A DNA stretch of 63,084 bases, the filler included, from Nanobdellota archaeon (GTDB lineage Archaea; Nanobdellota; Nanobdellia; B33-G15): assembly GCA_003660925.1 (NCBI GenBank). It is 14 parts of 14 records of this genome, joined end to end, with 100 filler letters (N's around TTAATTAATTAA, not from the genome) between each part and the next. Parts side by side here need not be neighbours in the genome. Positions count along the whole stretch, not along the records: positions 51,775 to 55,544 come from QMVD01000060.1; 13 more parts are not named here. One strand, given 5' to 3'. Below the pieces are notes generated by a model. The model was not told where the DNA came from. It saw only the letters and a program-made list of their open reading frames with translations, and did no database searches. Both the position numbers and the translations under genes were made by a program. Of this stretch, positions 1 to 63,084 are shown piece by piece (positions within the stretch are counted from its first letter, which is position 1; every line of letters starts with the position of its first letter).

Positions 1-165
1 CAGTTTCCACCCCCTCTCCTCCAATCTTTCTTTCAACTCTTTTTTCTTCATCTTTAAGGTATTCACCCTTATGCTGTCCCTCAATGGTTCCTTAGAGATC
101 TCCAAGAAGGCATCTAGGTCCTCTATTAACTTCCCATATCTCTCCACGAATTTGGGCTTGAACAT
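1..165 (-). CDS. RsmB/NOP2-family RNA m5C methyltransferase, N-terminal part (runs off window)
   Basis: Manual translation MFKPKFVERYGKLIEDLDAFLEISKEPLRDSIRVNTLK...; IRVNTLK motif, as in the paralog at 46699-47547. Confidence 0.8.
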   Translation of the reverse strand, partial: MFKPKFVERYGKLIEDLDAFLEISKEPLRDSIRVNTLKMKKKELKERLEERGWKL

Positions 166-166
166 T

Positions 167-340
167 TCAGCTCAGCTTCGGTATGAACCCTACCCTCTCC
201 AAGGTGAACCAAAGGGAAAAGAAGAACACTGCGAACCCGTAGAGGAAGAGGGTCTCCTTTCCTATGCTCTCCCAAAGCCCTTGCATCAGCCTAATCCCGA
301 TGTACATGTTTATCAAGTCCCTTATCAGCCCCCTTATCAT
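167..340 (-). CDS. Small membrane protein (57 aa), hypothetical
   Basis: 3' part of the track ORF starting at ATG 340; two hydrophobic segments; TATA-like TTTTATAAA upstream. Confidence 0.55.
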   Translation of the reverse strand: MIRGLIRDLINMYIGIRLMQGLWESIGKETLFLYGFAVFFFSLWFTLERVGFIPKLS

Positions 341-398
341 GGTTTTTATTTGAAGAAAAACTTTATAAAAGGATAGGGACAATTTCCCCTTGATTCTC

Positions 399-1013
399 AT
401 GGAGGAACTAAAGAGTGGAACTACCACTGTTGGTATAAAGTTCAAGGATGGGGTGGTGCTCGCCGCCGATAGGCAGGCGAGCATGGGGTACTTGGTAGCC
501 CACAGGAGGTTCAAGAAGATATTTCCGGTTACGGATGAGATTGCCTTGGCCATGAGCGGTTCTGTTGGAGATGCCCAGATGATCCTGAACTTCCTGAAAT
601 CGGAGATGAAGTTGTACGAGATGCAGAAGCACAAGAAGCCCAGCGTGAAGGCCTGCGCCACCTTACTGGCCAATATCATGTTTTCCAGCAGGTACTTCCC
701 CTACTACATCCAATTGCTCATAGCAGGCAGGGACGAAGATGGGTACCACGTTTACACCATAACCCCTGATGGGGCGAGCGTTGAGGACAAGTTCATAGCA
801 GCAGGGAGCGGCTCGGTAGTCGCTTACGGTTTACTTGAGGATAAATACAAAGAAGATATGGACATGAAGGAAGCGGTGAACTTGGCGGTCAGGGCGATAA
901 GCGTAGCTACTAAAAGAGACATATACACCGGGGAAGGGATAGACGTGCTGGTGATAACCAAGGAAGGGATCAGGGAGCTCAAGGAAGAGGAAGTGAAGGG
1001 ACTGGTCTCTTAG
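399..1013 (+). CDS. psmB: Proteasome beta subunit
   Basis: Short propeptide then G|TTTVGI catalytic Thr; GSGS motif; upstream of aCPSF1 as is typical in archaea. Confidence 0.96.
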   Translation: MEELKSGTTTVGIKFKDGVVLAADRQASMGYLVAHRRFKKIFPVTDEIALAMSGSVGDAQMILNFLKSEMKLYEMQKHKKPSVKACATLLANIMFSSRYFPYYIQLLIAGRDEDGYHVYTITPDGASVEDKFIAAGSGSVVAYGLLEDKYKEDMDMKEAVNLAVRAISVATKRDIYTGEGIDVLVITKEGIRELKEEEVKGLVS

Positions 1014-1028
1014 AAGGGGTTTCTCTTC

Positions 1029-2927
1029 ATGAGGAAGGAAGAATTGTTTAAGGAGATAGAATCGCGCCTCCCCTCGAACGCTGAGATAGGTGATTATGCC
1101 TTCGAGGGGGCCAACATAGTCCTATATACGGAGAACAAAGACTTCTTCCTGAAAGGGGACGATGTGATAAGGAAGATAGTGGACGCCATAAAGAAGAGGG
1201 TAAAGCTCAGGGCGGACGAGTCCTTATTGTTAGATCCGGAGAAGACAGAGGAATTCATAAGGAACCTGATCCCAAAAGAGGCGGAGCTCACCAACATCTG
1301 GTTCGACTTAAAGCGAAGTTTGGTGATCATAGAGGCGAAGAAACCAGGGCTTGCCATAGGGAGGGGAGGGGAGAACATACAGAGGATAAAGAGGGCGACC
1401 TTCTGGACCCCAAAGGTGAGGAGGAGCCCTGCTGTGAAGTCCGACATCATAAACGCCATAAGGCACATGCTCTACAAGAATTCTGATTACAGGAGGAAGT
1501 TCATGCATAAGGTGGGAGAGAGGATCTATTCGGATTGGACGAGGGACGAGAGGTACTACGTGAGGGCGAGCTTCTTGGGGGCTGCAAGGGAGGTGGGGAG
1601 GAGTGCTTTGTTACTTCAAACCCCTGAGAGCAGGGTGCTCATAGATTGTGGGATAAACGTGGCTTCAAAGGAGGAACCGTACCCCAGGTTGGACGTCCCT
1701 GAGATGGACATAAAGCACTTGGATGCGGTGATAATCACCCACTCCCATTTAGATCATTCCGGCTTCGTCCCCTTCCTGTTCAAATATGGTTACAGAGGGC
1801 CCGTTTACCTGACAGAACCGACCAGGGACATAATGACCCTCCTGCTCATAGACTACGTGGACATATGTCAGAGGGAGGGAAAGAAGCTGATTTACTCCGT
1901 AAAAGATATTGAAGAGATGGTGAAGCACACCCTCCCCTTGGAATACGAAGTGGTCACTGACATAACTCCAGACATAAGGCTCACCCTCCACAACGCGGGT
2001 CATATTTTGGGCTCATCCATGGTGCACCTGAACGTAGGTGACGGTTATCACAACATCCTTTACACAGGGGACTTGAAATATGGGGACACCAAGCTCCTTC
2101 AGAGGGCGGAGACAGAGTTCCATAGGGTGGAGACCTTGATCATAGAGAGCACTTATGGGGGGAAGAAGGACATACAGCCCAACAGGGAGGAATGCGAGCG
2201 CTTCTTGTTACAAATCATAAAAGAGACTACGGAGAGGGGAGGGAAAGTGTTAATCCCAGTCTTGGGGGTCGGGAGGTCCCAGGAGATAATCATGATCCTG
2301 GATGAGATGATAAGGAAGGGGGAATTAGACCTACCAATTTATCTGGATGGGATCGTGTGGGACGTGACCGCTATTCACACAGCTTATTTAGATTACATGA
2401 ACGAGAGGACCAAGTCTTTGGTGTTCGAGAGGGGTTACAATCCCTTCCTCTCTCCACACCTGAGGAGGGTTGGTTCTCAGAAGGAGAGGATGAAGGTGAT
2501 AGAGGAGGAAGGGCCATGCGTCATCCTGGCCACCTCAGGCATGCTGGTGGGGGGCCCATCCGTCGAGTATCTGAGGCACTTGGCGGACAACCCAAAGAAC
2601 TCCCTCATCTTCGTCTCTTATCAGGGAGAGGGCTCCTTGGGTAGGATCATCCAGAGGGGGGCGAGAGAAGTCCCCTTGGAGACCTTTGAAGGGAAAAGCA
2701 TCCTTCTCAAGATAAACTTGGAAGTTTACTCCATAGAAGGCTTTTCAGGTCACTCGGACAGGAGGCAGCTCATGAAATTCGTGGAAGACCTAACTCCAAG
2801 GCCGAGGAGGGTGATCATCGTCCACGGCGAGAACTCCAAGTGCCTCGATCTGGCGAGCTCCATCCACAAAGCCTTCAGGGTTGAGACTTCGGCCCCCAGG
2901 AACCTGGACGCCTTGAGGCTGAGGTAA
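1029..2927 (+). CDS. fttA: beta-CASP ribonuclease aCPSF1 (FttA)
   Basis: N-terminal KH domains, HSHLDH, AGHILGS, GFSGHSD motifs; 632 aa. Confidence 0.95.
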   Translation: MRKEELFKEIESRLPSNAEIGDYAFEGANIVLYTENKDFFLKGDDVIRKIVDAIKKRVKLRADESLLLDPEKTEEFIRNLIPKEAELTNIWFDLKRSLVIIEAKKPGLAIGRGGENIQRIKRATFWTPKVRRSPAVKSDIINAIRHMLYKNSDYRRKFMHKVGERIYSDWTRDERYYVRASFLGAAREVGRSALLLQTPESRVLIDCGINVASKEEPYPRLDVPEMDIKHLDAVIITHSHLDHSGFVPFLFKYGYRGPVYLTEPTRDIMTLLLIDYVDICQREGKKLIYSVKDIEEMVKHTLPLEYEVVTDITPDIRLTLHNAGHILGSSMVHLNVGDGYHNILYTGDLKYGDTKLLQRAETEFHRVETLIIESTYGGKKDIQPNREECERFLLQIIKETTERGGKVLIPVLGVGRSQEIIMILDEMIRKGELDLPIYLDGIVWDVTAIHTAYLDYMNERTKSLVFERGYNPFLSPHLRRVGSQKERMKVIEEEGPCVILATSGMLVGGPSVEYLRHLADNPKNSLIFVSYQGEGSLGRIIQRGAREVPLETFEGKSILLKINLEVYSIEGFSGHSDRRQLMKFVEDLTPRPRRVIIVHGENSKCLDLASSIHKAFRVETSAPRNLDALRLR

Positions 2928-2972
2928 GTTTTTAAAATCCGACCGAGAGTATAACCAAGGAGGTCTGACCTC

Positions 2973-3530
2973 ATGAAGTATGGTATTCTCGCACGAGAAG
3001 TCATGACGAGGAAGCCCATAACAATATCTCCAGACGCCACAGTGTATGATGCTGTAAAGAAGATGGTGAGGAACAGGGTTGGTTCGGTCTTGGTGGTTGA
3101 GGGGAAGAAGCTGTTAGGGATCCTGACTTATGGGGATGTGATGAAGCGAATAATCCTGGCGGGCAAGAGCCCGAAGAGGACTAAAGTTTCTAAGGTCATG
3201 ACCAAGAGATGCATATGCGTGGAGCCTTGGGATGACTTATACGATGTTGTCAGGGTGATGTACGAGAAGGATGTGAAGAGGTTGCCCGTGGTGGAGGATG
3301 GCAAGTTGGTCGGTCTGGTGACCATAAAGGACATCATAAGAGTTGAGCCCCACGTGTTGGACGTCCTGATAGAGAAGATAAGGGTGAGGGAACCCGAGAG
3401 GAAACCATTGTTCAGAGGCCACGAGTACAACGCGGGAGTGTGTGAGATATGTGGTAACTACTCAGATAAATTAGAGTTCAAGGGTGGCATGTGGGTCTGC
3501 CCAAAGTGCTCTGAGGAGATGGAGAAATAG
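2973..3530 (+). CDS. CBS-pair protein with C-terminal Zn ribbon
   Basis: Two CBS repeats; CEICG...CPKC. Confidence 0.9.
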   Translation: MKYGILAREVMTRKPITISPDATVYDAVKKMVRNRVGSVLVVEGKKLLGILTYGDVMKRIILAGKSPKRTKVSKVMTKRCICVEPWDDLYDVVRVMYEKDVKRLPVVEDGKLVGLVTIKDIIRVEPHVLDVLIEKIRVREPERKPLFRGHEYNAGVCEICGNYSDKLEFKGGMWVCPKCSEEMEK

Positions 3531-3565
3531 GAATTTTTTTAACTTTCCCGTGCGAATAGAAATCC

Positions 3566-4072
3566 ATGCCAGAGGAGAACCAGATAACTGGCCCTTCTAA
3601 GGTCAAATACGCGGGCATCTTTAAGATGAAGGAGGTTTACAGGGTCGCCTTCGACATCTTGACGACTGAGATGGGATATGACGTGGAGGAACAGAAGTAC
3701 AGGGAGAAGGTGACGCCAGAAGGGAAGGAGATAGAGATCATATGGATAGCTGAGAAGAAGATAAATGATTACTACAAGTTCAAGATAAAGGTGAACTTCT
3801 TCGTGGTTGGATTGAAGGAAGTGGAGGTGGAGAAGGCAGGGGTGAAGGTGAAGATGGATACGGGAGACATAGAGATCACCATAAAGTCTTACATCATCTC
3901 TGCTTGGGAAGGGAGGTGGGAGAACTCGCCGGTCCTGAAATTCCTAAAAGGAGTTTACGACAAGTACTTGATGAGGAGCTTTTATCAGGAGCTAAAGGCG
4001 AGGATATACGACGATGCCTACAAGCTTGAGAATGAGCTCAAGGCATTCTTCAACTTGAGCAGGTTCATGTGA
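3566..4072 (+). CDS. Conserved hypothetical protein
   Basis: 168-aa ORF with typical codon bias and a TATA about 25 nt upstream. Confidence 0.7.
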   Translation: MPEENQITGPSKVKYAGIFKMKEVYRVAFDILTTEMGYDVEEQKYREKVTPEGKEIEIIWIAEKKINDYYKFKIKVNFFVVGLKEVEVEKAGVKVKMDTGDIEITIKSYIISAWEGRWENSPVLKFLKGVYDKYLMRSFYQELKARIYDDAYKLENELKAFFNLSRFM

Positions 4073-4104
4073 GGCTTTAAAAAGCCTTCTTCCTTACCAT
4101 TCTC

Positions 4105-4599
4105 ATGGAAATGGAAGAGTTTATAAAAGAGCTCGTTCAAGAGAGTAAGCGTAAGCCTGTCGTGGTGGAGGGCAAAAAGGACAAGGCTGCCCTTGAGGAA
4201 CTGGGTGTTCATAATGTTCATCCCATCTCACGAAAGCCGCTGTTCAAGTTCGCTGAGGAAATCGCGAAGGAGCACAAGGAGATCATACTCCTTTTGGACA
4301 TCGATAGGGAGGGAAGGAAGATAGCCCACAAGCTCATGGAGAACTTCACCATGATGGGCTTAAAAGTGGATAGAAAATTCCAAAGGGAGATGAAAAGGTT
4401 GAGGATATCCCATGTGGAAGGAATAGGGGGGATGTATCATGGGCAAGATAGCCCCGGTTTCGGCCAAATATATAATCCACGCCAAGATCTTCGTGAAAGG
4501 CGTGGTGGAAAAACCAGACGTGATAGGCGCCATATTCGGTCAAACGGAAGGCCTCCTAGGAGAGGAATTGGAATTAAGGGAACTTCAGAAAAGCGGTAG
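4105..4599 (+). CDS. Small Toprim-domain protein (C-terminal tail overlaps dnaG)
   Basis: VVVEGKKD and DIDREG Toprim motifs. Confidence 0.85.
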   Translation: MEMEEFIKELVQESKRKPVVVEGKKDKAALEELGVHNVHPISRKPLFKFAEEIAKEHKEIILLLDIDREGRKIAHKLMENFTMMGLKVDRKFQREMKRLRISHVEGIGGMYHGQDSPGFGQIYNPRQDLRERRGGKTRRDRRHIRSNGRPPRRGIGIKGTSEKR

Positions 4600-4980
4600 G
4601 ATAGGGAGGATAGAGGTAGAACTTGACACTAGGGCTGGGAAGACGGAGGGACACATAATCATCCCCAGTTCTCTAGACAAGGCGGAGACTGCCATAGTCG
4701 CAGCAGCCATAGAGACCATCCAGAGGATAGGACCATGCGATGCGAAGGTGACGGTGGAAAAGATAGAGGATGTCAGGGTCACCAAGAGGGATTATGTGCT
4801 GAACAGGGCTAAAGAGCTCTTGAAGAGCATGGTGGAAGAGGCACCGGATTCTAAAGAGTTGGCGGATGAGGTGAAGAAGTCGTTGAGGGCCATGGAGTTG
4901 ATAGAATATGGTCCAGAGAGGCTCCCTGCTGGAGCGGGGATATACGACAGCGATGAGATCATCATAGTTGAAGGGAGGGC
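4439..4980 (+). CDS. dnaG: Archaeal DnaG primase-like protein, N-terminal part
   Basis: KPDVIGAIFGQTEGLLG, LRELQKSGRIGRI, IIVEGR; cut by contig end. Confidence 0.95.
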
Positions 4981-5080
4981 NNNNNNNNNNNNNNNNNNNN
5001 NNNNNNNNNNNNNNNNNNNNNNNNTTAATTAATTAANNNNNNNNNNNNNNNNNNNNNNNNNNNNNNNNNNNNNNNNNNNN
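4981..5080. other. Artificial contig linker N44-TTAATTAATTAA-N44; also at 10059, 15111, 20161, 25086, 29798, 34457, 38886, 43298, 47697, 51675, 55545, 59339
   Basis: Identical 100-nt spacer with stops in all six frames; contig lengths decrease monotonically. Confidence 0.99.
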
Positions 5081-5435
5081 ATGTGCTGCTGTGAGTAAGA
5101 CCATAAATCTCCCCCACTGGGCGAGTCCTGATGATGTCCTACATGCCTACCTCTTCGCCCACAGGCTGGGATGTAAAGGGATAACTATTTACAGAGAAGG
5201 GTCTAAGTCCAAGCAAGTCATCTACATGGGTTGGGGAAAGAGGAGCAGGCAGGAGGAGGTCATGAGGAGCATAGAGAACAGGACATTGGACGTGGCGAAC
5301 AAGCTGGGCATAAGGGTGGAAGAAGGGAGAGTGGAAGAGCACGTTTGTCCCAGCTGCGGGAGCGAAGATTTAATATACAAGAGTGGATGTGTTAAATGTC
5401 CAAGTTGTGGGTGGAGCGAATGCACCATAGCATGA
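5081..5435 (+). CDS. nrdJ: Class II ribonucleotide reductase, C-terminal fragment (version A)
   Basis: AVSKTINLP, GCKGITIYREGSK, C-terminal CPSCG...CPSCGWSEC. Confidence 0.88.
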
Positions 5436-5833
5436 GGAAATATCTGATCTTAGCCTTCGTCCTCACCTTGGTGATCATGATAGCTCAGAGGGTCTTCCCC
5501 ACAGGAGCTGCAGTCTCCAAGTACTACAAGGTGAAGCTAATTGTGGATGATGGGACTGGCTGGCAAGATAGACGTGAGTTATTGGTACACTCCAACTTGA
5601 CCGCTTTAGACGTCTTGAAACAAGAGTATGAAGTCAAGACGAAGTACGTAGAAGGTAAAGGATTGTTTGTGGTCGGAATCAAGACGAACAAGTGGGTGGA
5701 GGAGAAGGATCCCTACTTCTGGCACTTCTGCGTGAACGGAAAGCTCATGGAGGTGGGTGCCGATTCTTACCTGGTTGGAGACGGCGATAATCTCACCTTC
5801 GCTTATTCGGACATAGCCACGTGCCTGAGATGA
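5432..5833 (+). CDS. DUF4430-like secreted or membrane-anchored protein (version A)
   Basis: N-terminal TM helix; TALDVLK, FWHFCVNGK, VGADSY..DGD. Confidence 0.75.
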   Translation: MRKYLILAFVLTLVIMIAQRVFPTGAAVSKYYKVKLIVDDGTGWQDRRELLVHSNLTALDVLKQEYEVKTKYVEGKGLFVVGIKTNKWVEEKDPYFWHFCVNGKLMEVGADSYLVGDGDNLTFAYSDIATCLR

Positions 5834-6114
5834 GGTTGGAGGAGCTCGTGAAGAAAATCCCGAGAGGGAAGGTGACCACTTATAAAGAACTAGCCAAGGC
5901 CTTGGGAACAAGCCCTAGAGCGATAGGCCAGTTGTTGAAGAAGAGCAAGGGGATCCCGTGTCACAGGGTAGTAAGGTCCGACGGGACTTTGGGAGGTTAC
6001 AGGGGGAAGAACTGGAAGGAGAAGAAGAGGTTGTTGGAAAGAGAGGGAATCAAGATAAAAGGTAAGTTGATAGTGGACTTCGAAAAGGTCATGTTCAAGC
6101 TCTCCTCGGAGTGA
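5830..6114 (+). CDS. ogt: Methylated-DNA-protein-cysteine methyltransferase (version A)
   Basis: IPCHRVV active site; TTYKELA HTH. Confidence 0.9.
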   Translation: MRLEELVKKIPRGKVTTYKELAKALGTSPRAIGQLLKKSKGIPCHRVVRSDGTLGGYRGKNWKEKKRLLEREGIKIKGKLIVDFEKVMFKLSSE

Positions 6115-6137
6115 TGGAGGGTGAAAGTTCAAAAAAG

Positions 6138-6255
6138 TAGCGGGGGGAGGATTTGAACCTCCGACCTCCGGGTTTCCCTCGGCATCAAGATGGGCCGGTA
6201 TGAGCCCGGCGAGCACTCCAGGCTGCTTTAGGCTGGGCATCCCATCTACCCCGCT
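6138..6255 (-). tRNA. Initiator tRNA-Met(CAT) with two introns: 25 nt at 37/38 (6174-6198) and 18 nt at 10/11 (6228-6245)
   Basis: Removing both inserts gives the 75-nt cloverleaf AGCGGGG-UA-GAGC-AGCCUGGAGU-GCUC-G-CCGGG-CUCAUAA-CCCGG-AGGUC-GGAGG-UUCAAAU-CCUCC-CCCCGCU-A; A1-U72 and three G-C anticodon-stem pairs mark it as initiator; exons identical to version B. Confidence 0.95.
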
Positions 6256-6824
6256 ACCTGGAGGCCCCTTTTGTACCTCTGTACTTTCACAGAGTTGCTC
6301 TCCGTGTTAATAAAGTTAACGGGTACGTAGAGTCTGTACGAGGGAAGCCTATCTCTCTTTGATTTCTTTCTCTTCTTTAATACCACTCTCATTCCCAAGT
6401 CCTCAAGATATTTCTTGATGAGACACATCACTTTTTTGCTTGTATTAATGAGCATGATCATCCTCTCTGCAGGGTTGACATAGCCCTCAGCATCGATGAA
6501 CCCTGAGATGAAACCGATTTTAAACTCCTTAGAAGAATCAACCAAACTCTTCTTCTGAGCTATGAGGGCCTCATAAAGTCGTTTTGAGCGAACCCTCACC
6601 CTTATTGAATTATACCTCTTGTCCTTACGAAAAGATGGTTTCGTCCCAATTTTAAGCAGGAGTCCTCGTAGGAAATTGACTACATCTGTATCTTTTTCCG
6701 AGTTCAAAAAGAATTCTATGGAATAATGTCTCTGCTTTTTGTCATGGTACGCGTATCCGTCACCAAGAAAGAGACCAAAAAGATATCCTTTTTCTTTCTC
6801 GGTTAGCGAGTCCATCTTTACCAC
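6246..6824 (-). CDS. Free-standing two-motif LAGLIDADG homing endonuclease in the tRNA 5' leader (start GTG 6824 or ATG 6815)
   Basis: YLFGLFLGDG and GFISGFIDAEG motifs; AT-richer than neighbours; absent from version B. Confidence 0.9.
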   Translation of the reverse strand: MVKMDSLTEKEKGYLFGLFLGDGYAYHDKKQRHYSIEFFLNSEKDTDVVNFLRGLLLKIGTKPSFRKDKRYNSIRVRVRSKRLYEALIAQKKSLVDSSKEFKIGFISGFIDAEGYVNPAERMIMLINTSKKVMCLIKKYLEDLGMRVVLKKRKKSKRDRLPSYRLYVPVNFINTESNSVKVQRYKRGLQVAG

Positions 6825-6847
6825 GCTGTATTTGAGTGCTTGGCCTC

Positions 6848-6856
6848 TTTTTTAAA
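6848..6856 (-). promoter_or_regulatory. TATA box shared by endonuclease gene and tRNA-iMet (version A)
   Basis: AAAGTTTAAAAA, matching the element about 40 nt upstream of tRNA-iMet in version B. Confidence 0.6.
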
Positions 6857-6858
6857 CT

Positions 6859-8034
6859 TTAACTTATCACGTTCATTCTCGGGAAGAACAAGGATGGGGA
6901 AGCTATCTTGTCCTCTTGCCTCAGGTCATCCCCCACTTCCACTTCTTTGAGGAGTTCGAAGACGTTCCCCGAGATCATGACGTTCTTCAAGGGGATCCAC
7001 TTTCCACCTTTGATCAAGAAGGCGTTCTCAGTATTTAAGGAGAAATCCCCGTTGCTCTCATTGGCTGTGTGAACCCCAACGAGGTGTTTCACGTATATCC
7101 CTTCCCGTTCCAACTTCCTCCTCGGCTTCACTATCAGGTTCCTCTCCGAGACGTTCGGCCTCTTCCTGAGGTGAAGGAAGTTCCCTGTGCTTTCCTTCCT
7201 CTCCTTCCTCGCGGTCGTGAAGTCGTAAAGGAACCCTTTCACTTTCCCTCTCTTTATTAAGAGGGTTCTCTTACATGGGACACCTTCGCCGTCGAAGGGA
7301 GCGGTGTTCAACCCGAAGGGGAGCAAGCCATCATCATATATTGTGAGGTTCTTTGAGAATTCCCACCCAACTGCCTTCGAGACACCCTTCTGGACGAGGT
7401 CCGCGTGGAAGTGGGAGGAGATGATGGACAAAAGGTCGGCGGATGCTGTGGGACTCAGGGTAACGGGGTAAACCCCTTTCCTAATCCTCCTCTTTCCCAG
7501 TGAGAGCTTACAGAGTTCGTATGCTTTTTTTCCGACCCAGGAGAAATCCTCGAACTTCCGGGTGATATGGCTCTCGTATGAAATGGCGTTCCTGTGTTTC
7601 ACCTCCACCTCCCCGCTCAAGGAGGCCACTTTGTACCTCCCCTTTACCCCGTTCGAGTTCTCGAACTCCACTTCTCCGATCTCCCTGGAAAAAGAAGCAT
7701 AGGTGTTCCACGGGGTTATCAAGCTCTCAGCCAAGTCTAGGAGCTCCTTCTCCGTAAGCCCCAGGATCCTCTTGTCGAAGAGTTTCACCTTCTCATACTT
7801 AGAAGGTTTGGGTAACCCGAAGAACTCTGTCCGCTTCGCATATTTCAGCATTCGCTTCGTCCTCTTCAGGCATCTCTCCTCATCCGTTCCCGAGCAAAAG
7901 ACGCTCTTACCTTCCTTCGTCAGCCTGATACCCACAGTCTTCAACGCCTTTTCCTCCACCTCCCTGAGCTTCCCCTTCCTGAAAATGAAGGTCATCACGT
8001 TTCTCTTGGTGACTACCTTCTCAAGTCCTTCCAC
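6859..8034 (-). CDS. PmbA/TldE-family protein (version A)
   Basis: PFDGEGVP, STGN, GDFS, MISGNVFELL; downstream of TldD. Confidence 0.88.
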   Translation of the reverse strand: MEGLEKVVTKRNVMTFIFRKGKLREVEEKALKTVGIRLTKEGKSVFCSGTDEERCLKRTKRMLKYAKRTEFFGLPKPSKYEKVKLFDKRILGLTEKELLDLAESLITPWNTYASFSREIGEVEFENSNGVKGRYKVASLSGEVEVKHRNAISYESHITRKFEDFSWVGKKAYELCKLSLGKRRIRKGVYPVTLSPTASADLLSIISSHFHADLVQKGVSKAVGWEFSKNLTIYDDGLLPFGLNTAPFDGEGVPCKRTLLIKRGKVKGFLYDFTTARKERKESTGNFLHLRKRPNVSERNLIVKPRRKLEREGIYVKHLVGVHTANESNGDFSLNTENAFLIKGGKWIPLKNVMISGNVFELLKEVEVGDDLRQEDKIASPSLFFPRMNVIS

Positions 8035-9277
8035 CGACCACCGCCTCCCTCAACAACACGAAAGGCATCTTTTGGTCCACGGGAACGGTCTGTCCCAACT
8101 TCCCACAATAACCACTACCCACCCAATACCTCCGCTTCCCTATCAAAACTATGTCCTTGAGGGTTTTGAGTATGTCTCCTGAAAGGGAAACCCCTTTTAT
8201 GGGTTCAGTTATTTCTCCCTTCCTCACCAAGAAACCATACTTGGCGCTGAAAAGGAAGAAGCCGTGAGAAGGCTCTACCACTCCTCCTATGGAGTCCTTC
8301 ATGTAAACCCCATCCTTCATCTCCTCGAGCATCTCCTGAAGGTTGGAGTCCCCTTTCTCCAAGATCGTGTTGGACATCCTAGGGAGGGGCAAATGAGCAG
8401 CGCTCTCCGCCCTGCCGTTCCCAGGGATTCCCCTCAACTTCGCAGCGCTCTCCCTAGAGTGTAAGTAGTCCTTCAGGACGCCTTTTTCTATGAGGGTCCT
8501 CCTCCTCGCCTTGATCCCCTCATCATCCAGCGGAAAATAGCCGAAGCCCTTCTGAGTGGGGTCATCGTATAGGGTCACGATTTCAGAGGCTATTTTCCTT
8601 CCCAACTTCCCCTTCAGGACGCTGGTCCCTTCCAGAATTGCATCTCCCTCGCAAGCATGGCCTACTGCCTCATGGAAGAAAACACCCGCCAACTCCGGAT
8701 CCAGGATGACGGGCATCCTCCCAGCGGGGGCGTGTCTCGCTCTGCTCATCAACTTTAACTCCTCTACTAGCTTATTCACGTCCTTCTCGATGTCCTTCAT
8801 CCTCACGTTCTCGTTCAAGAAACCCTTTACCAAGAAGTTCATGTCCAACCCCTCGCTCCTTATGACCACCTTCACGTTAGTCCTCTTCACGTCGTAACTC
8901 GCTTCACTCCCCTCAGAGTTTTCGTATTCCACGTGCCTCTTGGCCTCGTAAATGCCAACGATCCTGTGCTTGATCACTTCATCATTCAGTAGCTCGTAGA
9001 CCTCGTCCACGAGATCGAGAGGCTGTTCCTCGAACTTCAGGGGTTTCTTAAGTTCAACCTTTTCCCACCTCTTGACCCTAACACCTCTCCCAATGGACAA
9101 CCTCTTGGCCTTCTCCAACATCTTGGGGTGAAATTCGTTAGAAACCATGAATCCAACCCCCTCATCCACGTACCTCACTCCAACCAAAGAGGTGGAATAA
9201 GAAATGGTGTTTACATCTCCCTCATCTATCTCCAACCCCCTGACCTCTTTTTTCTCCTTCCTTATGTCGAAGAACAT
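8021..9277 (-). CDS. tldD: TldD-family metalloprotease (version A)
   Basis: HEAVGHACEGD, PRMSNT, CGKLGQTVPV. Confidence 0.92.
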   Translation of the reverse strand: MFFDIRKEKKEVRGLEIDEGDVNTISYSTSLVGVRYVDEGVGFMVSNEFHPKMLEKAKRLSIGRGVRVKRWEKVELKKPLKFEEQPLDLVDEVYELLNDEVIKHRIVGIYEAKRHVEYENSEGSEASYDVKRTNVKVVIRSEGLDMNFLVKGFLNENVRMKDIEKDVNKLVEELKLMSRARHAPAGRMPVILDPELAGVFFHEAVGHACEGDAILEGTSVLKGKLGRKIASEIVTLYDDPTQKGFGYFPLDDEGIKARRRTLIEKGVLKDYLHSRESAAKLRGIPGNGRAESAAHLPLPRMSNTILEKGDSNLQEMLEEMKDGVYMKDSIGGVVEPSHGFFLFSAKYGFLVRKGEITEPIKGVSLSGDILKTLKDIVLIGKRRYWVGSGYCGKLGQTVPVDQKMPFVLLREAVVGGRT

Positions 9278-10058
9278 CTATCCAATGATGCGCTTTATCT
9301 TTTTCAACGTTTTCTTATCCTTCCACTCCAGAGCGTGTTCCAGGACCTCATAGATGGTCGACACGGGGATTACCTTAATCCCCTTAACCATGATGTCCTT
9401 CTCGTTCATCTTAGGGATTATGACGGCCTTCATGCCCGCCTCTTTAGCTGCCTCCACTTTAGCGTTTATAGAGCCAACAGGTAGGACCTCTCCCCTTATG
9501 CTAAGGGAACCTGTGAGGGCGACGCTCTGTTTTATGGGGATGTTCTCGAGGGCAGATATGACCGCTGCCGCTACGGAGATGCTCGCCGAGTCCCCCTCTA
9601 CCCCCTCATAAGTCTGGATGAATTGGATGTGAATGTCATAGTTAGAGATATCTCTCCCAGAATACTTCTTTATGATGGCGCTCACGTTCTCCACCGCTTC
9701 CTTAGCGATTTTACCCAGTTTCCCTGTGGCTATTATCCTCCCAGAACCCTTCTTCATGCTTGGGGCCAAGGTCGCTTCTATGGGTAAGACCAACCCCGTA
9801 TCCGAGCCGCTTATCACAGCCAGACCGTTCACCCTTCCAACAGCGACCCCAGTGTTCCTTATCACCTGATATTCCTTCTTCTCTTTCATGTATCTCTCCG
9901 CGACCTGTTGTTCTAGGGAGCTCGCTAACTTCTTGGCTTTCCTCACGTGCTTGGGCAGGACGTACTTCGCTCCCTCTTCCCTAGCTATGTCTCCTGCCAC
10001 TCTGACCAGCCCCCCTAAGTCTCTTAATTTTAAGGTGAGATAGCCCCTCCTTCCCGCC
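9278..10058 (-). CDS. lonB: Archaeal Lon protease (LonB), C-terminal fragment
   Basis: [11 protein letters not shown]er-Lys dyad; [17 protein letters not shown]. Confidence 0.93.
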
Positions 10059-10158
10059 NNNNNNNNNNNNNNNNNNNNNNNNNNNNNNNNNNNNNNNNNN
10101 NNTTAATTAATTAANNNNNNNNNNNNNNNNNNNNNNNNNNNNNNNNNNNNNNNNNNNN

Positions 10159-10468
10159 GATCGAGGAATACTCACTGAAACACATAGATCTAAACAGGGT
10201 ATTATTCTTCAGGAGCTTCGGTTCCAAATCTAAAGCCATTGCAAGGTGTTGGGCCCTCCCAAGGCTCTGGCAACAAGCCCTGGGGATAGAGGCTCACTAC
10301 GTCGTTGAGGTCATATGGGAGAGGTTCGGGAAGTTGGATGAGAAGGGAAGGAAAAGGGTCATCCTGCATGAGTTGCTCCACATCCCGAAGTCCTTTTCCG
10401 GAGGATTGAGGAATCATCATGTGTTGAGGAGGGTGTTGAATGAGTTACAGAAAGGGGGCGGACGCTGA
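10159..10468 (+). CDS. Putative metallopeptidase, 5'-truncated (not in ORF track)
   Basis: Manual translation ...RSFGSKSKAIARCWALPRLWQQAL...ILHELLHIPKSFSGGLRNH. Confidence 0.8.
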
Positions 10469-10799
10469 GCGAAGGTTAATAAAGCTCTTGAGGGAAAAGG
10501 GGTACGAGTGCGTGAGGGTAGCTGGTTCCGGGAGGGCGAGATTCGAACAACCGGACGTCCTCGCCAGTGATGGTGGTAAGGTTATGTGTATAGAGTGCAA
10601 GTTCGTGAACAAGGATGTCCTCTACATAAGCAAGAATGAGATCGATGCCCTTAAGAGGTTTGCCAGAAGGTTCGGATGCAAGCCCGTACTCGCCGTTCAG
10701 TTCAAGAAGAGGTGGAGGTTCTGGGAGGTAGAGAAGTTAAAGGGGAAAGGATACATCAAGTTGGAACCCAATCAACCTTCAGCTTCCTCGGATATATGA
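10440..10799 (+). CDS. hjc: Holliday junction resolvase
   Basis: KGADAER, RVAGSG, PDVLA, IECK. Confidence 0.92.
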   Translation: MSYRKGADAERRLIKLLREKGYECVRVAGSGRARFEQPDVLASDGGKVMCIECKFVNKDVLYISKNEIDALKRFARRFGCKPVLAVQFKKRWRFWEVEKLKGKGYIKLEPNQPSASSDI

Positions 10800-11838
10800 A
10801 GACGTTGAACATGACCACCAACAAGAGGAGTAACCAGAAAGGGGAGTAAATGAAGTAATAGGCTAGGAACTCGTGGATGTGAAATTCATATCCCAACTTC
10901 CTCGAGAAGAAGTAGAAGATAGGGAGATATCCCATGAAGATGAACAGCCCAAGGAGGATGTTCTTCAAGAGAACTACCGGTGGAGAGATCAAGAGGAAGA
11001 GGGAAAGGAGAGGAGGGAAGTAGTTGGAGATGACCGCGAGGATGATGGCAGCGAGAGTCATGAAAAACCCCTCTGGGGTTATGAGAGAGAGGAGGAGCCA
11101 AGCGAGGGCTGGGAGATAAGTGAAAATGACGAAGAGGGCCACAATGGGGTGTTTCGCTATGCCCTTCAGCAACTCCTCATAGTGGTCCCTTATGTAGATG
11201 ATACCCCCTATGCTCCACCTCTTCCTCTGTTTTATGAGCGCCCTCACTGTGGAGGGGGCCTCTGTCTTGACCACGGGTTCCACCAAGTACTTGAATTTCC
11301 CCCTCTCGAATGTCCTTATGGCGATGTCCATATCCTCTGTGGGGACTTCCCTAAACCCTCCTACCTCCTCGAAGAGCTCCCTCTTCATGGCGAAGGCAGC
11401 TCCGTTCACGCCAACGCACCGCTTGATGGTCTTCGACATGAACCAGTTCGTGACGTTCGCGGCTATGTAATCGTAATAGATTACCTTGGCAATCTTACTG
11501 TCCTTGATGATCTCCTTCCTCAGTTCTAAGATGTCACAATCCTTCATCTCTTCCTCCACCTTCTTCAGGATCCCTTCCTTAACCTCCGTGTCCGCGTCCA
11601 GGAAGAGGAGCACGTCTCCCTTCGAGAGCTCCACCCCCAGGTTCAAGGCCCTCGGTTTCCCTATCCTCTTCCCATTGAGGACAAACTTCACCCCTCTGAA
11701 CTTCATCCTTTTAACTTCCTCGTCTGGCTCGTCCACCACCACTATGATTTCCTTCTTAACTTTCTCCTTAGTCAGGACTTTTAGAATGGACTTCAACCTC
11801 TTCGAGTTCCTGTAAACGGGTATAATGACGCTTATCAC
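10756..11838 (-). CDS. GT2 glycosyltransferase with C-terminal TM helices
   Basis: SVIIP, FLDAD, TEDMD, QRKRW. Confidence 0.9.
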   Translation of the reverse strand: MISVIIPVYRNSKRLKSILKVLTKEKVKKEIIVVVDEPDEEVKRMKFRGVKFVLNGKRIGKPRALNLGVELSKGDVLLFLDADTEVKEGILKKVEEEMKDCDILELRKEIIKDSKIAKVIYYDYIAANVTNWFMSKTIKRCVGVNGAAFAMKRELFEEVGGFREVPTEDMDIAIRTFERGKFKYLVEPVVKTEAPSTVRALIKQRKRWSIGGIIYIRDHYEELLKGIAKHPIVALFVIFTYLPALAWLLLSLITPEGFFMTLAAIILAVISNYFPPLLSLFLLISPPVVLLKNILLGLFIFMGYLPIFYFFSRKLGYEFHIHEFLAYYFIYSPFWLLLLLVVMFNVFIYPRKLKVDWVPT

Positions 11839-11924
11839 GAGTTGAACTAAAAAAGAAGCTTATTAAATCTTTTTTCGAAAGTATTAAAAAAAGGCAGTTT
11901 TTTAAAAAAGTAGGGGTGCTCAAA

Positions 11925-12095
11925 ATGGACGTTTTGAGGAAGAAGCAGGCAAAAGAGGTGGCGAAGGGACTGGGGATGAGATTCCCAGATTCAGCGATAG
12001 CCGCGTTGGACAGGAAAGTAGTTGAGCTCATAAAAGAAGCCGCTAACAGGGCAAAGGCGAACAAGAGAAAGACTATCACTGAATACGACTTTTGA
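11925..12095 (+). CDS. Short histone-fold protein (56 aa; not in ORF track)
   Basis: MDVLRKKQAKEVAKGLGMRFPDSAIAALDRKVVELIKEAANRAKANKRKTITEYDF; RKT...D signature; SD GGGGTG; T-rich tract downstream. Confidence 0.85.
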   Translation: MDVLRKKQAKEVAKGLGMRFPDSAIAALDRKVVELIKEAANRAKANKRKTITEYDF

Positions 12096-12111
12096 GCCTT
12101 TTTCTCTTTTA

Positions 12112-13824
12112 TTACCTCCAGAGCCTCGACTTACCTGGAAGGACCTTAATAACCTCCTCAGCCCCTACCCCTAAGATCTTGGCTATTTCCTCTGCCAACT
12201 CCTCGGGCTCTTCATCCCCTGGATAGGTCAAAACGTAATGCTTAGTTTGTTTCCTGATCGCACTCCTTGGACCAGCTATGACCTCTCCTTCGCTACGACC
12301 TACGGCCAATTCGGGCTTCACGTCCTTGACATATTTCTTCTTTCCCTTTATCATGAAAGACCCTTTAGGCATGTACATGCCCGAAGGGGGGGCTAATCCT
12401 ATCTGATGGGGAGAGACGCAGAAGACATCGACTGCTCCGTATCCCATCTTCCAAGCCTTCGAGTAATTAACGGTGTTCTGGGCTGCCTCCTGAATGGTCT
12501 TCTCCCCTGCCTCCTTCCCGTTCTTTATCAGGGTGAAGGGAGAACCATGGACGTCCGCGTGTAGGACTAGGTCATTGGGCTCCATGTATTTTCTTATCAA
12601 AATCTCGTTCTGTTTAGCATCTCTTCCAGATATGACGAGGAAACCTTCGCTAGAGATGAACCAATGGAACTTCTCGTACCACTTTTTCTTCCTTTTCTCC
12701 TTCTTGACTTTGGGCTTCTCTTCTTTTTTGACAACGACCTGCTTCGCCCTCTCCGCTTTCCTCTCGTACTTCTTAGCCAAATCATAATACAAGTTCAAGT
12801 TCTCCCCTAAGCTCCTCTCAAGGCTCAACTCTATCCCGTCTATGACTACAGCCCTTTTTTCAGGGTCATAAGAATCTATCCTCCTGCCGAAGTGTTCCAG
12901 GAATTCATCCACTCCATACCAACCGTACTCACTTATTCTCTTCCTCAGAGCATTGAAAATCTCTTCGAGCTCTCCGAAGTTCTCTATGATATACTCCGCC
13001 TTTTCCTTGTATTCCTTCGCCTTCCTCTCGTGTTCTTTGTAATCTATGACTATCTCCCTCTCTTCCTTCTTCTCTTCCGCCAAGCTGTCATATGCTTCGC
13101 TCAGGGTCTCGAAGCGCTTCCCTTCCCCCCTCATGCTCTTGAAGGGAAATGGGAGGACCACGCCGTTCATCACTAAAGGTCTCACGCCTTTCTCCTTCAG
13201 CTCTTCGATGGCTCTCCTTATCTTTTCTATCTCTTCATCGCTCAGTTCCCTTGGACTCTTCGTCTTCTTCACGCCAGCCAATGCACATATCTCCTCCGCA
13301 TATCTCCCCCCGAATCCCATGTCCACCGCCAAGAACCTCACGACATCCTTCCTCTCGCTCTTCTTAGCGTCTTCGAGTTTCTTCGTGGGAGGAGGCGGTT
13401 GGTAAGGGGTCCTCGGTTTCACCCACCTCGTCCCGAAGTTCTGGATATGAAGGGGGAAAATGATGTTAAGATCTTCATCGCAGAGGATTATATTCCCGGG
13501 TCTCATGACCTCAAATATCAACTTGTGTCCACCTATCTCAAAAATCACTATTCTCTCCATGTCCAACTGACTTATCTTCCTCAGCTTCTTGTTTCTCAAG
13601 TACTTCCTCAGCAGCATGCAAAAGTTGGAAGGCACTTGCTCTCTCTCCTCTTTTTCGGTGAGATACAGACCTCTTCCAGGCCAGAGCTTGAGGACGTACT
13701 CCTTCCCCTTGTAGAAGTGTAGGTAGTAGGTATCTCCTTTGTTGTAGATTCGTTCTAACCTTGCTCCTTCCAAGAATGAGAGTTCCCTCACTATGTGATA
13801 TACATCTAAACTCGCCTGCTCCAT
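12112..13824 (-). CDS. rqcH: RqcH/NEMF (NFACT) ribosome quality-control protein
   Basis: FCMLLRKYL, KWYEKFHWFISSEG, GRDAKQNE, HADVHGSP. Confidence 0.92.
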   Translation of the reverse strand: MEQASLDVYHIVRELSFLEGARLERIYNKGDTYYLHFYKGKEYVLKLWPGRGLYLTEKEEREQVPSNFCMLLRKYLRNKKLRKISQLDMERIVIFEIGGHKLIFEVMRPGNIILCDEDLNIIFPLHIQNFGTRWVKPRTPYQPPPPTKKLEDAKKSERKDVVRFLAVDMGFGGRYAEEICALAGVKKTKSPRELSDEEIEKIRRAIEELKEKGVRPLVMNGVVLPFPFKSMRGEGKRFETLSEAYDSLAEEKKEEREIVIDYKEHERKAKEYKEKAEYIIENFGELEEIFNALRKRISEYGWYGVDEFLEHFGRRIDSYDPEKRAVVIDGIELSLERSLGENLNLYYDLAKKYERKAERAKQVVVKKEEKPKVKKEKRKKKWYEKFHWFISSEGFLVISGRDAKQNEILIRKYMEPNDLVLHADVHGSPFTLIKNGKEAGEKTIQEAAQNTVNYSKAWKMGYGAVDVFCVSPHQIGLAPPSGMYMPKGSFMIKGKKKYVKDVKPELAVGRSEGEVIAGPRSAIRKQTKHYVLTYPGDEEPEELAEEIAKILGVGAEEVIKVLPGKSRLWR

Positions 13825-13870
13825 CACATTTAAAATGGTTCTCTTATCTTTAAATTCTATGAGGGCTCTC

Positions 13871-15110
13871 ATGGAATTCTACCCCGTTGATGTGGATTAC
13901 ATAGATGAGGGCGGTAATTCTGTGGTGAGGATCTTCGGAGTGACAGAAGAAGGGGAAAGGGTCATTGTGTTGGACAGGAACTTCCACCAATACTTCTATG
14001 TGAGGTTCAAAAACCCCGAGAAGGTCGTGGAGAAAGTAAAGAAGTTGAAGGTGGACAAATACAAGGTCGTGGATGCCAAGGTTGAGGAGATGAAGAGGTT
14101 GGGGGAACCCATCAAGGTCGTGAGGATATGGGTGAACCACCCATCCGCCGTTAAGGTCATCCTAGACGAGTGTGAGAAGATGGAAGGATTCGTGGAGAAG
14201 TACGAGAGGGACATCTCATTCTACAAGAGGTACATCATGGATAAGAAACTAGTGATGTTCGCTCGCACGAGGGTAGAGGGAAGGATGATAAAGGAAAAGC
14301 CCATGGTTTTTGACGCGACTTCCGTGAAGCCGTTGAATGGGGAAGACTTGAAGGATATAAAATTCATAGCCTTCGACATAGAGACGTATAACCTCAGGGG
14401 GAACCCAAGGCCTGATGTTGACCCCATAATCATGATATCCTTATACTTCTCGGATGGGAGGAAGAAACTCCTTACTACCAAAAAAATAAGGAAGGATTAC
14501 GTGGAGAACTTAGAAGATGAGGCAAGCATGTTATTGAGGTTCATCAAGATAATCAGGGAGGAGAGGCCTCTTTTCTTGGTGGGTTATAACTCTGATCTCT
14601 TTGACATGCCCTACCTGAAAGCGCGCATGGACAAGTACAAATTGAAGATGGACTTCGGTTGGGATGGGAGTTCTGGGAAATTTGTGAGGAGAGGAAGACA
14701 GTATGGGATGAGGTTCAAAGGACTAATACATGTCGACTTGTATCCTTTCATCATGAATATTTTGGGTCCAAACCTGAAGACAGAAGTTTATGGGTTGGAT
14801 GCTGTGGCCAAAGAGCTTTTGGGAGAGGGAAAAGATGAGATGAATAAAGGGGACATGTGGCGCATGTGGGAGTATGGGGGGAAAGAGCTAGAAAAACTAG
14901 CGGAGTACAGCTTGAAGGACGCTTATTTGACTGGGAAGCTCATGGAGAAGCTCCTCTTCCAGCTCATAGAAATCTCAAAGCTAACTTCCCTTCCCCTCTA
15001 CGATGTCTGTAGGATCGGGTATTCTCAATATGTGGAAAGCTACTTGATGAGCCACATAAGGGCGTTCAAAGAGCTCATCCCTAACAGGCCAACTCAAGAG
15101 GAGATAAGTA
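13871..15110 (+). CDS. polB: Cellular family B DNA polymerase, N-terminal/exonuclease part
   Basis: FDIET, GYNSDLFD, YSLKDA exonuclease motifs; cut by contig end. Confidence 0.92.
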
Positions 15111-15210
15111 NNNNNNNNNNNNNNNNNNNNNNNNNNNNNNNNNNNNNNNNNNNNTTAATTAATTAANNNNNNNNNNNNNNNNNNNNNNNNNNNNNNNNNN
15201 NNNNNNNNNN

Positions 15211-15561
15211 ATAATCCTGACCACCCATGACATGAGTGACGTAGAAGAGCTTTGCAAGAGGGTGATCCTGATAGATAAGGGTAAGATAATTTATGATGGT
15301 CCCCTCAAGAAGCTCAAGGAGAAGTTCGTAGAAAATAAACTGGTAGAGGTGGAGTTCTCTAAGGAATATAGGGAAATATTCCTGCCAGAAGGGTGTTCCC
15401 TCATCTATTCCTCTAAGTACAAGGCGGGGATAGAGGTGGATCTCAAAAAAGCCTCTGTCTCTTCCCTCATAACCTTCCTCCTCAACAACTTCGAAGTGAA
15501 GGACCTCAGCATAAAGGAGCCCAAGATAGAAGAGGTGATTAGGAAGGTGTATGAATCATGA
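15211..15561 (+). CDS. ABC transporter ATPase, C-terminal fragment
   Basis: ILTTHDMSDVEELCKRVILIDKG. Confidence 0.88.
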   Translation: MILTTHDMSDVEELCKRVILIDKGKIIYDGPLKKLKEKFVENKLVEVEFSKEYREIFLPEGCSLIYSSKYKAGIEVDLKKASVSSLITFLLNNFEVKDLSIKEPKIEEVIRKVYES

Positions 15562-16337
15562 AAAGATGGGGCTTAGCGAAGGCCATAGCATCGAATGCTA
15601 TGGCATATAAGCTAGACTTCGTCCTCTGGGCGATACTCCCCCCTCTCCAAATCGCTGTTTACTACTTCCTTTGGGTCTCTGTGTATAAATATGGTGGGTT
15701 GGAATACGTAGCAGGATACTCTCTAAACAACATGATAACTTATTACGTGCTCTCCATCGTCGTGGGAGCCCTCACGTGGGTGGGGATAGAAGAAGAGATA
15801 GAAGAGGACATAGTAAGTGGGAACATGATACAAAAGATGACAAAGCCCATGTCCGTCGGGGAATATTTTTTCTTTGAGAACATAGGATATAAGTTATTGG
15901 CAGTTCCTCTAATAGTAGTTCCCACCCTTCTTTTGGGTTACCTCTTATTCGGCGCGCAACTCACCTCTTTTCCGAACTTGCTCCTCTTCTCCCTCTTTTC
16001 CCTAATCGCAATGGTGATGAACTTCCTCCTTTCTCTCACGGTAGGAGCCCTGGCCTTTTGGATGAAAAAGATCCATAGCTTGGTAAGGCTCAAGAGGACT
16101 GCCTTCTTCTTGTTGTCAGGGGGACTTTTTCCGCTCGAGCTCCTTCCAACAGGGGTGAGAGCCCTGTTCGACCTGCTCCCCTTCAAGTATCTCCTCTACG
16201 TCCCAATAAAGGCGTACTTCGGGGAAGTTGGGGTGGAACACTTCCTCCTCTCCCTCGGTTGGGTCCTCTTCACTTACCTCTGTTATAAACTCATTTGGAG
16301 GAGGGCCTACAAACAGTTCAAGGGGGTTGGGGTATGA
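15558..16337 (+). CDS. ABC-2 type permease
   Basis: Multi-TM; LSGGLFPL motif. Confidence 0.88.
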   Translation: MKRWGLAKAIASNAMAYKLDFVLWAILPPLQIAVYYFLWVSVYKYGGLEYVAGYSLNNMITYYVLSIVVGALTWVGIEEEIEEDIVSGNMIQKMTKPMSVGEYFFFENIGYKLLAVPLIVVPTLLLGYLLFGAQLTSFPNLLLFSLFSLIAMVMNFLLSLTVGALAFWMKKIHSLVRLKRTAFFLLSGGLFPLELLPTGVRALFDLLPFKYLLYVPIKAYFGEVGVEHFLLSLGWVLFTYLCYKLIWRRAYKQFKGVGV

Positions 16338-17107
16338 GGGCATTAAAGGTGTTCCTCAAGTTCCTGGAAATAGAGTGGGGAAAGACCATGGCATATAGAA
16401 TTAACTTTCTGCTTCATAACTTGAGCATCCTTCTCTCCGATATCTTGTCCCCCCTACTAGCCATCTTGATATATCATAACACACCAGGCATACCTGGATG
16501 GACTCTAAGTCAGTTCCTCCTCTTTTACGGCACTAACATTTTCGTGTGGGGACTCGCTGGCTTTTTCTTCCTTCCCATGAGCTGGCGCACTTCTTGGAAA
16601 GTGAGGATCGGGCTGTTCGACCAAATATTGGTGAGGCCCATAAAGCCCGTGTTACACCTCACCCTCACGAGTGTGGACTTGGATAAGATAGGGGAAGTGA
16701 TCCTCGGTCTCCTCATCATCCTTCTCTCTGGCGTGAAGTTCGACCCGATTCAGTTATCTATGTATCTCTTATTCCTGGGTTGTGGGATATTGGTTATGTA
16801 TTCCCTCTCCCTCATGCTCACTTCCGCCGCTATCCTATTCGTGAGGGTGAAGAACATCTTCCACATCATATGGGTGTTAGGAGAGTTTACAGAATATCCC
16901 CTCTCTCTATACAGTGCTCCCTTCAGGTTCTTCTTCACCTTCATCCTCCCCTTTGGGTTGGTCTCCTTTTATCCGGCATACGCCTTCTTCGGCCTACTTG
17001 AGTCTTCCACCATTCTTTCCCTTCTGCTCATTACCGCTCTCTTCTTCCTCTTAGGCATCAAGATATTTGACTTTGCCATCAAGAGATACACGAGCGCCGG
17101 CGGGTGA
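16334..17107 (+). CDS. ABC-2 type permease
   Basis: Multi-TM; FDQILVRP, YPLSLY, YTSAGG. Confidence 0.88.
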   Translation: MRALKVFLKFLEIEWGKTMAYRINFLLHNLSILLSDILSPLLAILIYHNTPGIPGWTLSQFLLFYGTNIFVWGLAGFFFLPMSWRTSWKVRIGLFDQILVRPIKPVLHLTLTSVDLDKIGEVILGLLIILLSGVKFDPIQLSMYLLFLGCGILVMYSLSLMLTSAAILFVRVKNIFHIIWVLGEFTEYPLSLYSAPFRFFFTFILPFGLVSFYPAYAFFGLLESSTILSLLLITALFFLLGIKIFDFAIKRYTSAGG

Positions 17108-17142
17108 AACCTTTTAAAATCGGAATTCAGAGGTTTATTCGC

Positions 17143-17213
17143 GCGGCCGTAGTCTAGTGGTAGGACCCCAGCCTTCCAAGCTGGTGACCCGGGTTCGAAT
17201 CCCGGCGGCCGCA
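17143..17213 (+). tRNA. tRNA-Gly(TCC), no intron, CCA not encoded
   Basis: GCGGCCG acceptor stem, CCAGC-CTTCCAA-GCTGG anticodon arm, GGTTCGAATCC. Confidence 0.96.
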
Positions 17214-17229
17214 TAAAAGAAAGAAGAGG

Positions 17230-17745
17230 TTAAGGTCTTCTCGTCTTCTTCGCCTCTTCAACTCTCTTGATGTAATCCTCGCTGTCTTCTTTTATCCACT
17301 GCTTCGGGTCGTACTCGATTATGTTTCCGTTCTCATCCATGGTGTAAACCTTGGAGATGCCAGCGTTTATGATGACCCTCCTGCACCAATAGCAAGGGAT
17401 GATGGGGAGGTGTTTTCCTGTCTTCACATCCTCGCCACAAGCATACATGATTCCTCCAAGGACAGAGGAACCATGCCTAGCAGCGTTGATAATAGCATTT
17501 TCCTCAGCGTGGACCGCCGGACAGTGCTCATAACCTCTTCCCCTCTCAGCCCCCATCATCTCCTTTAAGCAATCTCCTACCTCATTGCAGTTCACCACAC
17601 CTCTCGCCGGCCCGTTGTACCCCGTGCTCACGATGGTGTCGTCCTTCACGATCACTGCCCCATACCTCCTCAATAGGCATGTGGACCTCTTGCACACTGC
17701 TTTGGCTATGTTCAAGTAATATTCTACCTTAGAGGGCCTCTTCAT
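17230..17745 (-). CDS. dCMP deaminase family protein
   Basis: STGYNG, HAEENA, PCYWC. Confidence 0.9.
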   Translation of the reverse strand: MKRPSKVEYYLNIAKAVCKRSTCLLRRYGAVIVKDDTIVSTGYNGPARGVVNCNEVGDCLKEMMGAERGRGYEHCPAVHAEENAIINAARHGSSVLGGIMYACGEDVKTGKHLPIIPCYWCRRVIINAGISKVYTMDENGNIIEYDPKQWIKEDSEDYIKRVEEAKKTRRP

Positions 17746-17752
17746 GCGTCCT

Positions 17753-18214
17753 CTAAAAGGCACCCTTACTTATATCATTTTCTAACAATTCTTCCTTGAC
17801 GAATATAGGGGCACCAGTCCTCAGGGCGATGGCCACGCCATCGCTTGGTCTAGCATCCAATTCCACCCCCTTCCAAAAAACAGAAATGTGTAATGTTGCG
17901 TAGTACGTCCCTCCTTGGAGCTTGTCGATGGTCACGAAATGATTCGCGTTCAGTGCCTTTAAGAGGGAAGAAAAAAGGTCGTGAGTATTGGGTCTGAAAG
18001 ACCTCGTTCCGTTCAACGCGAGTTGGATAGAATACACCTGCTCTTCACTTACTATCATGTCCAGATGTCCAGAAGTCGTCCTTAACCTGAGCAAGTAATC
18101 ATTAGCCTCCACGTCTATCACTCTTTCATAACCTGTTAATCTCTCCTCCCTTGGCACGAAGATTAGAAGGGAAAGAAGAAAGAAGAGAATAAGAAAGAGC
18201 AAGTGGTACTTCAT
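17753..18214 (-). CDS. Bifunctional nuclease (DUF151) domain protein with N-terminal TM
   Basis: RPNTHDL, DARPSDGVAIALR. Confidence 0.85.
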   Translation of the reverse strand: MKYHLLFLILFFLLSLLIFVPREERLTGYERVIDVEANDYLLRLRTTSGHLDMIVSEEQVYSIQLALNGTRSFRPNTHDLFSSLLKALNANHFVTIDKLQGGTYYATLHISVFWKGVELDARPSDGVAIALRTGAPIFVKEELLENDISKGAF

Positions 18215-18267
18215 GGTTAACTTCCATTCCCAATAAATTTAAATTTAATTGAAGATTGAAAGAACAA

Positions 18268-19872
18268 ATGAAGTTCACTCTTCTCGTGGGAGGGGAGGCC
18301 GGCCAAGGGGTTGCCCAAACCGCCGAGGTCTTCGGGAAGACCCTGACGAGGATGGGTTACTATGTCTTCAATTACCGGGATTATCAATCTCTAATAAGGG
18401 GAGGACATAATTTCAACGCGGTCACGGTTTCTGATGAACCAGTTATGAGTCATGAGGACAAGTATGACGTGATCATCGCCATGAACGAGGAGACGCTGAA
18501 GAAACATGGGAAGAATTTGAAGGAAGGAGGCACGATCATAAGTGGGGAAAAAGTGGATGTGGAGAGGATACTTAAGGAGTTGAAGGCAAAACCCATCGTG
18601 GGGAACAGCGTCTTCTTGGGAGCTTTGATGAGATATCTGAAATTAGGGACGAAGGAAATGGAGAGAGTCATGAAGGAAGAGTACAAGGAATATGCGAGGG
18701 TGAACATCGAAGCCATGAGGAGGGGATACAAATCCTTTGAAGAAGGAAAGAAGCTCTTCCCGCCTAAATCCAAGAAGAAAAGGTATTTCCTCACCGGGAA
18801 CCAGGCGGTCGGATTGGGGGCCATCGCCTCTGGGATAGACATCTACATCGCATACCCCATGACGCCCGCCACACCGGTCCTTCACTTCCTCGCTCAGAGA
18901 CAGTTAAAATACAAGTACCTAGTACTACAACTTGAGAATGAAATTGCAGTGGTAAACGCTGCGTTGGGGGCGAGCTATGCGGGCGCCATGGTGATGGTTG
19001 GAACTTCTGGGGGAGGATTCGCGCTCATGAGTGAAGCCCTAAGCTTACAAGGAATGTCTGAGGTCCCACTGGTGGTCTACCTCGCCCAGAGACCTGCCCC
19101 GAGTACCGGGGTCCCCACCTACACGGGACAGGGAGACCTCAAATTCGCGCTGAACGCTGGGCATGGGGAATTTCCAAGGGTGGTAGTGGCCCCAGGAGAC
19201 GCTGAAGAGGCCTTCCAAAGGACAATGGAAGCCTTCTACTTGTCTTATAAATATCACGTGCTCTCCATCCTGGTAGGGGACAAACACTTAGGGGAGAGTC
19301 ACTTCACCCACGATGAGATGAAATTCAAAGCAAAGCCGAAAAGGTTCTTGGTGAAGCCGGGAAAGAATTACAAGAGGTATTTGATCACGAAAAGCGGGAT
19401 AAGTCCAAGAGCGGTCCCGGGAGAAGGGATCGTGAGGGCGACGAGCTACGAACACGACGAGTATGGGTACACGACGGAGGAACCAAGGGAGATAGAGAGG
19501 ATGGTGGAAAAGAGGTTGAGGAAATGGGAGAGTTTGAAGAAAGAAGTTATGCGCATGGAACCCGTGAAGGTGTATGGAAGAGGAAGGAAGTTGATCGTGA
19601 GTTGGGGTTCCACCAAGGGGGCGATCTTAGATGCCATAAAGGGGAGGGATTACAAGTTCATGCAGATATGTTATCTCTCCCCGTTCCCCTCAAAAGAGGT
19701 GTTAAAGGAGTTAAAGAGGGCGAGGGAAGTCGTCCTGGTGGAGAACAACGCGACGGGCCTCTTGGCGGACGTGATAAGAGAGCAAACGGGATTCGAGATA
19801 AAGAGGAAGATCTTGAAATATGATGCGAGGCCCTTCACTCCAGAGTACTTGAGGAGGAGGTTGGGATGTTAG
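18268..19872 (+). CDS. korA: 2-oxoacid:ferredoxin oxidoreductase alpha subunit
   Basis: GGEAGQG, YPMTPAT, TSGGGF. Confidence 0.92.
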
Positions 19873-20160
19873 GGACGAAAGAAGAGATAACCTGGTGTCC
19901 TGGGTGCACTAATTTCGGGATCTTGAATGCGGTGAAGCGAGCAGTAGGGGAACTCATTAAGGAGAAGAAACTCAGGCAAAGGGAGGTCGTGACCGTCACG
20001 GGGATAGGTTGTCATGCCAAGATCTATGACTACCTCAACCTTTCCGGTTTCTACTCCATCCACGGGAGGGTCCTCCCAACCGCCTTGGGTATCAAGGTGG
20101 GAAATCCAAGGCTCACGGTGATAGGATTCGGTGGTGATGGGGACACTTACGCGGAAGGAA
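19866..20160 (+). CDS. korB: 2-oxoacid:ferredoxin oxidoreductase beta subunit, partial
   Basis: WCPGC, GIGC, HGR, GGDGD. Confidence 0.92.
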
Positions 20161-20260
20161 NNNNNNNNNNNNNNNNNNNNNNNNNNNNNNNNNNNNNNNN
20201 NNNNTTAATTAATTAANNNNNNNNNNNNNNNNNNNNNNNNNNNNNNNNNNNNNNNNNNNN

Positions 20261-20373
20261 AAGAAGGGATACAACCCGGATGATGTCATGGGCCCTGTGG
20301 TCACCACTATAGGGGATGTGGTGAGCGTCCTCTCCCTCATCCTAGCGGGATTGGTGGTGGTGAATGTATAAGA
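20261..20373 (+). CDS. MgtE-like membrane domain, C-terminal fragment
   Basis: GYNPDDVMGPVVTTIGDV. Confidence 0.7.
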
Positions 20374-20879
20374 TGAAGGACATTCTAAAGGAAAGCTTGC
20401 CAGTGCTTATTGTGACCTCTGGGATAAGCATGATAGCTGGACTGTTTCTCCAGAACATGGAAAAGGCGTTGTACGCCCTCCCATTCCTGCTCACCATCAT
20501 GCCCGCCTTGAACGACATGATCGGCGACTTCGGTTGCATCCTCACCTCCAGGTTGTCCACGGCCTTCAAGTTGGGTTATTTTCAGATCGTCAAGAGGGTA
20601 CTCCTTCAGATCCTCTTAGTCTCCCTCATCTCCTCCCTCTACCTCGCAGGGATAGGTTACCTTCTTCATCCCAATTTGCCTTTGGAGAAAGCGATCTCCA
20701 TCGTCCTCTTGACTTCCTTCTCCCTCATCCTGACCCTTTCCGTGGTGACCTATACCCTAACCCTATACGCATTGAGGAGGAACGTGGACCCTGACAACGT
20801 GATCATCCCCATCGCTACCTCTCTAGCAGATGTCCTCTCAGTCCTCATCTTCAGCCTCGTGGTCTCGACGGTGTTATAA
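20364..20879 (+). CDS. MgtE-family divalent cation transporter membrane domain
   Basis: DMIGDFG..LTSRLST, DPDNVIIPIATSLAD. Confidence 0.85.
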   Translation: MYKMKDILKESLPVLIVTSGISMIAGLFLQNMEKALYALPFLLTIMPALNDMIGDFGCILTSRLSTAFKLGYFQIVKRVLLQILLVSLISSLYLAGIGYLLHPNLPLEKAISIVLLTSFSLILTLSVVTYTLTLYALRRNVDPDNVIIPIATSLADVLSVLIFSLVVSTVL

Positions 20880-20973
20880 GCAAGGAAATGCCCTCCCAGG
20901 ATGTTGATAATGAAAATAACTACCACTTTAAAGTTTCAAAAATCTTTTAAAGGTTTCCAGCACCGTTTATTTT

Positions 20974-21554
20974 ATGGGATTTCGAGAGCTTTTGGTCGGG
21001 CTTGAGAGGCGAGCGACCAGGCCGTTACAGCGCATTTCTCGCGGGAAGCTCATGAAAGTGTACACCATGCAGGAAATAAGAGGGCTCGCTGAGTTACTGT
21101 TCGAGAAAGTCTCCCAAGAGGACTTCGACCTCATAGTGGGGATCAAGAGGGAGGGTGGCCGGTAGCTAAATATCTGGCGAAAAGGATGGGACTCAAGCTG
21201 GACTCCATCCGAATATCCACGGATAGTCACTCCAGATTCAGGGAGTTGTTTTACTTGCAGGGCATGGAAACTGAGAAGAAACCCATGATCTTAGAGCGAC
21301 CAAAGGAGAGGTACGAGGGGAGGAGGATCTTGCTCGTGGATGATGAGTGCCACAGTGGCGGGACGCTCAGGTTGGCCAAGAAGTACCTGAAAGGAAAGGT
21401 GAAAACTGCGGTCCTCGTGTGGGTGAGGAGACCTGGGCTCGAGCCGGTCATCAAGCCAGATTTTTGGGCGGAGATATACACCGGAAGGATGAAGGTCTTC
21501 CCTTGGCAGGACACTTCGCCTCATTACATCCATCCTTTAGAGGCGGAAATTTGA
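20974..21554 (+). pseudogene. Type I phosphoribosyltransferase split by a 1-nt frameshift near 21150
   Basis: Adding one G gives ...IVGIKRGGWPVAKYLAKRMG..., joining the ORF that carries ILLVDDECHSGGT. Confidence 0.75.
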
Positions 21555-21617
21555 GTCTCACCTCATCTCATAGGCTATTAAAACTTATTTCTTTTAATCA
21601 AAAGTTTTAATCTATTT

Positions 21618-21764
21618 TACAACGTTGTATAAAAATCCCTTCTTTCCTAAAGTTTCGGGCGAATAACGGTGATTATGCGGCGCAAATCCGAGAATAATCA
21701 CAACGTTGTGAACCAAGCCGGAAAGGAAAACTTGGGCCTTTCTCGAGGTTTTTCACAACGTTGT
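21618..21764. repeat. Three copies of the palindrome ACAACGTTGT
   Basis: 21619-21628, 21700-21709 (extends to TCACAACGTTGTGA), 21755-21764. Confidence 0.9.
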
Positions 21765-21770
21765 AAATCC

Positions 21771-22304
21771 CTACTTTTCAACCCTCTTTTTCGCCCTGTA
21801 AAATATCTCTTTTCCCCTAGCTTCTTTGTCCACCAAACCTAGGTTAAACAGCCTATTTAACCTGGCAGAAGCGGTGCTCCTCGACACCTTCATCTCCAAT
21901 GCCAGTTGCTCCGCGCTCATGGGCCCCTTCTTCAGAAGTATATTATAAGCGTCCCGATCCTTCACAGTCGCCCCGAACTTCCTGATTATGTCTTCCTCTA
22001 TCTCCTCTGCTTCCGCCTCTTTTTCCTCAGAACTTTCACGCAATAACCTAGCTATTTCGTCCAAGAGATCCAACTTCTCGAGCTTCTTGTCCACGCTTCC
22101 CAACAGGTTCGTCAACAGCTCCAACAGTTTCGTGTTTATGATTCCTGCCTGGGAGAGGGGGTGCTCCTGAATGGCTTCTACTGTCTTTCTCCACTCCTCT
22201 AACAACTCCTTAGTATCTTCCAGCTTGATCTCTTCTATCTTAGCTTTTTTCTCCTTCTTTTTCCGTCTAAACCAACCCAACAGTTTCATCAATAAGTTCA
22301 ACAC
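21771..22304 (-). CDS. Coiled-coil plus C-terminal winged-HTH protein
   Basis: MSAEQLALEMKVSRSTASARLNRLFNLGLV..EARGKEIFY. Confidence 0.8.
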   Translation of the reverse strand: MLNLLMKLLGWFRRKKKEKKAKIEEIKLEDTKELLEEWRKTVEAIQEHPLSQAGIINTKLLELLTNLLGSVDKKLEKLDLLDEIARLLRESSEEKEAEAEEIEEDIIRKFGATVKDRDAYNILLKKGPMSAEQLALEMKVSRSTASARLNRLFNLGLVDKEARGKEIFYRAKKRVEK

Positions 22305-22385
22305 ATTCGACTCTTATAAAACTTTCCTTAACACATTCATCAACTTCTCCGACACTTTCATCAACACTTCCCACTTTTCCAACAT
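22298..22385. repeat. Iteron-like degenerate heptamer array (consensus YCRACAC), followed by AT-rich tract 22390-22490
   Basis: TCAACAC 22298, TCGACTC 22307, TTAACAC 22328, TCAACTT 22340, CCGACAC 22349, TCAACAC 22361, CCAACAT 22379. Confidence 0.6.
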
Positions 22386-22732
22386 GACAGTGTGTTATAT
22401 ATTTTCAGATATATTAGAAATAAAGTATTTTTGCCATAATATAAACATTTGTCAATCAATTCAAAATATTATGTTCAAAACTATATTTTTGACGATAAGA
22501 GAAAGTTCCGAAATGAGTCGAAGTGGAAAGGTGAGAGAAAATCTCTGGAGAAACCACGAAAAAGCGTCCAAAGTGAGGATTTAAGGAGAAATAAAGATCT
22601 GGAGGGCCAAGAGGCTAAAAGTGAGAGTTCTAAGGAGAATGGGTTGGGGAAGCCAGAAAATCAAAAGTGGGGAAAGGGCTTCAAGATCCGAACCAAAAAA
22701 TAAAAAAGAAAGGAGGTGGGGGAAAGTGAGGG

Positions 22733-23170
22733 TTAGCCTCCCTGGCCTGGCCTCTCCAATCTAACTTGGGGTATCCTAACAGGAGGAGGGAGTAAGACCT
22801 TCTTCGCGTTGTAGAGGGCCTCCACTTGTGAGACTTCCAAAGCAGCGTTAAGGAGGGATTGGAAAAGTGAGGGTTCCAACTGCTTCTTCTTCCAAGCCTT
22901 CATGACATCTTTCCTCTCCTTCTCCTCGCAGAACGCCACGATGTTCCCCATGATCTCAATTTCTCCGAGCTTCTTGCCCTTGGGTTTCTCCAATTGGTAA
23001 TCCGTGGTGAACTTAAACTCGAAGAGAAGGGCTTTCTCTCCGGTCGGGAGCTCTATCTCTTGGACATCGGTTATTTGGACGTTATTGGTTATCTTCCCTA
23101 TCCTAACAGTCCCTTTAAGATCGTTCCTCACCACGTGTATCTTCTTTATGTTGGTCCCGATTATCCTCAT
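22733..23170 (-). CDS. Conserved hypothetical protein (start ATG 23170)
   Basis: MRIIGTNIKKI...LPPPVRIP; the longer track ORF reads through the tRNA. Confidence 0.7.
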   Translation of the reverse strand: MRIIGTNIKKIHVVRNDLKGTVRIGKITNNVQITDVQEIELPTGEKALLFEFKFTTDYQLEKPKGKKLGEIEIMGNIVAFCEEKERKDVMKAWKKKQLEPSLFQSLLNAALEVSQVEALYNAKKVLLPPPVRIPQVRLERPGQGG

Positions 23171-23203
23171 GCCGATAAAAAGTGAGGGATGATTTAAAAA
23201 TGT

Positions 23204-23276
23204 TAGCCCCGCCAGGATTCGAACCTGGGTCAGGTGGTCCAGAGCCACCCATCCTTGGCCGCTAGACGACGGGGCT
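23204..23276 (-). tRNA. tRNA-Gln(CTG), no intron
   Basis: AGCCCCG acceptor stem (A1-U72), GGTGG-CTCTGGA-CCACC, GGTTCGAATCC. Confidence 0.95.
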
Positions 23277-23315
23277 ATGAAAAAGTTTATTACGCATTTG
23301 TTTTTAAAGTTTCCA

Positions 23316-24104
23316 ATGAAAGTTATCGTGACCTCTGAAAAGGAAATGGCCAGCGTGAACATGTGGAACTACTTCTTGGAACACTTCGATTTCAAGGAAC
23401 AAGGAGAATACGACGGTCACCCTACGTACAAATACAGGGATTTCCTCTTAGTGATGAGCAAAAGGGGGATAATTTACATAGACGACTTAGACGATTACTT
23501 TGATCCCGAGTACTACATCTTCGCTTCCCCCCACGAATCGGAACGTGGGGTTCCATGTCTGACCGTCCATCCCATAGGGAATTTCGGGAAAGCAGAGATG
23601 GGAGGAAGGGAAAGAGAACTCGGAACTTGTCATTCTCTGCTCATGAAGGGGCTCGCATTAGAGTTGAAAACGCGGAACTTAACTCAGTTCCCCGTGAGCC
23701 TTGAGGTAACGCATCATGGGCCCACATCTTTGAGGAAACCGGTAGTATTCGTCGAAATAGGCTCTTCGAAGAGTGAGTGGTGCGACGAAAAGGCCATAGA
23801 AACCGTCTGTAGCGCGATTTTGGAGGGGAAGATCGCAAAAGGCAAAAGTGCCATAGGTTTTGGAGGGCCACACTATGCTCCAAACTTCACCAGGAGGGAG
23901 TTGGACACGGAACTTGCCTTCGGTCATATGTGCCCGAAATATCACCTGGATAATTTAGACGCGGAACTCACGGAACAGATGATAGAAAAAACTGTCCCGA
24001 GACCAGAGATTGCGATATTGGACTGGAAGGGAATGAAGAGGGAACAAAGGGAAAAAGTCGTTAAGATCCTCGAGGAAATGGGGGTGGAGTGGGAGAAGAT
24101 ATGA
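23316..24104 (+). CDS. dtdA: D-aminoacyl-tRNA deacylase (archaeal DTD2)
   Basis: LTVHPIGN, EVTHHGPT, FVEIGS, GFGGPHY. Confidence 0.92.
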   Translation: MKVIVTSEKEMASVNMWNYFLEHFDFKEQGEYDGHPTYKYRDFLLVMSKRGIIYIDDLDDYFDPEYYIFASPHESERGVPCLTVHPIGNFGKAEMGGRERELGTCHSLLMKGLALELKTRNLTQFPVSLEVTHHGPTSLRKPVVFVEIGSSKSEWCDEKAIETVCSAILEGKIAKGKSAIGFGGPHYAPNFTRRELDTELAFGHMCPKYHLDNLDAELTEQMIEKTVPRPEIAILDWKGMKREQREKVVKILEEMGVEWEKI

Positions 24105-24547
24105 TAGAACAAGTAATCACCACGATTTCTTTCCTCTTCGGCGTGATTTTCGGGGAGAACTTGGCCTCAAGGTCGTTCGGAACTCCGAGGAGGAGCTGGT
24201 TCCTTCTAGAGATAATCCTCTTCGCCACGTTGAGTGCACTGTTGATCAACTATACTTACACCGCAGGGGCCATCTTAATCTATCCCGCCGCCTTCATCAT
24301 TGGCTTCTTCGTCATCTACGCATCAAGGGCCATAAGCACGTTCTTGGGCTTTGCCGGCGAGAAATTGGCGAAAAAAGTGGAAAGGGAATACGGATATGAT
24401 GAAGTTGTTTTAGGGTTGGCAAGGGAACTCAGGAGAAAGGGTTTAGAAAGGGAAGAGATAGAGAAAATACTCATAAGGGCCGGCCTCGGAAGGGGTAGGG
24501 TGAAGCGCTTGTTGAGGGAATTCTTCAAAGAAGTTCCGGAACGCTAG
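24101..24547 (+). CDS. Hypothetical membrane protein
   Basis: Three hydrophobic segments plus a charged C-terminal helical domain. Confidence 0.65.
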   Translation: MIEQVITTISFLFGVIFGENLASRSFGTPRRSWFLLEIILFATLSALLINYTYTAGAILIYPAAFIIGFFVIYASRAISTFLGFAGEKLAKKVEREYGYDEVVLGLARELRRKGLEREEIEKILIRAGLGRGRVKRLLREFFKEVPER

Positions 24548-25083
24548 TTCCGGTTCCGCTTCTTTTTACTTGGTTCCGCGATCTTTTCTTTGACCTCTGC
24601 CAGTTTTCCGGTCCTTATGTACCACTTGTTCTCCTTCCCTTCCCTAGTCCTCGCTATCAGGCCCATCCTCTCCAACGCGTACAGCTTCTTCCTCAAACCC
24701 CTCTGGGTGATGGAAAAAGGCAGGTTGTTGTATATGAACTGGGTGGACAAAGCCCCCTCCCTAGAGAAAGCAGCGTTCTGGTGGAGTATCTGTAGGATCA
24801 CGTTGTCCTTCTCGCTGGTCTCAACCCTTAGAGGAGGTATTTCCATGACCTTGACCTCCTCTTTCAGGGCGTGTCCCTCCAGCCGATTAAGGAGTTCCTC
24901 GAGTAAGAGCAATACGCGCTTCGTCCGCTCATCCAGTTTCCTCTCCAGCTCCATGATCTTCTGCCTGTTTTCATGTCCCAAGGAGTAGAGGTTCCTCGTG
25001 TGCCCCCAAGAATGGGAGAGAAGTTGCCTCAACTCCCTCACCGATCTTTCTATCTCGTGGATCCCCAGTAGTTTCTTTATCAT
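24544..25083 (-). CDS. Coiled-coil plus winged-HTH protein
   Basis: ITQRGLRKKLYALERMGLIARTREGKENKWY. Confidence 0.75.
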   Translation of the reverse strand: MIKKLLGIHEIERSVRELRQLLSHSWGHTRNLYSLGHENRQKIMELERKLDERTKRVLLLLEELLNRLEGHALKEEVKVMEIPPLRVETSEKDNVILQILHQNAAFSREGALSTQFIYNNLPFSITQRGLRKKLYALERMGLIARTREGKENKWYIRTGKLAEVKEKIAEPSKKKRNRN

Positions 25084-25300
25084 ACNNNNNNNNNNNNNNN
25101 NNNNNNNNNNNNNNNNNNNNNNNNNNNNNTTAATTAATTAANNNNNNNNNNNNNNNNNNNNNNNNNNNNNNNNNNNNNNNNNNNNCCTGCCACAAAGACG
25201 GAAAAGAGCAAGACCTCCAGCTCCCTCCCCATGTCATTTTTCCCTCACTCCAACCTTAAACGGTTTTCGGCTAAGAAACCTTTAAAAAGGACTCTCCATT

Positions 25301-25341
25301 TATCTCCATCGCCGAACTGATGAAAAGAGGTGATGAGCATG
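25301..25341 (+). promoter_or_regulatory. Putative kink-turn in the l7ae 5' UTR
   Basis: CATCGCC/GGTGATG stem with CTGA and two TGATGA box-C/D-like words overlapping the SD. Confidence 0.5.
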
Positions 25342-25686
25342 GAAAAGGAGTTCGTTGAGAAGGTGTACGAGCTCGTAGAGCTCGCGAGGGGGAGTGGGAA
25401 GATAAAGAAGGGGACGAATGAGACCACCAAGGCTGTGGAGAGGGGGATCGCTAAGTTGGTGGTGATCGCTGAGGACGTCAATCCTCCTGAGATAGTCATG
25501 CACTTACCTCCTCTTTGCAAGGAGAAGGGCATACCATTCGTCAAGGTCCCAAGCAAACAGGACTTGGGGTCCGCAGCAGGGCTGGAAGTGGCCGCTGCTT
25601 CAGTCGCCATAGTGGACGCAGGAGAGGGAAAGAACCTGTTGATGGAGATCAAGAAGGAGATCGAAAAAGCTGAGAAGAAGGAGTAA
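25339..25686 (+). CDS. rpl7ae: Ribosomal protein L7Ae (eL8)
   Basis: [29 protein letters not shown]. Confidence 0.96.
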
Positions 25687-25689
25687 AGA

Positions 25690-25986
25690 ATGGGCGGAAC
25701 GAAGAAGAGAGGGAGGAGGAAGGAAGTAAAGGCAGAGGAACAAAGGGAGGTAAGGGAAGAAGAAATCTTCGCTGAAGCAACTCCTGCAGAAGTGGTAGAA
25801 ATCATAGGGAGGACTGGGGCCAGGGGAGAGGCAACCCAAGTGAGATGCAAGGTCCTAGCAGGAAGGGACAAGGGGAAGGTGTTGAGGAGAAACGTCAAGG
25901 GACCTGTGAGGATAGGGGACATCTTGATGCTGAAAGAGACGGAGATGGAGGCAGCTCCCCTGACTGGTAGGAGGAAGAAGAGATGA
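25690..25986 (+). CDS. rps28e: Ribosomal protein S28e with N-terminal extension
   Basis: [30 protein letters not shown]. Confidence 0.93.
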
Positions 25987-26147
25987 AGTGCTCTTTTTGC
26001 GGGAAGGAGATAGAGCCCGGGACCGGGATAATGTACGTGAGGAACGATGGGAAGATCTTCTACTTCTGCTCGAGCAAATGCGAGAAGAATATGTTAAAGC
26101 TTGGGAGGAAGCCGAAGAAGGTAGAGTGGGTCAGAAAGGGTAAATGA
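25983..26147 (+). CDS. rpl24e: Ribosomal protein L24e (not in ORF track)
   Basis: [36 protein letters not shown]. Confidence 0.95.
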
Positions 26148-26217
26148 GATTTTCTATTTTTCCCTATAAATTTTGGCTTATAACATTCTTTATAAGCCCT
26201 CGAAGTCATTCTTTTTT

Positions 26218-26424
26218 ATGAACGTGATGGTGGTATTCAGTAGACCACTGAGGACACCGGAATCAGAGGAGGTCAAGCGGAGGGTATTGAACCTCCTCAA
26301 GGACCCGCTGATAAACACCTCAGAGGAGATAGAGATCATCCTCTCCAACCTGGACAAGAGGGAGGAGGAGAGGCTCAGGAGGCTAGCGAGGAGATACGGG
26401 TACGAGATGGAAGTGATCAAGTAA
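26218..26424 (+). CDS. Small hypothetical protein
   Basis: 68-aa ORF with typical codon bias and TATA upstream. Confidence 0.55.
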   Translation: MNVMVVFSRPLRTPESEEVKRRVLNLLKDPLINTSEEIEIILSNLDKREEERLRRLARRYGYEMEVIK

Positions 26425-26503
26425 ATCACGGACCACGTGTCCCTGGGGCAAAACATTTATACACGCGTCTCCTTCTAAGTCGTGATTCCTGGAGGTGAAG
26501 AGC

Positions 26504-26977
26504 ATGAATGAGATCCCGCCTTTGCAAAAAACATTAGTGGTCATAAAGCCGGATGGAGTGAGGAGAGGATTGGTAGGGGAGATCATCTCGAGGTTCGAGA
26601 AGAGGGGTTTGAAGATAGTGGGGATGAAGATGATAAGGGTCCAAAGGGACATGGCTGAGAAGCACTACGAGGCACACAAAGGAAAGGAGTTCTACATCGG
26701 GTTGATAGAGTTCATAACCTCTGGCCCTGTGGTGGCCATGGTGGTGGAGGGCGTGAACGCTGTGAGGGTCGTGAGGAAGATTGTGGGCTCCACTAACCCC
26801 GAGGAGGCAGCACCAGGGACGATAAGGGGGGACTTCGCCCACACGCTCCCACATGGTGGTAAGAACTTGATCCACGCCTCTGGGAACGAGGAGGAAGCTG
26901 AGAAGGAGATAGAACTTTGGTTCAGCCCTGACGAGATACATTCCTACACGAGGGTGGATGAAAGGGAGGTCATATGA
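26504..26977 (+). CDS. ndk: Nucleoside diphosphate kinase
   Basis: IKPDGV, PGTIRGDF, NLIHAS. Confidence 0.95.
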   Translation: MNEIPPLQKTLVVIKPDGVRRGLVGEIISRFEKRGLKIVGMKMIRVQRDMAEKHYEAHKGKEFYIGLIEFITSGPVVAMVVEGVNAVRVVRKIVGSTNPEEAAPGTIRGDFAHTLPHGGKNLIHASGNEEEAEKEIELWFSPDEIHSYTRVDEREVI

Positions 26978-27458
26978 ACTTGTAAATGCCCTCGTACTCC
27001 CTCTCTGCCCTCGAGCTCATCCTCAAGAACACCATCTGAGCGATCCTAGCGTCCTTCTTCAAGGTTATGGGCTTGAAGACCGTGAGGAGGAGCTCGTACC
27101 TCCCTTGGAAGCCAGCGTCCCCCACTCCTGCCTCTATGCTCGCCCCATTCCTCGTGAGAGAGCTCCTCGGGAAGACGAGGGCCACTAGATCTTTCGGAAA
27201 GTTCATGATCTCGTTCGTCCTTATCTTGTAAACCCCTGGCTCTAACTTCAACTCCCCATCTTCCCATTCCAACAACTCTGCCTCGCTTATCCTCCTCTCC
27301 TCGTTGGAGAAATCCAACTTCCCTCCTCCCTTTACCCTCAGGACCTCCTTGACCGTTAAATCAAATCCATTCGGCGTGATTTGCTTCTCCAGATTTATGA
27401 AGCCCATTATAACCCCCTTCTTCACCAATTCCTTGATCTCCTTATCGCTCAGGATCAT
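26970..27458 (-). CDS. Archaeal dUTPase (dCTP deaminase superfamily)
   Basis: PNGFDLT, PRSSL.R.G, DAGFQG, RIAQMVF. Confidence 0.85.
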   Translation of the reverse strand: MILSDKEIKELVKKGVIMGFINLEKQITPNGFDLTVKEVLRVKGGGKLDFSNEERRISEAELLEWEDGELKLEPGVYKIRTNEIMNFPKDLVALVFPRSSLTRNGASIEAGVGDAGFQGRYELLLTVFKPITLKKDARIAQMVFLRMSSRAEREYEGIYKFI

Positions 27459-27510
27459 CAAGGGATGAAAGAAGGGAAAAGTTTTAACGCTTTCGGGGAG
27501 TAAGCCAATC

Positions 27511-29247
27511 ATGATAAGACAGCCCATCATATGCGTCTTAGGTCATGTGGATCATGGGAAGACCCTCCTGCTAGATAAGATCAGGGGAACCCTCATTCAG
27601 AAGAAGGAGGCTGGGGGGATAACTCAGCACATAGGGGCTACGGAGGTCCCACTGGACGTCATCAAGAGGTTGTGTGGTCCTTTATTGGAGAAGTTCGGGG
27701 CGGAGATAAAGATCCCTGGCCTGTTGTTCATAGACACCCCCGGACACGAGGCCTTCACGAGCCTGAGGAGGAGGGGAGGGAGCATAGCTGACCTCGCTGT
27801 CTTGGTGATAGACATCAACGAAGGGGTCATGCCCCAGACAAAGGAGAGCATAGAGATCCTCAAGCAGAATAAAGTTCCCTTCGTGGTGGCTGCCAACAAG
27901 ATAGATTTAATACCTGGGTGGAGACCTAAGGAGGACTTCTGTTTCTTAGATAGTTTGAAGGAGCAGGGGGAGACCGCGAGGAGGGAGTTAGATGAGAGGA
28001 TTTACAGGTTGATGAGCCAATTATCCGAAATGGGTTTCGACTCTGACAGGTTTGACAGGGTGGACTTCCAAAGGCAGATAGCCATCATACCGACTTCCGC
28101 GGTGACTGGGGAGGGAATAAGCGAGCTCCTGGCAGTCCTCGCCGGCCTCAGCCAGAAGTATTTGGAAGACTCCCTGAAAATAGAGGTAAAGGGCCCTGGA
28201 AGGGGAAATGTGATAGAAGTGAAGGAGGAGAAGGGATTAGGGAAGACCATAGACGTCATCCTCTATGAGGGGAGTTTGAAGGTTGGAGACAGGATAGCTG
28301 TAGGAGCCCTCCCAGAACCCATAATCACCAGGATAAAGGCCATCCTGAAGCCGCGCCCCTTGAGGGAATTGAGAGAGAAGGGAAAGTTCGAGAGCGTTAG
28401 GGAGGTTCACGCCGCTTGTGGGATAAAGATAGTGGCCCCTAACTTGGAAGGGGTCATACCTGGGATGCCCTTGGTGAAGGCGGAGGGGGAGGTGGAGCTG
28501 GAGGAGTTGAAGAAGGACATCCAAGAAGTCATATTCAGCAAGGAGATAAATGGGGTGATCATAAAGGCGGACACCTTGGGGGGGCTAGAGGCATTGACCC
28601 ACATGATGAGGAATAAGGGAATCCCGGTGAGGAAGGCGGAGATAGGCGAGATCGGGAGGAGCGATGTGATGGAGGCAAAGAGCGTGAAGGAGTTCGACCC
28701 CTTCCTCGGCGTGATCTTTGGGTTCAACGTCAAGGTGAACCCTTTGGCGGAAGAGGCAGCGAAGGACTTGGGCATTGGGATCATAACCTCCAACATAATC
28801 TACGAGATCCTAGATAGATATGAAGAGTGGGTGAAGGAGGAGAGGGAAAGGAAGCTCAGGGAAGAGTTAAAGGATTTGTCCCCTCCAGGGAAGTTCACCG
28901 TGTTGCCGGGCTTCGTGTTCAGGCAGAGCAAGCCCGCCATAGTCGGGGTGGAAGTTCTGGCCGGAAAGATAAAGCCCGGTTGTGAGGTCATGAAGTTGAG
29001 CGGTAAAAGAATAGGAAAGATAAAACAAATCCAGGATTCTGGTGTCAACGTGGAGGAGGCGAAGAAGGGAGACAGGGTGGCGGTCTCCATAGATGGGGCG
29101 GTGATTGGTAGGAACTTGAGGGAGGGAGAGGTCCTCCTAGTGGACTTGAGCAAGAAAGAGATCGAAAAGTGGACCAAGCACAAGAACTTGTTGAGCAAAG
29201 AAGAGCAAGAACTCTTGGAAGAAATTGCTAAGTTGAAGGCGCGTTAA
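27511..29247 (+). CDS. infB: Translation initiation factor aIF5B (IF2)
   Basis: GHVDHGKT, GITQHIGA, DTPGHE; no intein. Confidence 0.97.
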   Translation: MIRQPIICVLGHVDHGKTLLLDKIRGTLIQKKEAGGITQHIGATEVPLDVIKRLCGPLLEKFGAEIKIPGLLFIDTPGHEAFTSLRRRGGSIADLAVLVIDINEGVMPQTKESIEILKQNKVPFVVAANKIDLIPGWRPKEDFCFLDSLKEQGETARRELDERIYRLMSQLSEMGFDSDRFDRVDFQRQIAIIPTSAVTGEGISELLAVLAGLSQKYLEDSLKIEVKGPGRGNVIEVKEEKGLGKTIDVILYEGSLKVGDRIAVGALPEPIITRIKAILKPRPLRELREKGKFESVREVHAACGIKIVAPNLEGVIPGMPLVKAEGEVELEELKKDIQEVIFSKEINGVIIKADTLGGLEALTHMMRNKGIPVRKAEIGEIGRSDVMEAKSVKEFDPFLGVIFGFNVKVNPLAEEAAKDLGIGIITSNIIYEILDRYEEWVKEERERKLREELKDLSPPGKFTVLPGFVFRQSKPAIVGVEVLAGKIKPGCEVMKLSGKRIGKIKQIQDSGVNVEEAKKGDRVAVSIDGAVIGRNLREGEVLLVDLSKKEIEKWTKHKNLLSKEEQELLEEIAKLKAR

Positions 29248-29272
29248 CTATTTAAAAAATCCGTGGATAGGT

Positions 29273-29797
29273 ATGAATATGTGGGAAACAGAAATGAGCC
29301 AATTCGTGAACAGTGTGTGGGCCGGGATCTTGAGCGCGGGTTCTGAGATTGGGACTCAACTCGTCAGCATCTTGCCAGGAGTCATAGCAGCCATCATCAT
29401 CCTAGTGGTGGGTTGGTTGGTGGCAGTGATTATAGGGAAGATAGTCAAGAAGGGATTGGAAAAGATAAAGCTGGACATGGCCCTCAAGGAGAGGGGCCTA
29501 GAGAAGGCATTGGGGAAGGCTAGCCTCACTAACCTATTGGCCACGTTGTCCAAGTGGTACGTCTTCGTCATATTCCTCAATCAAGCCGCGCAACTCATAG
29601 CCTTGACAGCGCTACAAGCGTTCCTGCAAGAGGTCCTGTTCTACCTGCCAGCCCTCTTCGGGGCAGCGTTGGTGGTGATAGTTGGCCTCTTGGCGGGGGA
29701 GTACCTCAAGAACAGCATAAAGGAGATGCAAGTGCCCTACTATGACTTCTTCGGCTCCTTCACCAAGTTCATAGTGTTCTACGTCTCTCTGGTCATA
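29273..29797 (+). CDS. MscS-associated TM-helix repeat membrane protein, partial
   Basis: LPGVIAAIIILVVGW and YLPALFGAALVVIVG repeats. Confidence 0.75.
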
Positions 29798-29897
29798 NNN
29801 NNNNNNNNNNNNNNNNNNNNNNNNNNNNNNNNNNNNNNNNNTTAATTAATTAANNNNNNNNNNNNNNNNNNNNNNNNNNNNNNNNNNNNNNNNNNNN

Positions 29898-31726
29898 ATG
29901 TTATACTCTTTGATGATGGTTTTTCCGAGGGGGAGGCCAAATCGGAGAGCCTCCTTTGGAGTGATTATGTGTTTCTTCCTCGTCTTCCTAATCAGGGATT
30001 TACGGGCCTCTAGATTTCTCCTCACAATCTCTCCGAAGGGTTCATCTGTTGGATAGCCATGATGGGCCTCCTTCACAACCTCTCCACAATTAAATAAGAC
30101 GTAGACGGCACTTCTCCCAATCCATAGGGTGTCTCCCTCAGCCTCCCTCTTTAAGCCACTCCCCAATTTTTGAAGTTGGTATAAGTGGTGGCAACTTACC
30201 GATGAGCCACTCCGAATGAAGATGCTGTCGGTGTGGCCCGTCAAGGCCTCAGAGGTTCTCATCAAGTCTCCCAGGACGGCTCTTGCTCGACCTAGAATTG
30301 TGGAGGCCCACTCTGGGGAGAAACACGAGGCCACACTCTCCACCTGTTTAATAGTCTCCCTCGTCTTCTTTTTCCTCAGAAACTCCCTTAAGGCCTCTTC
30401 ATCTCTGAGCTGTCTGTAAACCTGTAGGATGTCTCTCAGTGTGTATTGGGGGTTTCTCTGCACGAATTTTCCTATGATTGAATTCATCAAGAGCTTTGAT
30501 GTCTCATACTCGACACTTCCCTTCTCCGACGACCTCTTAATATCGAGGAGCTCCGACATGAATTCTCTGAGTGGATGATTCTCCTCTTTCTCCGTCGGCC
30601 ACCAGACCCAGCCCTCAAGCCTCTCTATCTCTACATCCATCTCAAGGGCCAATCTCAACTCTGGTAGGGTGCACCAGGATACACCTTCAAGTGGAAATGT
30701 GAGCTTTGGAAATCGACCATCATAAACAGGGAGGCATGGATACTTCGTCTCCTCTGGGAATCTAAATTCAACTCTGATGAATCCCTCTGCATCCTCCAAT
30801 TCCTCCGACCACCCCCTCACCTTCCTCCACCGTGTAGAGGCAAGATTGAGGGGTAATAAGGCCATGTGGGGGTACATGCTCTCCACATCCCAAACTTCAA
30901 AGTGTCCCTTCAAGACACCTCTCACAAAGGCCTCCCTCCGACCACCCCAATAACATCTGAGTGCATAGAATCTCCTATCCTTACTACCACCGTAAAACCA
31001 TCTCTTCCTTCGATATTCTCTCCATTCATCTCCCACCCTTTTAGTGTATATCTCCCAGCCTAATCTGAGGGGTTCAACAGGTTCTCTCAAATAGTTTGTG
31101 AGGAAAATCTTCATTCCAGTCTGAGCTGTCGTCTGACACTTTAAGATGTCCACGTTCCACTTCTCCAAAATCCATCTTCTCCTCTCCATAAAGGCATGGG
31201 CTAAAATTTCAACGTCTCTTAAGGCATACCTCTCAAACAGCTCCGGATTATTTTCATAAACTTCCCTTATTCTACCCCTATCTATATCGAGCTTCTCGAT
31301 TCCAACACTCTCTCCCACCTTGTCGAGACCACACCAGAAGTGGAGGAAGCTGTCGAGGAAAACCAGCTCTCTCCATCTTCCGACCAGGCCCTTATGTATT
31401 AAATCCAAGTCGGCCTCCCATAGGTCTGATAGATTGTGAAGCTCGGCTATACTGAAGTGGGAGATTAAATAAACCACTCCGTTTTGATATATCTCCCTCA
31501 CATATCTCTCCAGACTCTCCAAATCCAATTGAGAGGTGTAGATAATCCTGCTCCTAAACTCTCCACTTTCAAACCATCCAAATTGAATTGAGATTAATCC
31601 CATCTCATCAAACTCCGTATCCCAGAATAAAACCTGTGGGTTCTCAATTGGTTTATCCCTTCTCTTCGGAGGTCTCAGCACCTCTGTGTATGCTCCTCTC
31701 AACTTCTCTATCTCTGTCTCTAACAA
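29898..31726 (-). CDS. piPolB/pPolB-like family B DNA polymerase (3'-truncated)
   Basis: WDTEF, HFSIAE, YALRD, YWGGRRE, DVESMYP, TPR1-like insert (FRFP..YPCLPV..FPLEG..TLPE), KLLMNSIIGK, GHTDS. Confidence 0.88.
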
Positions 31727-31982
31727 TCTTCACAACTCTCCTCTTCTTGAAGTAATCACATCCACAGGCCCCACAGTATGGGCAGATAAACCATCTACAT
31801 CTTAGACATAGCTCTGTCGGTTCAAAATATCTCTGACAGTTGTGGCAGAACCATTTAGTGTTCTTACACTCCGGACACACCATCGGCTTATCGGTGTGAA
31901 CAACAAATACCCTCCCACACTCTCTACACTTTAAAATGAGCTTTCTCCTCTTCAAAGTCAAAGGAATTGGTGTTAGACCCAA
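31653..31982 (-). CDS. Multi-CxxC zinc-finger protein
   Basis: Five CxxC pairs. Confidence 0.7.
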   Translation of the reverse strand: MGLTPIPLTLKRRKLILKCRECGRVFVVHTDKPMVCPECKNTKWFCHNCQRYFEPTELCLRCRWFICPYCGACGCDYFKKRRVVKIVRDRDREVERSIHRGAETSEEKG

Positions 31983-32353
31983 AACTCTTTACTCCCCGTC
32001 GTTAAATATCCCAACTCGTCTGCCAATCCCATCCTAGTAATCACCCTCTCCAATTCTTTTCCCTTCAAGAAGTGTGGGATGAGGGTCTTAATCTCAAACA
32101 CACATCCGTTAGGTATACCGATGTAACAGACCCTTCTCCCATCCACATGCCAATCCTGAATCAAGATGTGAACATTTCTTATGAGGCCTATCCACACTCC
32201 AACACTCATCAATCTGGGGAAATTATCCCAATATGGATGGTCTAGGTCTAGGTCGAGAGGTGAAACCTCTCCAGAGAAGGAATCAAGCCATAAGATTGAG
32301 ATTAAATCTCCCATCTTCACACCGTTAAACTCCGTTTTAATCTCCACAGTCAT
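31973..32353 (-). CDS. Hypothetical virus-like protein
   Basis: Translationally coupled within the operon; WLDS..SVG..IPNGC pattern. Confidence 0.6.
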   Translation of the reverse strand: MTVEIKTEFNGVKMGDLISILWLDSFSGEVSPLDLDLDHPYWDNFPRLMSVGVWIGLIRNVHILIQDWHVDGRRVCYIGIPNGCVFEIKTLIPHFLKGKELERVITRMGLADELGYLTTGSKEFWV

Positions 32354-32595
32354 ATCCCCAGCCTCCTCAAGATGAAGATGATATAGTTCAAGGCATCAAA
32401 TAAATCATCGATTTTCTTCTCCCTGTTTTCTGTGTATAAACTCCTCTCCAACTTATATAGTGCACCACAGTAAAGGCTTCTCAGACTCATCTTTCTCCAA
32501 TTTTCTCCATAAAACCGTGCTCTATCAACCCTTAGATTCCAGGCCCTTCTTATTATTTCTCCAATTCCTACTTCTCCGAGTTCTCTGACACCCAT
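32350..32595 (-). CDS. DUF1599/nucleotide-modification-associated (MazG-like all-alpha) protein
   Basis: YGENW...KLER...IDDLFDALNY. Confidence 0.6.
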   Translation of the reverse strand: MGVRELGEVGIGEIIRRAWNLRVDRARFYGENWRKMSLRSLYCGALYKLERSLYTENREKKIDDLFDALNYIIFILRRLGI

Positions 32596-33209
32596 ATCCT
32601 ACACACCTCTCTGAATTCACACTGTCTACACTTGAATCTGTGTGGGGGTATCATCTCCTCCTCTCCCCTCAACATCTTCACTATTCTCTCAAGTTGAATC
32701 AGATAGTATTCCTCTATAAATCTGGTCGGGAGAACCTTCATAACTCTCCCACTCTCATCAAAAAGCCATATATAACCCCTCCGAGACAGTTGATAGCCCA
32801 GTTCTCCTAAGACTGGGGTGAGTATATAGATGTATGTCTGAGTTTGATACTCTGCACATGGCCTTCTAAACATCATCCAGAAGCCTAAACTATCCCTGTC
32901 AAGTGTTTTATACTCCTCTATCCACACCCTCCTTCCCTTCACCCTCAAATCATCTGGATTACCCAACAACATCACATCTAAATCCTCCACATATCTCCCA
33001 AAGCCCTCATCTCCTCTATATGGCTCCAACTTATGCCACAGTCTTCTCTCCGAAAGTGTGAGGGGTCTAGTTGCAAGCCATTCATGAATTCTCCGACCCC
33101 TAATCGTCGATGAAGTCTCCCTGGTCTCTCTCCCCTCCATCACGACGAGTCTACAGGCCTCTCCACACCACCAAAAGAGACCCAGTTGATGTGCATGTAT
33201 CCTCAACAT
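32568..33209 (-). CDS. Cas4-like PD-(D/E)xK Fe-S nuclease (solo)
   Basis: N-terminal Cys, GRRIH, GNPD, EEYK, QTQTY, C-terminal CRQCEFREVC. Confidence 0.85.
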   Translation of the reverse strand: MLRIHAHQLGLFWWCGEACRLVVMEGRETRETSSTIRGRRIHEWLATRPLTLSERRLWHKLEPYRGDEGFGRYVEDLDVMLLGNPDDLRVKGRRVWIEEYKTLDRDSLGFWMMFRRPCAEYQTQTYIYILTPVLGELGYQLSRRGYIWLFDESGRVMKVLPTRFIEEYYLIQLERIVKMLRGEEEMIPPHRFKCRQCEFREVCRIWVSENSEK

Positions 33210-33249
33210 GACATGGTGAAGAGGAGAAGGGAAGAATATAAATAAAAGA

Positions 33250-33280
33250 CGACAGAGATGCTGGAGCCGACAGAGATGCT
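33250..33280. repeat. 13-bp direct repeat CGACAGAGATGCT x2 in a divergent intergenic region
   Basis: 33250-33262 and 33268-33280; palindrome GAGAAATTTCTC at 33285-33296. Confidence 0.85.
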
Positions 33281-33407
33281 CAAGGAGAAATTTCTCTTAT
33301 TGATATGAGAGAAAATTCGGCCAAGCCATAGGAACGAATTGTGTCTATTCAAAACAGTTTGTATTCAACAAAATTGTTTATGTCTATGCCACCCTTAACA
33401 CCTCTCG

Positions 33408-33800
33408 ATGGAGTCAGAGGAGTTTGAAGAGGAGTTCGAAGAGGTGTTTTCAGACGATATAGACGATTTAGATCACGTCCTCGATGGGAGATTTGTTATG
33501 GAGGAGGGTAAAATTCGATGGTTGATTCTCAGGAGACGACGATATGGAGGGATCACAGGGAGGAGGGTGATATTCGAGCCTGGGAGGAGAGGAAGAGGTG
33601 GTAGTGTTAAACATCGAATTACTGTGAGGCTGTCGGGGGAGACGATGGAGGAGAGGCTTAGAATCTTCGATGAACTTCTGAGGAGATATGGCCTTAGAAC
33701 CACCTTGAATCTCGGAGAGTTTGACCGAGCTGTCTATGAGATTGGGTTGAAACATATACTTGAGGAGGCAGAGAAGCAGGCTCGGAATATGAATCTTTGA
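33408..33800 (+). CDS. Hypothetical protein, possible C-terminal RHH
   Basis: Acidic N-terminus; ITVRLS beta strand followed by helices. Confidence 0.55.
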   Translation: MESEEFEEEFEEVFSDDIDDLDHVLDGRFVMEEGKIRWLILRRRRYGGITGRRVIFEPGRRGRGGSVKHRITVRLSGETMEERLRIFDELLRRYGLRTTLNLGEFDRAVYEIGLKHILEEAEKQARNMNL

Positions 33801-33833
33801 TACATAAAGTTTATACCGAGTGGTGAGAGTGGT

Positions 33834-34061
33834 ATGAGTGGTATAAGTCTAATAGAAAAATTAAAGTCTCAGGGGGCTTTAACCCTCTCCAACAGGATGA
33901 AGAGGCCGTGTCCAGATTGTGGGAGGCTTTTACGTAGGGGTAAGGATAACACCAAATGGTTCTGTGATAATCCGGAGTGTCCCGTGATATACGTGATTTT
34001 CGACCCCCTCTGGTTAGAACCAATTAAAATAGCTCGTGAAAGCCGGAGGAGGGAGAGATGA
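33834..34061 (+). CDS. Zn-ribbon protein
   Basis: CPDCG...CDNPEC; SD GGTGA. Confidence 0.65.
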   Translation: MSGISLIEKLKSQGALTLSNRMKRPCPDCGRLLRRGKDNTKWFCDNPECPVIYVIFDPLWLEPIKIARESRRRER

Positions 34062-34186
34062 ACACACCAAAGGCAAAGGGGCCGGTGATACGGGTTCAGA
34101 GAGACGAGTTTAGAGAGGAGCTTGAAAAGACGGTGATGAAAACAGGGAGGAGAATAATCCAATATCTCAGGGGGTGGAGAACATGA
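34058..34186 (+). CDS. 42-aa hypothetical protein (not in ORF track)
   Basis: ATGA-coupled to both neighbours. Confidence 0.5.
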   Translation: MNTPKAKGPVIRVQRDEFREELEKTVMKTGRRIIQYLRGWRT

Positions 34187-34374
34187 AGACACGGATTTCA
34201 CTCAGCATAGATGAGGAGCTCATCAAACAGATAGATACAATAAGAGGCCTAATTCCCCGAAGTGCTCTTATCGAGGCCTTGTTGAGGTGTGCCCTTCGAG
34301 ACTATCTCCTTGAGACTGGGGAGTGGAAGAGACTCTCCGAGCTTCAGCCAATAGATGAAAAACAAACTCACTGA
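34183..34374 (+). CDS. CopG/RHH DNA-binding protein
   Basis: KTRISLSIDEELIKQID...PRSALIE. Confidence 0.8.
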   Translation: MKTRISLSIDEELIKQIDTIRGLIPRSALIEALLRCALRDYLLETGEWKRLSELQPIDEKQTH

Positions 34375-34557
34375 CACTCCTAAATCCCATGTCCTCGGCC
34401 ACTTTCTTAGCCCACGTCCACAGCTCCCTATCAATAATGTAGAGATTCGTCTTGGGNNNNNNNNNNNNNNNNNNNNNNNNNNNNNNNNNNNNNNNNNNNN
34501 TTAATTAATTAANNNNNNNNNNNNNNNNNNNNNNNNNNNNNNNNNNNNNNNNNNNNC

Positions 34558-35886
34558 ATGGATATCTGGGCGATCGGAGGATATTCGGAGATCGGAAGGA
34601 ACATGACCGCGGTTAGGGTGGGAGACGATGTGGTCGTCTTAGATATGGGTGTCTGGGTGGAGAAGCTTGCCGCCCATGAGGACGGAAACCCCTATGCCCT
34701 TCCCCTGAACGAGTTGTACCAGACCGAGATCCTTCCGGATGACAGGGAGTTCAGGAAGAAGTGGGGAAAGGACGTGAAAGCCATCCTCATATCTCACGCC
34801 CACTTGGACCACTCAGCCGGGGTCGTGAGGCTGGCCTCCCTCTATGATGCTCCCGTGGTCGGAACCCCCTTCACCATAGAGGTGATAAAGAACTTGCTGA
34901 GGGAGGGAAAGGGGAGGTTCCCGAACGAACTCGTGAAGGTGAACCCCGGTTCCAGGTATAAGATATCAGAGGATTTGTGGGCGGAGTTCATCTACGCCAC
35001 CCACTCAACTCCCCAAACGGTGATGATAGCCCTGCATACGAGGGAGGGGACCCTGTTGTACGCGAACGACTTCAAGTTCGACCCTAGACCTGTTTTAGGG
35101 AAGCCCATGAACATGAACAGGTTGAGGATCTTGGGAGAGGATGGAGTTAAGGTCCTGATAACGGATACCACCAGGATAGACAGGCCCAGGAAGACCTTCA
35201 GCGAGAGCATAGAAAGGGAGATGTTGAGGGAAGTGCTTACCATGATAGAGGGGGGAGGAAAACTCTTGCTCATCACAACTTTCGCCAGCCACATAGCCAG
35301 GGTGAACACCATAGTGGACCTGGCGGAGAAGATAGGGAAGGAACCCGTAATCTTGGGGAGGAGCATGTTGAACTACATAGATGCTGCTGAGAAGGTGGGG
35401 ATCGTCAGGATAAGGGACAGAGCAAAGGTTGCCTCGAGGAAGAAGGAGCTCAAACAAATTTTCAGGTTGATAGAGAGGGAGGGAAGAGATAAGTTCTTGC
35501 TCATAACCACTGGAAACCAAGGGGAGCCCAACTCCATCCTCTCAAAGATGGCGGATGACAGGTTGCCATTCAGGTTCGAGAAGGGAGACATAGTCATATT
35601 CGCGAGCGAGACCATCCCCTCTCCTGTGAACATGGCGAACAGGGCGGAGTTGGAGAGGAAGCTCAAGGCGAAGGGAGTGAGAATATTTAAGGACGTGCAT
35701 GTCTCTGGTCACGCGAGCAGGGAGGATCATAGGGATTTCTTGAAGATAATCAGGCCAGAACACTACGTGCCCACTCATGGTTACATAGAGAAGTTGGCCT
35801 CTGCCATAAGCCTGGCAGTGGAGGAGGGGTATGAGTTGGGGAAGGACGCCCACCTCCTCCAGAACGGTCAGATGCTCAGTTTATAG
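34558..35886 (+). CDS. rnj: Archaeal RNase J
   Basis: GGYSEIGRNMT, SHAHLDH, TTFASH, HVSGHA. Confidence 0.94.
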   Translation: MDIWAIGGYSEIGRNMTAVRVGDDVVVLDMGVWVEKLAAHEDGNPYALPLNELYQTEILPDDREFRKKWGKDVKAILISHAHLDHSAGVVRLASLYDAPVVGTPFTIEVIKNLLREGKGRFPNELVKVNPGSRYKISEDLWAEFIYATHSTPQTVMIALHTREGTLLYANDFKFDPRPVLGKPMNMNRLRILGEDGVKVLITDTTRIDRPRKTFSESIEREMLREVLTMIEGGGKLLLITTFASHIARVNTIVDLAEKIGKEPVILGRSMLNYIDAAEKVGIVRIRDRAKVASRKKELKQIFRLIEREGRDKFLLITTGNQGEPNSILSKMADDRLPFRFEKGDIVIFASETIPSPVNMANRAELERKLKAKGVRIFKDVHVSGHASREDHRDFLKIIRPEHYVPTHGYIEKLASAISLAVEEGYELGKDAHLLQNGQMLSL

Positions 35887-35920
35887 CAACTCTTAAATTC
35901 TCTCAAGAGGGTTTCCTCCC

Positions 35921-37570
35921 ATGGAGGTCATCTGGAAGTGGGCGTTGAAGAATGCGATAGAGCACGATGGTAAGGCGTTGCCAAAGGCCGTCCTGCCCAA
36001 GGTCCTCGGAGAGCGCCCGGAGTTGAGGGAGAACATAAGGGGGTTGATGGAGGAGATAGAGAAGGTCGTGGAAGAAGTGAACTCTCTAAGCCTGGAAGAG
36101 CAAAAGGAGAGGTTGAGGGGGATAGCCCCAGAACTCCTGGAGAAGAAAGAGGTGAAGAAGGAGCTTCCTGAGCTCCCGAATGCGGAGAAGGGGAAGGTGG
36201 TCCTGAGGTTGCCTCCAGAGCCGAGCAAGTACCTCCACATAGGACACGCCATCGGCTTCTACATAAACTATCTTTACGCCAAGAAGTACGATGGAAAGTT
36301 GATCCTGAGGTTCGAGGACACGAACCCCACCAAGGTGAAAGAAGAATATTATGAGGGGATAAGGAAGGACCTGAGGAAGATAGGGATCAAGTGGGATGAA
36401 GAGGTCATCATGTCCGAGAGGCTGAAATTATACTATGGATATGCTGAGAAGCTTATAGAGGAGGGCCACGCCTACGTGTGTACCTGTGAGGAAGAGGTGA
36501 TCAGGAAGAACAGGTGGGAGAGGGAGGAATGTAAATGCAGGTTCAGGAGCATCGAGGAAAACATGGACTTGTGGAAGAGGATGCACGAGGAGCTCTATCC
36601 CGGAGAAGCCATCCTGAGGCTAAGGGGAGATATGAGGAGCGATGATGCTGCCATGAGGGACCCAACCTTGTTCCGCATAATCACGGATGAACATCCCTTA
36701 CAGGGTAAGAAATACAGGGTGTGGCCCACCTACGACTTCGCTGTCTCCATAGAGGATGGTCTGAGCGTGACCCACGTGCTGAGGAGCTCCGAGTTCTTGG
36801 CTAGGACGAACTTGCAGAACCACCTCAGGTCCCTCTTGGGATTGAGGAATCCGACCATAATCCATTACTCCAGGATAAACATCATAGGCTTCGTCACCAA
36901 GGGGAGGGAGATAAGGAAGCTCATAAGCGAGGGGAAGATAAGCGGGTGGGACGATCCCAGGCTCGTCACCATAAGGGCGATCTTGAGGAGGGGGATCCAC
37001 CCCAAGACCATAGAGAGGTTGGCAAAGGAAGTGGGCCTCTCCCTCGCTCAGACGAACTTGGAATGGGACATGATAGCTGGGATAAATAGGGAGATGATAG
37101 ATGATCTGGCGAACAGGTATTTCTTCGTCCCCGATCCCGTGAGGATAGAGGTGAAAGGGGCCCCGAAGGTGACGGCGAAGTTGAAGTTGCATCCCAACCA
37201 CCCGGAAAGGGGACTGAGGGTGATCAAGACGAAAGGCGTGTTCTACATCCCAAAGGAAGAGGCGAGACCCGGTCTCATAAGGTTAAAGGACTTGTACAAC
37301 GTGGAACTCAAGAAGGAGAGAGAGGGGTTGGTGGGTTATTATGCTGGGAAGGAAATTTCTAAAGAAGTGAAGAAGATTCAATGGGTGACCGAGGAGAACG
37401 TGGAGGTGAAGGTCTTGGTCCCTGATGGGTTGAAGCTCAGGGAAGTGAAGGGATTGGGGGAGAAGGGCATGGAGAAGCTTAGGAAAGGGGAGATCATCCA
37501 GATGGAGAGGTTCGGGTTCGGGAGGGTGGACGAGAGGAAGCCCCTCACCATCATCTTCGGACACAGGTGA
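35921..37570 (+). CDS. gltX: Glutamyl-tRNA synthetase
   Basis: HIGH, RFEDTNP, WPTYDF, GWDDPRL, QMERFGF. Confidence 0.95.
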   Translation: MEVIWKWALKNAIEHDGKALPKAVLPKVLGERPELRENIRGLMEEIEKVVEEVNSLSLEEQKERLRGIAPELLEKKEVKKELPELPNAEKGKVVLRLPPEPSKYLHIGHAIGFYINYLYAKKYDGKLILRFEDTNPTKVKEEYYEGIRKDLRKIGIKWDEEVIMSERLKLYYGYAEKLIEEGHAYVCTCEEEVIRKNRWEREECKCRFRSIEENMDLWKRMHEELYPGEAILRLRGDMRSDDAAMRDPTLFRIITDEHPLQGKKYRVWPTYDFAVSIEDGLSVTHVLRSSEFLARTNLQNHLRSLLGLRNPTIIHYSRINIIGFVTKGREIRKLISEGKISGWDDPRLVTIRAILRRGIHPKTIERLAKEVGLSLAQTNLEWDMIAGINREMIDDLANRYFFVPDPVRIEVKGAPKVTAKLKLHPNHPERGLRVIKTKGVFYIPKEEARPGLIRLKDLYNVELKKEREGLVGYYAGKEISKEVKKIQWVTEENVEVKVLVPDGLKLREVKGLGEKGMEKLRKGEIIQMERFGFGRVDERKPLTIIFGHR

Positions 37571-37574
37571 GAAG

Positions 37575-38321
37575 ATGCTCAAGGGCCTCATCAAGAACCT
37601 GCGCGTGAAGCATTGGCCGGTCTACTTCGGCATGGGGTTGTTGGGGTTCTTCAGTCTCCAAAACCTCCCCAAATTCCTCGTGCCCCTCTCCACATACCTC
37701 GGGTTCTCTTTCGCAGTGAACAACGTCTGCGACGTGGAGAACGATGAGGGGAACAAAAAGAATCCTATAGTCACCGGAGAGTTGAGCATGAAGGTCGCGA
37801 TCCTCGAGTGCATCTTCTTGTTCCTCTTAGGAATGCTGAGCTGTTACTTCTGGTTCCCCAAGGCCCTCCCTGTTTACTCCCTCTTGATGTTCCTCTCCTT
37901 CATCTATTCCGCGAGGCCCCTCAGGCTCAAGACGAGGCCCATCTTGGACCTCTTGTCCCATGCCTTCTTCTTCGGGGCACTGATAGTGCTCTTCGGGAAC
38001 TTGTGCGCCGATAGGGAGCCCAACTTCTACTTCCTGTTGGCCGTGGCCACTTGTTCCATGGCATTCGAGTTAAGGAACCACTTGGAGGATTACGAGGAGG
38101 ACGAAAGGGCGGGCGTGAGGACGAGCACTGTCTTCTTAGGTAAGGAGAACTCGAAGAAGCTGCTCTACACATTCTTCGCGTCTCACCTCATCATCCTATT
38201 TCTCTTGAATCCCTTGACCTTAACGCCCTACCTCCTCCTCTTCTTCCCCTTAAAGACTTTCATAGAGAGGTTTGATTACAGCACCACGGTGGCTTATTTA
38301 CTCGCGGTTTCCATGGGATAA
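37575..38321 (+). CDS. UbiA-family prenyltransferase
   Basis: NNVCDVEND, DYEEDERAG; multi-TM. Confidence 0.85.
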   Translation: MLKGLIKNLRVKHWPVYFGMGLLGFFSLQNLPKFLVPLSTYLGFSFAVNNVCDVENDEGNKKNPIVTGELSMKVAILECIFLFLLGMLSCYFWFPKALPVYSLLMFLSFIYSARPLRLKTRPILDLLSHAFFFGALIVLFGNLCADREPNFYFLLAVATCSMAFELRNHLEDYEEDERAGVRTSTVFLGKENSKKLLYTFFASHLIILFLLNPLTLTPYLLLFFPLKTFIERFDYSTTVAYLLAVSMG

Positions 38322-38352
38322 TTTAAATAAATCGGGAAGGGGAGGGAGATAC

Positions 38353-38885
38353 ATGAGGATCTTTGGAGTCAGCGACATCCATGGGGACAGGGGCCTGGTG
38401 GAGAGGTTATTGGAAAGGGCGAAGGAAGCGGATGTCATAGTCCTGTGTGGGGACCTCACCTTCGCGGAAGAGAGCTTAGAGGGAATAATTGGTCCCTTCA
38501 AGTCCCTTGGGAAACCCATCCTCTTCGTCCCCGGAAATCACGAGACTCTGGCGACAGCGGATTTCCTCCAACAATTATATGCCCCTGGTGTCTATAATCT
38601 CCACGGCATGGGGATCAAGATAAAGGGAGTAGGGTTCTTCGGATGCGGCTCCGCGGATATAGGGCTGTTCAGCTTGACGGATGAGGAGATGTTCGAAACC
38701 CTCAAGCAAGGGTGGGAGATGGTGAAGGACGCGGAGAAGAAGGTGGTGATCACCCACACCCCTCCCTACAAGACTAAGTTGGGGGAATTGGGGTGGGTGA
38801 ACGCGGGTTCCCCTGGCATAAGGGAGTTCATAGAGGAGTTCGAGCCAGACCTCTGTTTGTGCGGCCACATACATGAGACCTTCGG
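38353..38885 (+). CDS. Calcineurin-like metallophosphoesterase, partial
   Basis: SDIHG, GDLT, PGNHE, GHIHE. Confidence 0.9.
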
Positions 38886-38985
38886 NNNNNNNNNNNNNNN
38901 NNNNNNNNNNNNNNNNNNNNNNNNNNNNNTTAATTAATTAANNNNNNNNNNNNNNNNNNNNNNNNNNNNNNNNNNNNNNNNNNNN

Positions 38986-39678
38986 ACCTTGACGAAGGGA
39001 GACATCATAGCAGAGTTAGCACAATCCTTATCGGGGTTGGGGGTGAAGCGGGAACACATCATGGGGGCCCTCAGGAGTTTAAGGATGGAGAAAGAGGACC
39101 TCCTCAAGGACGAGAGGCTCTTCGAGTTCGCTTCGGAGCTCCGCAAGATCTCCAAACCCATCTTGGTAGTGGGCAACAAGGCGGACATGAAGGAGGCGAG
39201 GGAGAATCTCAAGAGGTTGAACGTCCTTCCCTGCTCCGCGGAGGTGGAGCTGGCCCTAAAGGAGGCCTCCAGGAAGGGGCTCATAAAATACATCCCGGGA
39301 GATGACGATTTTGAGATCCTGAAAGAGGACATGGACCAGAGGAGGTTGAAGGCATTAGAATTCATGAGGAACTTCTTGAAAGAGAACGGGGGGAGCGGGG
39401 TTCAGAGGGCGATTAATGAGGTGGTCCTGAACCTCTTGGGGGCGGTTGTAGTTTATCCCGTCGAGGACGAGAACAAGCTCACGAACAAGGAAGGAGAGGT
39501 CCTCCCAGACGCCTTCGTGATGCCGAGGGGCTCGAGAGCGATAGACCTAGCTTACAGGATACATTCTGATTTGGGAGACAACTTCATAAAAGCCATAGAT
39601 TGCAGGAACAAGAAGGTGATTGGGAGGGATTACGTGCTCAAGAATGGGGACGTGATCAAGATAGTGGCGAGAGCTTAA
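38986..39678 (+). CDS. ychF: YchF/Obg-like ATPase, C-terminal part with TGS domain
   Basis: NKAD, PCSAE.ELAL, GSGVQ, VLPDA, IHSD. Confidence 0.88.
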   Translation, partial: TLTKGDIIAELAQSLSGLGVKREHIMGALRSLRMEKEDLLKDERLFEFASELRKISKPILVVGNKADMKEARENLKRLNVLPCSAEVELALKEASRKGLIKYIPGDDDFEILKEDMDQRRLKALEFMRNFLKENGGSGVQRAINEVVLNLLGAVVVYPVEDENKLTNKEGEVLPDAFVMPRGSRAIDLAYRIHSDLGDNFIKAIDCRNKKVIGRDYVLKNGDVIKIVARA

Positions 39679-40171
39679 TCAGGTAGATGTCCTCAAAGAA
39701 ATAGTGCTCCTTCTCGAGGATCTCTACTTCGTAACCCATCTTCTTAGCGAGTGAAGGGACGTCCCCTGTCAGGGAGCTGAAGATGAGGTAGATGACTCCA
39801 CCTTCCCTCAAGTGCCCCTTCGCCTTCTTTAGAAATCTCTCGATCAGCCCCATTCCCCCGGTCGTGTCTCTTCCCTTGTCGAACTTGTCTTCCGGAAGAT
39901 AAGGTGGATTGAAGCATATCACGTCGAATTTTTCCCTTACTCTCTCAAAAAGGTCACTCTTGAAACATTTCACCTTTAACCCCATTTCTTTCGCCTTCTT
40001 CCTCACGAAGTCCAAGGCCTCTTCATCGATATCTACTGCGGTTACCTCGTTCTCTTTTGCGAGGGAAAGGGCGATTATACCGGAGCCTGTTCCTATGTCC
40101 AAGACCTTCTTCCCCTTGATCTCCTCCACGTTCCTCAACAGCAAGAAAGAGTCTTCCTGGGGTTCGTACAT
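39656..40171 (-). CDS. HemK/PrmC-like methyltransferase
   Basis: YEPQEDSFLL, DIGTGSG, NPPY. Confidence 0.9.
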   Translation of the reverse strand: MYEPQEDSFLLLRNVEEIKGKKVLDIGTGSGIIALSLAKENEVTAVDIDEEALDFVRKKAKEMGLKVKCFKSDLFERVREKFDVICFNPPYLPEDKFDKGRDTTGGMGLIERFLKKAKGHLREGGVIYLIFSSLTGDVPSLAKKMGYEVEILEKEHYFFEDIYLIKLSPLS

Positions 40172-40209
40172 CGCAATAGTTATAAATAAGGTGCCCTTTT
40201 AATCTTTCC

Positions 40210-40503
40210 ATGCTCAAGGAGCTGGTGGTCTGCAGGCTCACGCCCAAGGCTGATTTCTACAGCATCATAAGGAACTTGAAGGAGAGGTATGGAAAGTACT
40301 TCTTGGGCATGAGCGAGAACAGCGGGCTCCTCCTCTTCTTCTCCAAGGACATCTTAGAGAGCGAGGACTACTTCTCCCTGGTTAACTCCCTTTCTGGTCT
40401 CGGGAAGATATCCAAGATAGGGTTGGAAGAAGTGGACTTGGAGGCCATCCTCAAGGACGTGAAGAGGTTCTCCTATATTATAAGGAGCAAGCTGACCAAA
40501 TAG
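40210..40503 (+). CDS. Hypothetical protein
   Basis: 97-aa ORF, divergent from hemK. Confidence 0.55.
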   Translation: MLKELVVCRLTPKADFYSIIRNLKERYGKYFLGMSENSGLLLFFSKDILESEDYFSLVNSLSGLGKISKIGLEEVDLEAILKDVKRFSYIIRSKLTK

Positions 40504-40532
40504 TTTTTAAAAACCCTCCTCCTTCTTGGCTC

Positions 40533-40817
40533 ATGAAAATAGCGGATGTGAGGTACGGTTCAAGGGATGTGGAACTGGTGGTCAATGTTAAGGAGCTTGG
40601 GGAGATAAGGGAGGTGAAGACAAAGTATGGGAGGACAGTGGTCATGAACGCGTTGATCGAGGATGAGACCGGGAGCATGAAGCTCACCCTGTGGGGGAAC
40701 CAAATAGACAAGGTGAAGAAAGGAGATAAGATAAGGATAACGGGAGGTTATGTGAAGGAATTCAACGGAGAGCTGTTCTTGAACGTGGGAAGGAACGGGA
40801 CCTTGGAGAGGTTGTAG
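40533..40817 (+). CDS. Single OB-fold ssDNA-binding protein
   Basis: DETGSMKLTLW, GYVKEFNG..LNVGRNG. Confidence 0.88.
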   Translation: MKIADVRYGSRDVELVVNVKELGEIREVKTKYGRTVVMNALIEDETGSMKLTLWGNQIDKVKKGDKIRITGGYVKEFNGELFLNVGRNGTLERL

Positions 40818-40820
40818 GCT

Positions 40821-41030
40821 ATGGAGAAGCTAATAAGCATCCTGGTAGAGAAAGGTAAGAAATCGAAGATAGAGAAGATCGCAGAGGACAAGTTCAGGGT
40901 GAAGCTTAAGACCGGAGAGGACAGGGAGTTGTTGGAGGTCTTGAGCAAGTTCTTCGGCATCTACAAGGAGAGGATAACCTTACTATCAAAAAAAGACAAG
41001 ATGAGGAAGGTAAGGGTCAAGTTATACTGA
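40821..41030 (+). CDS. DUF167/YggU-like small protein
   Basis: ELLEVLSKFFGI..ITL..RKVRV. Confidence 0.55.
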   Translation: MEKLISILVEKGKKSKIEKIAEDKFRVKLKTGEDRELLEVLSKFFGIYKERITLLSKKDKMRKVRVKLY

Positions 41031-42728
41031 CCTTTCCTCAATTTTCTTCAAGAGGTCCTTGATGAAGTCATTTAACTTGATACCATACTTTGTCTTACCG
41101 CTCCTGTCCCTCACCGCTATGCTTTTCCCTTTCTCCTCCTTGTCCCCGACGATCACCATGTATGGTATCTTCTGTAACTGGGCCTCCCTTATCTTGTACT
41201 GGAGGGTGTTTCTGCTGTCATCCAATTCTGCCCTGATCCCTTTGCTCTTGAGCCTTCCCCACACTTTCCTCCCGTAATTAACGTTCCTGTCCGTTATGGG
41301 CAACACCCTCACTTGGACGGGGGAGAGCCACAAGGGGAACTTTCCAGCATAATGTTCTATCATCACGCCCATGAACCTCTCCAAGGAACCCAAAAGGGCC
41401 CAGTGTATCATCACAGGCCTCCTCTTGCTTCCATCCTTGTCGACATACTCCAACTCAAACCTCTGAGGCATGAAAAAGTCGAGCTGGATGGTGGTGAGTT
41501 GCCACCACCTTCCCAAGGAGTCCATAGCGTCGAAGTCTATCTTTGGACCGTAGAACGCCCCTTCTCCTTCCTTCAGTTCGTACTCTACCTTCATCTCCTC
41601 CAAGCAAGATTTCAAGGCGTTCGTGGCCTTTTCCCATATCTCATCACTTCCTATGTGCTTTTCCGGCTTGGTGGAGAGCTTCACCTTCACTCTCATCTTA
41701 AAGATCCCCTTTAAGACGTCTATGGACGCCCTCACCAGCTTTTCCACCTCTTCCTTTATCTGGTCCTCCCTGGCGAATATGTGATGGTCGTCTTGGGTGA
41801 GGCTTATCACCCTCAAGAGGCCACTGAGCTCCCCCGACTTCTCCCTCCTGTAGACCGTGGCGAACTCTGAGTACCTCACGGGCAAGTCCCTATAACTCCT
41901 CGCCCTGCTCTTATACACTTGGATATGGAAGGGACAATTCATCGCTTTTATCCCCCATTCCTCCTTGTTCACCTTGAAGATGAACATGTTCTCCTTGTAG
42001 GCCTCATAGTGGCCGGATCTCCTCCAGAGCTCGCACTTCGCCACGTGAGGCGTGTATACTTCTTGGAAATCTAATCTATCGTTCACTTCCCTCATGAGCT
42101 TCACTAGCTCTTTCCTTATGGTCATGCCCTTTGGATGAAGTATGGGCAGTCCTGGTCCCACTAGTTCATACAACCCGAAGAGGTCGAGTTGCTTCCCTAT
42201 CTTCCTGTGATCCCTCTTCTCGGCCTCCTCTAGCATCCTCAAGAATTCTTCCATCTCTTTCTTGGTCTTGAAGGAAATCCCATATATCCTCTGCATCATG
42301 GGGTTCTTCTCGTCCCCTAACCAGTAAGCGGCGTTCACCCTCAAGAGCTTCACGTGCTTTATCTCTCCAGCGCTCCTTAAGTGGGGTCCTTTACACAAGT
42401 CCACAAAATCCCCGGTCTCATAGATAGAGACTTTCTCTCCTTCCATCTTTCGGAGGAGCTCCAGCTTGAAGGGCTCGTCCTTGAAGAGCTTTTCCGCCTC
42501 TTTCTTGCTTATCTCTTTTCTGATGAACTTCGGGTCCTCTTTTATTATCTTCCTCATTTCCTCCTCTATCCTCTCAAGATCCTCTTTGGAGAACGTCCTC
42601 CCGTAAAACTCGTAGTAAAACCCCTTTTCTATGGCTGGCCCTATGCCCAGCTTCACGTCAGGCCAGAGCCTCTTGACAGCAGCAGCCAGAACGTGGGCAG
42701 AGCTATGCCAGTAAACCTCATAATCCAT
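41022..42728 (-). CDS. thrS: Threonyl-tRNA synthetase, bacterial-type editing domain
   Basis: HSSAH, DLCKGPH, RDHRKIG, MNCP, GAFYGPKID, GSLERF. Confidence 0.96.
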   Translation of the reverse strand: MDYEVYWHSSAHVLAAAVKRLWPDVKLGIGPAIEKGFYYEFYGRTFSKEDLERIEEEMRKIIKEDPKFIRKEISKKEAEKLFKDEPFKLELLRKMEGEKVSIYETGDFVDLCKGPHLRSAGEIKHVKLLRVNAAYWLGDEKNPMMQRIYGISFKTKKEMEEFLRMLEEAEKRDHRKIGKQLDLFGLYELVGPGLPILHPKGMTIRKELVKLMREVNDRLDFQEVYTPHVAKCELWRRSGHYEAYKENMFIFKVNKEEWGIKAMNCPFHIQVYKSRARSYRDLPVRYSEFATVYRREKSGELSGLLRVISLTQDDHHIFAREDQIKEEVEKLVRASIDVLKGIFKMRVKVKLSTKPEKHIGSDEIWEKATNALKSCLEEMKVEYELKEGEGAFYGPKIDFDAMDSLGRWWQLTTIQLDFFMPQRFELEYVDKDGSKRRPVMIHWALLGSLERFMGVMIEHYAGKFPLWLSPVQVRVLPITDRNVNYGRKVWGRLKSKGIRAELDDSRNTLQYKIREAQLQKIPYMVIVGDKEEKGKSIAVRDRSGKTKYGIKLNDFIKDLLKKIEERSV

Positions 42729-42825
42729 TCATCTCACCTCCCAGAACTAGTTCAAAGGATTGTTTCCCGGCCACCGCGCATTGCCGGAGCCATGCTTGAT
42801 GAAGCATCTTCTTCATTATTAAAGG

Positions 42826-43230
42826 TTACGCTTTTAACATGAAGGTCTTGTTTCCCCTGGCTAATACTTCCCCGTTCTCTCCCAGCATCTCGAAGGCTAT
42901 TTCTTTCTCCCCCTCACTTATCCCCGAGCACCTTGAACAATAGGGCATCCTGAGGGTATAGTTGAGTTGATTCAGCCCCATGGTCAAGTTCCTCACATCT
43001 CTTATGCTTAGGTAGTAGTGGTCGCCTTTTCTTATGGCAAAGATGTAAATCTCCACGTTCTCCACGTTTTTCGGGGAAAAATACTCCAGGGTTATATCCA
43101 TGATCTCTCCCGATTTGTACTCCTCTTTGTTTAACATAAGGGAAGCCCTCTCTGAAGGAGGGACTTGAAATATAAGCTGGAGAGCGAAGAGCGTGAAAAG
43201 TATGATCATGAGCATTAATGCTTCCCTCAT
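42826..43230 (-). CDS. Hypothetical secreted or membrane-anchored protein
   Basis: N-terminal hydrophobic segment; PYCSRC. Confidence 0.6.
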   Translation of the reverse strand: MREALMLMIILFTLFALQLIFQVPPSERASLMLNKEEYKSGEIMDITLEYFSPKNVENVEIYIFAIRKGDHYYLSIRDVRNLTMGLNQLNYTLRMPYCSRCSGISEGEKEIAFEMLGENGEVLARGNKTFMLKA

Positions 43231-43397
43231 CCCTTGAGAAATTTCCGTCCGAATTTTTAACTTTTGTGAAATTTCCTTGAGACAAAATTTTATGTATNNN
43301 NNNNNNNNNNNNNNNNNNNNNNNNNNNNNNNNNNNNNNNNNTTAATTAATTAANNNNNNNNNNNNNNNNNNNNNNNNNNNNNNNNNNNNNNNNNNNN

Positions 43398-43523
43398 GTC
43401 GAGGAGTTGAAAGAGCTCGGAAGGGAAGTGGGAAAACACATAGAGGTGGAGAAGATCACCAAGATCAAGAGGTTCGGGCCAAGGGTGAACCACATCGTCC
43501 TCGACCTATCTGCGTCTCCTTGA
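43398..43523 (+). CDS. Trm5/Taw2-like methyltransferase, C-terminal fragment
   Basis: KIKRFGPRVNHIVLD. Confidence 0.55.
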   Translation, partial: VEELKELGREVGKHIEVEKITKIKRFGPRVNHIVLDLSASP

Positions 43524-43694
43524 TTGGTATATTATTCTCCCCCTTCCTGTGATCTTAGCCTTCTTGGAACAACGAACGCACAGGTAATATTTCATGCCCC
43601 TCCTGTAAATGATGTGGGCCTTAGACCTAGCAATCCTCATGCCACACCTATCGCAGGAGACGTATGTGGTCCTACCCCTTCTCTTCTTCCCCAT
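43506..43694 (-). CDS. Ribosomal protein S26e-like
   Basis: RGR...VSCDRCG.RIARSKA...YLCVRC; very basic. Confidence 0.7.
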   Translation of the reverse strand: MGKKRRGRTTYVSCDRCGMRIARSKAHIIYRRGMKYYLCVRCSKKAKITGRGRIIYQSRRRR

Positions 43695-44406
43695 GTTCCC
43701 ACCACCTCAAGAACTCTTCCTCCGTGAAGTGCAACTCGCCCGGGATAATTAAAGATTGTGGTTTTCCCCTTCCCTTCAAATCCCTCAGCTTTCCGTAGAC
43801 GATCTCGGGTTCTTCTCCCAGAGAGAGGGAGACTCCCTTGGTCTCCTCGCTTACGACCCCCCTTTTCTCCTTCTTCTCCGCCTCGAACAGGTATCCCACT
43901 GCCTCCTCGAGGCTTATCTCCGGGTCTATGAGGAAGAGCGTGTGAAGCCCCCTTTCCAAGTTCTCCCTCAGGATGTGGTAGGGACTGGTAGGGAAGAAGT
44001 CTTCCCTTGTCTTCGGGATGCTGGTCACCCTACCGAACTTGTAAATATGCAACCCTGTCTCACAGACAGCGCTCACGATGGAGGAGGAGTGAATGATCTT
44101 CACCTTAATTCCCTTCTTCCTCGCCCTCAAGACCAACTCTTGATGGGTAGTGGCCACCAATGGGTCTCCTGGGACTAAGAAGGCCACGTCCTTCTCCTTG
44201 GCCTTTTCTATTAACAAATTGCTCTCTTCCACGTCTTTCCTCTTCAATTCCTTCACTTCTTTGCCTAAGAGCTCCCTCAAACCTTCCACGCTCACAGGAG
44301 AGGTATACCTCTCATAGAACACCTCTTCACACCTCTTGGCTATTTCTAACCCTTTGACGCTCATGTCCCTTGGGTCATGGATGCCCATGCCTATCAGGTA
44401 AAGCAT
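43672..44406 (-). CDS. dph5: Diphthine synthase
   Basis: GDPLVATTH, GLHIYKFG, GLHTL, PGELHFTE. Confidence 0.94.
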   Translation of the reverse strand: MLYLIGMGIHDPRDMSVKGLEIAKRCEEVFYERYTSPVSVEGLRELLGKEVKELKRKDVEESNLLIEKAKEKDVAFLVPGDPLVATTHQELVLRARKKGIKVKIIHSSSIVSAVCETGLHIYKFGRVTSIPKTREDFFPTSPYHILRENLERGLHTLFLIDPEISLEEAVGYLFEAEKKEKRGVVSEETKGVSLSLGEEPEIVYGKLRDLKGRGKPQSLIIPGELHFTEEEFLRWWEHGEEEKG

Positions 44407-44453
44407 AAGGTGATTTTCGGAAATGTTATTAATAATGTTTATCAGTCTATGCC

Positions 44454-45251
44454 ATGGAGTGGTTGATGGTCTTAGTTTCCCTCATCGGCTTCCTCCTCGC
44501 TAGTTACTTCGACCTGAGAACCAGGGAAGTCCCAGATCCCTTGAGTCACTCCCTCATCCTCATAGGGATTGGTTTGAGGCTCTTCTGGTCCTTAGAAGAC
44601 ATCTCTTACTTCCTCTATTGTCTCCCCGTGCTCCTTGGTTTGGGAGGCATCTCCTACTTACTGTATAAAGCAGGCCAATGGGGAGGAGGAGACGTCAAGC
44701 TCATGATCGCTTCCTCCTTCCTCCTGGGTTATTTTCCGAAGAAGGGGTTCTTCATCCTCCCCTTCTTCGTGAACTTGATCGTCTTCGGGACGTTTTACAG
44801 CGTCCTCTACACCTTGGCCATCGGTCTGAAGAATGGGTTTAGGTCCACTCGAGAGCAGAAGTTAATCGCTTCATGCGGGATGTTAATTTCTTTCTTCTTA
44901 TTCAAATTCCTACCAACGGAGATAGGGGTCATTCCCCCCCTCACCATCTTGGTGGCCTCCTTCCTCCCCATGCTCAAGGACATCGAGCAGAAGTTCTTCG
45001 TGAAGGAGGTCCCTCCTGAGAAGTTAACGGAAGGAGATTGGTTAGTGGAGCCCATAAGGGTTGGAAAATTGAGGATAGAGAAGAGGGGGGAGGGATTGAG
45101 CAAGAAGGAGATAGAAATCTTAAGGAAGTCAAAGATCAAACGGGTGAAGATAAAGGAAGGTGTTCCCTTCGTCCCAGCCTTCCTTCTGTCCCTCCTCCTC
45201 ACTTATTTCCTTCCTCACCAATACCTCGGGATCCTGGGCTCCACCTTATAG
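44454..45251 (+). CDS. A24 prepilin peptidase
   Basis: DLRTREVP, GGGDVKL, EGVPFVP. Confidence 0.9.
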   Translation: MEWLMVLVSLIGFLLASYFDLRTREVPDPLSHSLILIGIGLRLFWSLEDISYFLYCLPVLLGLGGISYLLYKAGQWGGGDVKLMIASSFLLGYFPKKGFFILPFFVNLIVFGTFYSVLYTLAIGLKNGFRSTREQKLIASCGMLISFFLFKFLPTEIGVIPPLTILVASFLPMLKDIEQKFFVKEVPPEKLTEGDWLVEPIRVGKLRIEKRGEGLSKKEIEILRKSKIKRVKIKEGVPFVPAFLLSLLLTYFLPHQYLGILGSTL

Positions 45252-45703
45252 AGCTTCTTTTCCTCTTTCCTTTCCTTTTTCTTCTCTTCCTTTCCCTCGA
45301 AGAACTTCAAGATCCTCTCCCTTATCCTCTCGAAGTCCTTTTCATTCACTGACTTTGGTTCCCAGAAGATCTTCACCTCATCCCCTTCAAATCTCGGGAT
45401 GATGTGGAGGATGACGTGGGGAGTTAACTGACCTGCTTGGGCCCCAGCGGAATATATGAGGTTATATCCCTTCGCCTCCACCGCCTTCACCACCAAGCTC
45501 GCCAGCTTGCTCGCAAGGGAGAAGAACTTCCCTATTTCCTCATCGCTCATATCGCTCAAGAAGACCACGTGACGTTTCGGGAAGAGGATCAAGTGTCCTG
45601 GGTTCGCTGGCCTTATGTCGAACACCGCCATGAACTCTCTATCCTCGTAGACCTTGAAGGAAGGCGTCTTCCCCTTCACTATATCGCAAAAGAGGCATTC
45701 CAT
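45215..45703 (-). CDS. HIT family protein
   Basis: CLFC, PGH, AGQ..PHVILHIIPR (middle His of the triad replaced). Confidence 0.88.
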   Translation of the reverse strand: MECLFCDIVKGKTPSFKVYEDREFMAVFDIRPANPGHLILFPKRHVVFLSDMSDEEIGKFFSLASKLASLVVKAVEAKGYNLIYSAGAQAGQLTPHVILHIIPRFEGDEVKIFWEPKSVNEKDFERIRERILKFFEGKEEKKKERKEEKKLYKVEPRIPRYW

Positions 45704-45737
45704 AACGGACAAAAAGGGAGAACTGAATTAAATAGTT

Positions 45738-46367
45738 ATGCTCGAGGACAGCATCATGAGGTACAGGGGATGGTTAATCTTGGCAGATTTACACATAGGC
45801 TATGAAAGAGAGCTGGAGGAAAAGGGATATAACATACCGAGCCAGACCAAGGACATGTTGAGGAGGATAAGGGAGTTAAAAAAGAAGGAAAGGAGGTTGT
45901 TGATCCTGGGAGACCTGAAGCACAACATCCCCGAGTTCTCCCTTCAAGAGATGAAGGAGGTCCCCTATTTCGTGCGGAGGTTGAAGGAGTTGTTCGACAG
46001 GGTGGTAATCATCAAGGGAAACCACGATGGGGACATAGAAAAGCTCGTGGACGTGGAAGTCTTGAAGGAATTCAGGGTGGGAAGAGTGGGGTTCCTGCAC
46101 GGACACGCGAGGCCTTCCGACGAATTGTTAGAACGCGTGAAGACCTTGGTGATAGGGCACATCCATCCCGTGTATAAATATGAGGACTCTCTAGGACATC
46201 CCGTCTTCAAGAGCTGTTGGTTGATGGGGAGGTGGAGGGACAAGAAGGTAATCGTGATGCCCGCCTTCAATCCCCTGTTCACGGGCTCCCAGGAATTGAC
46301 TGGGCCATTCGCTAAGGAGATGGAAGTTGAGGAGATCATCCTGACCGATTTGATAAAAATTGTTTAG
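45738..46367 (+). CDS. ICC-like metallophosphoesterase
   Basis: ADLHIG, GDLKH, GNHDG, GHIHP, MPAFN. Confidence 0.9.
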   Translation: MLEDSIMRYRGWLILADLHIGYERELEEKGYNIPSQTKDMLRRIRELKKKERRLLILGDLKHNIPEFSLQEMKEVPYFVRRLKELFDRVVIIKGNHDGDIEKLVDVEVLKEFRVGRVGFLHGHARPSDELLERVKTLVIGHIHPVYKYEDSLGHPVFKSCWLMGRWRDKKVIVMPAFNPLFTGSQELTGPFAKEMEVEEIILTDLIKIV

Positions 46368-46708
46368 TCTTCTTCCCTCAAGTACATCCCGAGGTCAGCG
46401 ATGTTCTTGATCAACCTCTTCCCGAATTTCCCGAATCCAAGGGGTTCTCCCCTCTTGTTGCAAATTATCACTATCCCTTCATCTGCCTCCTTTCTGATGA
46501 TCGATCTTAAGAAGACATCCCTCCCGTAAAGGAAAAGTTGCTCAGCGTGGTCATCCACGAAGACCCTCGGGAAATTCACCTGAGAGGTTATCAGGGCGTG
46601 AAGGCTGGGAAATTCCATGTAAATGCCTGCAGCATAAGGCTCTCCCAGTTCTCTTATGACCTCCTTCATCTCCTTCGTGACCTTGAACTCCTTTCCCCTT
46701 ATTCGCAT
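46364..46708 (-). CDS. NIP7-like PUA-domain protein
   Basis: AEQLFLYGRDV, DLGMYLR. Confidence 0.8.
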   Translation of the reverse strand: MRIRGKEFKVTKEMKEVIRELGEPYAAGIYMEFPSLHALITSQVNFPRVFVDDHAEQLFLYGRDVFLRSIIRKEADEGIVIICNKRGEPLGFGKFGKRLIKNIADLGMYLREED

Positions 46709-47547
46709 GGTCTCACCAATTTGGCTATGAAGAAACCTGAGCTCTCGAAGGGCCATATCCTCACCGTCCCCTTCAACAACCCTTCCTCTCCCCCTATCGC
46801 CCTCTTCAGCTCGAATCCTAGGGATAGGGCGTATTCCACGACCTCCTCGTTTTCCTCCGGCTCCAAGCTGCAGGTAGAGTAAACCAAAGTTCCTCCCTCC
46901 TTCAAGTTCTCATACGCCGTTTTCATCAATTCCTTCTGTAAAGAGGAAGCTTTCCTTATATCCCTGAGTTTGACCCTCACCCTCGTGGGATCCCTCCTCA
47001 AGATACCAGTCCCCGTGCAGGGGGCATCCAGGAGGATCTTGTCGAACTTATATTTCACCTCCCTCGCATCTCTCTGATAAATGATGACATTGGTCACCCC
47101 CATGCGCATGACGTTGTACCACAAAGATTTCACCTTCCTCACATCGGTGGCCACTATCACCCCTTGATTCTTCATCAACTGGGCTAAGTGGGTGGTCTTC
47201 CCCCCTGGAGCTGCGCACATGTCCCAGACGATCTCCCCCGGTTTGGGATCTAGGTTTATGGTGGGAAAAAGGGAGGAGTAATCTTGGAGGAAATAGTATC
47301 CTAAAAGGTATTCGGTGGTGGCTCCTATCGAGATGGGAGCCTTTTTCACTAAGAAGCAATAATCCATCACCTTCTTCAACTCGAACCCTTTCTCCTCCAA
47401 CCTCCTCCTGAGCTCCTTTGGTCTTATCCTCAAGGTGTTCACCCTTATGTACTTCGGGAGGGGTTTCCTGCTGGCTTCCAAGAACTCCTTAAACCTCGAC
47501 CCCAACATCTCCTCATATCTCTTCAGGAGGAACTCGTTATATATCAT
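46699..47547 (-). CDS. NOL1/NOP2/Sun RNA m5C methyltransferase
   Basis: DMCAAPGGKT, DAPCTG, YSTCS. Confidence 0.93.
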   Translation of the reverse strand: MIYNEFLLKRYEEMLGSRFKEFLEASRKPLPKYIRVNTLRIRPKELRRRLEEKGFELKKVMDYCFLVKKAPISIGATTEYLLGYYFLQDYSSLFPTINLDPKPGEIVWDMCAAPGGKTTHLAQLMKNQGVIVATDVRKVKSLWYNVMRMGVTNVIIYQRDAREVKYKFDKILLDAPCTGTGILRRDPTRVRVKLRDIRKASSLQKELMKTAYENLKEGGTLVYSTCSLEPEENEEVVEYALSLGFELKRAIGGEEGLLKGTVRIWPFESSGFFIAKLVRPCE

Positions 47548-47696
47548 ATTCCCTCAACAAATCTCTCAAGAGAACCCTTGCGTCATCAACCCTCTCCACA
47601 TCAGCCACAAGTCTGGTCCCGTGAACATAGACGTCCTTCCACTTCTTCAGGAAACGCTCGAAGTGTTCCTTCGGGACCCAGACAGGGGGGCCTAGA
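47537..47696 (-). CDS. cca: CCA-adding enzyme, C-terminal fragment
   Basis: Manual translation LGPPVWVPKEHFERFLKKW..YVHGTRLVADVER. Confidence 0.65.
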
Positions 47697-47804
47697 NNNN
47701 NNNNNNNNNNNNNNNNNNNNNNNNNNNNNNNNNNNNNNNNTTAATTAATTAANNNNNNNNNNNNNNNNNNNNNNNNNNNNNNNNNNNNNNNNNNNNCTCG
47801 TAGA

Positions 47805-49052
47805 ATGAAGTCGTTTCTAGATGCCTTGAAGAGGGCAGGAGAAGAGATAAGTAGAGGGAAGTTTTTTCGAGTGATTTCCCACTTCGATGCGGACGGTATA
47901 TGCTCAGCAGCCATAATGTCAAAGACCTTGCAGAGATTGGGAATAGGCTTCCACCTGAGCATCGTGGAGGGCGTAGATGAGGAGCTCGTGAAGAGGTTGA
48001 AAAGGGAACCTTATGAACATTACATATTCACCGACTTGGGGAGCGGGCAACTCGAGCTCATAAACCAAATGGAGAAGAAGGTCTGGATATTTGACCACCA
48101 CCAAATTCAAGGAGAACTTGGTGAAAACATCAGCTTGCTCAATCCCTTGTCTTTTTCCCTTCCTCCATTTTCCGGCTCTACAGTGACCTATCTCTTTTCC
48201 AGACAGTTCGATAACCAAGATTTGGCCCCTCTAGCAGTAATCGGGGCAAGAGGAGACAGACAAGAGCCCATAAAAGAGATTTTGGAAGATGCGAAAGTGG
48301 ACGTGAGGGAAGACATAAGGATCTTCGGGAAATACTTAAGACCCCTCTACCAAGCTTTGGCCCTGTCCACGGACCCTTTCATCCCTGGAATATTTAACGA
48401 TGAGGGAGCCGCCGTCGAGTTCCTCAAGGCCATAGAACTGGACCCCGAGAAGAAGATAAGCGAGTTGAGCGAGGAAGAAAAGAAGAAGCTCGTGGCTGGG
48501 ATCGTCCTGAGGAGGAAGGGGTTGGAAAAGCCGGAAGATATCTTCGGGAAGTGCTATTACTTGAAAGACTTCGGCATGGATGCTGACGAGTTCTCTACAG
48601 TGGTAAATGCCTTTAGTAGGCTCGGTTATACAAGTAAAGCCCTACTTCTCTGCTTCAACCCGAAGATGGACATCGAACCCATCATGAAAGAATACAGGAC
48701 CGAATTGGCTAGGTTGATGGAGAAAGTTAGTGAAGGAATGAGGGAAGGGGAGAACACGGTATTCATCTTTGGAGATAACCCCAGGATGATAGGGACCGTA
48801 GCTTCCATCCTGCTGACCGAGGTTCAAAAGGAGAATGTGGTTGGCTTTGCCCCTAAAGGTAATTGGGTGAAGGTGTCCGCCAGGACGAAGGGAAATAACA
48901 ACCTGGGAGAACTCTTGGCAGAGGTGACTAAGGAGATAGGCGGATTGGGGGGAGGGCACAGGGAGGCAGGAGGAGCGCTCATCCCGAAAGGGAAGGAAGA
49001 GGAGTTCATCAGGGCATGGGAAAACATTTTAAATAGGCGCTTGAATTGGTGA
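47805..49052 (+). CDS. RecJ-like DHH phosphoesterase
   Basis: SHFDADG, DLGSG, DHH, GGGH. Confidence 0.9.
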   Translation: MKSFLDALKRAGEEISRGKFFRVISHFDADGICSAAIMSKTLQRLGIGFHLSIVEGVDEELVKRLKREPYEHYIFTDLGSGQLELINQMEKKVWIFDHHQIQGELGENISLLNPLSFSLPPFSGSTVTYLFSRQFDNQDLAPLAVIGARGDRQEPIKEILEDAKVDVREDIRIFGKYLRPLYQALALSTDPFIPGIFNDEGAAVEFLKAIELDPEKKISELSEEEKKKLVAGIVLRRKGLEKPEDIFGKCYYLKDFGMDADEFSTVVNAFSRLGYTSKALLLCFNPKMDIEPIMKEYRTELARLMEKVSEGMREGENTVFIFGDNPRMIGTVASILLTEVQKENVVGFAPKGNWVKVSARTKGNNNLGELLAEVTKEIGGLGGGHREAGGALIPKGKEEEFIRAWENILNRRLNW

Positions 49053-49056
49053 ACCC

Positions 49057-49575
49057 ATGTGGTACAAGATCCTAGCCCCAAAGGTCTTCAACGAGCAGGA
49101 GATAGGCCAGACCCTGGGGTCCAATCTAGTTGGGAGAGTGGTGAAACTCCCACTTTCGAGATTGATAGATGACATCACGAAGCAACACATTCACCTCTTC
49201 TTGAGATTAAAGGAAGTGGAAGATGGAGTCGTGAGGACCGAGATAAAGGGTTATGAGCTTTCTAGGGCATATCTCGCTAGGTTGGTGAGGAGGAGGACCT
49301 CCAGGATAGATTCCATAGACAAGGTGAAGACGAAGGACGGGAAGGAGATCGTGGTGAAGAGCATGCTCATAACTGCTCACAAGGCCACCCAGAGGCAGAG
49401 ATATTTGCTCAGGAAGAGGCTTTCTCAATACATACAGAAAGTGGTCCCAGAATACAACTGGGAAGCATTCATCCTCGCTCTAGCTGTGGGGAGATTTCAA
49501 AGCGAGATCAAGCGAAGGTTGAAGAAGATATATCCCATAAGGCACGCTGAGATCAGAAAGGTTGAGCTCTGTTGA
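49057..49575 (+). CDS. rps3ae: Ribosomal protein S3Ae (eS1)
   Basis: WYKILAP, VRRRTSRID, KIYPIR..EIRK. Confidence 0.92.
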   Translation: MWYKILAPKVFNEQEIGQTLGSNLVGRVVKLPLSRLIDDITKQHIHLFLRLKEVEDGVVRTEIKGYELSRAYLARLVRRRTSRIDSIDKVKTKDGKEIVVKSMLITAHKATQRQRYLLRKRLSQYIQKVVPEYNWEAFILALAVGRFQSEIKRRLKKIYPIRHAEIRKVELC

Positions 49576-50491
49576 GGTCCCTCCACTTATAATCCTTCTT
49601 CGCCAACAACACGACCCTCGATTCCTTCTTCTCATCTATGATCTTGTAATCTGAGTTCTCCTCTATCCTTCGGGAAAATTCCAAGATCTCCTCGTGAGTA
49701 GGCATGTAATCATACCCCAACCTCTGGACGGAGAAGCCCACTGCCATGTACGCCTTTGCCTCCACGAAGTGGGGCTCCGCGATCTCCAGGAACTCTGCGT
49801 ATCTCTCTGGTTTCACCATGTTGAACTTCTTGACCAGGGTCAACCTTATCACCTTCCTCGTCCTTATCTTGGGCATCAATTCCAAGGTCTCGTTCAATTT
49901 CTCCCACCCGTTCGGGATCAAAGGCCTCGTCAGTTCCACGTATATCTTCTCGTCCGGGGCGGGGAGGGTCACGTAAAGCTGGGTCGGTTTTATCTTCCTG
50001 ACTACCTCGGGCTTAGTCCCATTGGTCACCACGAAGGTGGTCATGCCTCTCTCGTGAAATCCCTCTACGAGTTCCTTTAAGTAGGGATAGAGGGTAGGCT
50101 CTCCTAACAAGCTTATGGCGGCGTGCTTGGGCTCGAACGCCTCTCTGACTTTCTCTTGATTCGCTGTGGGGTCCCCCTTAAAACCCGTCAACAACCTCCT
50201 CTGTTCCCAAATAGACCCCTCTATGATGAGCTTAGGGGGATCAAATCTTTTCACTTTACTCCTCGAGTAGTCCATGGCCCTCCAACAGAACAGGCAGTTG
50301 TGGTTGCACAAATTGGCTACTGGGGTCATTTGGAGGCATCTATGACTCTGAATGCCGTAGAACTTTTGCTTATAACAGAAGTCCTTGTCGTGCAGGCTCT
50401 TCTTCAACCACGCGCATAGCTTCACCGCCCCATTCTCCCCCACGATCCCGTAGTGCTGCTTCCTTAGGAGCATTTCCACCCTCTTTTCCAT
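49553..50491 (-). CDS. taw1: 4-demethylwyosine synthase (Taw1/TYW1 radical SAM)
   Basis: CYKQKFYGIQSHRC, CNHNCLFCWR, AISL.GEPTLY. Confidence 0.94.
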   Translation of the reverse strand: MEKRVEMLLRKQHYGIVGENGAVKLCAWLKKSLHDKDFCYKQKFYGIQSHRCLQMTPVANLCNHNCLFCWRAMDYSRSKVKRFDPPKLIIEGSIWEQRRLLTGFKGDPTANQEKVREAFEPKHAAISLLGEPTLYPYLKELVEGFHERGMTTFVVTNGTKPEVVRKIKPTQLYVTLPAPDEKIYVELTRPLIPNGWEKLNETLELMPKIRTRKVIRLTLVKKFNMVKPERYAEFLEIAEPHFVEAKAYMAVGFSVQRLGYDYMPTHEEILEFSRRIEENSDYKIIDEKKESRVVLLAKKDYKWRDLNRAQPF

Positions 50492-50526
50492 ATCCTGAAC
50501 CTTTCAACACTCCTTTAATTCCTTTT

Positions 50527-51674
50527 CTAGAACACATCTGGCCTCAATGAACTCTCGAAAAGATAGGACAACAAGTTCCAACCAGCCGAAATAGATTGTC
50601 TTGGATATCTTAAGAAGGTGAAGAGGAGCCTTAAGAGCCTCCTCGGATTAGAGTAGAACCGCAAGTAAAATTCCCTTTCCCATTTCTTCCCCTCTTTCTC
50701 TCTGATTACCCTAGTCTTATAGGGGAACAAGGAGAAGTTTTCCGGATTAAATATTTCTGACCCGGGCCTCTCCTCCAAGATGCTCACCACCACCCAATCC
50801 AATAACTCCGCGAGCTCGATGCTCTTTTCCACATCTTCCTCTGTCTCCATGGGAGCTCCAACTATGAACCAACCGATGGTCTCTATCCCATATTTCTTCA
50901 ACAGCTTCAAGCTTCTTCTCACGTCTTCTACTTTGTACCCCCTCTTGTAATAATCCAAAATCCTCTGGGAGCCCGATTCTACCCCTAAGAGGATCCTTAC
51001 ACACCCAGCCTTCTTCAAAGCCTTCACGATCCTCTCATTTAAAGTATCGGGCCTACTCAAGCACACAAACTTCAACCCCAACCTCCTCATCCCTTTACAT
51101 AATTCTAGGACCCATCTCTCCTCGATGGTGAAAGTATCGTCCAAGAACCTCACGTATTTTACACCCATCCTTTTGAGGAGCTCCAATTCTTCTAAGACCT
51201 TCTCCACAGGTTTCGCCCTGAACCTCTTCCCAAAAGGGTGATTACAGTAGATACAGGGGAAGGGACAGCCCCTTGAGGTCTCGACGGTTATGAAAGGCTT
51301 GGGCAAGAAGATGTCATGATATCTTTTCACATCCAACAAGTCGTAGGAGGGAATAGGGAGACCCTTCAAATCCCCCTCCCTCCTCCTTTCGTTCACCACC
51401 ACCTTCTTTCCTTTTTTGAATGCTAACCCCTTTACTTTTCCCCAACTCCCACTCAACATATCTTCAAAAGTCCTCTCGGGCTCGTTCAGGATGACGAAGT
51501 CTAATCCGCTCTTTAAAACTTCCTTCGGAAACAGACTGGGGAGGAAACCAACACATCCCACCTTACACCCGATTTCCCTCTTTATTCTCCTTGCTAGCCC
51601 TATTTCGTATTTCAAGCTCTCAAACCCCGACAGGAAAATGAGTATATCCGGTTCGAACTCCGAAAGTTCCTTAA
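50527..51674 (-). CDS. B12-binding radical SAM protein (5'-truncated)
   Basis: TSRGCPFPCIYC, GVESGS. Confidence 0.9.
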
Positions 51675-51774
51675 NNNNNNNNNNNNNNNNNNNNNNNNNN
51701 NNNNNNNNNNNNNNNNNNTTAATTAATTAANNNNNNNNNNNNNNNNNNNNNNNNNNNNNNNNNNNNNNNNNNNN

Positions 51775-52129
51775 ATGTGCTGCTGTGAGTAAGACCATAA
51801 ATCTCCCCCACTGGGCGAGTCCTGATGATGTCCTACATGCCTACCTCTTCGCCCACAGGCTGGGATGTAAAGGGATAACTATTTACAGAGAAGGGTCCAA
51901 GTCCAAGCAAGTCATCTACATGGGTTGGGGAAAGAGGGAGAGACAGGAAGAGGTCATGAGGAGTATAGAGAACAGGACATTGGACGTGGCAAGCAAGCTG
52001 GGCATAAGGGTGGAGGAAGGAAGGGTGGAAGAGCACGTTTGTCCCAGCTGCGGGAGCGAAGATTTAATATACGAGAGTGGATGTGTTAAATGTCCAAGTT
52101 GTGGGTGGAGCGAATGCACCATAGCATGA
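51775..52129 (+). CDS. nrdJ: Class II RNR, C-terminal fragment (version B)
   Basis: Near-identical to 5081-5435. Confidence 0.88.
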
Positions 52130-52527
52130 GGAAATACCTGACCTTGGCTTTTGTCCTCACCTTGGTGATCATAATAGCTCAGAGGGTCTTCCCCACAGGA
52201 GCTGCAGTCTCCAAGTACTACAAGGTGAAGCTAATTGTGGATGATGGGACTGGCTGGCAAGATAGACGTGAGTTATTGGTACACTCTAACCTGACCGCTT
52301 TAGACGTCTTGAAACAAGAGTACGAAGTCAAGACGAAGTACGTGGAAGGTAAAGGATTGTTCGTGGTCGGGATCAAGACGAACAAGTGGGTGGAGGAGAA
52401 GGATCCCTACTTCTGGCACTTCTGCGTGAACGGAAAGCTCATGGAGGTGGGTGCCGATTCTTACCTGGTTGGGGACGGCGATAATCTCACCTTCGCTTAT
52501 TCGGACATAGCCACGTGCCTGAGATGA
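52126..52527 (+). CDS. DUF4430-like protein (version B)
   Basis: 2 aa differences from version A. Confidence 0.75.
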   Translation: MRKYLTLAFVLTLVIIIAQRVFPTGAAVSKYYKVKLIVDDGTGWQDRRELLVHSNLTALDVLKQEYEVKTKYVEGKGLFVVGIKTNKWVEEKDPYFWHFCVNGKLMEVGADSYLVGDGDNLTFAYSDIATCLR

Positions 52528-52808
52528 GGTTGGAGGAGCTCGTGAGGAAAATCCCAGAGGGAAGGGTGACCACTTACAAGGAACTGGCCAGGGTCCTGGG
52601 AACCAGTCCCAGGGTGGTTGGCCAGTTGTTGAAGAGGAGCAAGGGGATCCCTTGTCACAGGGTAGTAAGGTCCGATGGGAGCTTGGGTGGTTACAGGGGG
52701 AAGAAATGGAGGGAGAAGAAGAGGTTGTTGGAAAGGGAGGGAATCAAGATAAAAGGTAAGTTGATAGTGGACTTCGAAAAGGTCATGTTCAAGCTCTCCT
52801 CAAGATGA
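52524..52808 (+). CDS. ogt: MGMT (version B)
   Basis: IPCHRVV. Confidence 0.9.
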   Translation: MRLEELVRKIPEGRVTTYKELARVLGTSPRVVGQLLKRSKGIPCHRVVRSDGSLGGYRGKKWREKKRLLEREGIKIKGKLIVDFEKVMFKLSSR

Positions 52809-52929
52809 CCTCCAGCGTGTCCCCTTCCTGAACCCCGAGGTGGCGGACTATGTTCCTCGGCACGACGAGATATCCCTCACAAATCGATGGGCCCTGAGCC
52901 CCACTGAGATGTAAAAATAATAGGAGCAT
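52789..52929 (-). CDS. 46-aa ORF with AbrB/SpoVT-like C-terminal half (version B only)
   Basis: GYLVVPRNIVRHLGVQEGDTLEV; GAGGAG upstream of ATG. Confidence 0.45.
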   Translation of the reverse strand: MLLLFLHLSGAQGPSICEGYLVVPRNIVRHLGVQEGDTLEVILRRA

Positions 52930-53048
52930 CCGCTCCTCTTGAGTTGTAGTTCAGCCCCTTTTGCGGTTCTTTTCGTGTCGTCTTTTGGAGGGAGGTACGT
53001 ATGTTAAAAAAGTAGCGGGGGGAGGATTTGAACCTCCGACCTCCGGGT

Positions 53049-53741
53049 TTCTCTCGGCATCGTCTCTACCACTAACTCCTTCCGCTGTTTTAAAGCTTTT
53101 GATTCAAGATTTCTCTCAGAACTTGGAGTTTTTCCTTCCCGTATCTGAGATTTCCTTTTCCTCTCCCTATCTTCACCCCGTGACTGAATCCTATCTTCTC
53201 GAAGAACTTCTTCAAGTTATCTCTTCTGCTGATGATTATTCCTAACCTGTCATAATCTTCACGTGCGGGGATCCCAATTTCACGATGCAGTTCCAAAAGA
53301 AAGTTTCTAACTTTCTCATCTTTTTGTCGCCCCCTCAACTTAATCGAACGTTTCTTCAGATCTATCGAAATGGTGCCTTCATCGTCCCAAAAAGCCCTTA
53401 AGAATTCCGTGATTTTCTTTTCATCTTCTTCCAAGAATTTTGCCAGTAAATCTAAATTTGATGTGAAATCGTTGAGAAACTTCCAAAGGAATTTACTCGA
53501 AAGCTCAACCTCATAAACGTCATTCTCCCTGCGTCTCTCATAGAAATGCGCATCAACCAAACGTTTTACGTCCGTCTTAAACTGTTCGATAAGGACGTAA
53601 TTTTTGTTGGCAAAACCTACGATGTAAGAACCTGCATGGCATCTGAGCCATCCATCAAACAGAACATGGGAAATTAGCCTTGCCAAGCCCATAATGAGAA
53701 GAATTCTAATTCATTTAAAAAGGGTAGGGGGACGATGCCAG
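53049..53741 (-). mobile_element. BHB-type tRNA intron encoding a homing endonuclease
   Basis: Bulges UA|C and AA|A around central helix CUCA/AGAG; closing stem UGGCAUCGUC/GACGAUGCCG plus CUACC/GGUAG; ORF in the loop. Confidence 0.9.
53090..53692 (-). CDS. Intron-encoded two-motif LAGLIDADG endonuclease
   Basis: RLISHVLFDG and EFLRAFWDDEG motifs; C-terminal KFFEKIGF. Confidence 0.9.
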   Translation of the reverse strand: MGLARLISHVLFDGWLRCHAGSYIVGFANKNYVLIEQFKTDVKRLVDAHFYERRRENDVYEVELSSKFLWKFLNDFTSNLDLLAKFLEEDEKKITEFLRAFWDDEGTISIDLKKRSIKLRGRQKDEKVRNFLLELHREIGIPAREDYDRLGIIISRRDNLKKFFEKIGFSHGVKIGRGKGNLRYGKEKLQVLREILNQKL

Positions 53742-53820
53742 TATGAGCCCGGCGAGCACTCCAGGCTGCTCTACCCCGCTACTTAAACGCCCCTACCCAT
53801 ATTCGAGTAATTTGCTATCG

Positions 53821-53828
53821 TTTTTAAA
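53821..53828 (-). promoter_or_regulatory. TATA box of tRNA-iMet (version B)
   Basis: TTTAAAAA about 40 nt upstream of the mature 5' end. Confidence 0.6.
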
Positions 53829-53830
53829 CT

Positions 53831-55006
53831 TTAACTTATCACGTTCATTCTCGGGAAGAACAAGGATGGGGAAGCTATCTTATCCTCCTGTCTCAGGTCA
53901 TCCCCCACTTCCACTTCCTTGAGGAGTTCGAATACGTTCCCCGAGATCATGACGTTCTTCAAGGGGATCCACTTTCCTCCTTTGATCAAGAAGGCGTTCT
54001 CAGTATTTAAGGAGAAATCCCCGTTGCTCTCATTGGCTGTGTGAACCCCAACGAGGTGTTTCACGTATACCCCTTCCCGTTCCAACTTCCTCCTCGGCTT
54101 CACTATCAGGTTCCTCTCCGAGATGTTCGGCCTCTTCCTGAGGTGAAGGAAGTTCCCGGTGCTTTCCTTCCCCTCCTTCCTCGCGGTCGTGAAGTCGTAG
54201 AGGAACCCTTTCACTTTCCCTCTCTCTATTAAGAGGGTTCTCTTACATGGGACACCTTCGCCGTCGAAGGGAGCGGTGTTCAACCCGAAGGGGAGCAGGC
54301 CATCATCGTATATGGTGAGGTCCTTGGAGAATTCCCACTCAACCGCCTTTGAGATGCCCTTCTGGACGAGGTCCGCGTGGAAGTGAGAAGAGATGATGGA
54401 CAAAAGGTCAGCGGATGCTGTGGGGCTCAGGGTGACGGGGTAAACCCCTTTCCTGATCCTCTTCTTTCCTAGTGAGAGCTTACAGAGTTCGTATGCTTTT
54501 TCTCCGACCCAGGAGAAATCCTCGAACTTCCGGGTGATATGGCTCTCGTATGAAATGGCGTTCCTGTGCTTCACCTCCACCTCCCCGCTCAAGGAGGCCA
54601 CTTCGTACTTCCCTCTCACCCCGTTCGAGTTCTCGAACTCCACTTCTCTGATCTCCCTGGAGAAGGAGGCGTAGGTGTTCCACGGGGTTATCAAGCTCTC
54701 AGCCAAGTCTAGGAGCTCCTTCTCCGTAAGCCCTAGGATCCTCTTGTCGAAGAGCTTTATCTTCTCATACTTAGAAGGTTTGGGTAGCCCGAAGAACTCT
54801 GTCCGCTTCGCGTATTTTAGCATTCGCTTCGTCCTCTTCAGGCATCTTTCCTCATCCGTCCCCGAGCAGAAGACACTCTTACCTTCCTTCGTCAGCCTGA
54901 TACCCACAGTCTTCAACGCCTTCTCCTCCACCTCCCTGAGCTTCCCCTTCCTGAAAATGAAGGTCATCACGTTTCTCTTGGTGACTACCTTCTCAAGTCC
55001 TTCCAC
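53831..55006 (-). CDS. PmbA/TldE-family protein (version B)
   Basis: About 14 aa differences from version A. Confidence 0.88.
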   Translation of the reverse strand: MEGLEKVVTKRNVMTFIFRKGKLREVEEKALKTVGIRLTKEGKSVFCSGTDEERCLKRTKRMLKYAKRTEFFGLPKPSKYEKIKLFDKRILGLTEKELLDLAESLITPWNTYASFSREIREVEFENSNGVRGKYEVASLSGEVEVKHRNAISYESHITRKFEDFSWVGEKAYELCKLSLGKKRIRKGVYPVTLSPTASADLLSIISSHFHADLVQKGISKAVEWEFSKDLTIYDDGLLPFGLNTAPFDGEGVPCKRTLLIERGKVKGFLYDFTTARKEGKESTGNFLHLRKRPNISERNLIVKPRRKLEREGVYVKHLVGVHTANESNGDFSLNTENAFLIKGGKWIPLKNVMISGNVFELLKEVEVGDDLRQEDKIASPSLFFPRMNVIS

Positions 55007-55544
55007 CGACCACCGCCTCCCTCAACAACACGAAGGGCATCTTTTGGTCCACGGGAACGGTCTGTCCCAACTTCCCACAATAACCACTACCCACCCAATA
55101 CCTTCGCTTCCCTATCAAAACTATGTCCTTGAGGGTTTTGAGTATGTCTCCTGAAAGGGAAACCCCTTTTATGGGTTCAGTTATTTCTCCCTTCCTCACC
55201 AAAAAACCATACTTGGCGCTGAAGAGGAAGAAGCCGTGAGAAGGCTCTACCACTCCTCCGATGGAGCCTTTCATGTAAACCCCATCCTTCATCTCCTCGA
55301 GCATCTCCTTAAAGTTGGAGTCCCCTTTCTCCAAGATCGTGTTGGACATCCTAGGGAGGGGCAAATGAGCAGCGCTCTCCGCCCTGCCGTTCCCAGGGAT
55401 TCCCCTCAACTTCGCAGCGCTTTCCCTAGAGTGTAAGTAGTCCTTCAGGACGCCTTTTTCTATGAGGGTCCTCCTCCTCGCCTTGATCCCCTCATCATCT
55501 AAGGGAAAATAGCCGAAGCCCTTCTGAGTGGGGTCATCGTATAG
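54993..55544 (-). CDS. tldD: TldD, C-terminal part (version B)
   Basis: Near-identical to version A; cut by contig end. Confidence 0.9.
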   Translation of the reverse strand, partial: LYDDPTQKGFGYFPLDDEGIKARRRTLIEKGVLKDYLHSRESAAKLRGIPGNGRAESAAHLPLPRMSNTILEKGDSNFKEMLEEMKDGVYMKGSIGGVVEPSHGFFLFSAKYGFLVRKGEITEPIKGVSLSGDILKTLKDIVLIGKRRYWVGSGYCGKLGQTVPVDQKMPFVLLREAVVGGRT

Positions 55545-55644
55545 NNNNNNNNNNNNNNNNNNNNNNNNNNNNNNNNNNNNNNNNNNNNTTAATTAATTAA
55601 NNNNNNNNNNNNNNNNNNNNNNNNNNNNNNNNNNNNNNNNNNNN

Positions 55645-56924
55645 GAGGTGCAAGTATCCTTGCCTGGACAGCCGTCATTGGAATCAACCGCGTAGCACTC
55701 TTTAAAGACACAGTTGGCTCCTCCGGGACAAGCACCTGAGTCCACACACCCCTCAGTGCAGGAAGAACCAGAACTCGTGGTAAACGCGCCATCAGAGCAC
55801 CCTGCTCCTGTCCCTCCGGTGCAGGAACTCGTGGTCGTTGGGTCATCCGCGGTGTCCCCTGTAGCCGCGACTTCGAAGTCAGAACAGTAATAGTCCTTGC
55901 TCCCGTAGCCAGAACCATCTGGATAATATTCAACTAAGTGGGTTGCGTCCTCGCAGTAATCCGTATACGTGCTACTGCTACAAGAACCGCTCGAACAACC
56001 CGTGTAATCCGTCACAGTTCCCTTCGTGTCAGGATCATCTCCATCGTCAGTATCCACGGAGTTCTTAGCGGTACAATCTTCGCAGTTAGTCGCATAGTCA
56101 CAGTTTCCGTTACCATCGCAAGTCAGTTGACACCTGTAGTTGCCCGAACTCGAGCAACCACCATCTCCCGTTGAACTACAACAGCGCCAAGTGGAGTCAC
56201 AAAGCCCGGAAACACATTTTCCTTGATCGGAGTCGCAATAGTTTCCTTGAGCACAATTAGAAGTGGTACAGGAACCCCCAGAACATCCCGTCGCGTCCAC
56301 ACAGATGTTCGAGCAACCTGTAGGACAGGATTCACAGTTGGTAGCGTAGTCACAACTTCCGCTCCCGTCACAGGTCAGTTGACACCTGTAGTTCCCGCTA
56401 CTAGAACAACCGCCATCACCACTGCCACTACAACAGCGCCAGGTACTGTCACACACGCCAGCGCTGCACGTGCCCAACCCAGTGCAGTAATAGCCTTGAG
56501 CGCAACGTGAGGCCTCACAATTCGCAAAACTGCCACTCTCCACGCAGTTTCCAGAATACGTAGTACACAGATTGTCAGAGCATGGTGTCTCCGTACAATC
56601 CTTACATTGAGCACAGAAGCTCTCACAAGCGGCCTCACATGTTTGGGAAGTGCTGTCTATGTAGCACCAAATAGAGTACGCCATCACGGTGTTCATGAAA
56701 TGGATTTTGTAGATGAGGAAAAAGCTCATCACCAACATGTAAAGTGTGATCCTCGAAGCGGAACCCTTCTTGTTCAGGAAGAAGATGGCTGGGAGGAATC
56801 CCCAAGAGGAAAAGAGGATGAGGACGCATAACTTGGGCGAGAAAAAGGAAGAAAGGGGAATGAGGGCAGACATCAGTGCGAGGGGAAGGCTAGCAATCCC
56901 TTTAGAAATTGCTTTTTTATGCAT
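55645..56924 (-). CDS. Cys-rich repeat surface protein with N-terminal TM helices (3'-truncated)
   Basis: Three hydrophobic segments, then a Cys/Ser/Gly/Asp-rich region; internal repeat 56331-56504 and 56079-56255. Confidence 0.8.
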
Positions 56925-56956
56925 TAAAATCTAAAAGACACGGAATGTTAAAAAGT

Positions 56957-57703
56957 TTACTCAGCCCAACAGAAAGTGAATTTATCTCCATATCCTGACT
57001 CAAAACTCACGTGAACTTCGCTTCCGTTTACTGTGATGTTGGATGGGTTGATGTATCCTGCGGGAGGATGGTAAAACAACATTTTATGAGGAAGAGAAAT
57101 GTTCATTTCTCCCGAGACGCCATCTTTGAACGCTACGGAGATACAACTGGCATGAGAGTAAGTTCCTGCCAATTTCACCTCCCAAAAGAGCTTATTTCCC
57201 CAGCCGAACCACATAATGAAGTATTTGAATTTCTCAATCCAATCTAAGTCAGGGTCAAAAGAATAATTTACCTCTTCGATCTTCACTTCCGTATCATCTA
57301 GTTTTAACATTTTTATGTTTACCAGCAAACTGTTAGACGCTTCCCTTGAGAAATTATCCTTTAAATGCTCGCTCAGATTTCCGAACATCTCCTCATTCAA
57401 GATGGTAAGGATCATCCCTCTTGCCCTGTCCCCTTTTGTATTCCCTCTCTCGACGTAATAGACGCTACCATTCTCCACTCTAATATCTACCTCCACCCTT
57501 ACAGGTTCAATAGGATTCAATTTAGAAAATGAACGTTGTATATCTTCGGTGCTTATCTTTAAAAATTTCTCCACCCCATTTGAGATCTCATACCAATAGC
57601 TGTGAAGAAATAAGGACGTGTCTAAAAGACCCAGGGCGACCGCGAGAAGGAGGAGTCGATCGGATTTGAGGAGAGAGAAAAATTTCCGCGCCTTTTTCCG
57701 CAT
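56957..57703 (-). CDS. Hypothetical membrane-anchored protein
   Basis: Single N-terminal TM; AT-richer than core genes. Confidence 0.65.
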   Translation of the reverse strand: MRKKARKFFSLLKSDRLLLLAVALGLLDTSLFLHSYWYEISNGVEKFLKISTEDIQRSFSKLNPIEPVRVEVDIRVENGSVYYVERGNTKGDRARGMILTILNEEMFGNLSEHLKDNFSREASNSLLVNIKMLKLDDTEVKIEEVNYSFDPDLDWIEKFKYFIMWFGWGNKLFWEVKLAGTYSHASCISVAFKDGVSGEMNISLPHKMLFYHPPAGYINPSNITVNGSEVHVSFESGYGDKFTFCWAE

Positions 57704-57727
57704 GCATGAATTTAGACTTGCTTCGTT

Positions 57728-58978
57728 TTAAATTTTGTGAAACACCCAAAAATCTGGGAGCCCTTCCGCGAAGAGTTCTTGGGAGTAACCTGGGAAGAAG
57801 AACGTTCTCGGAGAGTTCTCAGAGAGGACCAAGTAATCGGGAGCCCTCGCCCTTATTCTCTCCAAGACATCCGGATTCAATTCCATTCTTATGGGGTCTG
57901 AGTCAAACTCATTGAAAGGTATCTCCAAGTTGTGCTTGAAACCCACTAGGTTCATGAGGATGGAATCCCCCCAAACCTCTCCTTTCTTATCCTCAAAATA
58001 TCTCAAGACCTCTTCAATCCCTTTGTTGGGCGTGTTATGATAGAGTATTGAGGGATAATTCAAGACCACGTATAGGAAGAAGAAGAGGCAAAGGATGTCT
58101 TTCTGCTCGAAAGAAGCGAGGATGAAAAGGTAGAATGGAAGGGAAATGAGGAAGTAGTGAGCGAAGCCTACCTTGAAGATGGCCAGGAGGAAGGCGTCGA
58201 GCAGGAATGGTAGGTAGAACACGAGCCTTCTTTCCTTGGACAAGAGGAAGAAAAGGAAGGAAATGAAAAGGAGAGGGAGGTTCATCGTGAGGTAGCGGGA
58301 GTAGAAAATAGGGTTCTGATAGGCTCCCATCTTCGATTTGAGATGGTAAAGAATCGTTTGGGAAAGAAACTTTTGGCCGAAGATCAAGGAGAGGAGGAGA
58401 AAAGAGGAGGAGAAAAGGAGGAAGTAAAGGATGAATTCTCTCAGCTCCTTTTTCTTCTCTCGGAAGAGAGTGATGAGAATTGGGAAGTAAAGGAGGAAGA
58501 GGTATCTGAAGAAACACGCGAAGATGAGGGAGAGGGCGGACAGAAGGGGTTTTTTCTTGAGGAAGAAGTATATGGAGAGGAGGGAAAGCATCAAGGGAGG
58601 CCACATGCCATATCCTACTGTGCCGAATGAAAGTGCTTGGGGGGAAAAGAAAAACAAGAGAGAAAGGTAAGGTTTTCTTCTCTTAAAGAAGAGGGAGTAA
58701 ATCTCGGAGAGGAGGAAGGAAGAAACGAGAACGCTAAGGAGGGGAAGAAGTTTCCCTAAGTACATGTTCGGGCCGAAGAGCTTGAACAAGGCAAAGAGGA
58801 GGAGCAGATGAAAGGGTGGATGAGCATAAAAGAAGTCCCTGTAGGGCACCAAACCCTTCTCCGCCATGTTCTTGGCCATGTTGAAGTATATGTTCTCATC
58901 GGAATATGCGGGATAGATGAAGAAGAGGCGAGCTATGAAGGCGAAGAACAGGATTAAGTAAATGTATCTCTCCCTCAC
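57728..58978 (-). CDS. GT-C fold (ArnT/PMT-like) membrane glycosyltransferase
   Basis: SDENIY, PYRDFFYAHPP; many TM helices. Confidence 0.82.
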   Translation of the reverse strand: MRERYIYLILFFAFIARLFFIYPAYSDENIYFNMAKNMAEKGLVPYRDFFYAHPPFHLLLLFALFKLFGPNMYLGKLLPLLSVLVSSFLLSEIYSLFFKRRKPYLSLLFFFSPQALSFGTVGYGMWPPLMLSLLSIYFFLKKKPLLSALSLIFACFFRYLFLLYFPILITLFREKKKELREFILYFLLFSSSFLLLSLIFGQKFLSQTILYHLKSKMGAYQNPIFYSRYLTMNLPLLFISFLFFLLSKERRLVFYLPFLLDAFLLAIFKVGFAHYFLISLPFYLFILASFEQKDILCLFFFLYVVLNYPSILYHNTPNKGIEEVLRYFEDKKGEVWGDSILMNLVGFKHNLEIPFNEFDSDPIRMELNPDVLERIRARAPDYLVLSENSPRTFFFPGYSQELFAEGLPDFWVFHKI

Positions 58979-58982
58979 TAAA

Positions 58983-59338
58983 TCAAATTGGGCCCAAGAG
59001 TTTTAACGTTTTTCGAAGGACGGGGAAGAAATGGTCAGCGTTCAACACATAGGAGATTCCCTCTTTCCTCAGGAAGGAAAAAATGAATTTGAGATCCAAG
59101 TAAAACTTTCGGTAAAATCTCCTTCTCTCCTCTAAAAGTTCATCCACCTCTAATTCCCCGAATTTCTTGGGCGGGAGTTCATGCCTAGAAAAGATGTCGT
59201 TCTCACCACCTATCTTTTCAAAATAAGGGGAACCAGGATAGGGTGTGAAAAAAGCTATTTGAATCATATCCGGGTTGATGGACTTAACCATTTGGAAGGT
59301 TTTTTCTATATCTTCCCTCGTCTCGGTGGGGTTCCCAA
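58983..59338 (-). CDS. Radical SAM protein, C-terminal fragment
   Basis: GTPPETRED..KT, FTPYPGS. Confidence 0.75.
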
Positions 59339-59438
59339 NNNNNNNNNNNNNNNNNNNNNNNNNNNNNNNNNNNNNNNNNNNNTTAATTAATTAANNNNNN
59401 NNNNNNNNNNNNNNNNNNNNNNNNNNNNNNNNNNNNNN

Positions 59439-59934
59439 TGAGAAGGTTGGTGAGTTTTTCGTCAATAAGATCGATGACAATTTCTGGTTGGCCACGGGTA
59501 GGTCTAAAGCCGGAGTGACGGAGACTGGTCCTATAGTTTCCGAGGTTAAGAGCAGGGCCATCAAACTCGCGCGCGAGAAGAGAGCAGACTTTTTGATAAT
59601 AGATACTGCCCCAGGCACTCACTGCAGCGTCATTCAAGCCTTATTAGATGTCGATAAGGTATACGCGGTGACAGAACCCACTCCTTTAGGCGCTCATGAC
59701 CTGAATTTGATACTTGAACTACTTCAAAAAATGAAGATTCCGTTTGAAATCGTCTTAAACAAAGCTGATGTAGGGAACAGGAGAGAGATAGAAGAAATTG
59801 CGAGGAGATTCAACACGAGGATTTCAATCGAGATCCCCTATTCCGAGGAACTGATTAAGGCTTACTGTGAAAGGGACCTCAGGAGAATGGTTGGTTTACT
59901 CATGAACGGAGGTAATGAAGAGTGGAGAAGATAG
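59439..59934 (+). CDS. MinD-superfamily P-loop ATPase (ferredoxin-insert type), C-terminal part
   Basis: IDTAPGTHC, VTEPTPLG.HDL. Confidence 0.85.
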
Positions 59935-60773
59935 TAGTTGCCTCGGGAAAAGGAGGAGTCGGAAAGTCGATGTTGGCCAGTTCTTTAGCCTTGCTTTTTT
60001 CAAAGAACAAGAAAATCGTTGCTTGTGATTGTGACGTTGATGCTCCCAATCTCGGGTTGTGGTTGGGAGTGACGGATTACGATGAAAGAAAGAAGATATC
60101 CACTTCAGAGAAAGCAAGGGTAGTTGATCAAAAATCTTTGGACGATGAGGTGCTCGAAGTCTGTAGATTCGGGGCGATAAAAAAAGTGAATGGAAAGTAT
60201 ACCATCAACCCGCTCTTGTGTGAGGGGTGTGGAACTTGTAAGATACTTTATCCGGAGGCGATAGAGATAAAGCCGGTGAGGAACGGAGAGTTGAGAGTTA
60301 AATGGACGAAATATGGGTTCCCCTTAGTTTCCGGCCAACTCTTCCCCGGTGAGACGGGATCCGGAAAGATAGTAGAACAGTTGAGGAAAAAAGCTGAGGA
60401 ATTTGAGTATGACATCATGATATTAGATTCCGCTGCCGGCATTGGCTGTCCTGTCATAGCATCCATAAGGGGTTGCGATTACGTTGTGCTAGTGACCGAG
60501 CCAACTCCATCAGGTTTTTCCGATTTGAAAAGGATCCTGGAGGTCATTACTCATTTTAATCTTCCATATGGAGTCGTGATAAATAAGTGGGACATCAATC
60601 CTCATTTCTCTGATCGAATAAGGAAGTGGGCTGGAGACAAATTCCTAGGCGAGATATCTTATGACAAAAAAGTTATCGATTCTATCGTTAACCTTAACCC
60701 GGTAATTTTTTCGGATTCCAAGGCTGTTGATGAAATCAAGAAAGTATATGAAATATTAAGAGAAAGAGCGTGA
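59922..60773 (+). CDS. MinD-superfamily P-loop ATPase with Fe-S insert
   Basis: SGKGGVGKS, DCDVDAPN, CEGCG.C, GIGCPVIAS. Confidence 0.9.
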   Translation: MEKIVVASGKGGVGKSMLASSLALLFSKNKKIVACDCDVDAPNLGLWLGVTDYDERKKISTSEKARVVDQKSLDDEVLEVCRFGAIKKVNGKYTINPLLCEGCGTCKILYPEAIEIKPVRNGELRVKWTKYGFPLVSGQLFPGETGSGKIVEQLRKKAEEFEYDIMILDSAAGIGCPVIASIRGCDYVVLVTEPTPSGFSDLKRILEVITHFNLPYGVVINKWDINPHFSDRIRKWAGDKFLGEISYDKKVIDSIVNLNPVIFSDSKAVDEIKKVYEILRERA

Positions 60774-60774
60774 A

Positions 60775-63084
60775 TCAATCCCAAAACCTCCTCGTCCTCA
60801 AGAACCTCCTCTCCTCCTCGATTATGTCCCTTATCAAATCCTTCTCGTCCTTGTGATACCTCGAGAGGATCCTCAAGGCAGTCTGGGGCCCGATGCCATA
60901 CCCTGCTAAGGCCAGGCAGGCATCCTTCCCATAGTATAAGTAAAGGGGAGCGGTCTTTCGGTAAAACTCTTTATTCACTTCCTGTTTTTCCACTGAGACG
61001 CCCAATAACTTGGAACCGCACTTCGGGCACTTCTTCGGGAATCTCCCATAAGGGAAAGTTCCCAGAACATACCAGCAATGGGTGCACACATACTTGAATT
61101 TCTTGGACTTCAACCTCTTCTCGACCACATCTATCAGCTCCCTTTCATCGCTCATCCTCACGTATCCGGAGAGGGTGAGGAAGTTCTCACTTCTCTCGCT
61201 CCATCCCCTTTCCTTCACTTTTATCTTTCCCAACACCCTTTCCGCACCTTCTACATCCATTTTTTCGGTGAAGATCTCGTTGAAGACTTCCTCCCAGAGA
61301 GGAGTTCCCTTCATCAAGTCCACCAACTTCCTCACCCGCGAGAGGTTCACCTCTGCCTCCCTCCTGATCACTCCAAACCTCTGGGCCACGTGCCAGAACC
61401 TGTAATGGAACAAGGAAGACTTGGGTAAAGACAACTTCAAGACTTCCCTTATCCACCCCCTCTCCTTCAAGAGTTCCTTCACGTCCTTCTCCTTGACCCC
61501 CTTCCCCATCAACACTACCCTATAAGGGTCTGACTTCACCCCGACAGTCCTCCCTATCCTCTGGGAGAGCATGGCTCCCATGGCCTGGGCCAAAGCGAGA
61601 TTCACCTTAGAGCCGAAAGGACAGTAGAGCACGAGGACATCCCCCTTCCTCTCGACCCACACGACATCCCTTCCCTCTCCCTTTTCTTGAGCCACATCTT
61701 GAGCGATCTCGAATGGGACTGGTATGAGCTCCCCTTCCCAAGAAGGGATGGCCCCGAAGACGTCCTTGTCCCTTATCACCTTTATCTTCCTCCCTTCCAC
61801 ATCCACGACCCTCCAAACCTCCCCACTCATAACGAACTTCGAGCCAATCCCGACATGTTGTACCACAAACTCTTGATGCAGGATCCCGACCTTCCTGTTC
61901 TTCTCCCCATCTATCACCACGTAGTTCACCTCATCCGGGATGACGCTCAAGTTCTCGAAGTAGTAATACAACCCCTTCCTCGTCCTCCTTATCACCTTTC
62001 CATCAATCCTCACCAACCCTATGTCCCTCAGGAAATCCACCACCCTTTCGAACTCCTCCCTTTTTAGGTCCCTGTAAGGATAACACTTCCTCACGTTCTC
62101 GAAGATGAAGTCCTTCTCCACAGGGCCGAAATCCATACAGAAGCCAACTATCTGATGGGCCAACACATCATAGGGTTTCTTGAAGATCGTGGGAGGTTCC
62201 AGCCAACCTTTCTTTAATCTCTTAACTATGGAAAGGGATTCCAAGTAGTCCTCCTCGTTCAGGGTCAGGACCACACCCCTGGCTATCCTCCCGACACCAT
62301 GTCCACTCCTTCCTACCCTTTGGACGAGCTTGGTCACCTGCCTGGGGGAAGAGAACTGGATCACGAGGTCTATCACCCCTACATCTATCCCCAATTCCAA
62401 AGAGCTCGTGGCGACTATGGCATTTATCTCCCCTAATTTGAGCCTCCTCTCCGCCTCCACCCTCCTCTCCTTGCTCAGGCTCGAATGGTGGGTTTCCACG
62501 CCCTCCATTAGCTGCTTGAGCTTCGACCCCACTAATTCAGCAGCCTCTCTCGTGTTCGTGAAGATTATCGCGTGACCCTTTACGAGTTCTTCCATCCTCT
62601 TCAAAGCCCCGGCTATCCTCCCGCTCACGAACAACACTTCTGCCAATTCGGTATCTGGCTTGACGAGCTCCACCTTGACATCGTATTTCCTCTCCGCCTT
62701 GGATTCGACGATCTCGCATTTTTCTGATAAGAACTTCGCTACCTCTTCCTTGTTCCCTATGGTAGCGCTCAGCCCTATGATTTGGAAATCTCCTGCCAAA
62801 AGCCTCAACCTCTGGAGGGCGATGCTCAATTGAGAACCCCTCTTACTGTTCACCAGTTCGTGGATCTCATCCACCACCACAACCCTGACATTCTTCAAGT
62901 GCTCCCTCATCCTCTTCCCCACCAGAATGGCTTGAAGGGTCTCGGGAGTGGTGATCAACACATCTGGGGGCAACTTGGCCTGCATAGCCCTGACGCTCCT
63001 CTCCGTGTCACCATGTCTTATATCCACCTCTATCCATAACCTTGAACCCAGGTCAGCTATCCTCCTCAAGATATCCCTGTTTAA
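60775..63084 (-). CDS. Lhr-type DEAD/H helicase (5' end outside window)
   Basis: RHGDT, TTPET, DEIH, SSLELGID, QRVGRSGH; C-terminal Zn finger. Confidence 0.92.
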   Translation of the reverse strand, partial: LNRDILRRIADLGSRLWIEVDIRHGDTERSVRAMQAKLPPDVLITTPETLQAILVGKRMREHLKNVRVVVVDEIHELVNSKRGSQLSIALQRLRLLAGDFQIIGLSATIGNKEEVAKFLSEKCEIVESKAERKYDVKVELVKPDTELAEVLFVSGRIAGALKRMEELVKGHAIIFTNTREAAELVGSKLKQLMEGVETHHSSLSKERRVEAERRLKLGEINAIVATSSLELGIDVGVIDLVIQFSSPRQVTKLVQRVGRSGHGVGRIARGVVLTLNEEDYLESLSIVKRLKKGWLEPPTIFKKPYDVLAHQIVGFCMDFGPVEKDFIFENVRKCYPYRDLKREEFERVVDFLRDIGLVRIDGKVIRRTRKGLYYYFENLSVIPDEVNYVVIDGEKNRKVGILHQEFVVQHVGIGSKFVMSGEVWRVVDVEGRKIKVIRDKDVFGAIPSWEGELIPVPFEIAQDVAQEKGEGRDVVWVERKGDVLVLYCPFGSKVNLALAQAMGAMLSQRIGRTVGVKSDPYRVVLMGKGVKEKDVKELLKERGWIREVLKLSLPKSSLFHYRFWHVAQRFGVIRREAEVNLSRVRKLVDLMKGTPLWEEVFNEIFTEKMDVEGAERVLGKIKVKERGWSERSENFLTLSGYVRMSDERELIDVVEKRLKSKKFKYVCTHCWYVLGTFPYGRFPKKCPKCGSKLLGVSVEKQEVNKEFYRKTAPLYLYYGKDACLALAGYGIGPQTALRILSRYHKDEKDLIRDIIEEERRFLRTRRFWD

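Follow-up and report, generated by a model that had tools for sequence, protein, structure and literature searches.

A 25-nt tRNA-iMet intron as the likely ORF-less counterpart of a 693-nt endonuclease-bearing intron in a Nanobdellota archaeon

Two tRNA-iMet alleles and their introns

The window analysed here, a stretch of 63,084 nt, joins 14 contigs, with N linkers between them, from a 672-kb archaeal bin of 77 contigs (88.5% complete, with archaeal marker hits) whose host probably belongs to the DPANN. Two separate contigs, C49 (locus A) and C60 (locus B), carry the same region, pmbA/tldD – tRNA-iMet – MGMT, and since their flanks are about 95-96% alike, the bin appears to hold two mixed strains. 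The features of both loci are as follows, with positions counted along the whole window.

6138..6255, minus strand: tRNA-iMet gene, allele A (exons 6246-6255, 6199-6227 and 6138-6173), with the same mature body as allele B
6174..6198, minus strand: intron A, a 25-nt BHB intron at position 37/38 of allele A, which recurs in locus L042
6228..6245, minus strand: 18-nt BHB intron at position 10/11 of allele A, with 4/4 central-helix pairs; not in allele B
6246..6824, minus strand: P0001, a free-standing LAGLIDADG gene (192 aa) whose end falls within the first exon of the tRNA; missing from allele B
6257..6263, minus strand: 5' leader complementary to the D-loop, whose CCAG co-occurs with the 10/11 intron
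52802..53005, no strand: non-coding segment separating tRNA B from MGMT, which exceeds its counterpart in A by 181 nt and is also present in L027
53013..53780, minus strand: tRNA-iMet gene, allele B (exons 53742-53780 and 53013-53048)
53049..53741, minus strand: intron B, a 693-nt BHB intron at 37/38 whose terminal stem is long, and which matches no Rfam family
53090..53692, minus strand: P0002, an intron-encoded two-motif LAGLIDADG protein (200 aa) with a predicted I-DmoI-like fold
53714..53719, minus strand: TATA-like box, its start 27 nt ahead of the ATG of the endonuclease, possibly an internal promoter of the P0002 gene

Once the introns are removed, the mature 75-nt tRNA-iMet bodies of the two alleles are identical. 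A T-arm scan detected no iMet gene in the bin besides these two loci, so that the tRNA-iMet copy of each strain should be spliced; one PF01974 match over the cut-off (G000:C6) represents the splicing endonuclease gene of the host. Both introns agree with canonical archaeal BHB tRNA introns in position (37/38), bulges and host endonuclease, from which splicing is predicted. Allele A escaped both ARAGORN and Rfam when these were run on the window, in which Rfam at its gathering score recovered two other tRNAs only; a relaxed ARAGORN run gave mostly false calls and was left out.

An earlier sequence-only reading had paired the two 37/38 introns, and its coordinates, intron sequences and insertion position are borne out, with the exons intact. 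The ends it described as common to both are confirmed as well, with 12 of the last 13 nucleotides and four of the first five identical, including all seven letters from -13 to -7, positions which are not dictated by the exon. It had also pointed to a common BHB geometry with an A35-A mismatch. Each intron does have a central helix of three pairs and this mismatch between two 3-nt bulges, but a 3/4-pair central helix is ordinary (57 of 95 background introns). The AUC that it noted near the 5' end and the complementary GAU are present in intron A, but lie 2 nt apart and cannot pair as they do in B; the predicted stem of A comprises 4 bp. Intron A is a hairpin-forming intron of less than 50 nt without an ORF. 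In allele A the 5' end of the intron can pair with the exon anticodon stem, and this rival fold is predicted to be more stable than the BHB fold by 6.1 kcal/mol at 37 C and by 2.7 kcal/mol at 70 C. For intron B, and for a related intron of genome G041 introduced below, the BHB-compatible stem lies within the predicted minimum-energy fold. Nine letters of the allele B leader (about 53790-53800) are complementary to the start of the long intron.

The endonuclease of intron B looks intact, as judged from its open frame, its conserved residues and its modelled fold. P0002 matches Pfam LAGLIDADG_3; its two acidic motif residues (D13 and E105) are invariant in 12 relatives; and the top Foldseek matches of the predicted structure (pLDDT 94.5) are I-DmoI (E 5e-9), while a search of PDB by sequence gave no match. 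Rfam covariance models at gathering score detected no group I core in intron B.

Further introns and inserts were observed in the same host and in other genomes. Outside the window, the host carries a tRNA-Phe gene (G000:C18:1055-1706) with a 652-nt LAGLIDADG intron at 30/31 and a full BHB, in which the ORF has its AUG at the first intron letter and its stop in the 3' exon, and would extend to 255 aa if read round a circular intron. Five genomes searched for tRNA-Phe alleles as a possible second short/long pair gave no match, a result that carries no weight. Also in the host are a tRNA-Ile(UAU) by our own reading (G000:C30:2830-2920; Ala according to ARAGORN) with a 17-nt intron and full BHB, and a tRNA-Leu (G000:C4, near 13260-13396) whose D-loop contains an insert bordered by repeated exon sequence. 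At iMet 37/38 itself, L172 (G024) and L166 (G011) possess introns of 408 and 404 nt, respectively, whose ORFs encode a different type of protein (LYWCEG motif) and whose ends do not resemble those of A and B; by sequence these would constitute a second long-intron family at this site.

Intron ends and the distribution of the family

The ends of introns A and B were compared with a background of Met-type 37/38 introns drawn from a genome scan (at least 120 stretches, introns of 10-40 nt), a metagenome scan (34 loci) and single loci. These sources gave 145 gene rows from 176 loci, 109 of them with an intron; four rows were dropped for exon duplications or N, identical sequences were merged, and with A, B and the G041 intron set aside there remained 95 background introns, 90 of them at least 13 nt long and a few of elongator types. 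This background is not random and includes kin; nonetheless, the gap that separates it from A, B and G041 is wide. Among the 90 introns listed, no more than 9 of the last 13 letters matched B, no more than 8 matched A and no more than 10 matched G041, and the best agreement over positions -13 to -7 was 5/7, compared with 7/7 among A, B and G041 themselves. An A at -6 occurs in six of the 90, and the position-wise product over these introns for the 12 letters common to A and B is about 2e-6. Further, the stem of A and B was not seen by eye in seven other short anticodon-region introns of the genome.

These comparisons bear on convergence, in which BHB constraints, or local copying of the GCCGG/CCGG exon stem, would have generated like ends in unrelated introns. 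Positions -5 to -1 are indeed strongly constrained, the 5' end of the intron is complementary to exon GCCGG, and the same ends recur in a distant genome, all of which convergence could accommodate. It is difficult to reconcile with a background in which none of the 90 listed introns comes near A or B, and in which GCCG at -10 to -7 is found in none of the 19 listed introns that share the GCCG exon context. Moreover, only 6 of 4005 pairs of listed background introns agree at 12 or more of 13 positions, and all of these are among near-identical introns: five are within the short introns L074, L098, L121 and L146, three of which are named Sulfolobales or Thermoproteota records, and the sixth is L113/L145. 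Convergence is thus largely refuted by the sequence comparison already, and we regard it as very improbable. As the ends of A and B are absent from unrelated Met 37/38 introns, their similarity is best attributed to homology rather than to splicing constraint. The sequence-only reading had named the occurrence of such termini in unrelated introns as the observation that would overturn it; with 0/90 among the listed introns, its central claim, that the short intron is the ORF-less counterpart of the endonuclease intron, stands and is well supported by the end comparison. Introns A and B are almost certainly a homologous short/long pair. A candidate second pair, L007/L066, agrees at 11/13 letters, yet mostly at constrained positions, and was rejected.

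A third member, the 29-nt intron TCGGCATCACTTGAGTGATGCCGAGAGAG of G041, has the same ends as A and B (among the matches listed), and its predicted fold is a clean hairpin atop the same BHB. G041 belongs to another family and is related to the host at the level of class only; its locus differs in GC content (31% vs 49%) and at eight exon positions. This intron came from a search in which 195 of 401 class genomes matched, with 150 of 398 rows listed; a search for the 3' junction motif with two mismatches allowed found it in one of 400 class genomes (G041), the host genome standing outside the 400. The sequences show common descent of the A, B and G041 introns.

Alleles lacking the intron are present in close relatives. 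The 37/38 intron is absent from the congener G001 and from metagenome contig L027, and two other genomes of the family have either no 37/38 intron or an unrelated one of 39 nt (among the matches listed). Such a patchy distribution would fit horizontal movement better than inheritance. In sequencing runs X1 (possibly the source sample) and X2 (which resembles the same data), contigs span the long intron, and there are also contigs with the short junction and contigs in which the exons meet with the entire 693 nt left out, the last of which may stem from other taxa; in X3 and X4 coverage extends to parts of the long intron, and no joints were recovered. No RNA run was among those listed as containing the stretch. 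These independently assembled contigs also speak to an assembly or binning artefact as the origin of the pair, a notion prompted by a bin that mixes strains and a window made of 14 joined contigs. As L042 has the same 25-nt intron in different flanks, and as contigs from X1 and X2 include the short junction and extend across the long intron, we find such an artefact scarcely credible. Two loci merely repeat the introns (L021 repeats B, L026 repeats A) and were not counted. One X1/X2 contig (records 5 and 12; window 53715-53780) aligns, at 7-8 differences, to the 5' exon plus the initial 27 nt of the intron before running on for 378 unlike letters, and is possibly a further long allele.

No allele of intermediate length between 25 and 693 nt was found among the metagenome loci, the 400 class genomes and the runs. 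Among viral contigs, all 18 junction-motif matches lie in non-tRNA context, and two protein scans revealed no relative. In Aenigmatarchaeota, six of 371 genomes matched the 5' junction motif, none of them a further family member: L237 is a chance match inside a membrane-protein gene, and the other five correspond to an unrelated intron family. The iMet 37/38 introns of Aenigmatarchaeota loci L238-L242 keep their 5' end over lengths of 30-158 nt, the longer ones having gained A/T-rich hairpin modules; in some of the genes the T-arm, too, contains inserts of a similar kind.

Endonuclease genes, probable cassette transfer and the direction of change

The closest relatives of P0002 suggest an old association of the enzyme with this site. 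P0005, 42% identical to P0002, falls into the same clade (support 100/97), together with P0006, P0010 and P0013. Alone among 157 proteins, it opens with MLAGLI, which is what the iMet 5' exon encodes in frame 1, and although the protein is known without DNA context, it appears from this to be encoded in an iMet 37/38 intron. The motif-1 His lies 64 nt into this putative intron, compared with 74 nt in B. Letters fixed by the P0005 codons depart from A, B and G041 at position 2 of the stem, and at position 7 they depart from B and G041, whereas on the 3' strand A, B and G041 agree with one another at 7/7. Of the eight fixed letters within the first 11 positions P0005 matches A, B and G041 at four each, so that the 5' side alone does not rank the three introns. 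Given the likely origin of P0005 in an iMet intron and its diverged letters, the pairing of enzyme and intron looks older than the split between A, B and G041. DNA loci of the close sister enzymes were not found in the 401 class genomes or the 371 Aenigmatarchaeota genomes. More distant relatives of P0002 often lie near tRNA genes: ARAGORN calls one at five of the nine loci from the class and at eight of the 30 from Aenigmatarchaeota, raw counts uncorrected for tRNA density, and two of the relatives are located within intron calls (L200 and L212). The former is a tRNA-Glu call with an 855-nt insert (L200:1423-2371), and the latter a tRNA-Lys (L212:1258-2170) with an 839-nt intron, a long terminal stem and an endonuclease gene containing stops. 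At the G041 locus (L164:1659-2526), HTH-like and LAGLIDADG ORFs lie tail-to-tail directly 3' of the tRNA-iMet gene with the 29-nt intron.

Allele A adjoins a different enzyme. P0001 matches Pfam LAGLIDADG_3 (E 5.5e-16) and could not be aligned with P0002 (best E 0.2). The gene and the 10/11 intron form a cassette found in four alleles, comprising type 1 (A and L042) and type 2 (G001 and L027), which are 14% apart. Of the 13 alleles that have a 10/11 intron and whose leader is readable, 11 show CCAG in that leader, compared with 2 of 29 without the intron; the association extends to L002, L004, L011, L014, L015, L031, L036, L076, L240 and L241. Based on this co-occurrence, the D-loop-complementary leader is probably the outer helix of the 10/11 BHB. 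The leader of L017 matches the D-stem instead of the D-loop. A 10/12 look-alike of the tRNA 5' end lies before the P0001 gene, at promoter distance (about 6816-6827), and is not found in type-2 cassettes. We rejected a giant intron around P0001 delimited by this 12-nt look-alike, given the acceptor mismatch and the absence of the look-alike from G001 and L027.

Within each cassette type the endonuclease gene is far more alike than its surroundings. Between A and L042 it differs at 5 of 476 positions, compared with 69 of 938 in the flanks (about 1% vs 7%, p 3.8e-8; the L042 flanks are 6-9% different from those of A), and between G001 and L027 at 3 of 559, compared with 106 of 785 (p 2.5e-22). 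In L027, cassette type 2 and an empty 37/38 site are set between flanks that are B-like on both sides. That a selfish gene should be more conserved than its housekeeping neighbours argues for recent transfer of the cassette as a block. The identical block of A and L042 runs through the tRNA gene with both introns (0/118 differences), the tRNA exons being expected to be alike regardless. The 25-nt intron occurs in both type-1 alleles and neither type-2 allele, a linkage that rests on two alleles per type. Together, these findings suggest that intron A now probably hitch-hikes with the cassette by co-conversion, the cassette enzyme and 10/11 intron being the likelier present transport of the 25-nt intron; the likelier target of P0001 would be the 10/11 region, not 37/38. 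If each intron splits the site of one enzyme, allele A would resist both. In L042, an 84-nt deletion directly after the first motif marks the upstream endonuclease gene as a decaying copy within a recently transferred cassette.

Regarding the direction of change, we moderately favour loss of the ORF, with the 25-nt intron a leftover of the long form. The introns of A, B and G041 descend from one ancestor, as their sequences show. By analogy with I-DmoI, the enzyme of intron B would cut intron-less alleles in their uninterrupted anticodon region, the intron then being copied in during repair. Once the site is filled the ORF would be dispensable and could be lost by deletion within the loop; the terminal stem and the BHB would remain as a short intron, still to be removed by host EndA. 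As the remnant keeps the target split, its allele would resist the long intron. The cassette of allele A moves between strains as a block spanning the tRNA gene, in which the 25-nt intron would now be a co-conversion passenger. Consistent with shrinkage from a longer hairpin, A retains AUC/GAU across a 2-nt gap that cannot close a loop. Decay of such genes is documented by the L042 deletion and by the stops within the L212 tRNA-Lys intron, and one old union of enzyme and intron followed by ORF loss would be the shorter story as far as sequences go. This full scheme, with the 25-nt intron as the ORF-less member of a small BHB family specific to iMet 37/38 that includes an endonuclease-bearing long form, is narrowly favoured when taken as a whole.

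Several observations run against ORF loss. By hand count, the edit path to A is about equally long from B (five events) and from the short G041 intron (six), and C2 and a UUGA run are common to A and G041 and missing from B; LAGLI also arises by chance in the membrane-protein gene of L237; the TATA-like box before the ORF of B is what would be expected of a self-contained cassette; distant enzyme relatives are often free-standing near tRNA genes, offering raw material for intron invasion; and the L238-L242 introns vary in length with their ends kept and without any ORF. A number of these point instead to a landing pad, with a G041-like short hairpin intron as the ancestor, a free-standing endonuclease specific to the iMet anticodon entering its loop to produce B, and A eroding separately without ever having had an ORF. 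Two of the three sequenced members are short and come from different families, A and G041 both adjoin a free-standing LAGLIDADG gene in addition to sharing C2 and the UUGA run, B may have an internal promoter, and for group I introns such a route is on record under the name of collaborative homing (PMC3984707). However, the sister enzymes P0002 and P0005 would have had to enter iMet 37/38 introns twice, or intron ends would have had to be exchanged, and the LAGLIDADG neighbours of A (no significant alignment) and G041 (25% identity) are so far from P0002 that neither is the donor. The landing pad is consequently rather unlikely in our view. The sequence-only reading had offered remnant and landing pad side by side without deciding between them; the new data tilt towards the remnant, short of proof.

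The short intron could also be a shield, that is, a fragment of a mobile intron captured in faulty break repair and kept by the host to block cutting or integration at its only initiator tRNA gene. Short, long and (less surely) empty junctions do occur within the same runs, protection by intron gain has been proposed (PMC3293823), and abortive copying from both intron ends would yield a two-ended fragment. By sequence, however, a shield makes the same prediction as the remnant, and intron-less congeners persist; we consider it improbable. Two further ideas were discarded: an origin of the core of A from inside the endonuclease ORF (a 7/8 match only, with about 0.25 expected by our estimate), and a box C/D guide role (A has no D box, and B lacks a C-like run).

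Comparison with known mobile introns

At the iMet locus, close relatives carry one essential gene in empty, short and long versions with candidate enzymes attached, so that the presumed homing cycle is testable with two proteins and four DNA substrates. The pair thereby points to a testable way for archaeal tRNA introns to arise and spread; alleles of this kind escape standard tRNA finders and are probably under-counted. It is conceivable, if doubtful, that homing endonucleases are a main engine of tRNA intron gain in DPANN, through invasion of tRNA genes by enzyme-bearing BHB introns, ORF loss to ordinary-looking introns of 15-40 nt, and onward spread of these, families being crossed as well, in the company of other endonucleases that have docked at the same tRNA gene. 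The more general proposal of the sequence-only reading, that short archaeal tRNA introns can be remnants of or landing pads for mobile introns, gains support here, but from one intron family.

Archaeal tRNA introns have been reviewed as ranging from 11 to 129 nt, with the mechanism of their transposition described as unknown (PMC4090602). In the literature covered (main texts, few of them from subscription journals; including PMC6125680, PMC11915505 and bioRxiv 10.1101/2020.01.27.920355), we encountered neither an endonuclease-bearing BHB tRNA intron nor a short/long pair. A 2026 preprint on Asgard tRNA introns (bioRxiv 10.64898/2026.10.13.758758) tested copying, mobile elements and reverse transcription and arrived at no general route; its main text does not mention homing.

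The nearest parallel is provided by archaeal rRNA BHB introns with LAGLIDADG enzymes (I-DmoI, I-Tsp061I), for which short hairpin (HP) and remnant forms are described at the same loci (PMC4496867). As in those introns, the ends form a BHB, the enzyme is by its model a two-motif monomer resembling I-DmoI, long and short forms with a conserved core occupy one site, and close kin have intron-less alleles. Unlike them, the host gene is tRNA-iMet and the two forms occur in strains about 95% alike. Likewise, intron B resembles I-DmoI-type mobile introns in having a two-motif ORF with acidic residues in its loop and intron-less alleles (G001, L027), but its host is not an rRNA gene. Taken together, and with enzyme activity predicted, the pair would represent the rRNA homing-intron cycle placed in a tRNA gene.

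Further systems match parts of this picture. The hairpin intron Pog.S1205 of Pyrobaculum oguniense 16S rDNA homes by co-conversion through the Pog.S1213 enzyme (described in PMC4496867). Intron A is likewise an ORF-less hairpin intron within the transferred tract of a neighbouring endonuclease gene (two alleles per cassette type), whereas its neighbouring enzyme is free-standing, lies upstream of the tRNA and has the 10/11 region as its likelier target. In phage collaborative or trans homing, a free-standing endonuclease acts together with a group I intron that lacks an ORF, a proposed route to composite mobile introns (PMC3984707). The locus resembles it in pairing a free-standing enzyme with ORF-less introns in a target gene, and differs in its protein-spliced BHB introns, LAGLIDADG enzymes and chromosomal tRNA gene, with two endonuclease systems at one 75-nt gene. 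Finally, tRNA intron transposition in Thermoproteales and strain-level heterogeneity of tRNA introns in Caldiarchaeum (PMC4090602, PMC3293823) offer related short introns of patchy occurrence, gained or lost within a population, as seen here. In those cases the mechanism is given as unknown or integrase-based and the introns recur across tRNA types; by contrast, the present family was seen only at iMet 37/38, and carries a candidate mobilising enzyme inside one of its members.

What the first reader, a model, noticed from the sequence alone, without database searches (positions are those of the whole stretch)
6246..6856. Homing endonuclease gene inside a pre-tRNA 5' leader, with its stop codon borrowed from the tRNA
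Seen: the ORF sits between the tRNA TATA box and the tRNA. Remnants of the version B leader flank it (ACTCRAATA upstream, AGGGGC...GT downstream). Its last codons GT|A GCG GGG TAG use tRNA nt 1-10, so the stop U8-A9-G10 ends exactly at the predicted 5' splice site of the 10/11 intron. An imperfect direct repeat GGCCYCTTTT (6263, 6842) brackets the gene. Inference: the pre-tRNA doubles as mRNA. RNase P cleavage would leave a non-stop message, whereas splicing cleavage would keep the stop, coupling nuclease expression to tRNA processing. UAG at 8-10 is common in tRNAs, so some coincidence is possible.
Basis: partly seen in the sequence, partly recalled or inferred. Interest (0 to 1): 0.8.

Follow-up and report, generated by a model that had tools for sequence, protein, structure and literature searches.

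The report
Selfish nuclease replacing initiator tRNA's start
In tiny archaea, a DNA-cutting selfish gene sits at the start of the initiator tRNA gene and appears to bring its own replacement promoter and tRNA start, interrupted by a small intron, which could explain how odd introns spread in this essential gene.

Summary
The ORF is an intact two-motif, I-DmoI-like LAGLIDADG nuclease in front of initiator tRNA-Met. Of 75 metagenome family loci, all 70 with downstream sequence abut this tRNA (67 upstream, 3 at its 3' end); 63 of the 67 carry a 5'-end intron (4/5 to 15/16). The stop at tRNA nt 8-10 is a minority state (5 of 57; -1..+2 in 19), and the closest relative differs by one base. Best reading: a mobile cassette that cuts intronless tRNA genes near nt 12, takes over the host promoter, and restores the gene with an immune 5' end. 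Cleavage, transcription starts and splicing are inferred, not shown. Not found in eight literature searches.

The parts
6849..6864 (-). Original tRNA promoter P1 (purine-rich BRE-like run, then TATA box 6856-6849), now in front of the nuclease gene
   Evidence: Shared with version B. First T is 29 nt before the relic's A1, within the -26..-33 spacing of most tRNA genes of this genome and like relatives G003 (-30) and G002 (-32).
6816..6827 (-). Relic of intronless initiator-tRNA nt 1-12 (10 of 12 bases kept), the inferred left junction of the insertion
   Evidence: Scores 9/11 here, a level that 9 of 119 control windows also reach. Family-wide 33 of 60 score at least 10/11 vs 2 of 119 controls, and the match ends at nt 12.
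6246..6824 (-). Two-motif monomeric LAGLIDADG endonuclease ORF (GTG 6824 or ATG 6815; stop TAG = tRNA nt 8-10)
   Evidence: Pfam LAGLIDADG_3 E 5.5e-16. Model pLDDT 87.5; top PDB match I-DmoI, TM about 0.70. dN/dS 0.20 against G001.
6756..6785 (-). LAGLIDADG motif 1 (residues 14-23, catalytic D22)
   Evidence: D22 in 57 of 57 aligned members
6483..6512 (-). LAGLIDADG motif 2 (residues 105-114, catalytic E113)
   Evidence: E or D in 57 of 57
6307..6322 (-). Candidate internal tRNA promoter P2 at codons 168-173 (TATA-like octamer 6314-6307; predicted start near 6284)
   Evidence: Best promoter-matrix site among 545 positions of this ORF. Same octamer lies 29 nt before a tRNA-Leu gene on contig C3. 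Synonymous bias across the family. Inferred, no RNA data.
6256..6263 (-). Leader segment complementary to the tRNA D-loop (6222-6216); forms the outer helix of the 10/11 splice structure
   Evidence: Duplex -18.4 kcal/mol, z -3.5. The unconstrained fold gives the bulge-helix-bulge only with the leader.
6246..6255 (-). tRNA exon 1 (nt 1-10), overlapped by the last codons of the ORF
   Evidence: Sequence; splice model
6228..6245 (-). 18-nt intron at 10/11, inferred to interrupt the nuclease's target
   Evidence: Central helix of nt 5-8 with the intron, two 3-nt bulges, hairpin; absent from version B
6199..6227 (-). tRNA exon 2 (nt 11-37, anticodon CAT)
6174..6198 (-). 25-nt intron at 37/38, ends related to the 693-nt nuclease-coding intron of version B
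6131..6173 (-). tRNA exon 3 (6173-6138) followed by a T run (6136-6131)
53013..53830 (-). Version B allele on another contig: same promoter, 19-nt longer leader that resembles a decayed cassette, no 10/11 intron, 693-nt 37/38 intron with a different LAGLIDADG ORF (53692-53090)

Best explanation
This is a mobile '5'-end replacement cassette' specific to initiator tRNA-Met in DPANN archaea: nuclease gene + second promoter + leader + new tRNA 5' exon, interrupted by a mini-intron or sometimes altered by substitutions. Shown by sequence: the order old promoter - relic nt 1-12 - nuclease - TATA-like site - leader - exon 1 - intron - rest of tRNA; intact catalytic motifs; strict association with this tRNA; leader pairing that completes the splice motif. 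Inferred: the nuclease cuts intronless alleles around nt 9-14. Repair copies the cassette in, leaving the recipient's promoter and nt 1-12 upstream, where they drive the nuclease from a nearly leaderless message (the relic's remains give AT+G in 18 loci). The cassette's own promoter supplies a short pre-tRNA; the leader opens the acceptor stem so that the intron is spliced before RNase P trims; the intron protects the new allele from being cut. The borrowed stop is a by-product of the ORF running into the new exon. The nuclease later decays (deletion and frameshift alleles), leaving intron plus leader, and the site can be invaded again (second relics).
For: 70 of 70 family loci with downstream sequence abut this tRNA; 0 of 29 intronless control loci have the gene upstream. 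63 of 67 have a 5' intron, at positions clustered in nt 4-16. Relic 33 of 60 vs 2 of 119, ending at nt 12 and matching the intronless junction even where the resident intron is at 4/5, 7/8 or 10/11. In all 5 gene-bearing intronless loci the relic differs from the resident 5' end. Internal promoter: rank 1 in 32 of 57 ORFs, column median 9.0 vs -2.0 for the next; 32-42 nt before A1 in four of the five intronless loci. GTT 20 of 21 (background 0.42), AAG 15 of 26 (0.23), resampling p = 0.0015; second relic 22 of 54 vs 3 of 588. Leader pairing p<0.05 in 12 of 13 gene-less 10/11 alleles vs 1 of 25 intronless and 0 of 20 14/15 alleles. For 4/5 introns the central helix uses leader nt -2/-1 (16 of 18 fully paired, with U-A/C-G swaps). 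Acidic residues 57 of 57, dN/dS 0.20, I-DmoI fold. 85-bp deletion allele in 2 of 4 runs laid and in L104.
Against: No cleavage, transcription-start or splicing data. The relic scores below 9/11 in 21 of 60 loci, mostly the 4/5 clade, and only 9/11 here. The internal site is weak in many 4/5 loci, and conserved Phe-Lys yields TTTAAA by itself; the Lys172 codon is not biased. Leader pairing reaches p<0.05 in only 7 of 17 gene-bearing 10/11 alleles and 1 of 5 15/16 alleles with the fixed window. 17 of 24 GTDB 10/11 alleles and nearly all 13/14 and 14/15 alleles lack the gene, so introns persist or arise without it. Intron class changes 18 times on the nuclease tree (minimum 7, shuffled 34), so linkage is loose. 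The A7 variant of some 'immune' intronless alleles is common in controls. Three loci lie at the tRNA's 3' end in reverse, which the model explains only by the palindromic acceptor stem. How such cells exchange alleles is unknown.
Confidence: 0.66

Rival explanations
1. One reading: one transcript serves as pre-tRNA and mRNA, and a stop placed exactly at the 5' splice site couples nuclease expression to the order of splicing and RNase P cleavage.
For: 44 of 57 ORFs have no stop before A1. The frame giving a stop at -1..+2 is somewhat favoured (21 of 44, p = 0.03). Splicing must precede RNase P where the leader is part of the splice structure, which would briefly leave an mRNA ending in its stop. 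Pop5 and Rpp30 are present.
Against: Stop at 8-10 in only 5 of 57, and only 2 of these with a 10/11 intron; G001 differs by one base. TAG at 8-10 in 16 of 24 controls; T at -1 is as common without the gene (52 of 72) as with it (47 of 60). No significant depletion of earlier stops (p = 0.08). Probable separate promoter.
Confidence: 0.1
2. The protein is a maturase or RNA chaperone for hard-to-splice 5'-end introns, kept next to its substrate.
For: 63 of 67 loci carry such an intron. LAGLIDADG maturases are known in fungal mitochondria (recalled).
Against: 5 of 60 gene-bearing loci have no 5' intron. In 5 of 5 genomes with a gene-less 10/11 allele no family-level homologue was found (best E 1.3e-9, mostly in long intein-sized frames; genomes incomplete). 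It does not explain the DNA relic or the second promoter, and both catalytic acids are invariant.
Confidence: 0.08
3. The relic is the true first exon and the gene lies inside one large intron, as for I-DmoI.
For: 16 relics keep A1, several with a perfect nt 1-12, at promoter spacing. The intron's 3' end could pair with relic nt 5-8 (inference).
Against: Here the relic has changes at nt 5 and 10 that would break acceptor and D-stem pairs. 18 relics have lost A1, and about a third are decayed. A complete exon 1 with its own splice structure lies downstream.
Confidence: 0.06
4. An ancient one-time insertion, now domesticated or inherited vertically; the relic and introns are fossils and no homing occurs today.
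For: Purifying selection (dN/dS 0.20), and gene and flank are about equally diverged between this genome and G001 (86% vs 88%), as under vertical descent.
Against: Patchy occurrence (4 of 401 phylum genomes at family-level E-values). Alleles with and without the gene occur in one bin. Decaying copies. Near-perfect relics in proteins under 70% identical, and stacked relics.
Confidence: 0.1

Closest known systems
I-DmoI / I-Tsp061I-type LAGLIDADG endonucleases encoded in archaeal rRNA bulge-helix-bulge introns
   Same: Two motifs in about 190 aa, same fold (TM about 0.70, 22% identity), association with bulge-helix-bulge introns (PMC4496867, passages).
   Different: The gene lies outside the intron, between promoter and tRNA, and the target gene is a tRNA. 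Version B's 37/38 intron, by contrast, does hold its nuclease inside.
Co-conversion homing by Pog.S1213 of the neighbouring hairpin intron Pog.S1205 in Pyrobaculum 16S rRNA
   Same: An archaeal nuclease cuts at the empty site of a small hairpin intron and carries it along (PMC4496867, passage).
   Different: That nuclease sits in its own intron; no duplicated gene start or promoter capture was mentioned in the passages seen.
Free-standing phage endonucleases: intronless and collaborative homing (T4 seg/mob genes, SegB in the tRNA region, F-CphI)
   Same: A free-standing gene is pre-adapted to an intron insertion site, and host promoters embedded in nuclease genes favour their retention (PMC2988022, passages).
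   Different: Those are phage GIY-YIG, HNH or EndoVII proteins cutting far from their gene. Here a cellular LAGLIDADG inserts into its own target and rebuilds the gene's 5' end.
Fungal mitochondrial endonuclease genes that insert into rps3 or atp genes and duplicate the displaced end
   Same: Insertion repaired by a carried copy of the displaced gene end (recalled; PMC12308204 passages, confirm only the rps3-LAGLIDADG fusion).
   Different: 3' end of protein genes there; 5' end plus promoter of a tRNA here, with an intron as the presumed immunity.
Non-canonical, split and permuted archaeal tRNAs
   Same: Bulge-helix-bulge introns at unusual positions, down to 3/4 in Thermoproteales; extensions pair to build the splice motif in split tRNAs (PMC4090602, PMC4033280, PMC3218864, passages).
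   Different: Here the 5' leader of an intact tRNA pairs in cis with the exon, and a dedicated nuclease family is linked to the introns; neither appeared in the passages seen.

Membership tests
Monomeric LAGLIDADG homing endonuclease | Two LAGLIDADG helices with catalytic acidic residues | tested here: met
   Pfam hits; D22 57 of 57, E/D113 57 of 57
Monomeric LAGLIDADG homing endonuclease | Pseudo-dimeric alpha-beta fold | tested here: met
   pLDDT 87.5; I-DmoI top match, E 3.7e-11
Monomeric LAGLIDADG homing endonuclease | Cuts a long site in the element-free allele | not testable with these tools
   Target inferred from the relic end and intron positions
Monomeric LAGLIDADG homing endonuclease | Element-free alleles exist, and the carrier allele's site is disrupted | tested here: met
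   Intronless 5' end in 67 of 151 class genomes; 63 of 67 carriers interrupted; the other 4 differ from their relic
Intron-encoded archaeal endonuclease (I-DmoI type) | ORF lies inside the bulge-helix-bulge intron | tested here: not met
   ORF ends in exon 1; the intron is 18 nt
Free-standing / collaborative homing | Nuclease gene outside, but linked to, a nuclease-less intron | tested here: met
Free-standing / collaborative homing | Gene and intron are inherited together | tested here: inconclusive
   Intron class is clustered on the tree (18 changes vs 34 shuffled) but switches often, and kin share labels
Free-standing / collaborative homing | Biased inheritance in crosses | not testable with these tools
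   No experiment possible
Integrase-driven elements at tRNA genes | Part of the tRNA duplicated at the junction | tested here: met
   Relic of nt 1-12; it is the 5' end, whereas 3' ends are the usual case (recalled)
Integrase-driven elements at tRNA genes | Integrase gene within the element | tested here: not met
   Only the LAGLIDADG ORF lies between relic and tRNA
Bulge-helix-bulge tRNA intron | 4-bp central helix between two 3-nt bulges, with flanking helices | tested here: met
   Fold of this locus with leader; 23 of 30 10/11 alleles fully paired, 30 of 30 at least 3 of 4; one unpaired base (G4) makes the outer side relaxed
Bulge-helix-bulge tRNA intron | Excision in vivo | not testable with these tools
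   No RNA run was available to lay

The most novel reading that the evidence does not exclude
A dedicated family of cellular homing endonucleases in DPANN archaea that invades by swapping promoters. It splits the initiator tRNA gene after nt 12, is expressed from the stolen tRNA promoter, encodes a replacement tRNA promoter in its own last codons, and pairs with any of at least six 5'-end introns, some of which are spliced only with the help of the 5' leader. Repeated invasion, decay and re-invasion would be the engine that creates and spreads non-canonical introns in this tRNA.
Probability: 0.55. Interest if true: 0.82.

Novelty: new variant of a known kind. Interest (0 to 1): 0.72.

Why it matters
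How non-canonical tRNA introns arise and spread in archaea is an open question; they have been proposed as protection against integrating elements (PMC3218864 and PMC4033280, passages). This family makes a DNA-level mechanism directly testable, with a named enzyme and a predicted target of about 20 bp. It also predicts a leader-dependent splicing route in which splicing must come before RNase P, shows a protein-coding stretch doubling as a tRNA promoter, and explains why standard tools miss the initiator tRNA in such genomes. A small nuclease aimed at a conserved tRNA sequence may also interest enzyme engineers.

Tried and rejected
Stop at nt 8-10 as a conserved feature: rejected (5 of 57). 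Direct repeat as a target-site duplication: rejected. Version B as the ancestral empty allele: disfavoured; its TATA is 48 nt from A1 against about 30 in relatives, and its leader ends in a non-pairing version of the cassette's leader (z -0.4). The order of events is inferred, not proven. Viral carrier: only 3 distant hits at 26-28% identity in viral contigs. Copy of the gene elsewhere in genomes with gene-less 10/11 alleles: not found with this alignment in 5 incomplete genomes. RNase P RNA: not found in this 88.5% complete genome; the protein-only RNase P family gave only a partial PIN match. Expression: no RNA holder listed. Contigs of 4 runs showed no joint skipping the whole gene, only the 85-bp internal deletion; contigs show presence, not absence. 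ARAGORN with relaxed intron settings gave mostly noise. Earlier findings of the scan: nothing by sequence, words or place. Literature searches listed no paper on this arrangement; the library lacks most subscription journals, so the Thermoproteales intron surveys cited in those reviews were not read, and no supplements were opened. Rows left out: 6 bacterial chance matches of the 63; 5 distant homologues under 120 bits and 5 loci cut by a contig end among the 80; 29 near-duplicates of 161 records, including the window's own twin and G001; 3 broken ORFs of 60 for stop counts and the tree. A few splice positions were set by hand.

Full report
Setting. The window is a string of contigs of one 0.67-Mb bin. 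The finding lies on contig C49 (version A); contig C60 (window 51775-55544) is a 95-96% identical second allele, version B. Related loci come from records titled Aenigmatarchaeota, Nanoarchaeota/Nanoarchaeia, Parvarchaeota and Woesearchaeota, so this is a DPANN archaeon; runs holding half or more of the stretch's words are labelled sediment, seawater, marine or hydrothermal-vent metagenomes.

Check of the observation. On the minus strand the order is: end of a PmbA/TldD gene at 6859, TATA box 6856-6849, ORF 6824-6246, initiator tRNA-Met 6255-6138, T run. The stop TAG is tRNA nt 8-10. Removing an 18-nt intron at 10/11 and a 25-nt intron at 37/38 gives a 75-nt cloverleaf identical to version B's mature tRNA. 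The similarities to B's leader and the 9/10 repeat are present.

The protein. Pfam LAGLIDADG_3, E 5.5e-16. The model has mean pLDDT 87.5 and matches I-DmoI best (TM about 0.70, 22% identity). D22 and E/D113 are kept in 57 of 57 aligned members, and dN/dS against the same-genus G001 is 0.20. It looks like an active monomeric homing endonuclease; activity is not shown.

Recurrence. A search of 101 related genomes gave four further loci of this layout, one broken. A pattern scan of GTDB for this tRNA with a D-arm intron gave 63 loci, 57 archaeal; 8 had the gene upstream. A metagenome scan with an 8-sequence alignment confirmed 107 relatives and returned the best 80. Of these, 75 score at least 120 bits; 67 lie directly upstream of initiator tRNA-Met, 3 face its 3' end in reverse, and 5 are cut by a contig end. 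These 75 include the window's own twin and near kin. Of the 67, 63 have an intron at 4/5, 7/8, 9/10, 10/11, 13/14, 14/15 or 15/16. None of 29 intronless control loci has the gene upstream (these are 29 of the 30 loci fetched from 67 matching genomes of 151). No family member was found in viral contigs.

The borrowed stop. After removing 29 near-duplicates from 161 records, 57 unbroken ORFs remain: 19 stop at -1..+2 (leader T plus A1, G2), 5 at 8-10, 20 further inside the tRNA gene and 13 before it. Only 2 of the 5 have a 10/11 intron. G001, 80% identical, stops at -1..+2 because its spacer is one base shorter. TAG at 8-10 occurs in 16 of 24 intronless controls, and T at -1 is about as common without the gene as with it. 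Stops before the tRNA are somewhat rarer in frame than out of frame (13 of 57 vs 42 of 114, p = 0.08), and the -1..+2 frame is mildly favoured (21 of 44, p = 0.03). So the overlap is the rule, but the match of stop and splice site is incidental.

Missed feature 1: the relic. Just behind the upstream promoter lies a copy of tRNA nt 1-12 (6827-6816, 10 of 12 kept), 29 nt from the TATA box, the usual spacing for tRNA genes in this genome. Family-wide, 33 of 60 loci score at least 10/11 against 2 of 119 control windows; at 9/11 it is 39 of 60 against 9 of 119. The match ends at nt 12 and follows the intronless junction even where the resident intron is at 4/5, 7/8 or 10/11. In 18 loci loss of A1 leaves AT+G, a start codon; 16 keep A1. 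In the 5 gene-bearing loci without a 5' intron, relic and resident exon differ at 1-3 positions. The simplest reading is an insertion after nt 12 that leaves the recipient's promoter and first bases behind.

Missed feature 2: a second promoter. A matrix trained on 44 of 55 gene-less tRNA promoters finds its best site in the whole ORF at codon Phe171 in 32 of 57 genes (top ten in 44), including this one (rank 1 of 545, at 6314). The column median is 9.0 against -2.0 for the next column. Conserved Phe-Lys could give this alone, so I tested synonymous choice: Val169 is GTT in 20 of 21 (background 0.42), Lys170 AAG in 15 of 26 (0.23), Phe171 TTT in 45 of 50 (0.78), Lys172 unbiased; resampling p = 0.0015 over 56 proteins under 70% identical, which are still kin. 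A second relic follows 29-46 nt later in 22 of 54 loci against 3 of 588 control windows. In four of the five intronless loci the site lies 32-42 nt before A1 (64 in the fifth). The same octamer precedes a tRNA-Leu gene of this genome at -29. The site is weak in much of the 4/5 clade.

Missed feature 3: leader-assisted splicing. The ORF's last codons (6263-6256) are complementary to the D-loop. The unconstrained fold gives the bulge-helix-bulge with the leader and loses it without. Pairing is significant in 12 of 13 gene-less 10/11 alleles, against 1 of 25 intronless and 0 of 20 14/15 alleles; it is weaker in gene-bearing 10/11 alleles (7 of 17) and 15/16 alleles (1 of 5). L042 shows a compensatory change at 17a. 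For 4/5 introns the central helix itself uses leader nt -2 and -1 (16 of 18 fully paired, slid controls 0). It follows that splicing must precede 5' trimming. The feature belongs to the intron, not to the nuclease.

Version B. Its TATA box is 48 nt from A1, and its last 14 leader bases match the cassette's end at 10 positions but no longer pair, while family relatives G003 and G002 have plain leaders with TATA at -30 and -32. B is more likely a decayed former carrier than the ancestral site. Decay is visible elsewhere: an 85-bp deletion inside the gene in 2 of 4 runs laid and in L104, a broken copy in G028, and a gene-less leader in L095 resembling the gene end in L049.

Mechanism and odds. 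Most likely (0.66) this is a homing cassette that cuts intronless alleles near nt 9-14, captures the host promoter for its own expression, and restores the tRNA with a second promoter, a leader and an immune 5' exon. The anatomy and statistics are shown; cutting, starts, splicing and homing are inferred. Against it: loose linkage of intron class to the nuclease tree (18 changes, minimum 7, shuffled 34), many introns without the gene (17 of 24 GTDB 10/11 alleles), missing relics in about a third, and equal divergence of gene and flank against G001.

Comparison and novelty. It works like collaborative or co-conversion homing (PMC2988022, passages; PMC4496867, passages) and uses an I-DmoI-like enzyme, but it is not a member of the intron-encoded class, since the ORF lies outside the intron. 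Non-canonical introns and pairing extensions are known in archaeal tRNAs (PMC4090602, PMC4033280, PMC3218864, passages). Fungal mitochondrial elements that duplicate a displaced gene end are a recalled analogy; (passages of PMC12308204) confirmed only the rps3 fusion. Eight searches (listings only, apart from the six papers named) showed no description of this arrangement, within a library that lacks most subscription journals. Verdict: a new variant of a known kind, with an unusual, well-replicated architecture; interest 0.72.

Noticed in passing
window 53741-53049 (-), ORF 53692-53090: Version B's 37/38 intron is 693 nt and encodes a different LAGLIDADG protein (Pfam E 2.7e-10), with a TATA-like run about 28 nt before its ATG. 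Its ends resemble version A's 25-nt intron, so one tRNA hosts two separate nuclease systems.
   Followed up: partly
L127, L143, L151: Family members face the tRNA's 3' end in reverse, ending where the reverse complement of the acceptor arm mimics the 5' end; the tRNA has its own promoter on the far side, and L151 appears to have a relic at the gene's start.
   Followed up: partly
L176, L177, L179, L181: Distant homologues of about 265-285 aa with an N-terminal extension lie next to other tRNA-like genes, some apparently with introns; possibly sister families with other tRNA targets.
   Followed up: no
window 6663-6747: An 85-bp deletion inside the gene occurs in contigs of runs X3 and X6 and in L104.
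   Followed up: partly
L103: G001-type cassette joined to a version-B-like 3' flank, suggesting recombination among alleles.
   Followed up: no
window 5081-10058 vs 51775-55544: Two 95-96% identical alleles of this locus are in one bin, probably two strains; B also has about 200 extra bases after the tRNA.
   Followed up: partly
L039-L101: Many DPANN initiator tRNA genes carry several introns (D arm, near 29/30, 37/38, T arm), some long.
   Followed up: no
G000 contigs C5 and C25: Pop5 and Rpp30 genes are adjacent on C5, yet no RNase P RNA was detected; the RNA may be divergent or unassembled. A 169-codon frame on C25 gives a partial PIN_5 match.
   Followed up: partly
L049, L056, L134, L147, L151: The neighbouring gene often looks like RNase HII by its N-terminal motif (recalled; not searched), so this tRNA locus may be syntenic across lineages.
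   Followed up: no
L028 (G000 contig C18): Another LAGLIDADG-like frame of 225 codons overlaps a 652-nt intron predicted by ARAGORN in a tRNA-Phe-like call.
   Followed up: no

Follow-up and report, generated by a model that had tools for sequence, protein, structure and literature searches.

A LAGLIDADG endonuclease gene inside a bulge-helix-bulge intron of an archaeal initiator tRNA gene, a probable homing-type mobile tRNA intron

Many archaeal rRNA introns encode LAGLIDADG homing enzymes (PMC4496867). Endonuclease-bearing introns with a bulge-helix-bulge (BHB) splice motif are known from rRNA genes, and the pairing of such an intron with a tRNA gene is apparently undescribed. A full-text search of the printed literature found no tRNA equivalent, in line with what an earlier note on this DNA had supposed. 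The review PMC4090602 makes no mention of homing, LAGLIDADG or an open reading frame and lists no protein-coding archaeal tRNA intron, and none appears in the table of tRNA gene types of PMC4033280. How tRNA genes of archaea come by their introns is left open in 10.64898/2026.10.13.758758, where the words homing and LAGLIDADG do not occur. Other unusual tRNA genes have been described: split tRNA genes form a relaxed BHB from complementary sequences beside the exon ends (PMC4033280), the split set of Nanoarchaeum equitans comprises the tRNAs for Glu, His, Lys and initiator Met (10.64898/2026.05.13.725050), and the tRNA-Thr locus of Caldiarchaeum subterraneum consists of a tRNA fragment, an inserted ORF and a tRNA with a new intron (PMC3293823).

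The window is a stretch of 63,084 nt made of joined parts of a Nanobdellota archaeon genome (GCA_003660925.1), and the analysis centers on its positions 51,775 to 55,544, which come from QMVD01000060.1 (contig C60). This contig holds a complete tRNA-iMet(CAU) gene on the minus strand (53780..53013), with a 693-nt intron at the canonical position 37/38 (53049..53741, minus strand) that was placed by reading the sequence, by ARAGORN -i and by folding. The 5' exon of 39 nt (53742..53780, minus strand, also recovered by ARAGORN -i) covers positions 1-37, carries the anticodon CAT and ends in CTCATA, and the 3' exon of 36 nt (53013..53048, minus strand) covers positions 38-73, starts with ACCCGG and does not encode CCA. 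Removal of the 693 nt restores the initiator tRNA in silico, as expected of a BHB intron: the exons joined at 37/38 give a perfect 76-nt cloverleaf of tRNA-Met(cat). When introns are allowed, ARAGORN reports a single tRNA, c[53012,53780], whose intron has 693 nt; it places the boundary 3 nt off and thus miscalls the tRNA-iMet as Ser(aga). The coordinates and the spliced cloverleaf agree with the split at 37/38 that the earlier note had read from the sequence. Its expectation that standard finders miss the gene holds for two of them: the gene at 53013..53780 is not reported by default ARAGORN, and Rfam gives no tRNA match at the locus by gathering score or at E<=10. Chance does not account for the split gene, since identical initiator tRNA exons are present in a genome of the same genus (G401) and on a twin contig in the same assembly (C49). 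Nor does it have the layout of a split tRNA, the halves of which sit at separate loci and are joined in trans: here the two halves share a contig, with 693 nt between them, and a contig from sequencing run X1 spans both.

That Logan contig of run X1 (829 nt, 0 differences) covers 53022..53850 and both intron junctions. Runs of three other studies also contain stretches from inside the intron with 0-1 differences. None of the runs listed for the stretch is an RNA run. The G+C content is 40.8% in the intron versus about 51% in its flanks. The exact exon-exon joint (53048 to 53742, skipping the 693 nt) is present in DNA contigs of runs X1 and X5, and we did not count it as an intron-less allele of this strain. 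The joint has sides of just 40 and 23 nt, and depth in the exon bins is 10-30 times that in the flanks, so that it may come from other archaea whose iMet exons are nearly identical.

In a canonical BHB motif, a 4-bp helix lies between two 3-nt bulges in which the cuts are made, further helices flank the bulges (hBHBh'), and a maturase is unnecessary for splicing. The minimum-energy fold of the 769-nt precursor contains all four tRNA arms, a 3-bp CUC/GAG helix, the bulges and a 10-bp closing stem UGGCAUCGUC/GACGAUGCCG, with its 5' arm at 53731..53740 and its 3' arm at 53055..53064 (both minus strand). The bulge on the 5' side has 4 nt, (A)UA|C, and includes U36 A37 | C at 53741..53743 (minus strand), where the cut would fall after 53742 by the BHB rule and by the intron-less junction of G401. 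The bulge on the 3' side has 3 nt, AA|A, or A A | A38 at 53048..53050 (minus strand), where the same rule would put the cut after 53049. The motif is near-canonical: the 5-bp anticodon stem runs into CUC/GAG (3 pairs) and an A-A mismatch, as the 3' strand AGAG of the central helix (53051..53054, minus strand) pairs its GAG with C32-U33-C34 and sets its A opposite A35. The twin contig and G417, a genome of another family, have short-intron alleles in which the same mismatch is kept. Pair probabilities are at least 0.975 in the anticodon stem, 0.89-1.0 for 9 of the 10 closing-stem pairs, 0.55 for the U-G pair and 0.40 for the central BHB helix. The near-canonical junctions and long closing stem of the earlier reading are thus recovered, the quoted junction strings being present and the 10-bp stem appearing in the fold. 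Also in this region, the 5' leader GGGTAGGGG (53798..53790) is complementary over 9 nt to the intron sequence CCCCTACCC (53730..53722), a pairing that the minimum-energy fold does not use.

The genome encodes the enzymes that such a motif would need, with an EndA gene (PF01974, 98.1 bits against a cut-off of 27, in a 170-aa ORF) and an RtcB gene (PF01139, 574 bits). The EndA gene is the only one found in the assembly and is of the short, 170-aa kind. Short-type EndA enzymes are said to require canonical motifs (PMC5829648), and the combination of an imperfect central helix with a sole short EndA would count against ready splicing of the 693-nt intron. A ribozyme is not indicated. The search of 52900..53900 gave no Rfam group I or group II family match at E<=10, and the intron outside its ORF comprises just 49 and 41 nt, the sizes from which the earlier note had argued the same.

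The intron carries an intact ORF of 200 aa on the same strand (53090..53692, minus strand, stop included), and the two-motif LAGLIDADG assignment made earlier holds up in Pfam, AF2 and Foldseek. Pfam LAGLIDADG_3 (PF14528) matches in two stretches with E 2.7e-10 and 40.8 bits against a cut-off of 22.5. The AF2 model has a pLDDT of 96.7 and the secondary-structure order expected for two alpha-beta-beta-alpha-beta-beta-alpha domains. A phmmer search of PDB sequences with the protein gave nothing meaningful (best E 0.63), and a fold search was needed because the sequence is too distant from the solved enzymes. The best Foldseek match is I-DmoI (E 2.9e-9, TM 0.59/0.65), which agrees with the likeness to I-DmoI-type rRNA introns that had been proposed from the sequence. 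The best 20 listed rows (ranks 1-26) are I-DmoI chains except for E-DreI at rank 23, with TM 0.57-0.67, and further down the list are I-Tsp061I at rank 38 and the bI3 LAGLIDADG maturase at rank 39. Residues D13, G14 and E105 are the same in all 35 sequences of an alignment, and D13/G14 and E105 lie at the C-terminal ends of the model's helices 3-12 and 91-105. We take D13 and E105 to be the equivalents of I-DmoI D21 and E117. The gene is single-copy in the genome. Among 1.84 billion representatives it has 236 relatives at E<=1e-3 and 6 at E<=1e-30, and close relatives are few, with 3 by word index. A TATA-like TTTTTAAAT (53713..53721, minus strand) was read from the sequence, and its centre precedes the ATG of the ORF by about 25 nt. 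It is possibly an internal promoter for a leaderless mRNA, by analogy with the usual archaeal spacing from TATA box to start.

Comparison of alleles shows how variable the iMet 37/38 site is. The twin contig C49 (window 5081..10058) is 95-96% identical to C60 over 1029 + 1727 nt, the only such pair in the assembly, and its tRNA-iMet allele (6138..6255, minus strand) has two ORF-less introns, one of 25 nt at 37/38 (6198..6174) and one of 18 nt in the D-arm (6244..6227). The last 13 nt of the 25-nt intron match the 693-nt intron at 12 of 13 positions, and C49-type joints are present in run X1. In the same-genus G401 the iMet gene has no intron at 37/38, so that the site holds 693 nt in C60, 25 nt in C49 and 0 nt in G401. 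Further away, G417 has a 29-nt hairpin intron that has 12 contiguous 3'-end bases and a GGCATC/GATGCC stem core in common with the 693-nt intron. Introns of 13-90 nt at iMet 37/38 are common in the class, and 8 of 10 iMet genes examined have an ORF-less one (no ORF of at least 40 aa). Directly upstream of the C49 allele lies a free-standing two-motif LAGLIDADG ORF of 192 aa (6246..6824, minus strand; LAGLIDADG_3 E 5.5e-16, Hom_end E 1.8e-8), the stop codon of which falls in tRNA positions 8-10. At the start of this ORF, a 12-nt stretch (about 6827..6816) matches the tRNA 5' end at 10 of 12 bases. This apparent remnant was read by eye and is missed by blastn-short, and its chance of occurring is estimated at about 0.002 over 50 positions.

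The element recurs in other tRNAs and in other DPANN genomes: LAGLIDADG ORFs lie inside an iMet gene (locus L074), a tRNA-Gln gene (L054) and a tRNA-Phe gene of the genome studied here. The last, the tRNA-Phe(GAA) gene on contig C18, is interrupted at 30/31 by an intron of 652 nt that a LAGLIDADG ORF of 218 aa fills; the tRNA-Phe(GAA) gene of the same-family G183 is uninterrupted. Three of the four LAGLIDADG loci of the genome are at tRNA genes. The three tRNA-linked proteins have no significant mutual similarity in pairwise BLASTP and are therefore not recent copies of each other. L074, from a MAG labeled Candidatus Iainarchaeum archaeon, has a 657-nt intron at iMet 37/38 with an endonuclease gene that is 49% identical and frameshifted. 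Its closing stem GGGCACCGCCC/GGGCGGTGCCC differs in sequence from the stem in C60 and is fully paired, with compensatory changes. The L074 flanks are unrelated to the Nanobdellota genome, a CCCCTA-type stretch after the stem is common to both introns, and the L074 gene is the only match to the anticodon-arm pattern in its genome. An intact protein that is 42% identical (P0003) begins with a translated exon-intron junction of the L074 iMet type. In L054 a 39% relative lies inside a 654-nt 37/38 intron of tRNA-Gln(UUG), with no ATG within the intron. Judged from these sequences, some members of the group appear to be decaying, by frameshift in L074 and by lack of an ATG in L054. The occurrence of related elements in another iMet gene with unrelated flanks and in a tRNA-Gln gene is what would be expected of a mobile element.

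Relatives of the enzyme are mostly free-standing genes, many of them directly beside intron-bearing tRNA genes and also beside 5S rRNA genes. Those at L051/L052 and L053 (38-40%) adjoin iMet genes with mini-introns at 37/38. Of 21 metagenome loci other than the locus itself, 1 is intronic; the count is 1 of 8 for loci from genomes and 0 of 29 for those of the phylum sample. Two candidates were set aside. G383 has a 404-nt iMet intron with an ORF of 120 aa, which matches no Pfam family at E<=1 and is not counted as an endonuclease. A tRNA-Arg(ccg) reported by ARAGORN -i at window c[23523,23900], its intron given as 294 nt, is treated as a false positive, the sequence not being a credible tRNA.

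We consider it likely that the locus is an EndA-spliced, homing-type mobile tRNA intron of which short introns are the remnants. It is built like the mobile rRNA introns of hyperthermophiles, the gene in its loop encoding an I-DmoI-like, monomeric LAGLIDADG enzyme. Splicing and DNA cleavage are what we infer here from sequence features. A pre-tRNA would be transcribed from the iMet locus, and as the folding indicates, its exons form the cloverleaf and its intron ends the BHB with the 10-bp stem. EndA, for which the gene is present, would cut both bulges, after A37 and before A38, and RtcB would ligate the exons into an initiator tRNA, the sole one found for the strain, the intron probably being circularised. 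Translation of the endonuclease could use the excised intron, or else a leaderless mRNA started from the TATA-like box. It would cut intron-less initiator-tRNA genes around the anticodon-arm DNA, and repair from the intron-bearing copy would copy the intron in. This homing step is suggested by the enzyme family, the presence/absence polymorphism and the relatives. The ORF would later decay and be deleted, and the short, non-coding hairpin intron left behind would keep the same ends and might in time be lost as well.

Part of the evidence could be read differently. The endonuclease gene might have moved alone into an older, vertically inherited short hairpin intron, with palindromic hairpin DNA as its target and the intron itself immobile. 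The ORF-less hairpin introns with the same ends in G417 and the twin contig would suit this, as would the ORF-less 37/38 introns in those 8 of 10 iMet genes and the predominance, among relatives of the enzyme, of free-standing genes moving on their own. We nevertheless think it rather improbable, because G401 lacks any 37/38 intron, which means that the short intron is not simply ancestral. It also fits poorly with the L074 intron, which has the same whole build including the CCCCTA-type stretch within unrelated flanks, and with a related enzyme in the 37/38 intron of a different tRNA in L054. Less probable again is an immobile relic or domesticated protein, in which the intron is spliced and the enzyme no longer homes, being inactive or having a maturase-like or DNA-binding role. 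Such a state would go with a single-copy gene, with the decaying copies in L074 and L054 and with the bI3 maturase at rank 39 of the fold matches. Against it, the intact ORF retains its two catalytic acidic residues, which are invariant in 35 sequences, BHB splicing needs no maturase, and the element differs between strains that are 95-96% identical and has near-identical copies in the runs of three other studies.

Two further readings have very little probability in our view. If the tRNA gene had been killed by the insertion, a functional initiator tRNA would have to be encoded elsewhere; the assembly is 88.5% complete, so a further initiator tRNA gene is possible outside the assembled part, and the central BHB helix is imperfect. 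However, the exons show no damage and match those of relatives exactly, the insertion lies exactly at 37/38 with both bulges and the 10-bp stem, and the iMet anticodon-arm pattern has only two matches in the assembly, on the twin contigs C60 and C49, one per strain, the L074 gene being likewise single. We regard it as least probable of all that the locus is an assembly chimera or an intron of group I or II that splices itself. LAGLIDADG-carrying group I introns do occur in archaeal rRNA genes (PMC6125680), but the locus matches no group I or II model at E<=10 and has only the 49 + 41 nt of non-coding sequence, and a chimera is at odds with the independent X1 contig over both junctions without differences and with the interior pieces in three other runs.

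With the mobile tRNA intron as our preferred reading, the iMet 37/38 site presents all the stages of a homing cycle, namely occupied, ORF lost with the ends kept, and empty, and these are found in 95-96% identical strains and near relatives. Since all the stages are at one site, the question of intron arrival can be tested with three substrates and one small protein. The element suggests how tRNA introns spread, and, with its long closing stem and possible internal promoter, it is a concrete example in cis of what split tRNA genes accomplish in trans. It also points to a systematic gap in annotation: such genes escape Rfam and default tRNA finders entirely, and initiator or other tRNAs may seem absent from small archaeal genomes as a result. 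More tentatively, and with less than even confidence, homing endonucleases could be the general arrival route of archaeal tRNA introns, with the catalogued short introns as remnants, and could also bear on the origin of split tRNAs and on missing DPANN tRNAs. If so, a BHB intron with an endonuclease, or a free-standing cassette, would invade a tRNA gene, the ORF would decay and a short intron would remain. Long endonuclease introns with an internal promoter and a long stem would then be a natural intermediate toward split tRNA genes by rearrangement within the intron, the N. equitans initiator tRNA would be a case of a split tRNA derived from an endonuclease intron, and endonuclease introns would explain tRNAs apparently missing in DPANN genomes.

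The comparison with known systems places this locus between several of them. Ordinary short archaeal 37/38 introns share its position, BHB and EndA dependence, and those of the twin contig and G417 have homologous ends; they are non-coding and tens of nt long, whereas the 693-nt intron is protein-coding. The tRNA-Thr locus of C. subterraneum resembles the C49 allele in having a 5'-end remnant, an inserted ORF, an intact tRNA and a small intron at the insertion point. In PMC3293823 it is explained by integrase-type integration and its ORF is not called a homing endonuclease, and it is not intron-borne like the 693-nt element. The split iMet of N. equitans is the same tRNA species, and the 10-bp closing stem is a cis counterpart of its pairing; here the halves are contiguous, with 693 nt between them and no rearrangement seen. 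The bacterial initiator-tRNA intron likewise interrupts the anticodon loop and carries a homing endonuclease, presumably not a LAGLIDADG protein, with anticodon-arm DNA as the presumed target. That intron is self-splicing, whereas the 693-nt archaeal intron has no ribozyme and would depend on host EndA and RtcB. Closest are the LAGLIDADG BHB introns of rRNA genes of the I-DmoI and I-Tsp061I type, which have the same BHB, long stem, ORF in the loop and enzyme fold, and from which EndA/ligase splicing and homing may be presumed alike by analogy. What differs from the rRNA introns is the host, here a 75-nt tRNA interrupted at the canonical 37/38 site by an intron nine times its own length.

The initiator tRNA-Met(CAU) gene (iMet) on the contig C60 (window 51775..55544) is split into a 39-nt 5' exon (53780..53742, with CTCATA at its 3' end) and a 36-nt 3' exon (53048..53013, starting with ACCCGG), and between them lies an intervening sequence of 693 nt (53741..53049), all on the minus strand. 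Neither default ARAGORN nor Rfam at the gathering score made a call at this locus, and with Rfam relaxed to E<=10 the sole match was an 18-nt T-arm-like fragment. With introns allowed, ARAGORN did detect the gene (c[53012,53780], intron of 693 nt), labelling it Ser(aga) as a result of a boundary shifted by 3 nt. Splicing the exons in silico at position 37/38 gives a perfect cloverleaf for Met(cat). We identify the tRNA as an initiator because its exons match those of the relatives' iMet genes exactly and because it has hallmarks of archaeal initiators: A1-U72, a variable loop of 5 nt and an anticodon stem with three G-C pairs at its foot. The long intron is not an assembly artefact. An 829-nt contig from the public sequencing run X1 covers 53022..53850, including both intron junctions, with 0 differences, and pieces of the intron interior recur with 0-1 differences in runs of three other studies (151 and 240 nt in X3, 293 nt in X4 and 151 nt in X5). 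The G+C content of the intron is 40.8%, compared to 51% in the flanks. Allowing introns in ARAGORN also yielded a call of tRNA-Arg(ccg) whose intron would be 294 nt (window 23523..23900, minus strand); it is not credible by eye, and the long-intron mode has probably produced a false positive here.

The intron contains an ORF of 200 aa (53692..53090, minus strand), leaving 49 and 41 nt non-coding, and Pfam assigns this ORF to LAGLIDADG_3 (E 2.7e-10). A full HMMER search over 1.84 billion representatives gave 236 relatives when the threshold was E<=1e-3, of which 49 reach E<=1e-10 and 6 reach E<=1e-30; a word-index search returned 3. When the enzyme is aligned with 34 relatives, D13, G14 and E105 are the only invariant columns. 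The AlphaFold model (pLDDT 96.7, pTM 0.92) consists of two halves, each alpha-beta-beta-alpha-beta-beta-alpha; D13 directly follows helix 3-12, and E105 directly follows helix 91-105. In a Foldseek search of the PDB the top matches are I-DmoI chains (E 2.9e-9, TM 0.59-0.67), with E-DreI, I-Tsp061I, the bI3 maturase, I-AniI and intein endonucleases at lower ranks. A TATA-like TTTTTAAAT (53721..53713, minus strand) is centred 25 nt 5' of the ATG, a distance that would fit expression from a leaderless archaeal mRNA.

The minimum-energy fold of the 769-nt precursor retains the acceptor, D and T arms. The anticodon stem is lengthened by CUC/GAG, AUAC and AAA are unpaired, and the stem UGGCAUCGUC/GACGAUGCCG follows; this is a 3-4-3 bulge-helix-bulge (BHB) motif if A35 opposite A is counted in the central helix. 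The cuts predicted in the earlier note, UA|C and AA|A, are consistent with this motif. Pair probabilities are at least 0.975 in the anticodon stem and 0.89-1.0 in 9 of the 10 pairs of the closing stem, and only 0.40 in the central helix, because GAGAG allows two registers. The A-A mismatch is also present in the short iMet introns of the related genome G417 and of C49, a twin contig that carries the other allele of the same tRNA. Since these genes are the only iMet pattern matches in their respective genomes, the mismatch is evidently tolerated by the host splicing enzyme. A perfect complementarity of 9 nt links the 5' leader GGGTAGGGG (53790..53798) with CCCCTACCC in the intron (53722..53730, both minus strand), right after the closing stem, where a related locus (L074) has a similar CCCCTA-type stretch; this pairing is absent from the minimum-energy fold.

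The genome encodes the tRNA-splicing endonuclease EndA (98 bits; 170-aa ORF) and the ligase RtcB (574 bits). The assembly comprises 672 kb in 77 contigs and is 88.5% complete, and the window is a chain of its small contigs. As the splicing enzymes are archaeal, the records of the intron enzyme's relatives are titled Iainarchaeum, Nanoarchaeota, Aenigmatarchaeota and Micrarchaeota, and the genomes in our phylum sample (n=401) are 0.5-1.8 Mb in size, the host is a small-genome, DPANN-type archaeon. A single EndA gene, a short one (170 aa), was found despite the additional 30/31 and D-arm introns, and the 41 ARAGORN calls on the whole assembly with introns allowed include no elongator tRNA-Met or other tRNA with a CAT anticodon. 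Either unusual introns conceal further tRNAs, or this EndA has a broad specificity.

The intron is polymorphic. Over 1029 + 1727 nt, C49 (window 5081..10058) and C60 share 95-96% identity, as no other pair of contigs in the assembly does; both begin at the same base, and joints of the C49 type occur alongside the C60 form in run X1; we read the two contigs as two co-assembled strains. The iMet gene of C49 (6255..6138, minus strand) has the same exons, an 18-nt D-arm intron and, at 37/38, a 25-nt intron whose final 13 nt match the long intron at 12/13. A second indel lies beside the tRNA, where C60 has a 204-nt segment (52802..53005) and C49 has 23 other letters; by reading of the sequence, a 46-aa ORF in this segment (52789..52929, minus strand) is putatively AbrB/SpoVT-like. 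A 12-nt iMet pattern was matched in 14 of 61 related genomes, with 15 matches in all, 10 of which are iMet genes. The same-genus genome G401 has the D-arm intron and no intron at 37/38, while G417 has a 29-nt hairpin intron (stem core GGCATC/GATGCC) that shares 12 contiguous bases with the 3' end of the long intron. Introns of 13-90 nt occupy 37/38 in G418, G275, G411, G413 and G419. In G383 the 37/38 intron is 404 nt (L040 1513..1916) and contains a 120-aa ORF with a LAGLIDADG-like stretch at its start and no Pfam family. Related iMet genes can have up to three introns, in the D-arm, at 37/38 and in the T-arm (L036, L037, L039, L053). Judged by these sequences, the long intron resembles a hairpin intron whose loop contains a gene, and the short introns look like remnants of it, or the reverse.

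A different LAGLIDADG gene, of 192 aa and free-standing, lies directly upstream of iMet in C49 (6246..6824, minus strand) and in G401. In C49 its stop codon falls within tRNA positions 8-10, its start carries a remnant of the tRNA 5' end (10/12 bases), and the D-arm intron lies just downstream, at position 11/12. It looks as if this cassette brought with it a fresh tRNA front end and a shielding mini-intron.

Four LAGLIDADG loci were found in the genome, and only an intein in a CDC48-type AAA ATPase (C32; L088 214..2799, outside the window) is located away from tRNA genes. Besides the iMet intron and the C49 cassette there is a tRNA-Phe(GAA) gene (C18:1023..1750, plus strand, L049, also outside the window), whose 652-nt intron is filled by a 218-aa LAGLIDADG ORF (Pfam E 2.2e-11) with its ATG at the first intron base and its TGA overlapping the anticodon. 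The uninterrupted tRNA-Phe gene of G183, from the same family, places this intron at the non-canonical position 30/31.

The enzyme family is tied to small structural RNA genes, as seen from its tRNA- and 5S-adjacent loci, and the intron-borne state is rarer. Among the 8 loci of relatives in the genome collection, the closest genomic relative (49%) is that of L074 (MAG: Candidatus Iainarchaeum archaeon), where it lies in a 657-nt 37/38 intron of the sole iMet pattern match of its genome. The closing stem of this intron, GGGCACCGCCC/GGGCGGTGCCC, differs in sequence from that of C60 and still pairs along its whole length, a compensatory change; the L074 flanks resemble nothing in our genome, and its endonuclease has one frameshift, at an A-run. 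The relative P0003 is intact and 42% identical, and is likewise probably intron-borne, because its N-terminus is a translation of the exon-intron junction present in L074. L076, L078 and L080 lie directly upstream of tRNAs with introns. The metagenome contigs gave 21 loci besides C60. L054 (39%) is within a 654-nt 37/38 intron of a tRNA-Gln(UUG), and the frame of L054 lacks an ATG there; the anticodon arm of this tRNA has GGGCT..ACCCG in common with iMet. L051/L052 and L053 (38-40%) adjoin iMet genes bearing 37/38 mini-introns, tail to tail in L053, and L055, L057, L059, L062 and L064 are 0-64 nt upstream of a tRNA gene, in most cases one that bears an intron. In the phylum sample 36 of the 401 genomes match at E<=1e-5 (our genome and G360, an unpublished one, included), and ARAGORN places none of the 29 loci fetched within an intron. 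Rfam on 19 of these loci found five adjoining 5S rRNA genes and one adjoining tRNA-Val. The five (L005, L009, L010, L014, L018; 26-36% identical) lie about 10-340 nt from the 5S genes and would represent a branch of this family linked to 5S rRNA; in two of them the 5S match extends over about 146-148 nt, suggestive of small insertions.

We propose that the long intron is spliced by EndA and RtcB, and that its I-DmoI-like enzyme would cut iMet genes without the intron, so that repair copies the intron into the cut gene. Decay of the ORF followed by deletion would then leave the short introns.

In full-text searches of mostly open-access literature we found no protein-encoding archaeal tRNA BHB intron, and a prior report may exist elsewhere. 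In the portions available of each source, archaeal group I introns are in rRNA genes in 39 of 39 cases (PMC6125680), endonucleases are named for rRNA introns only (PMC4496867), no coding tRNA intron appears (PMC4090602, PMC4033280), the words homing and LAGLIDADG are absent from an account of 228 Asgard tRNA introns (PMC11291895), the route of intron arrival is left open (10.64898/2026.10.13.758758), and short BHB introns are those modelled by tRNAscan-SE (PMC8450103). The Caldiarchaeum tRNA-Thr case described in PMC3293823 has an arrangement that resembles the C49/G401 allele.
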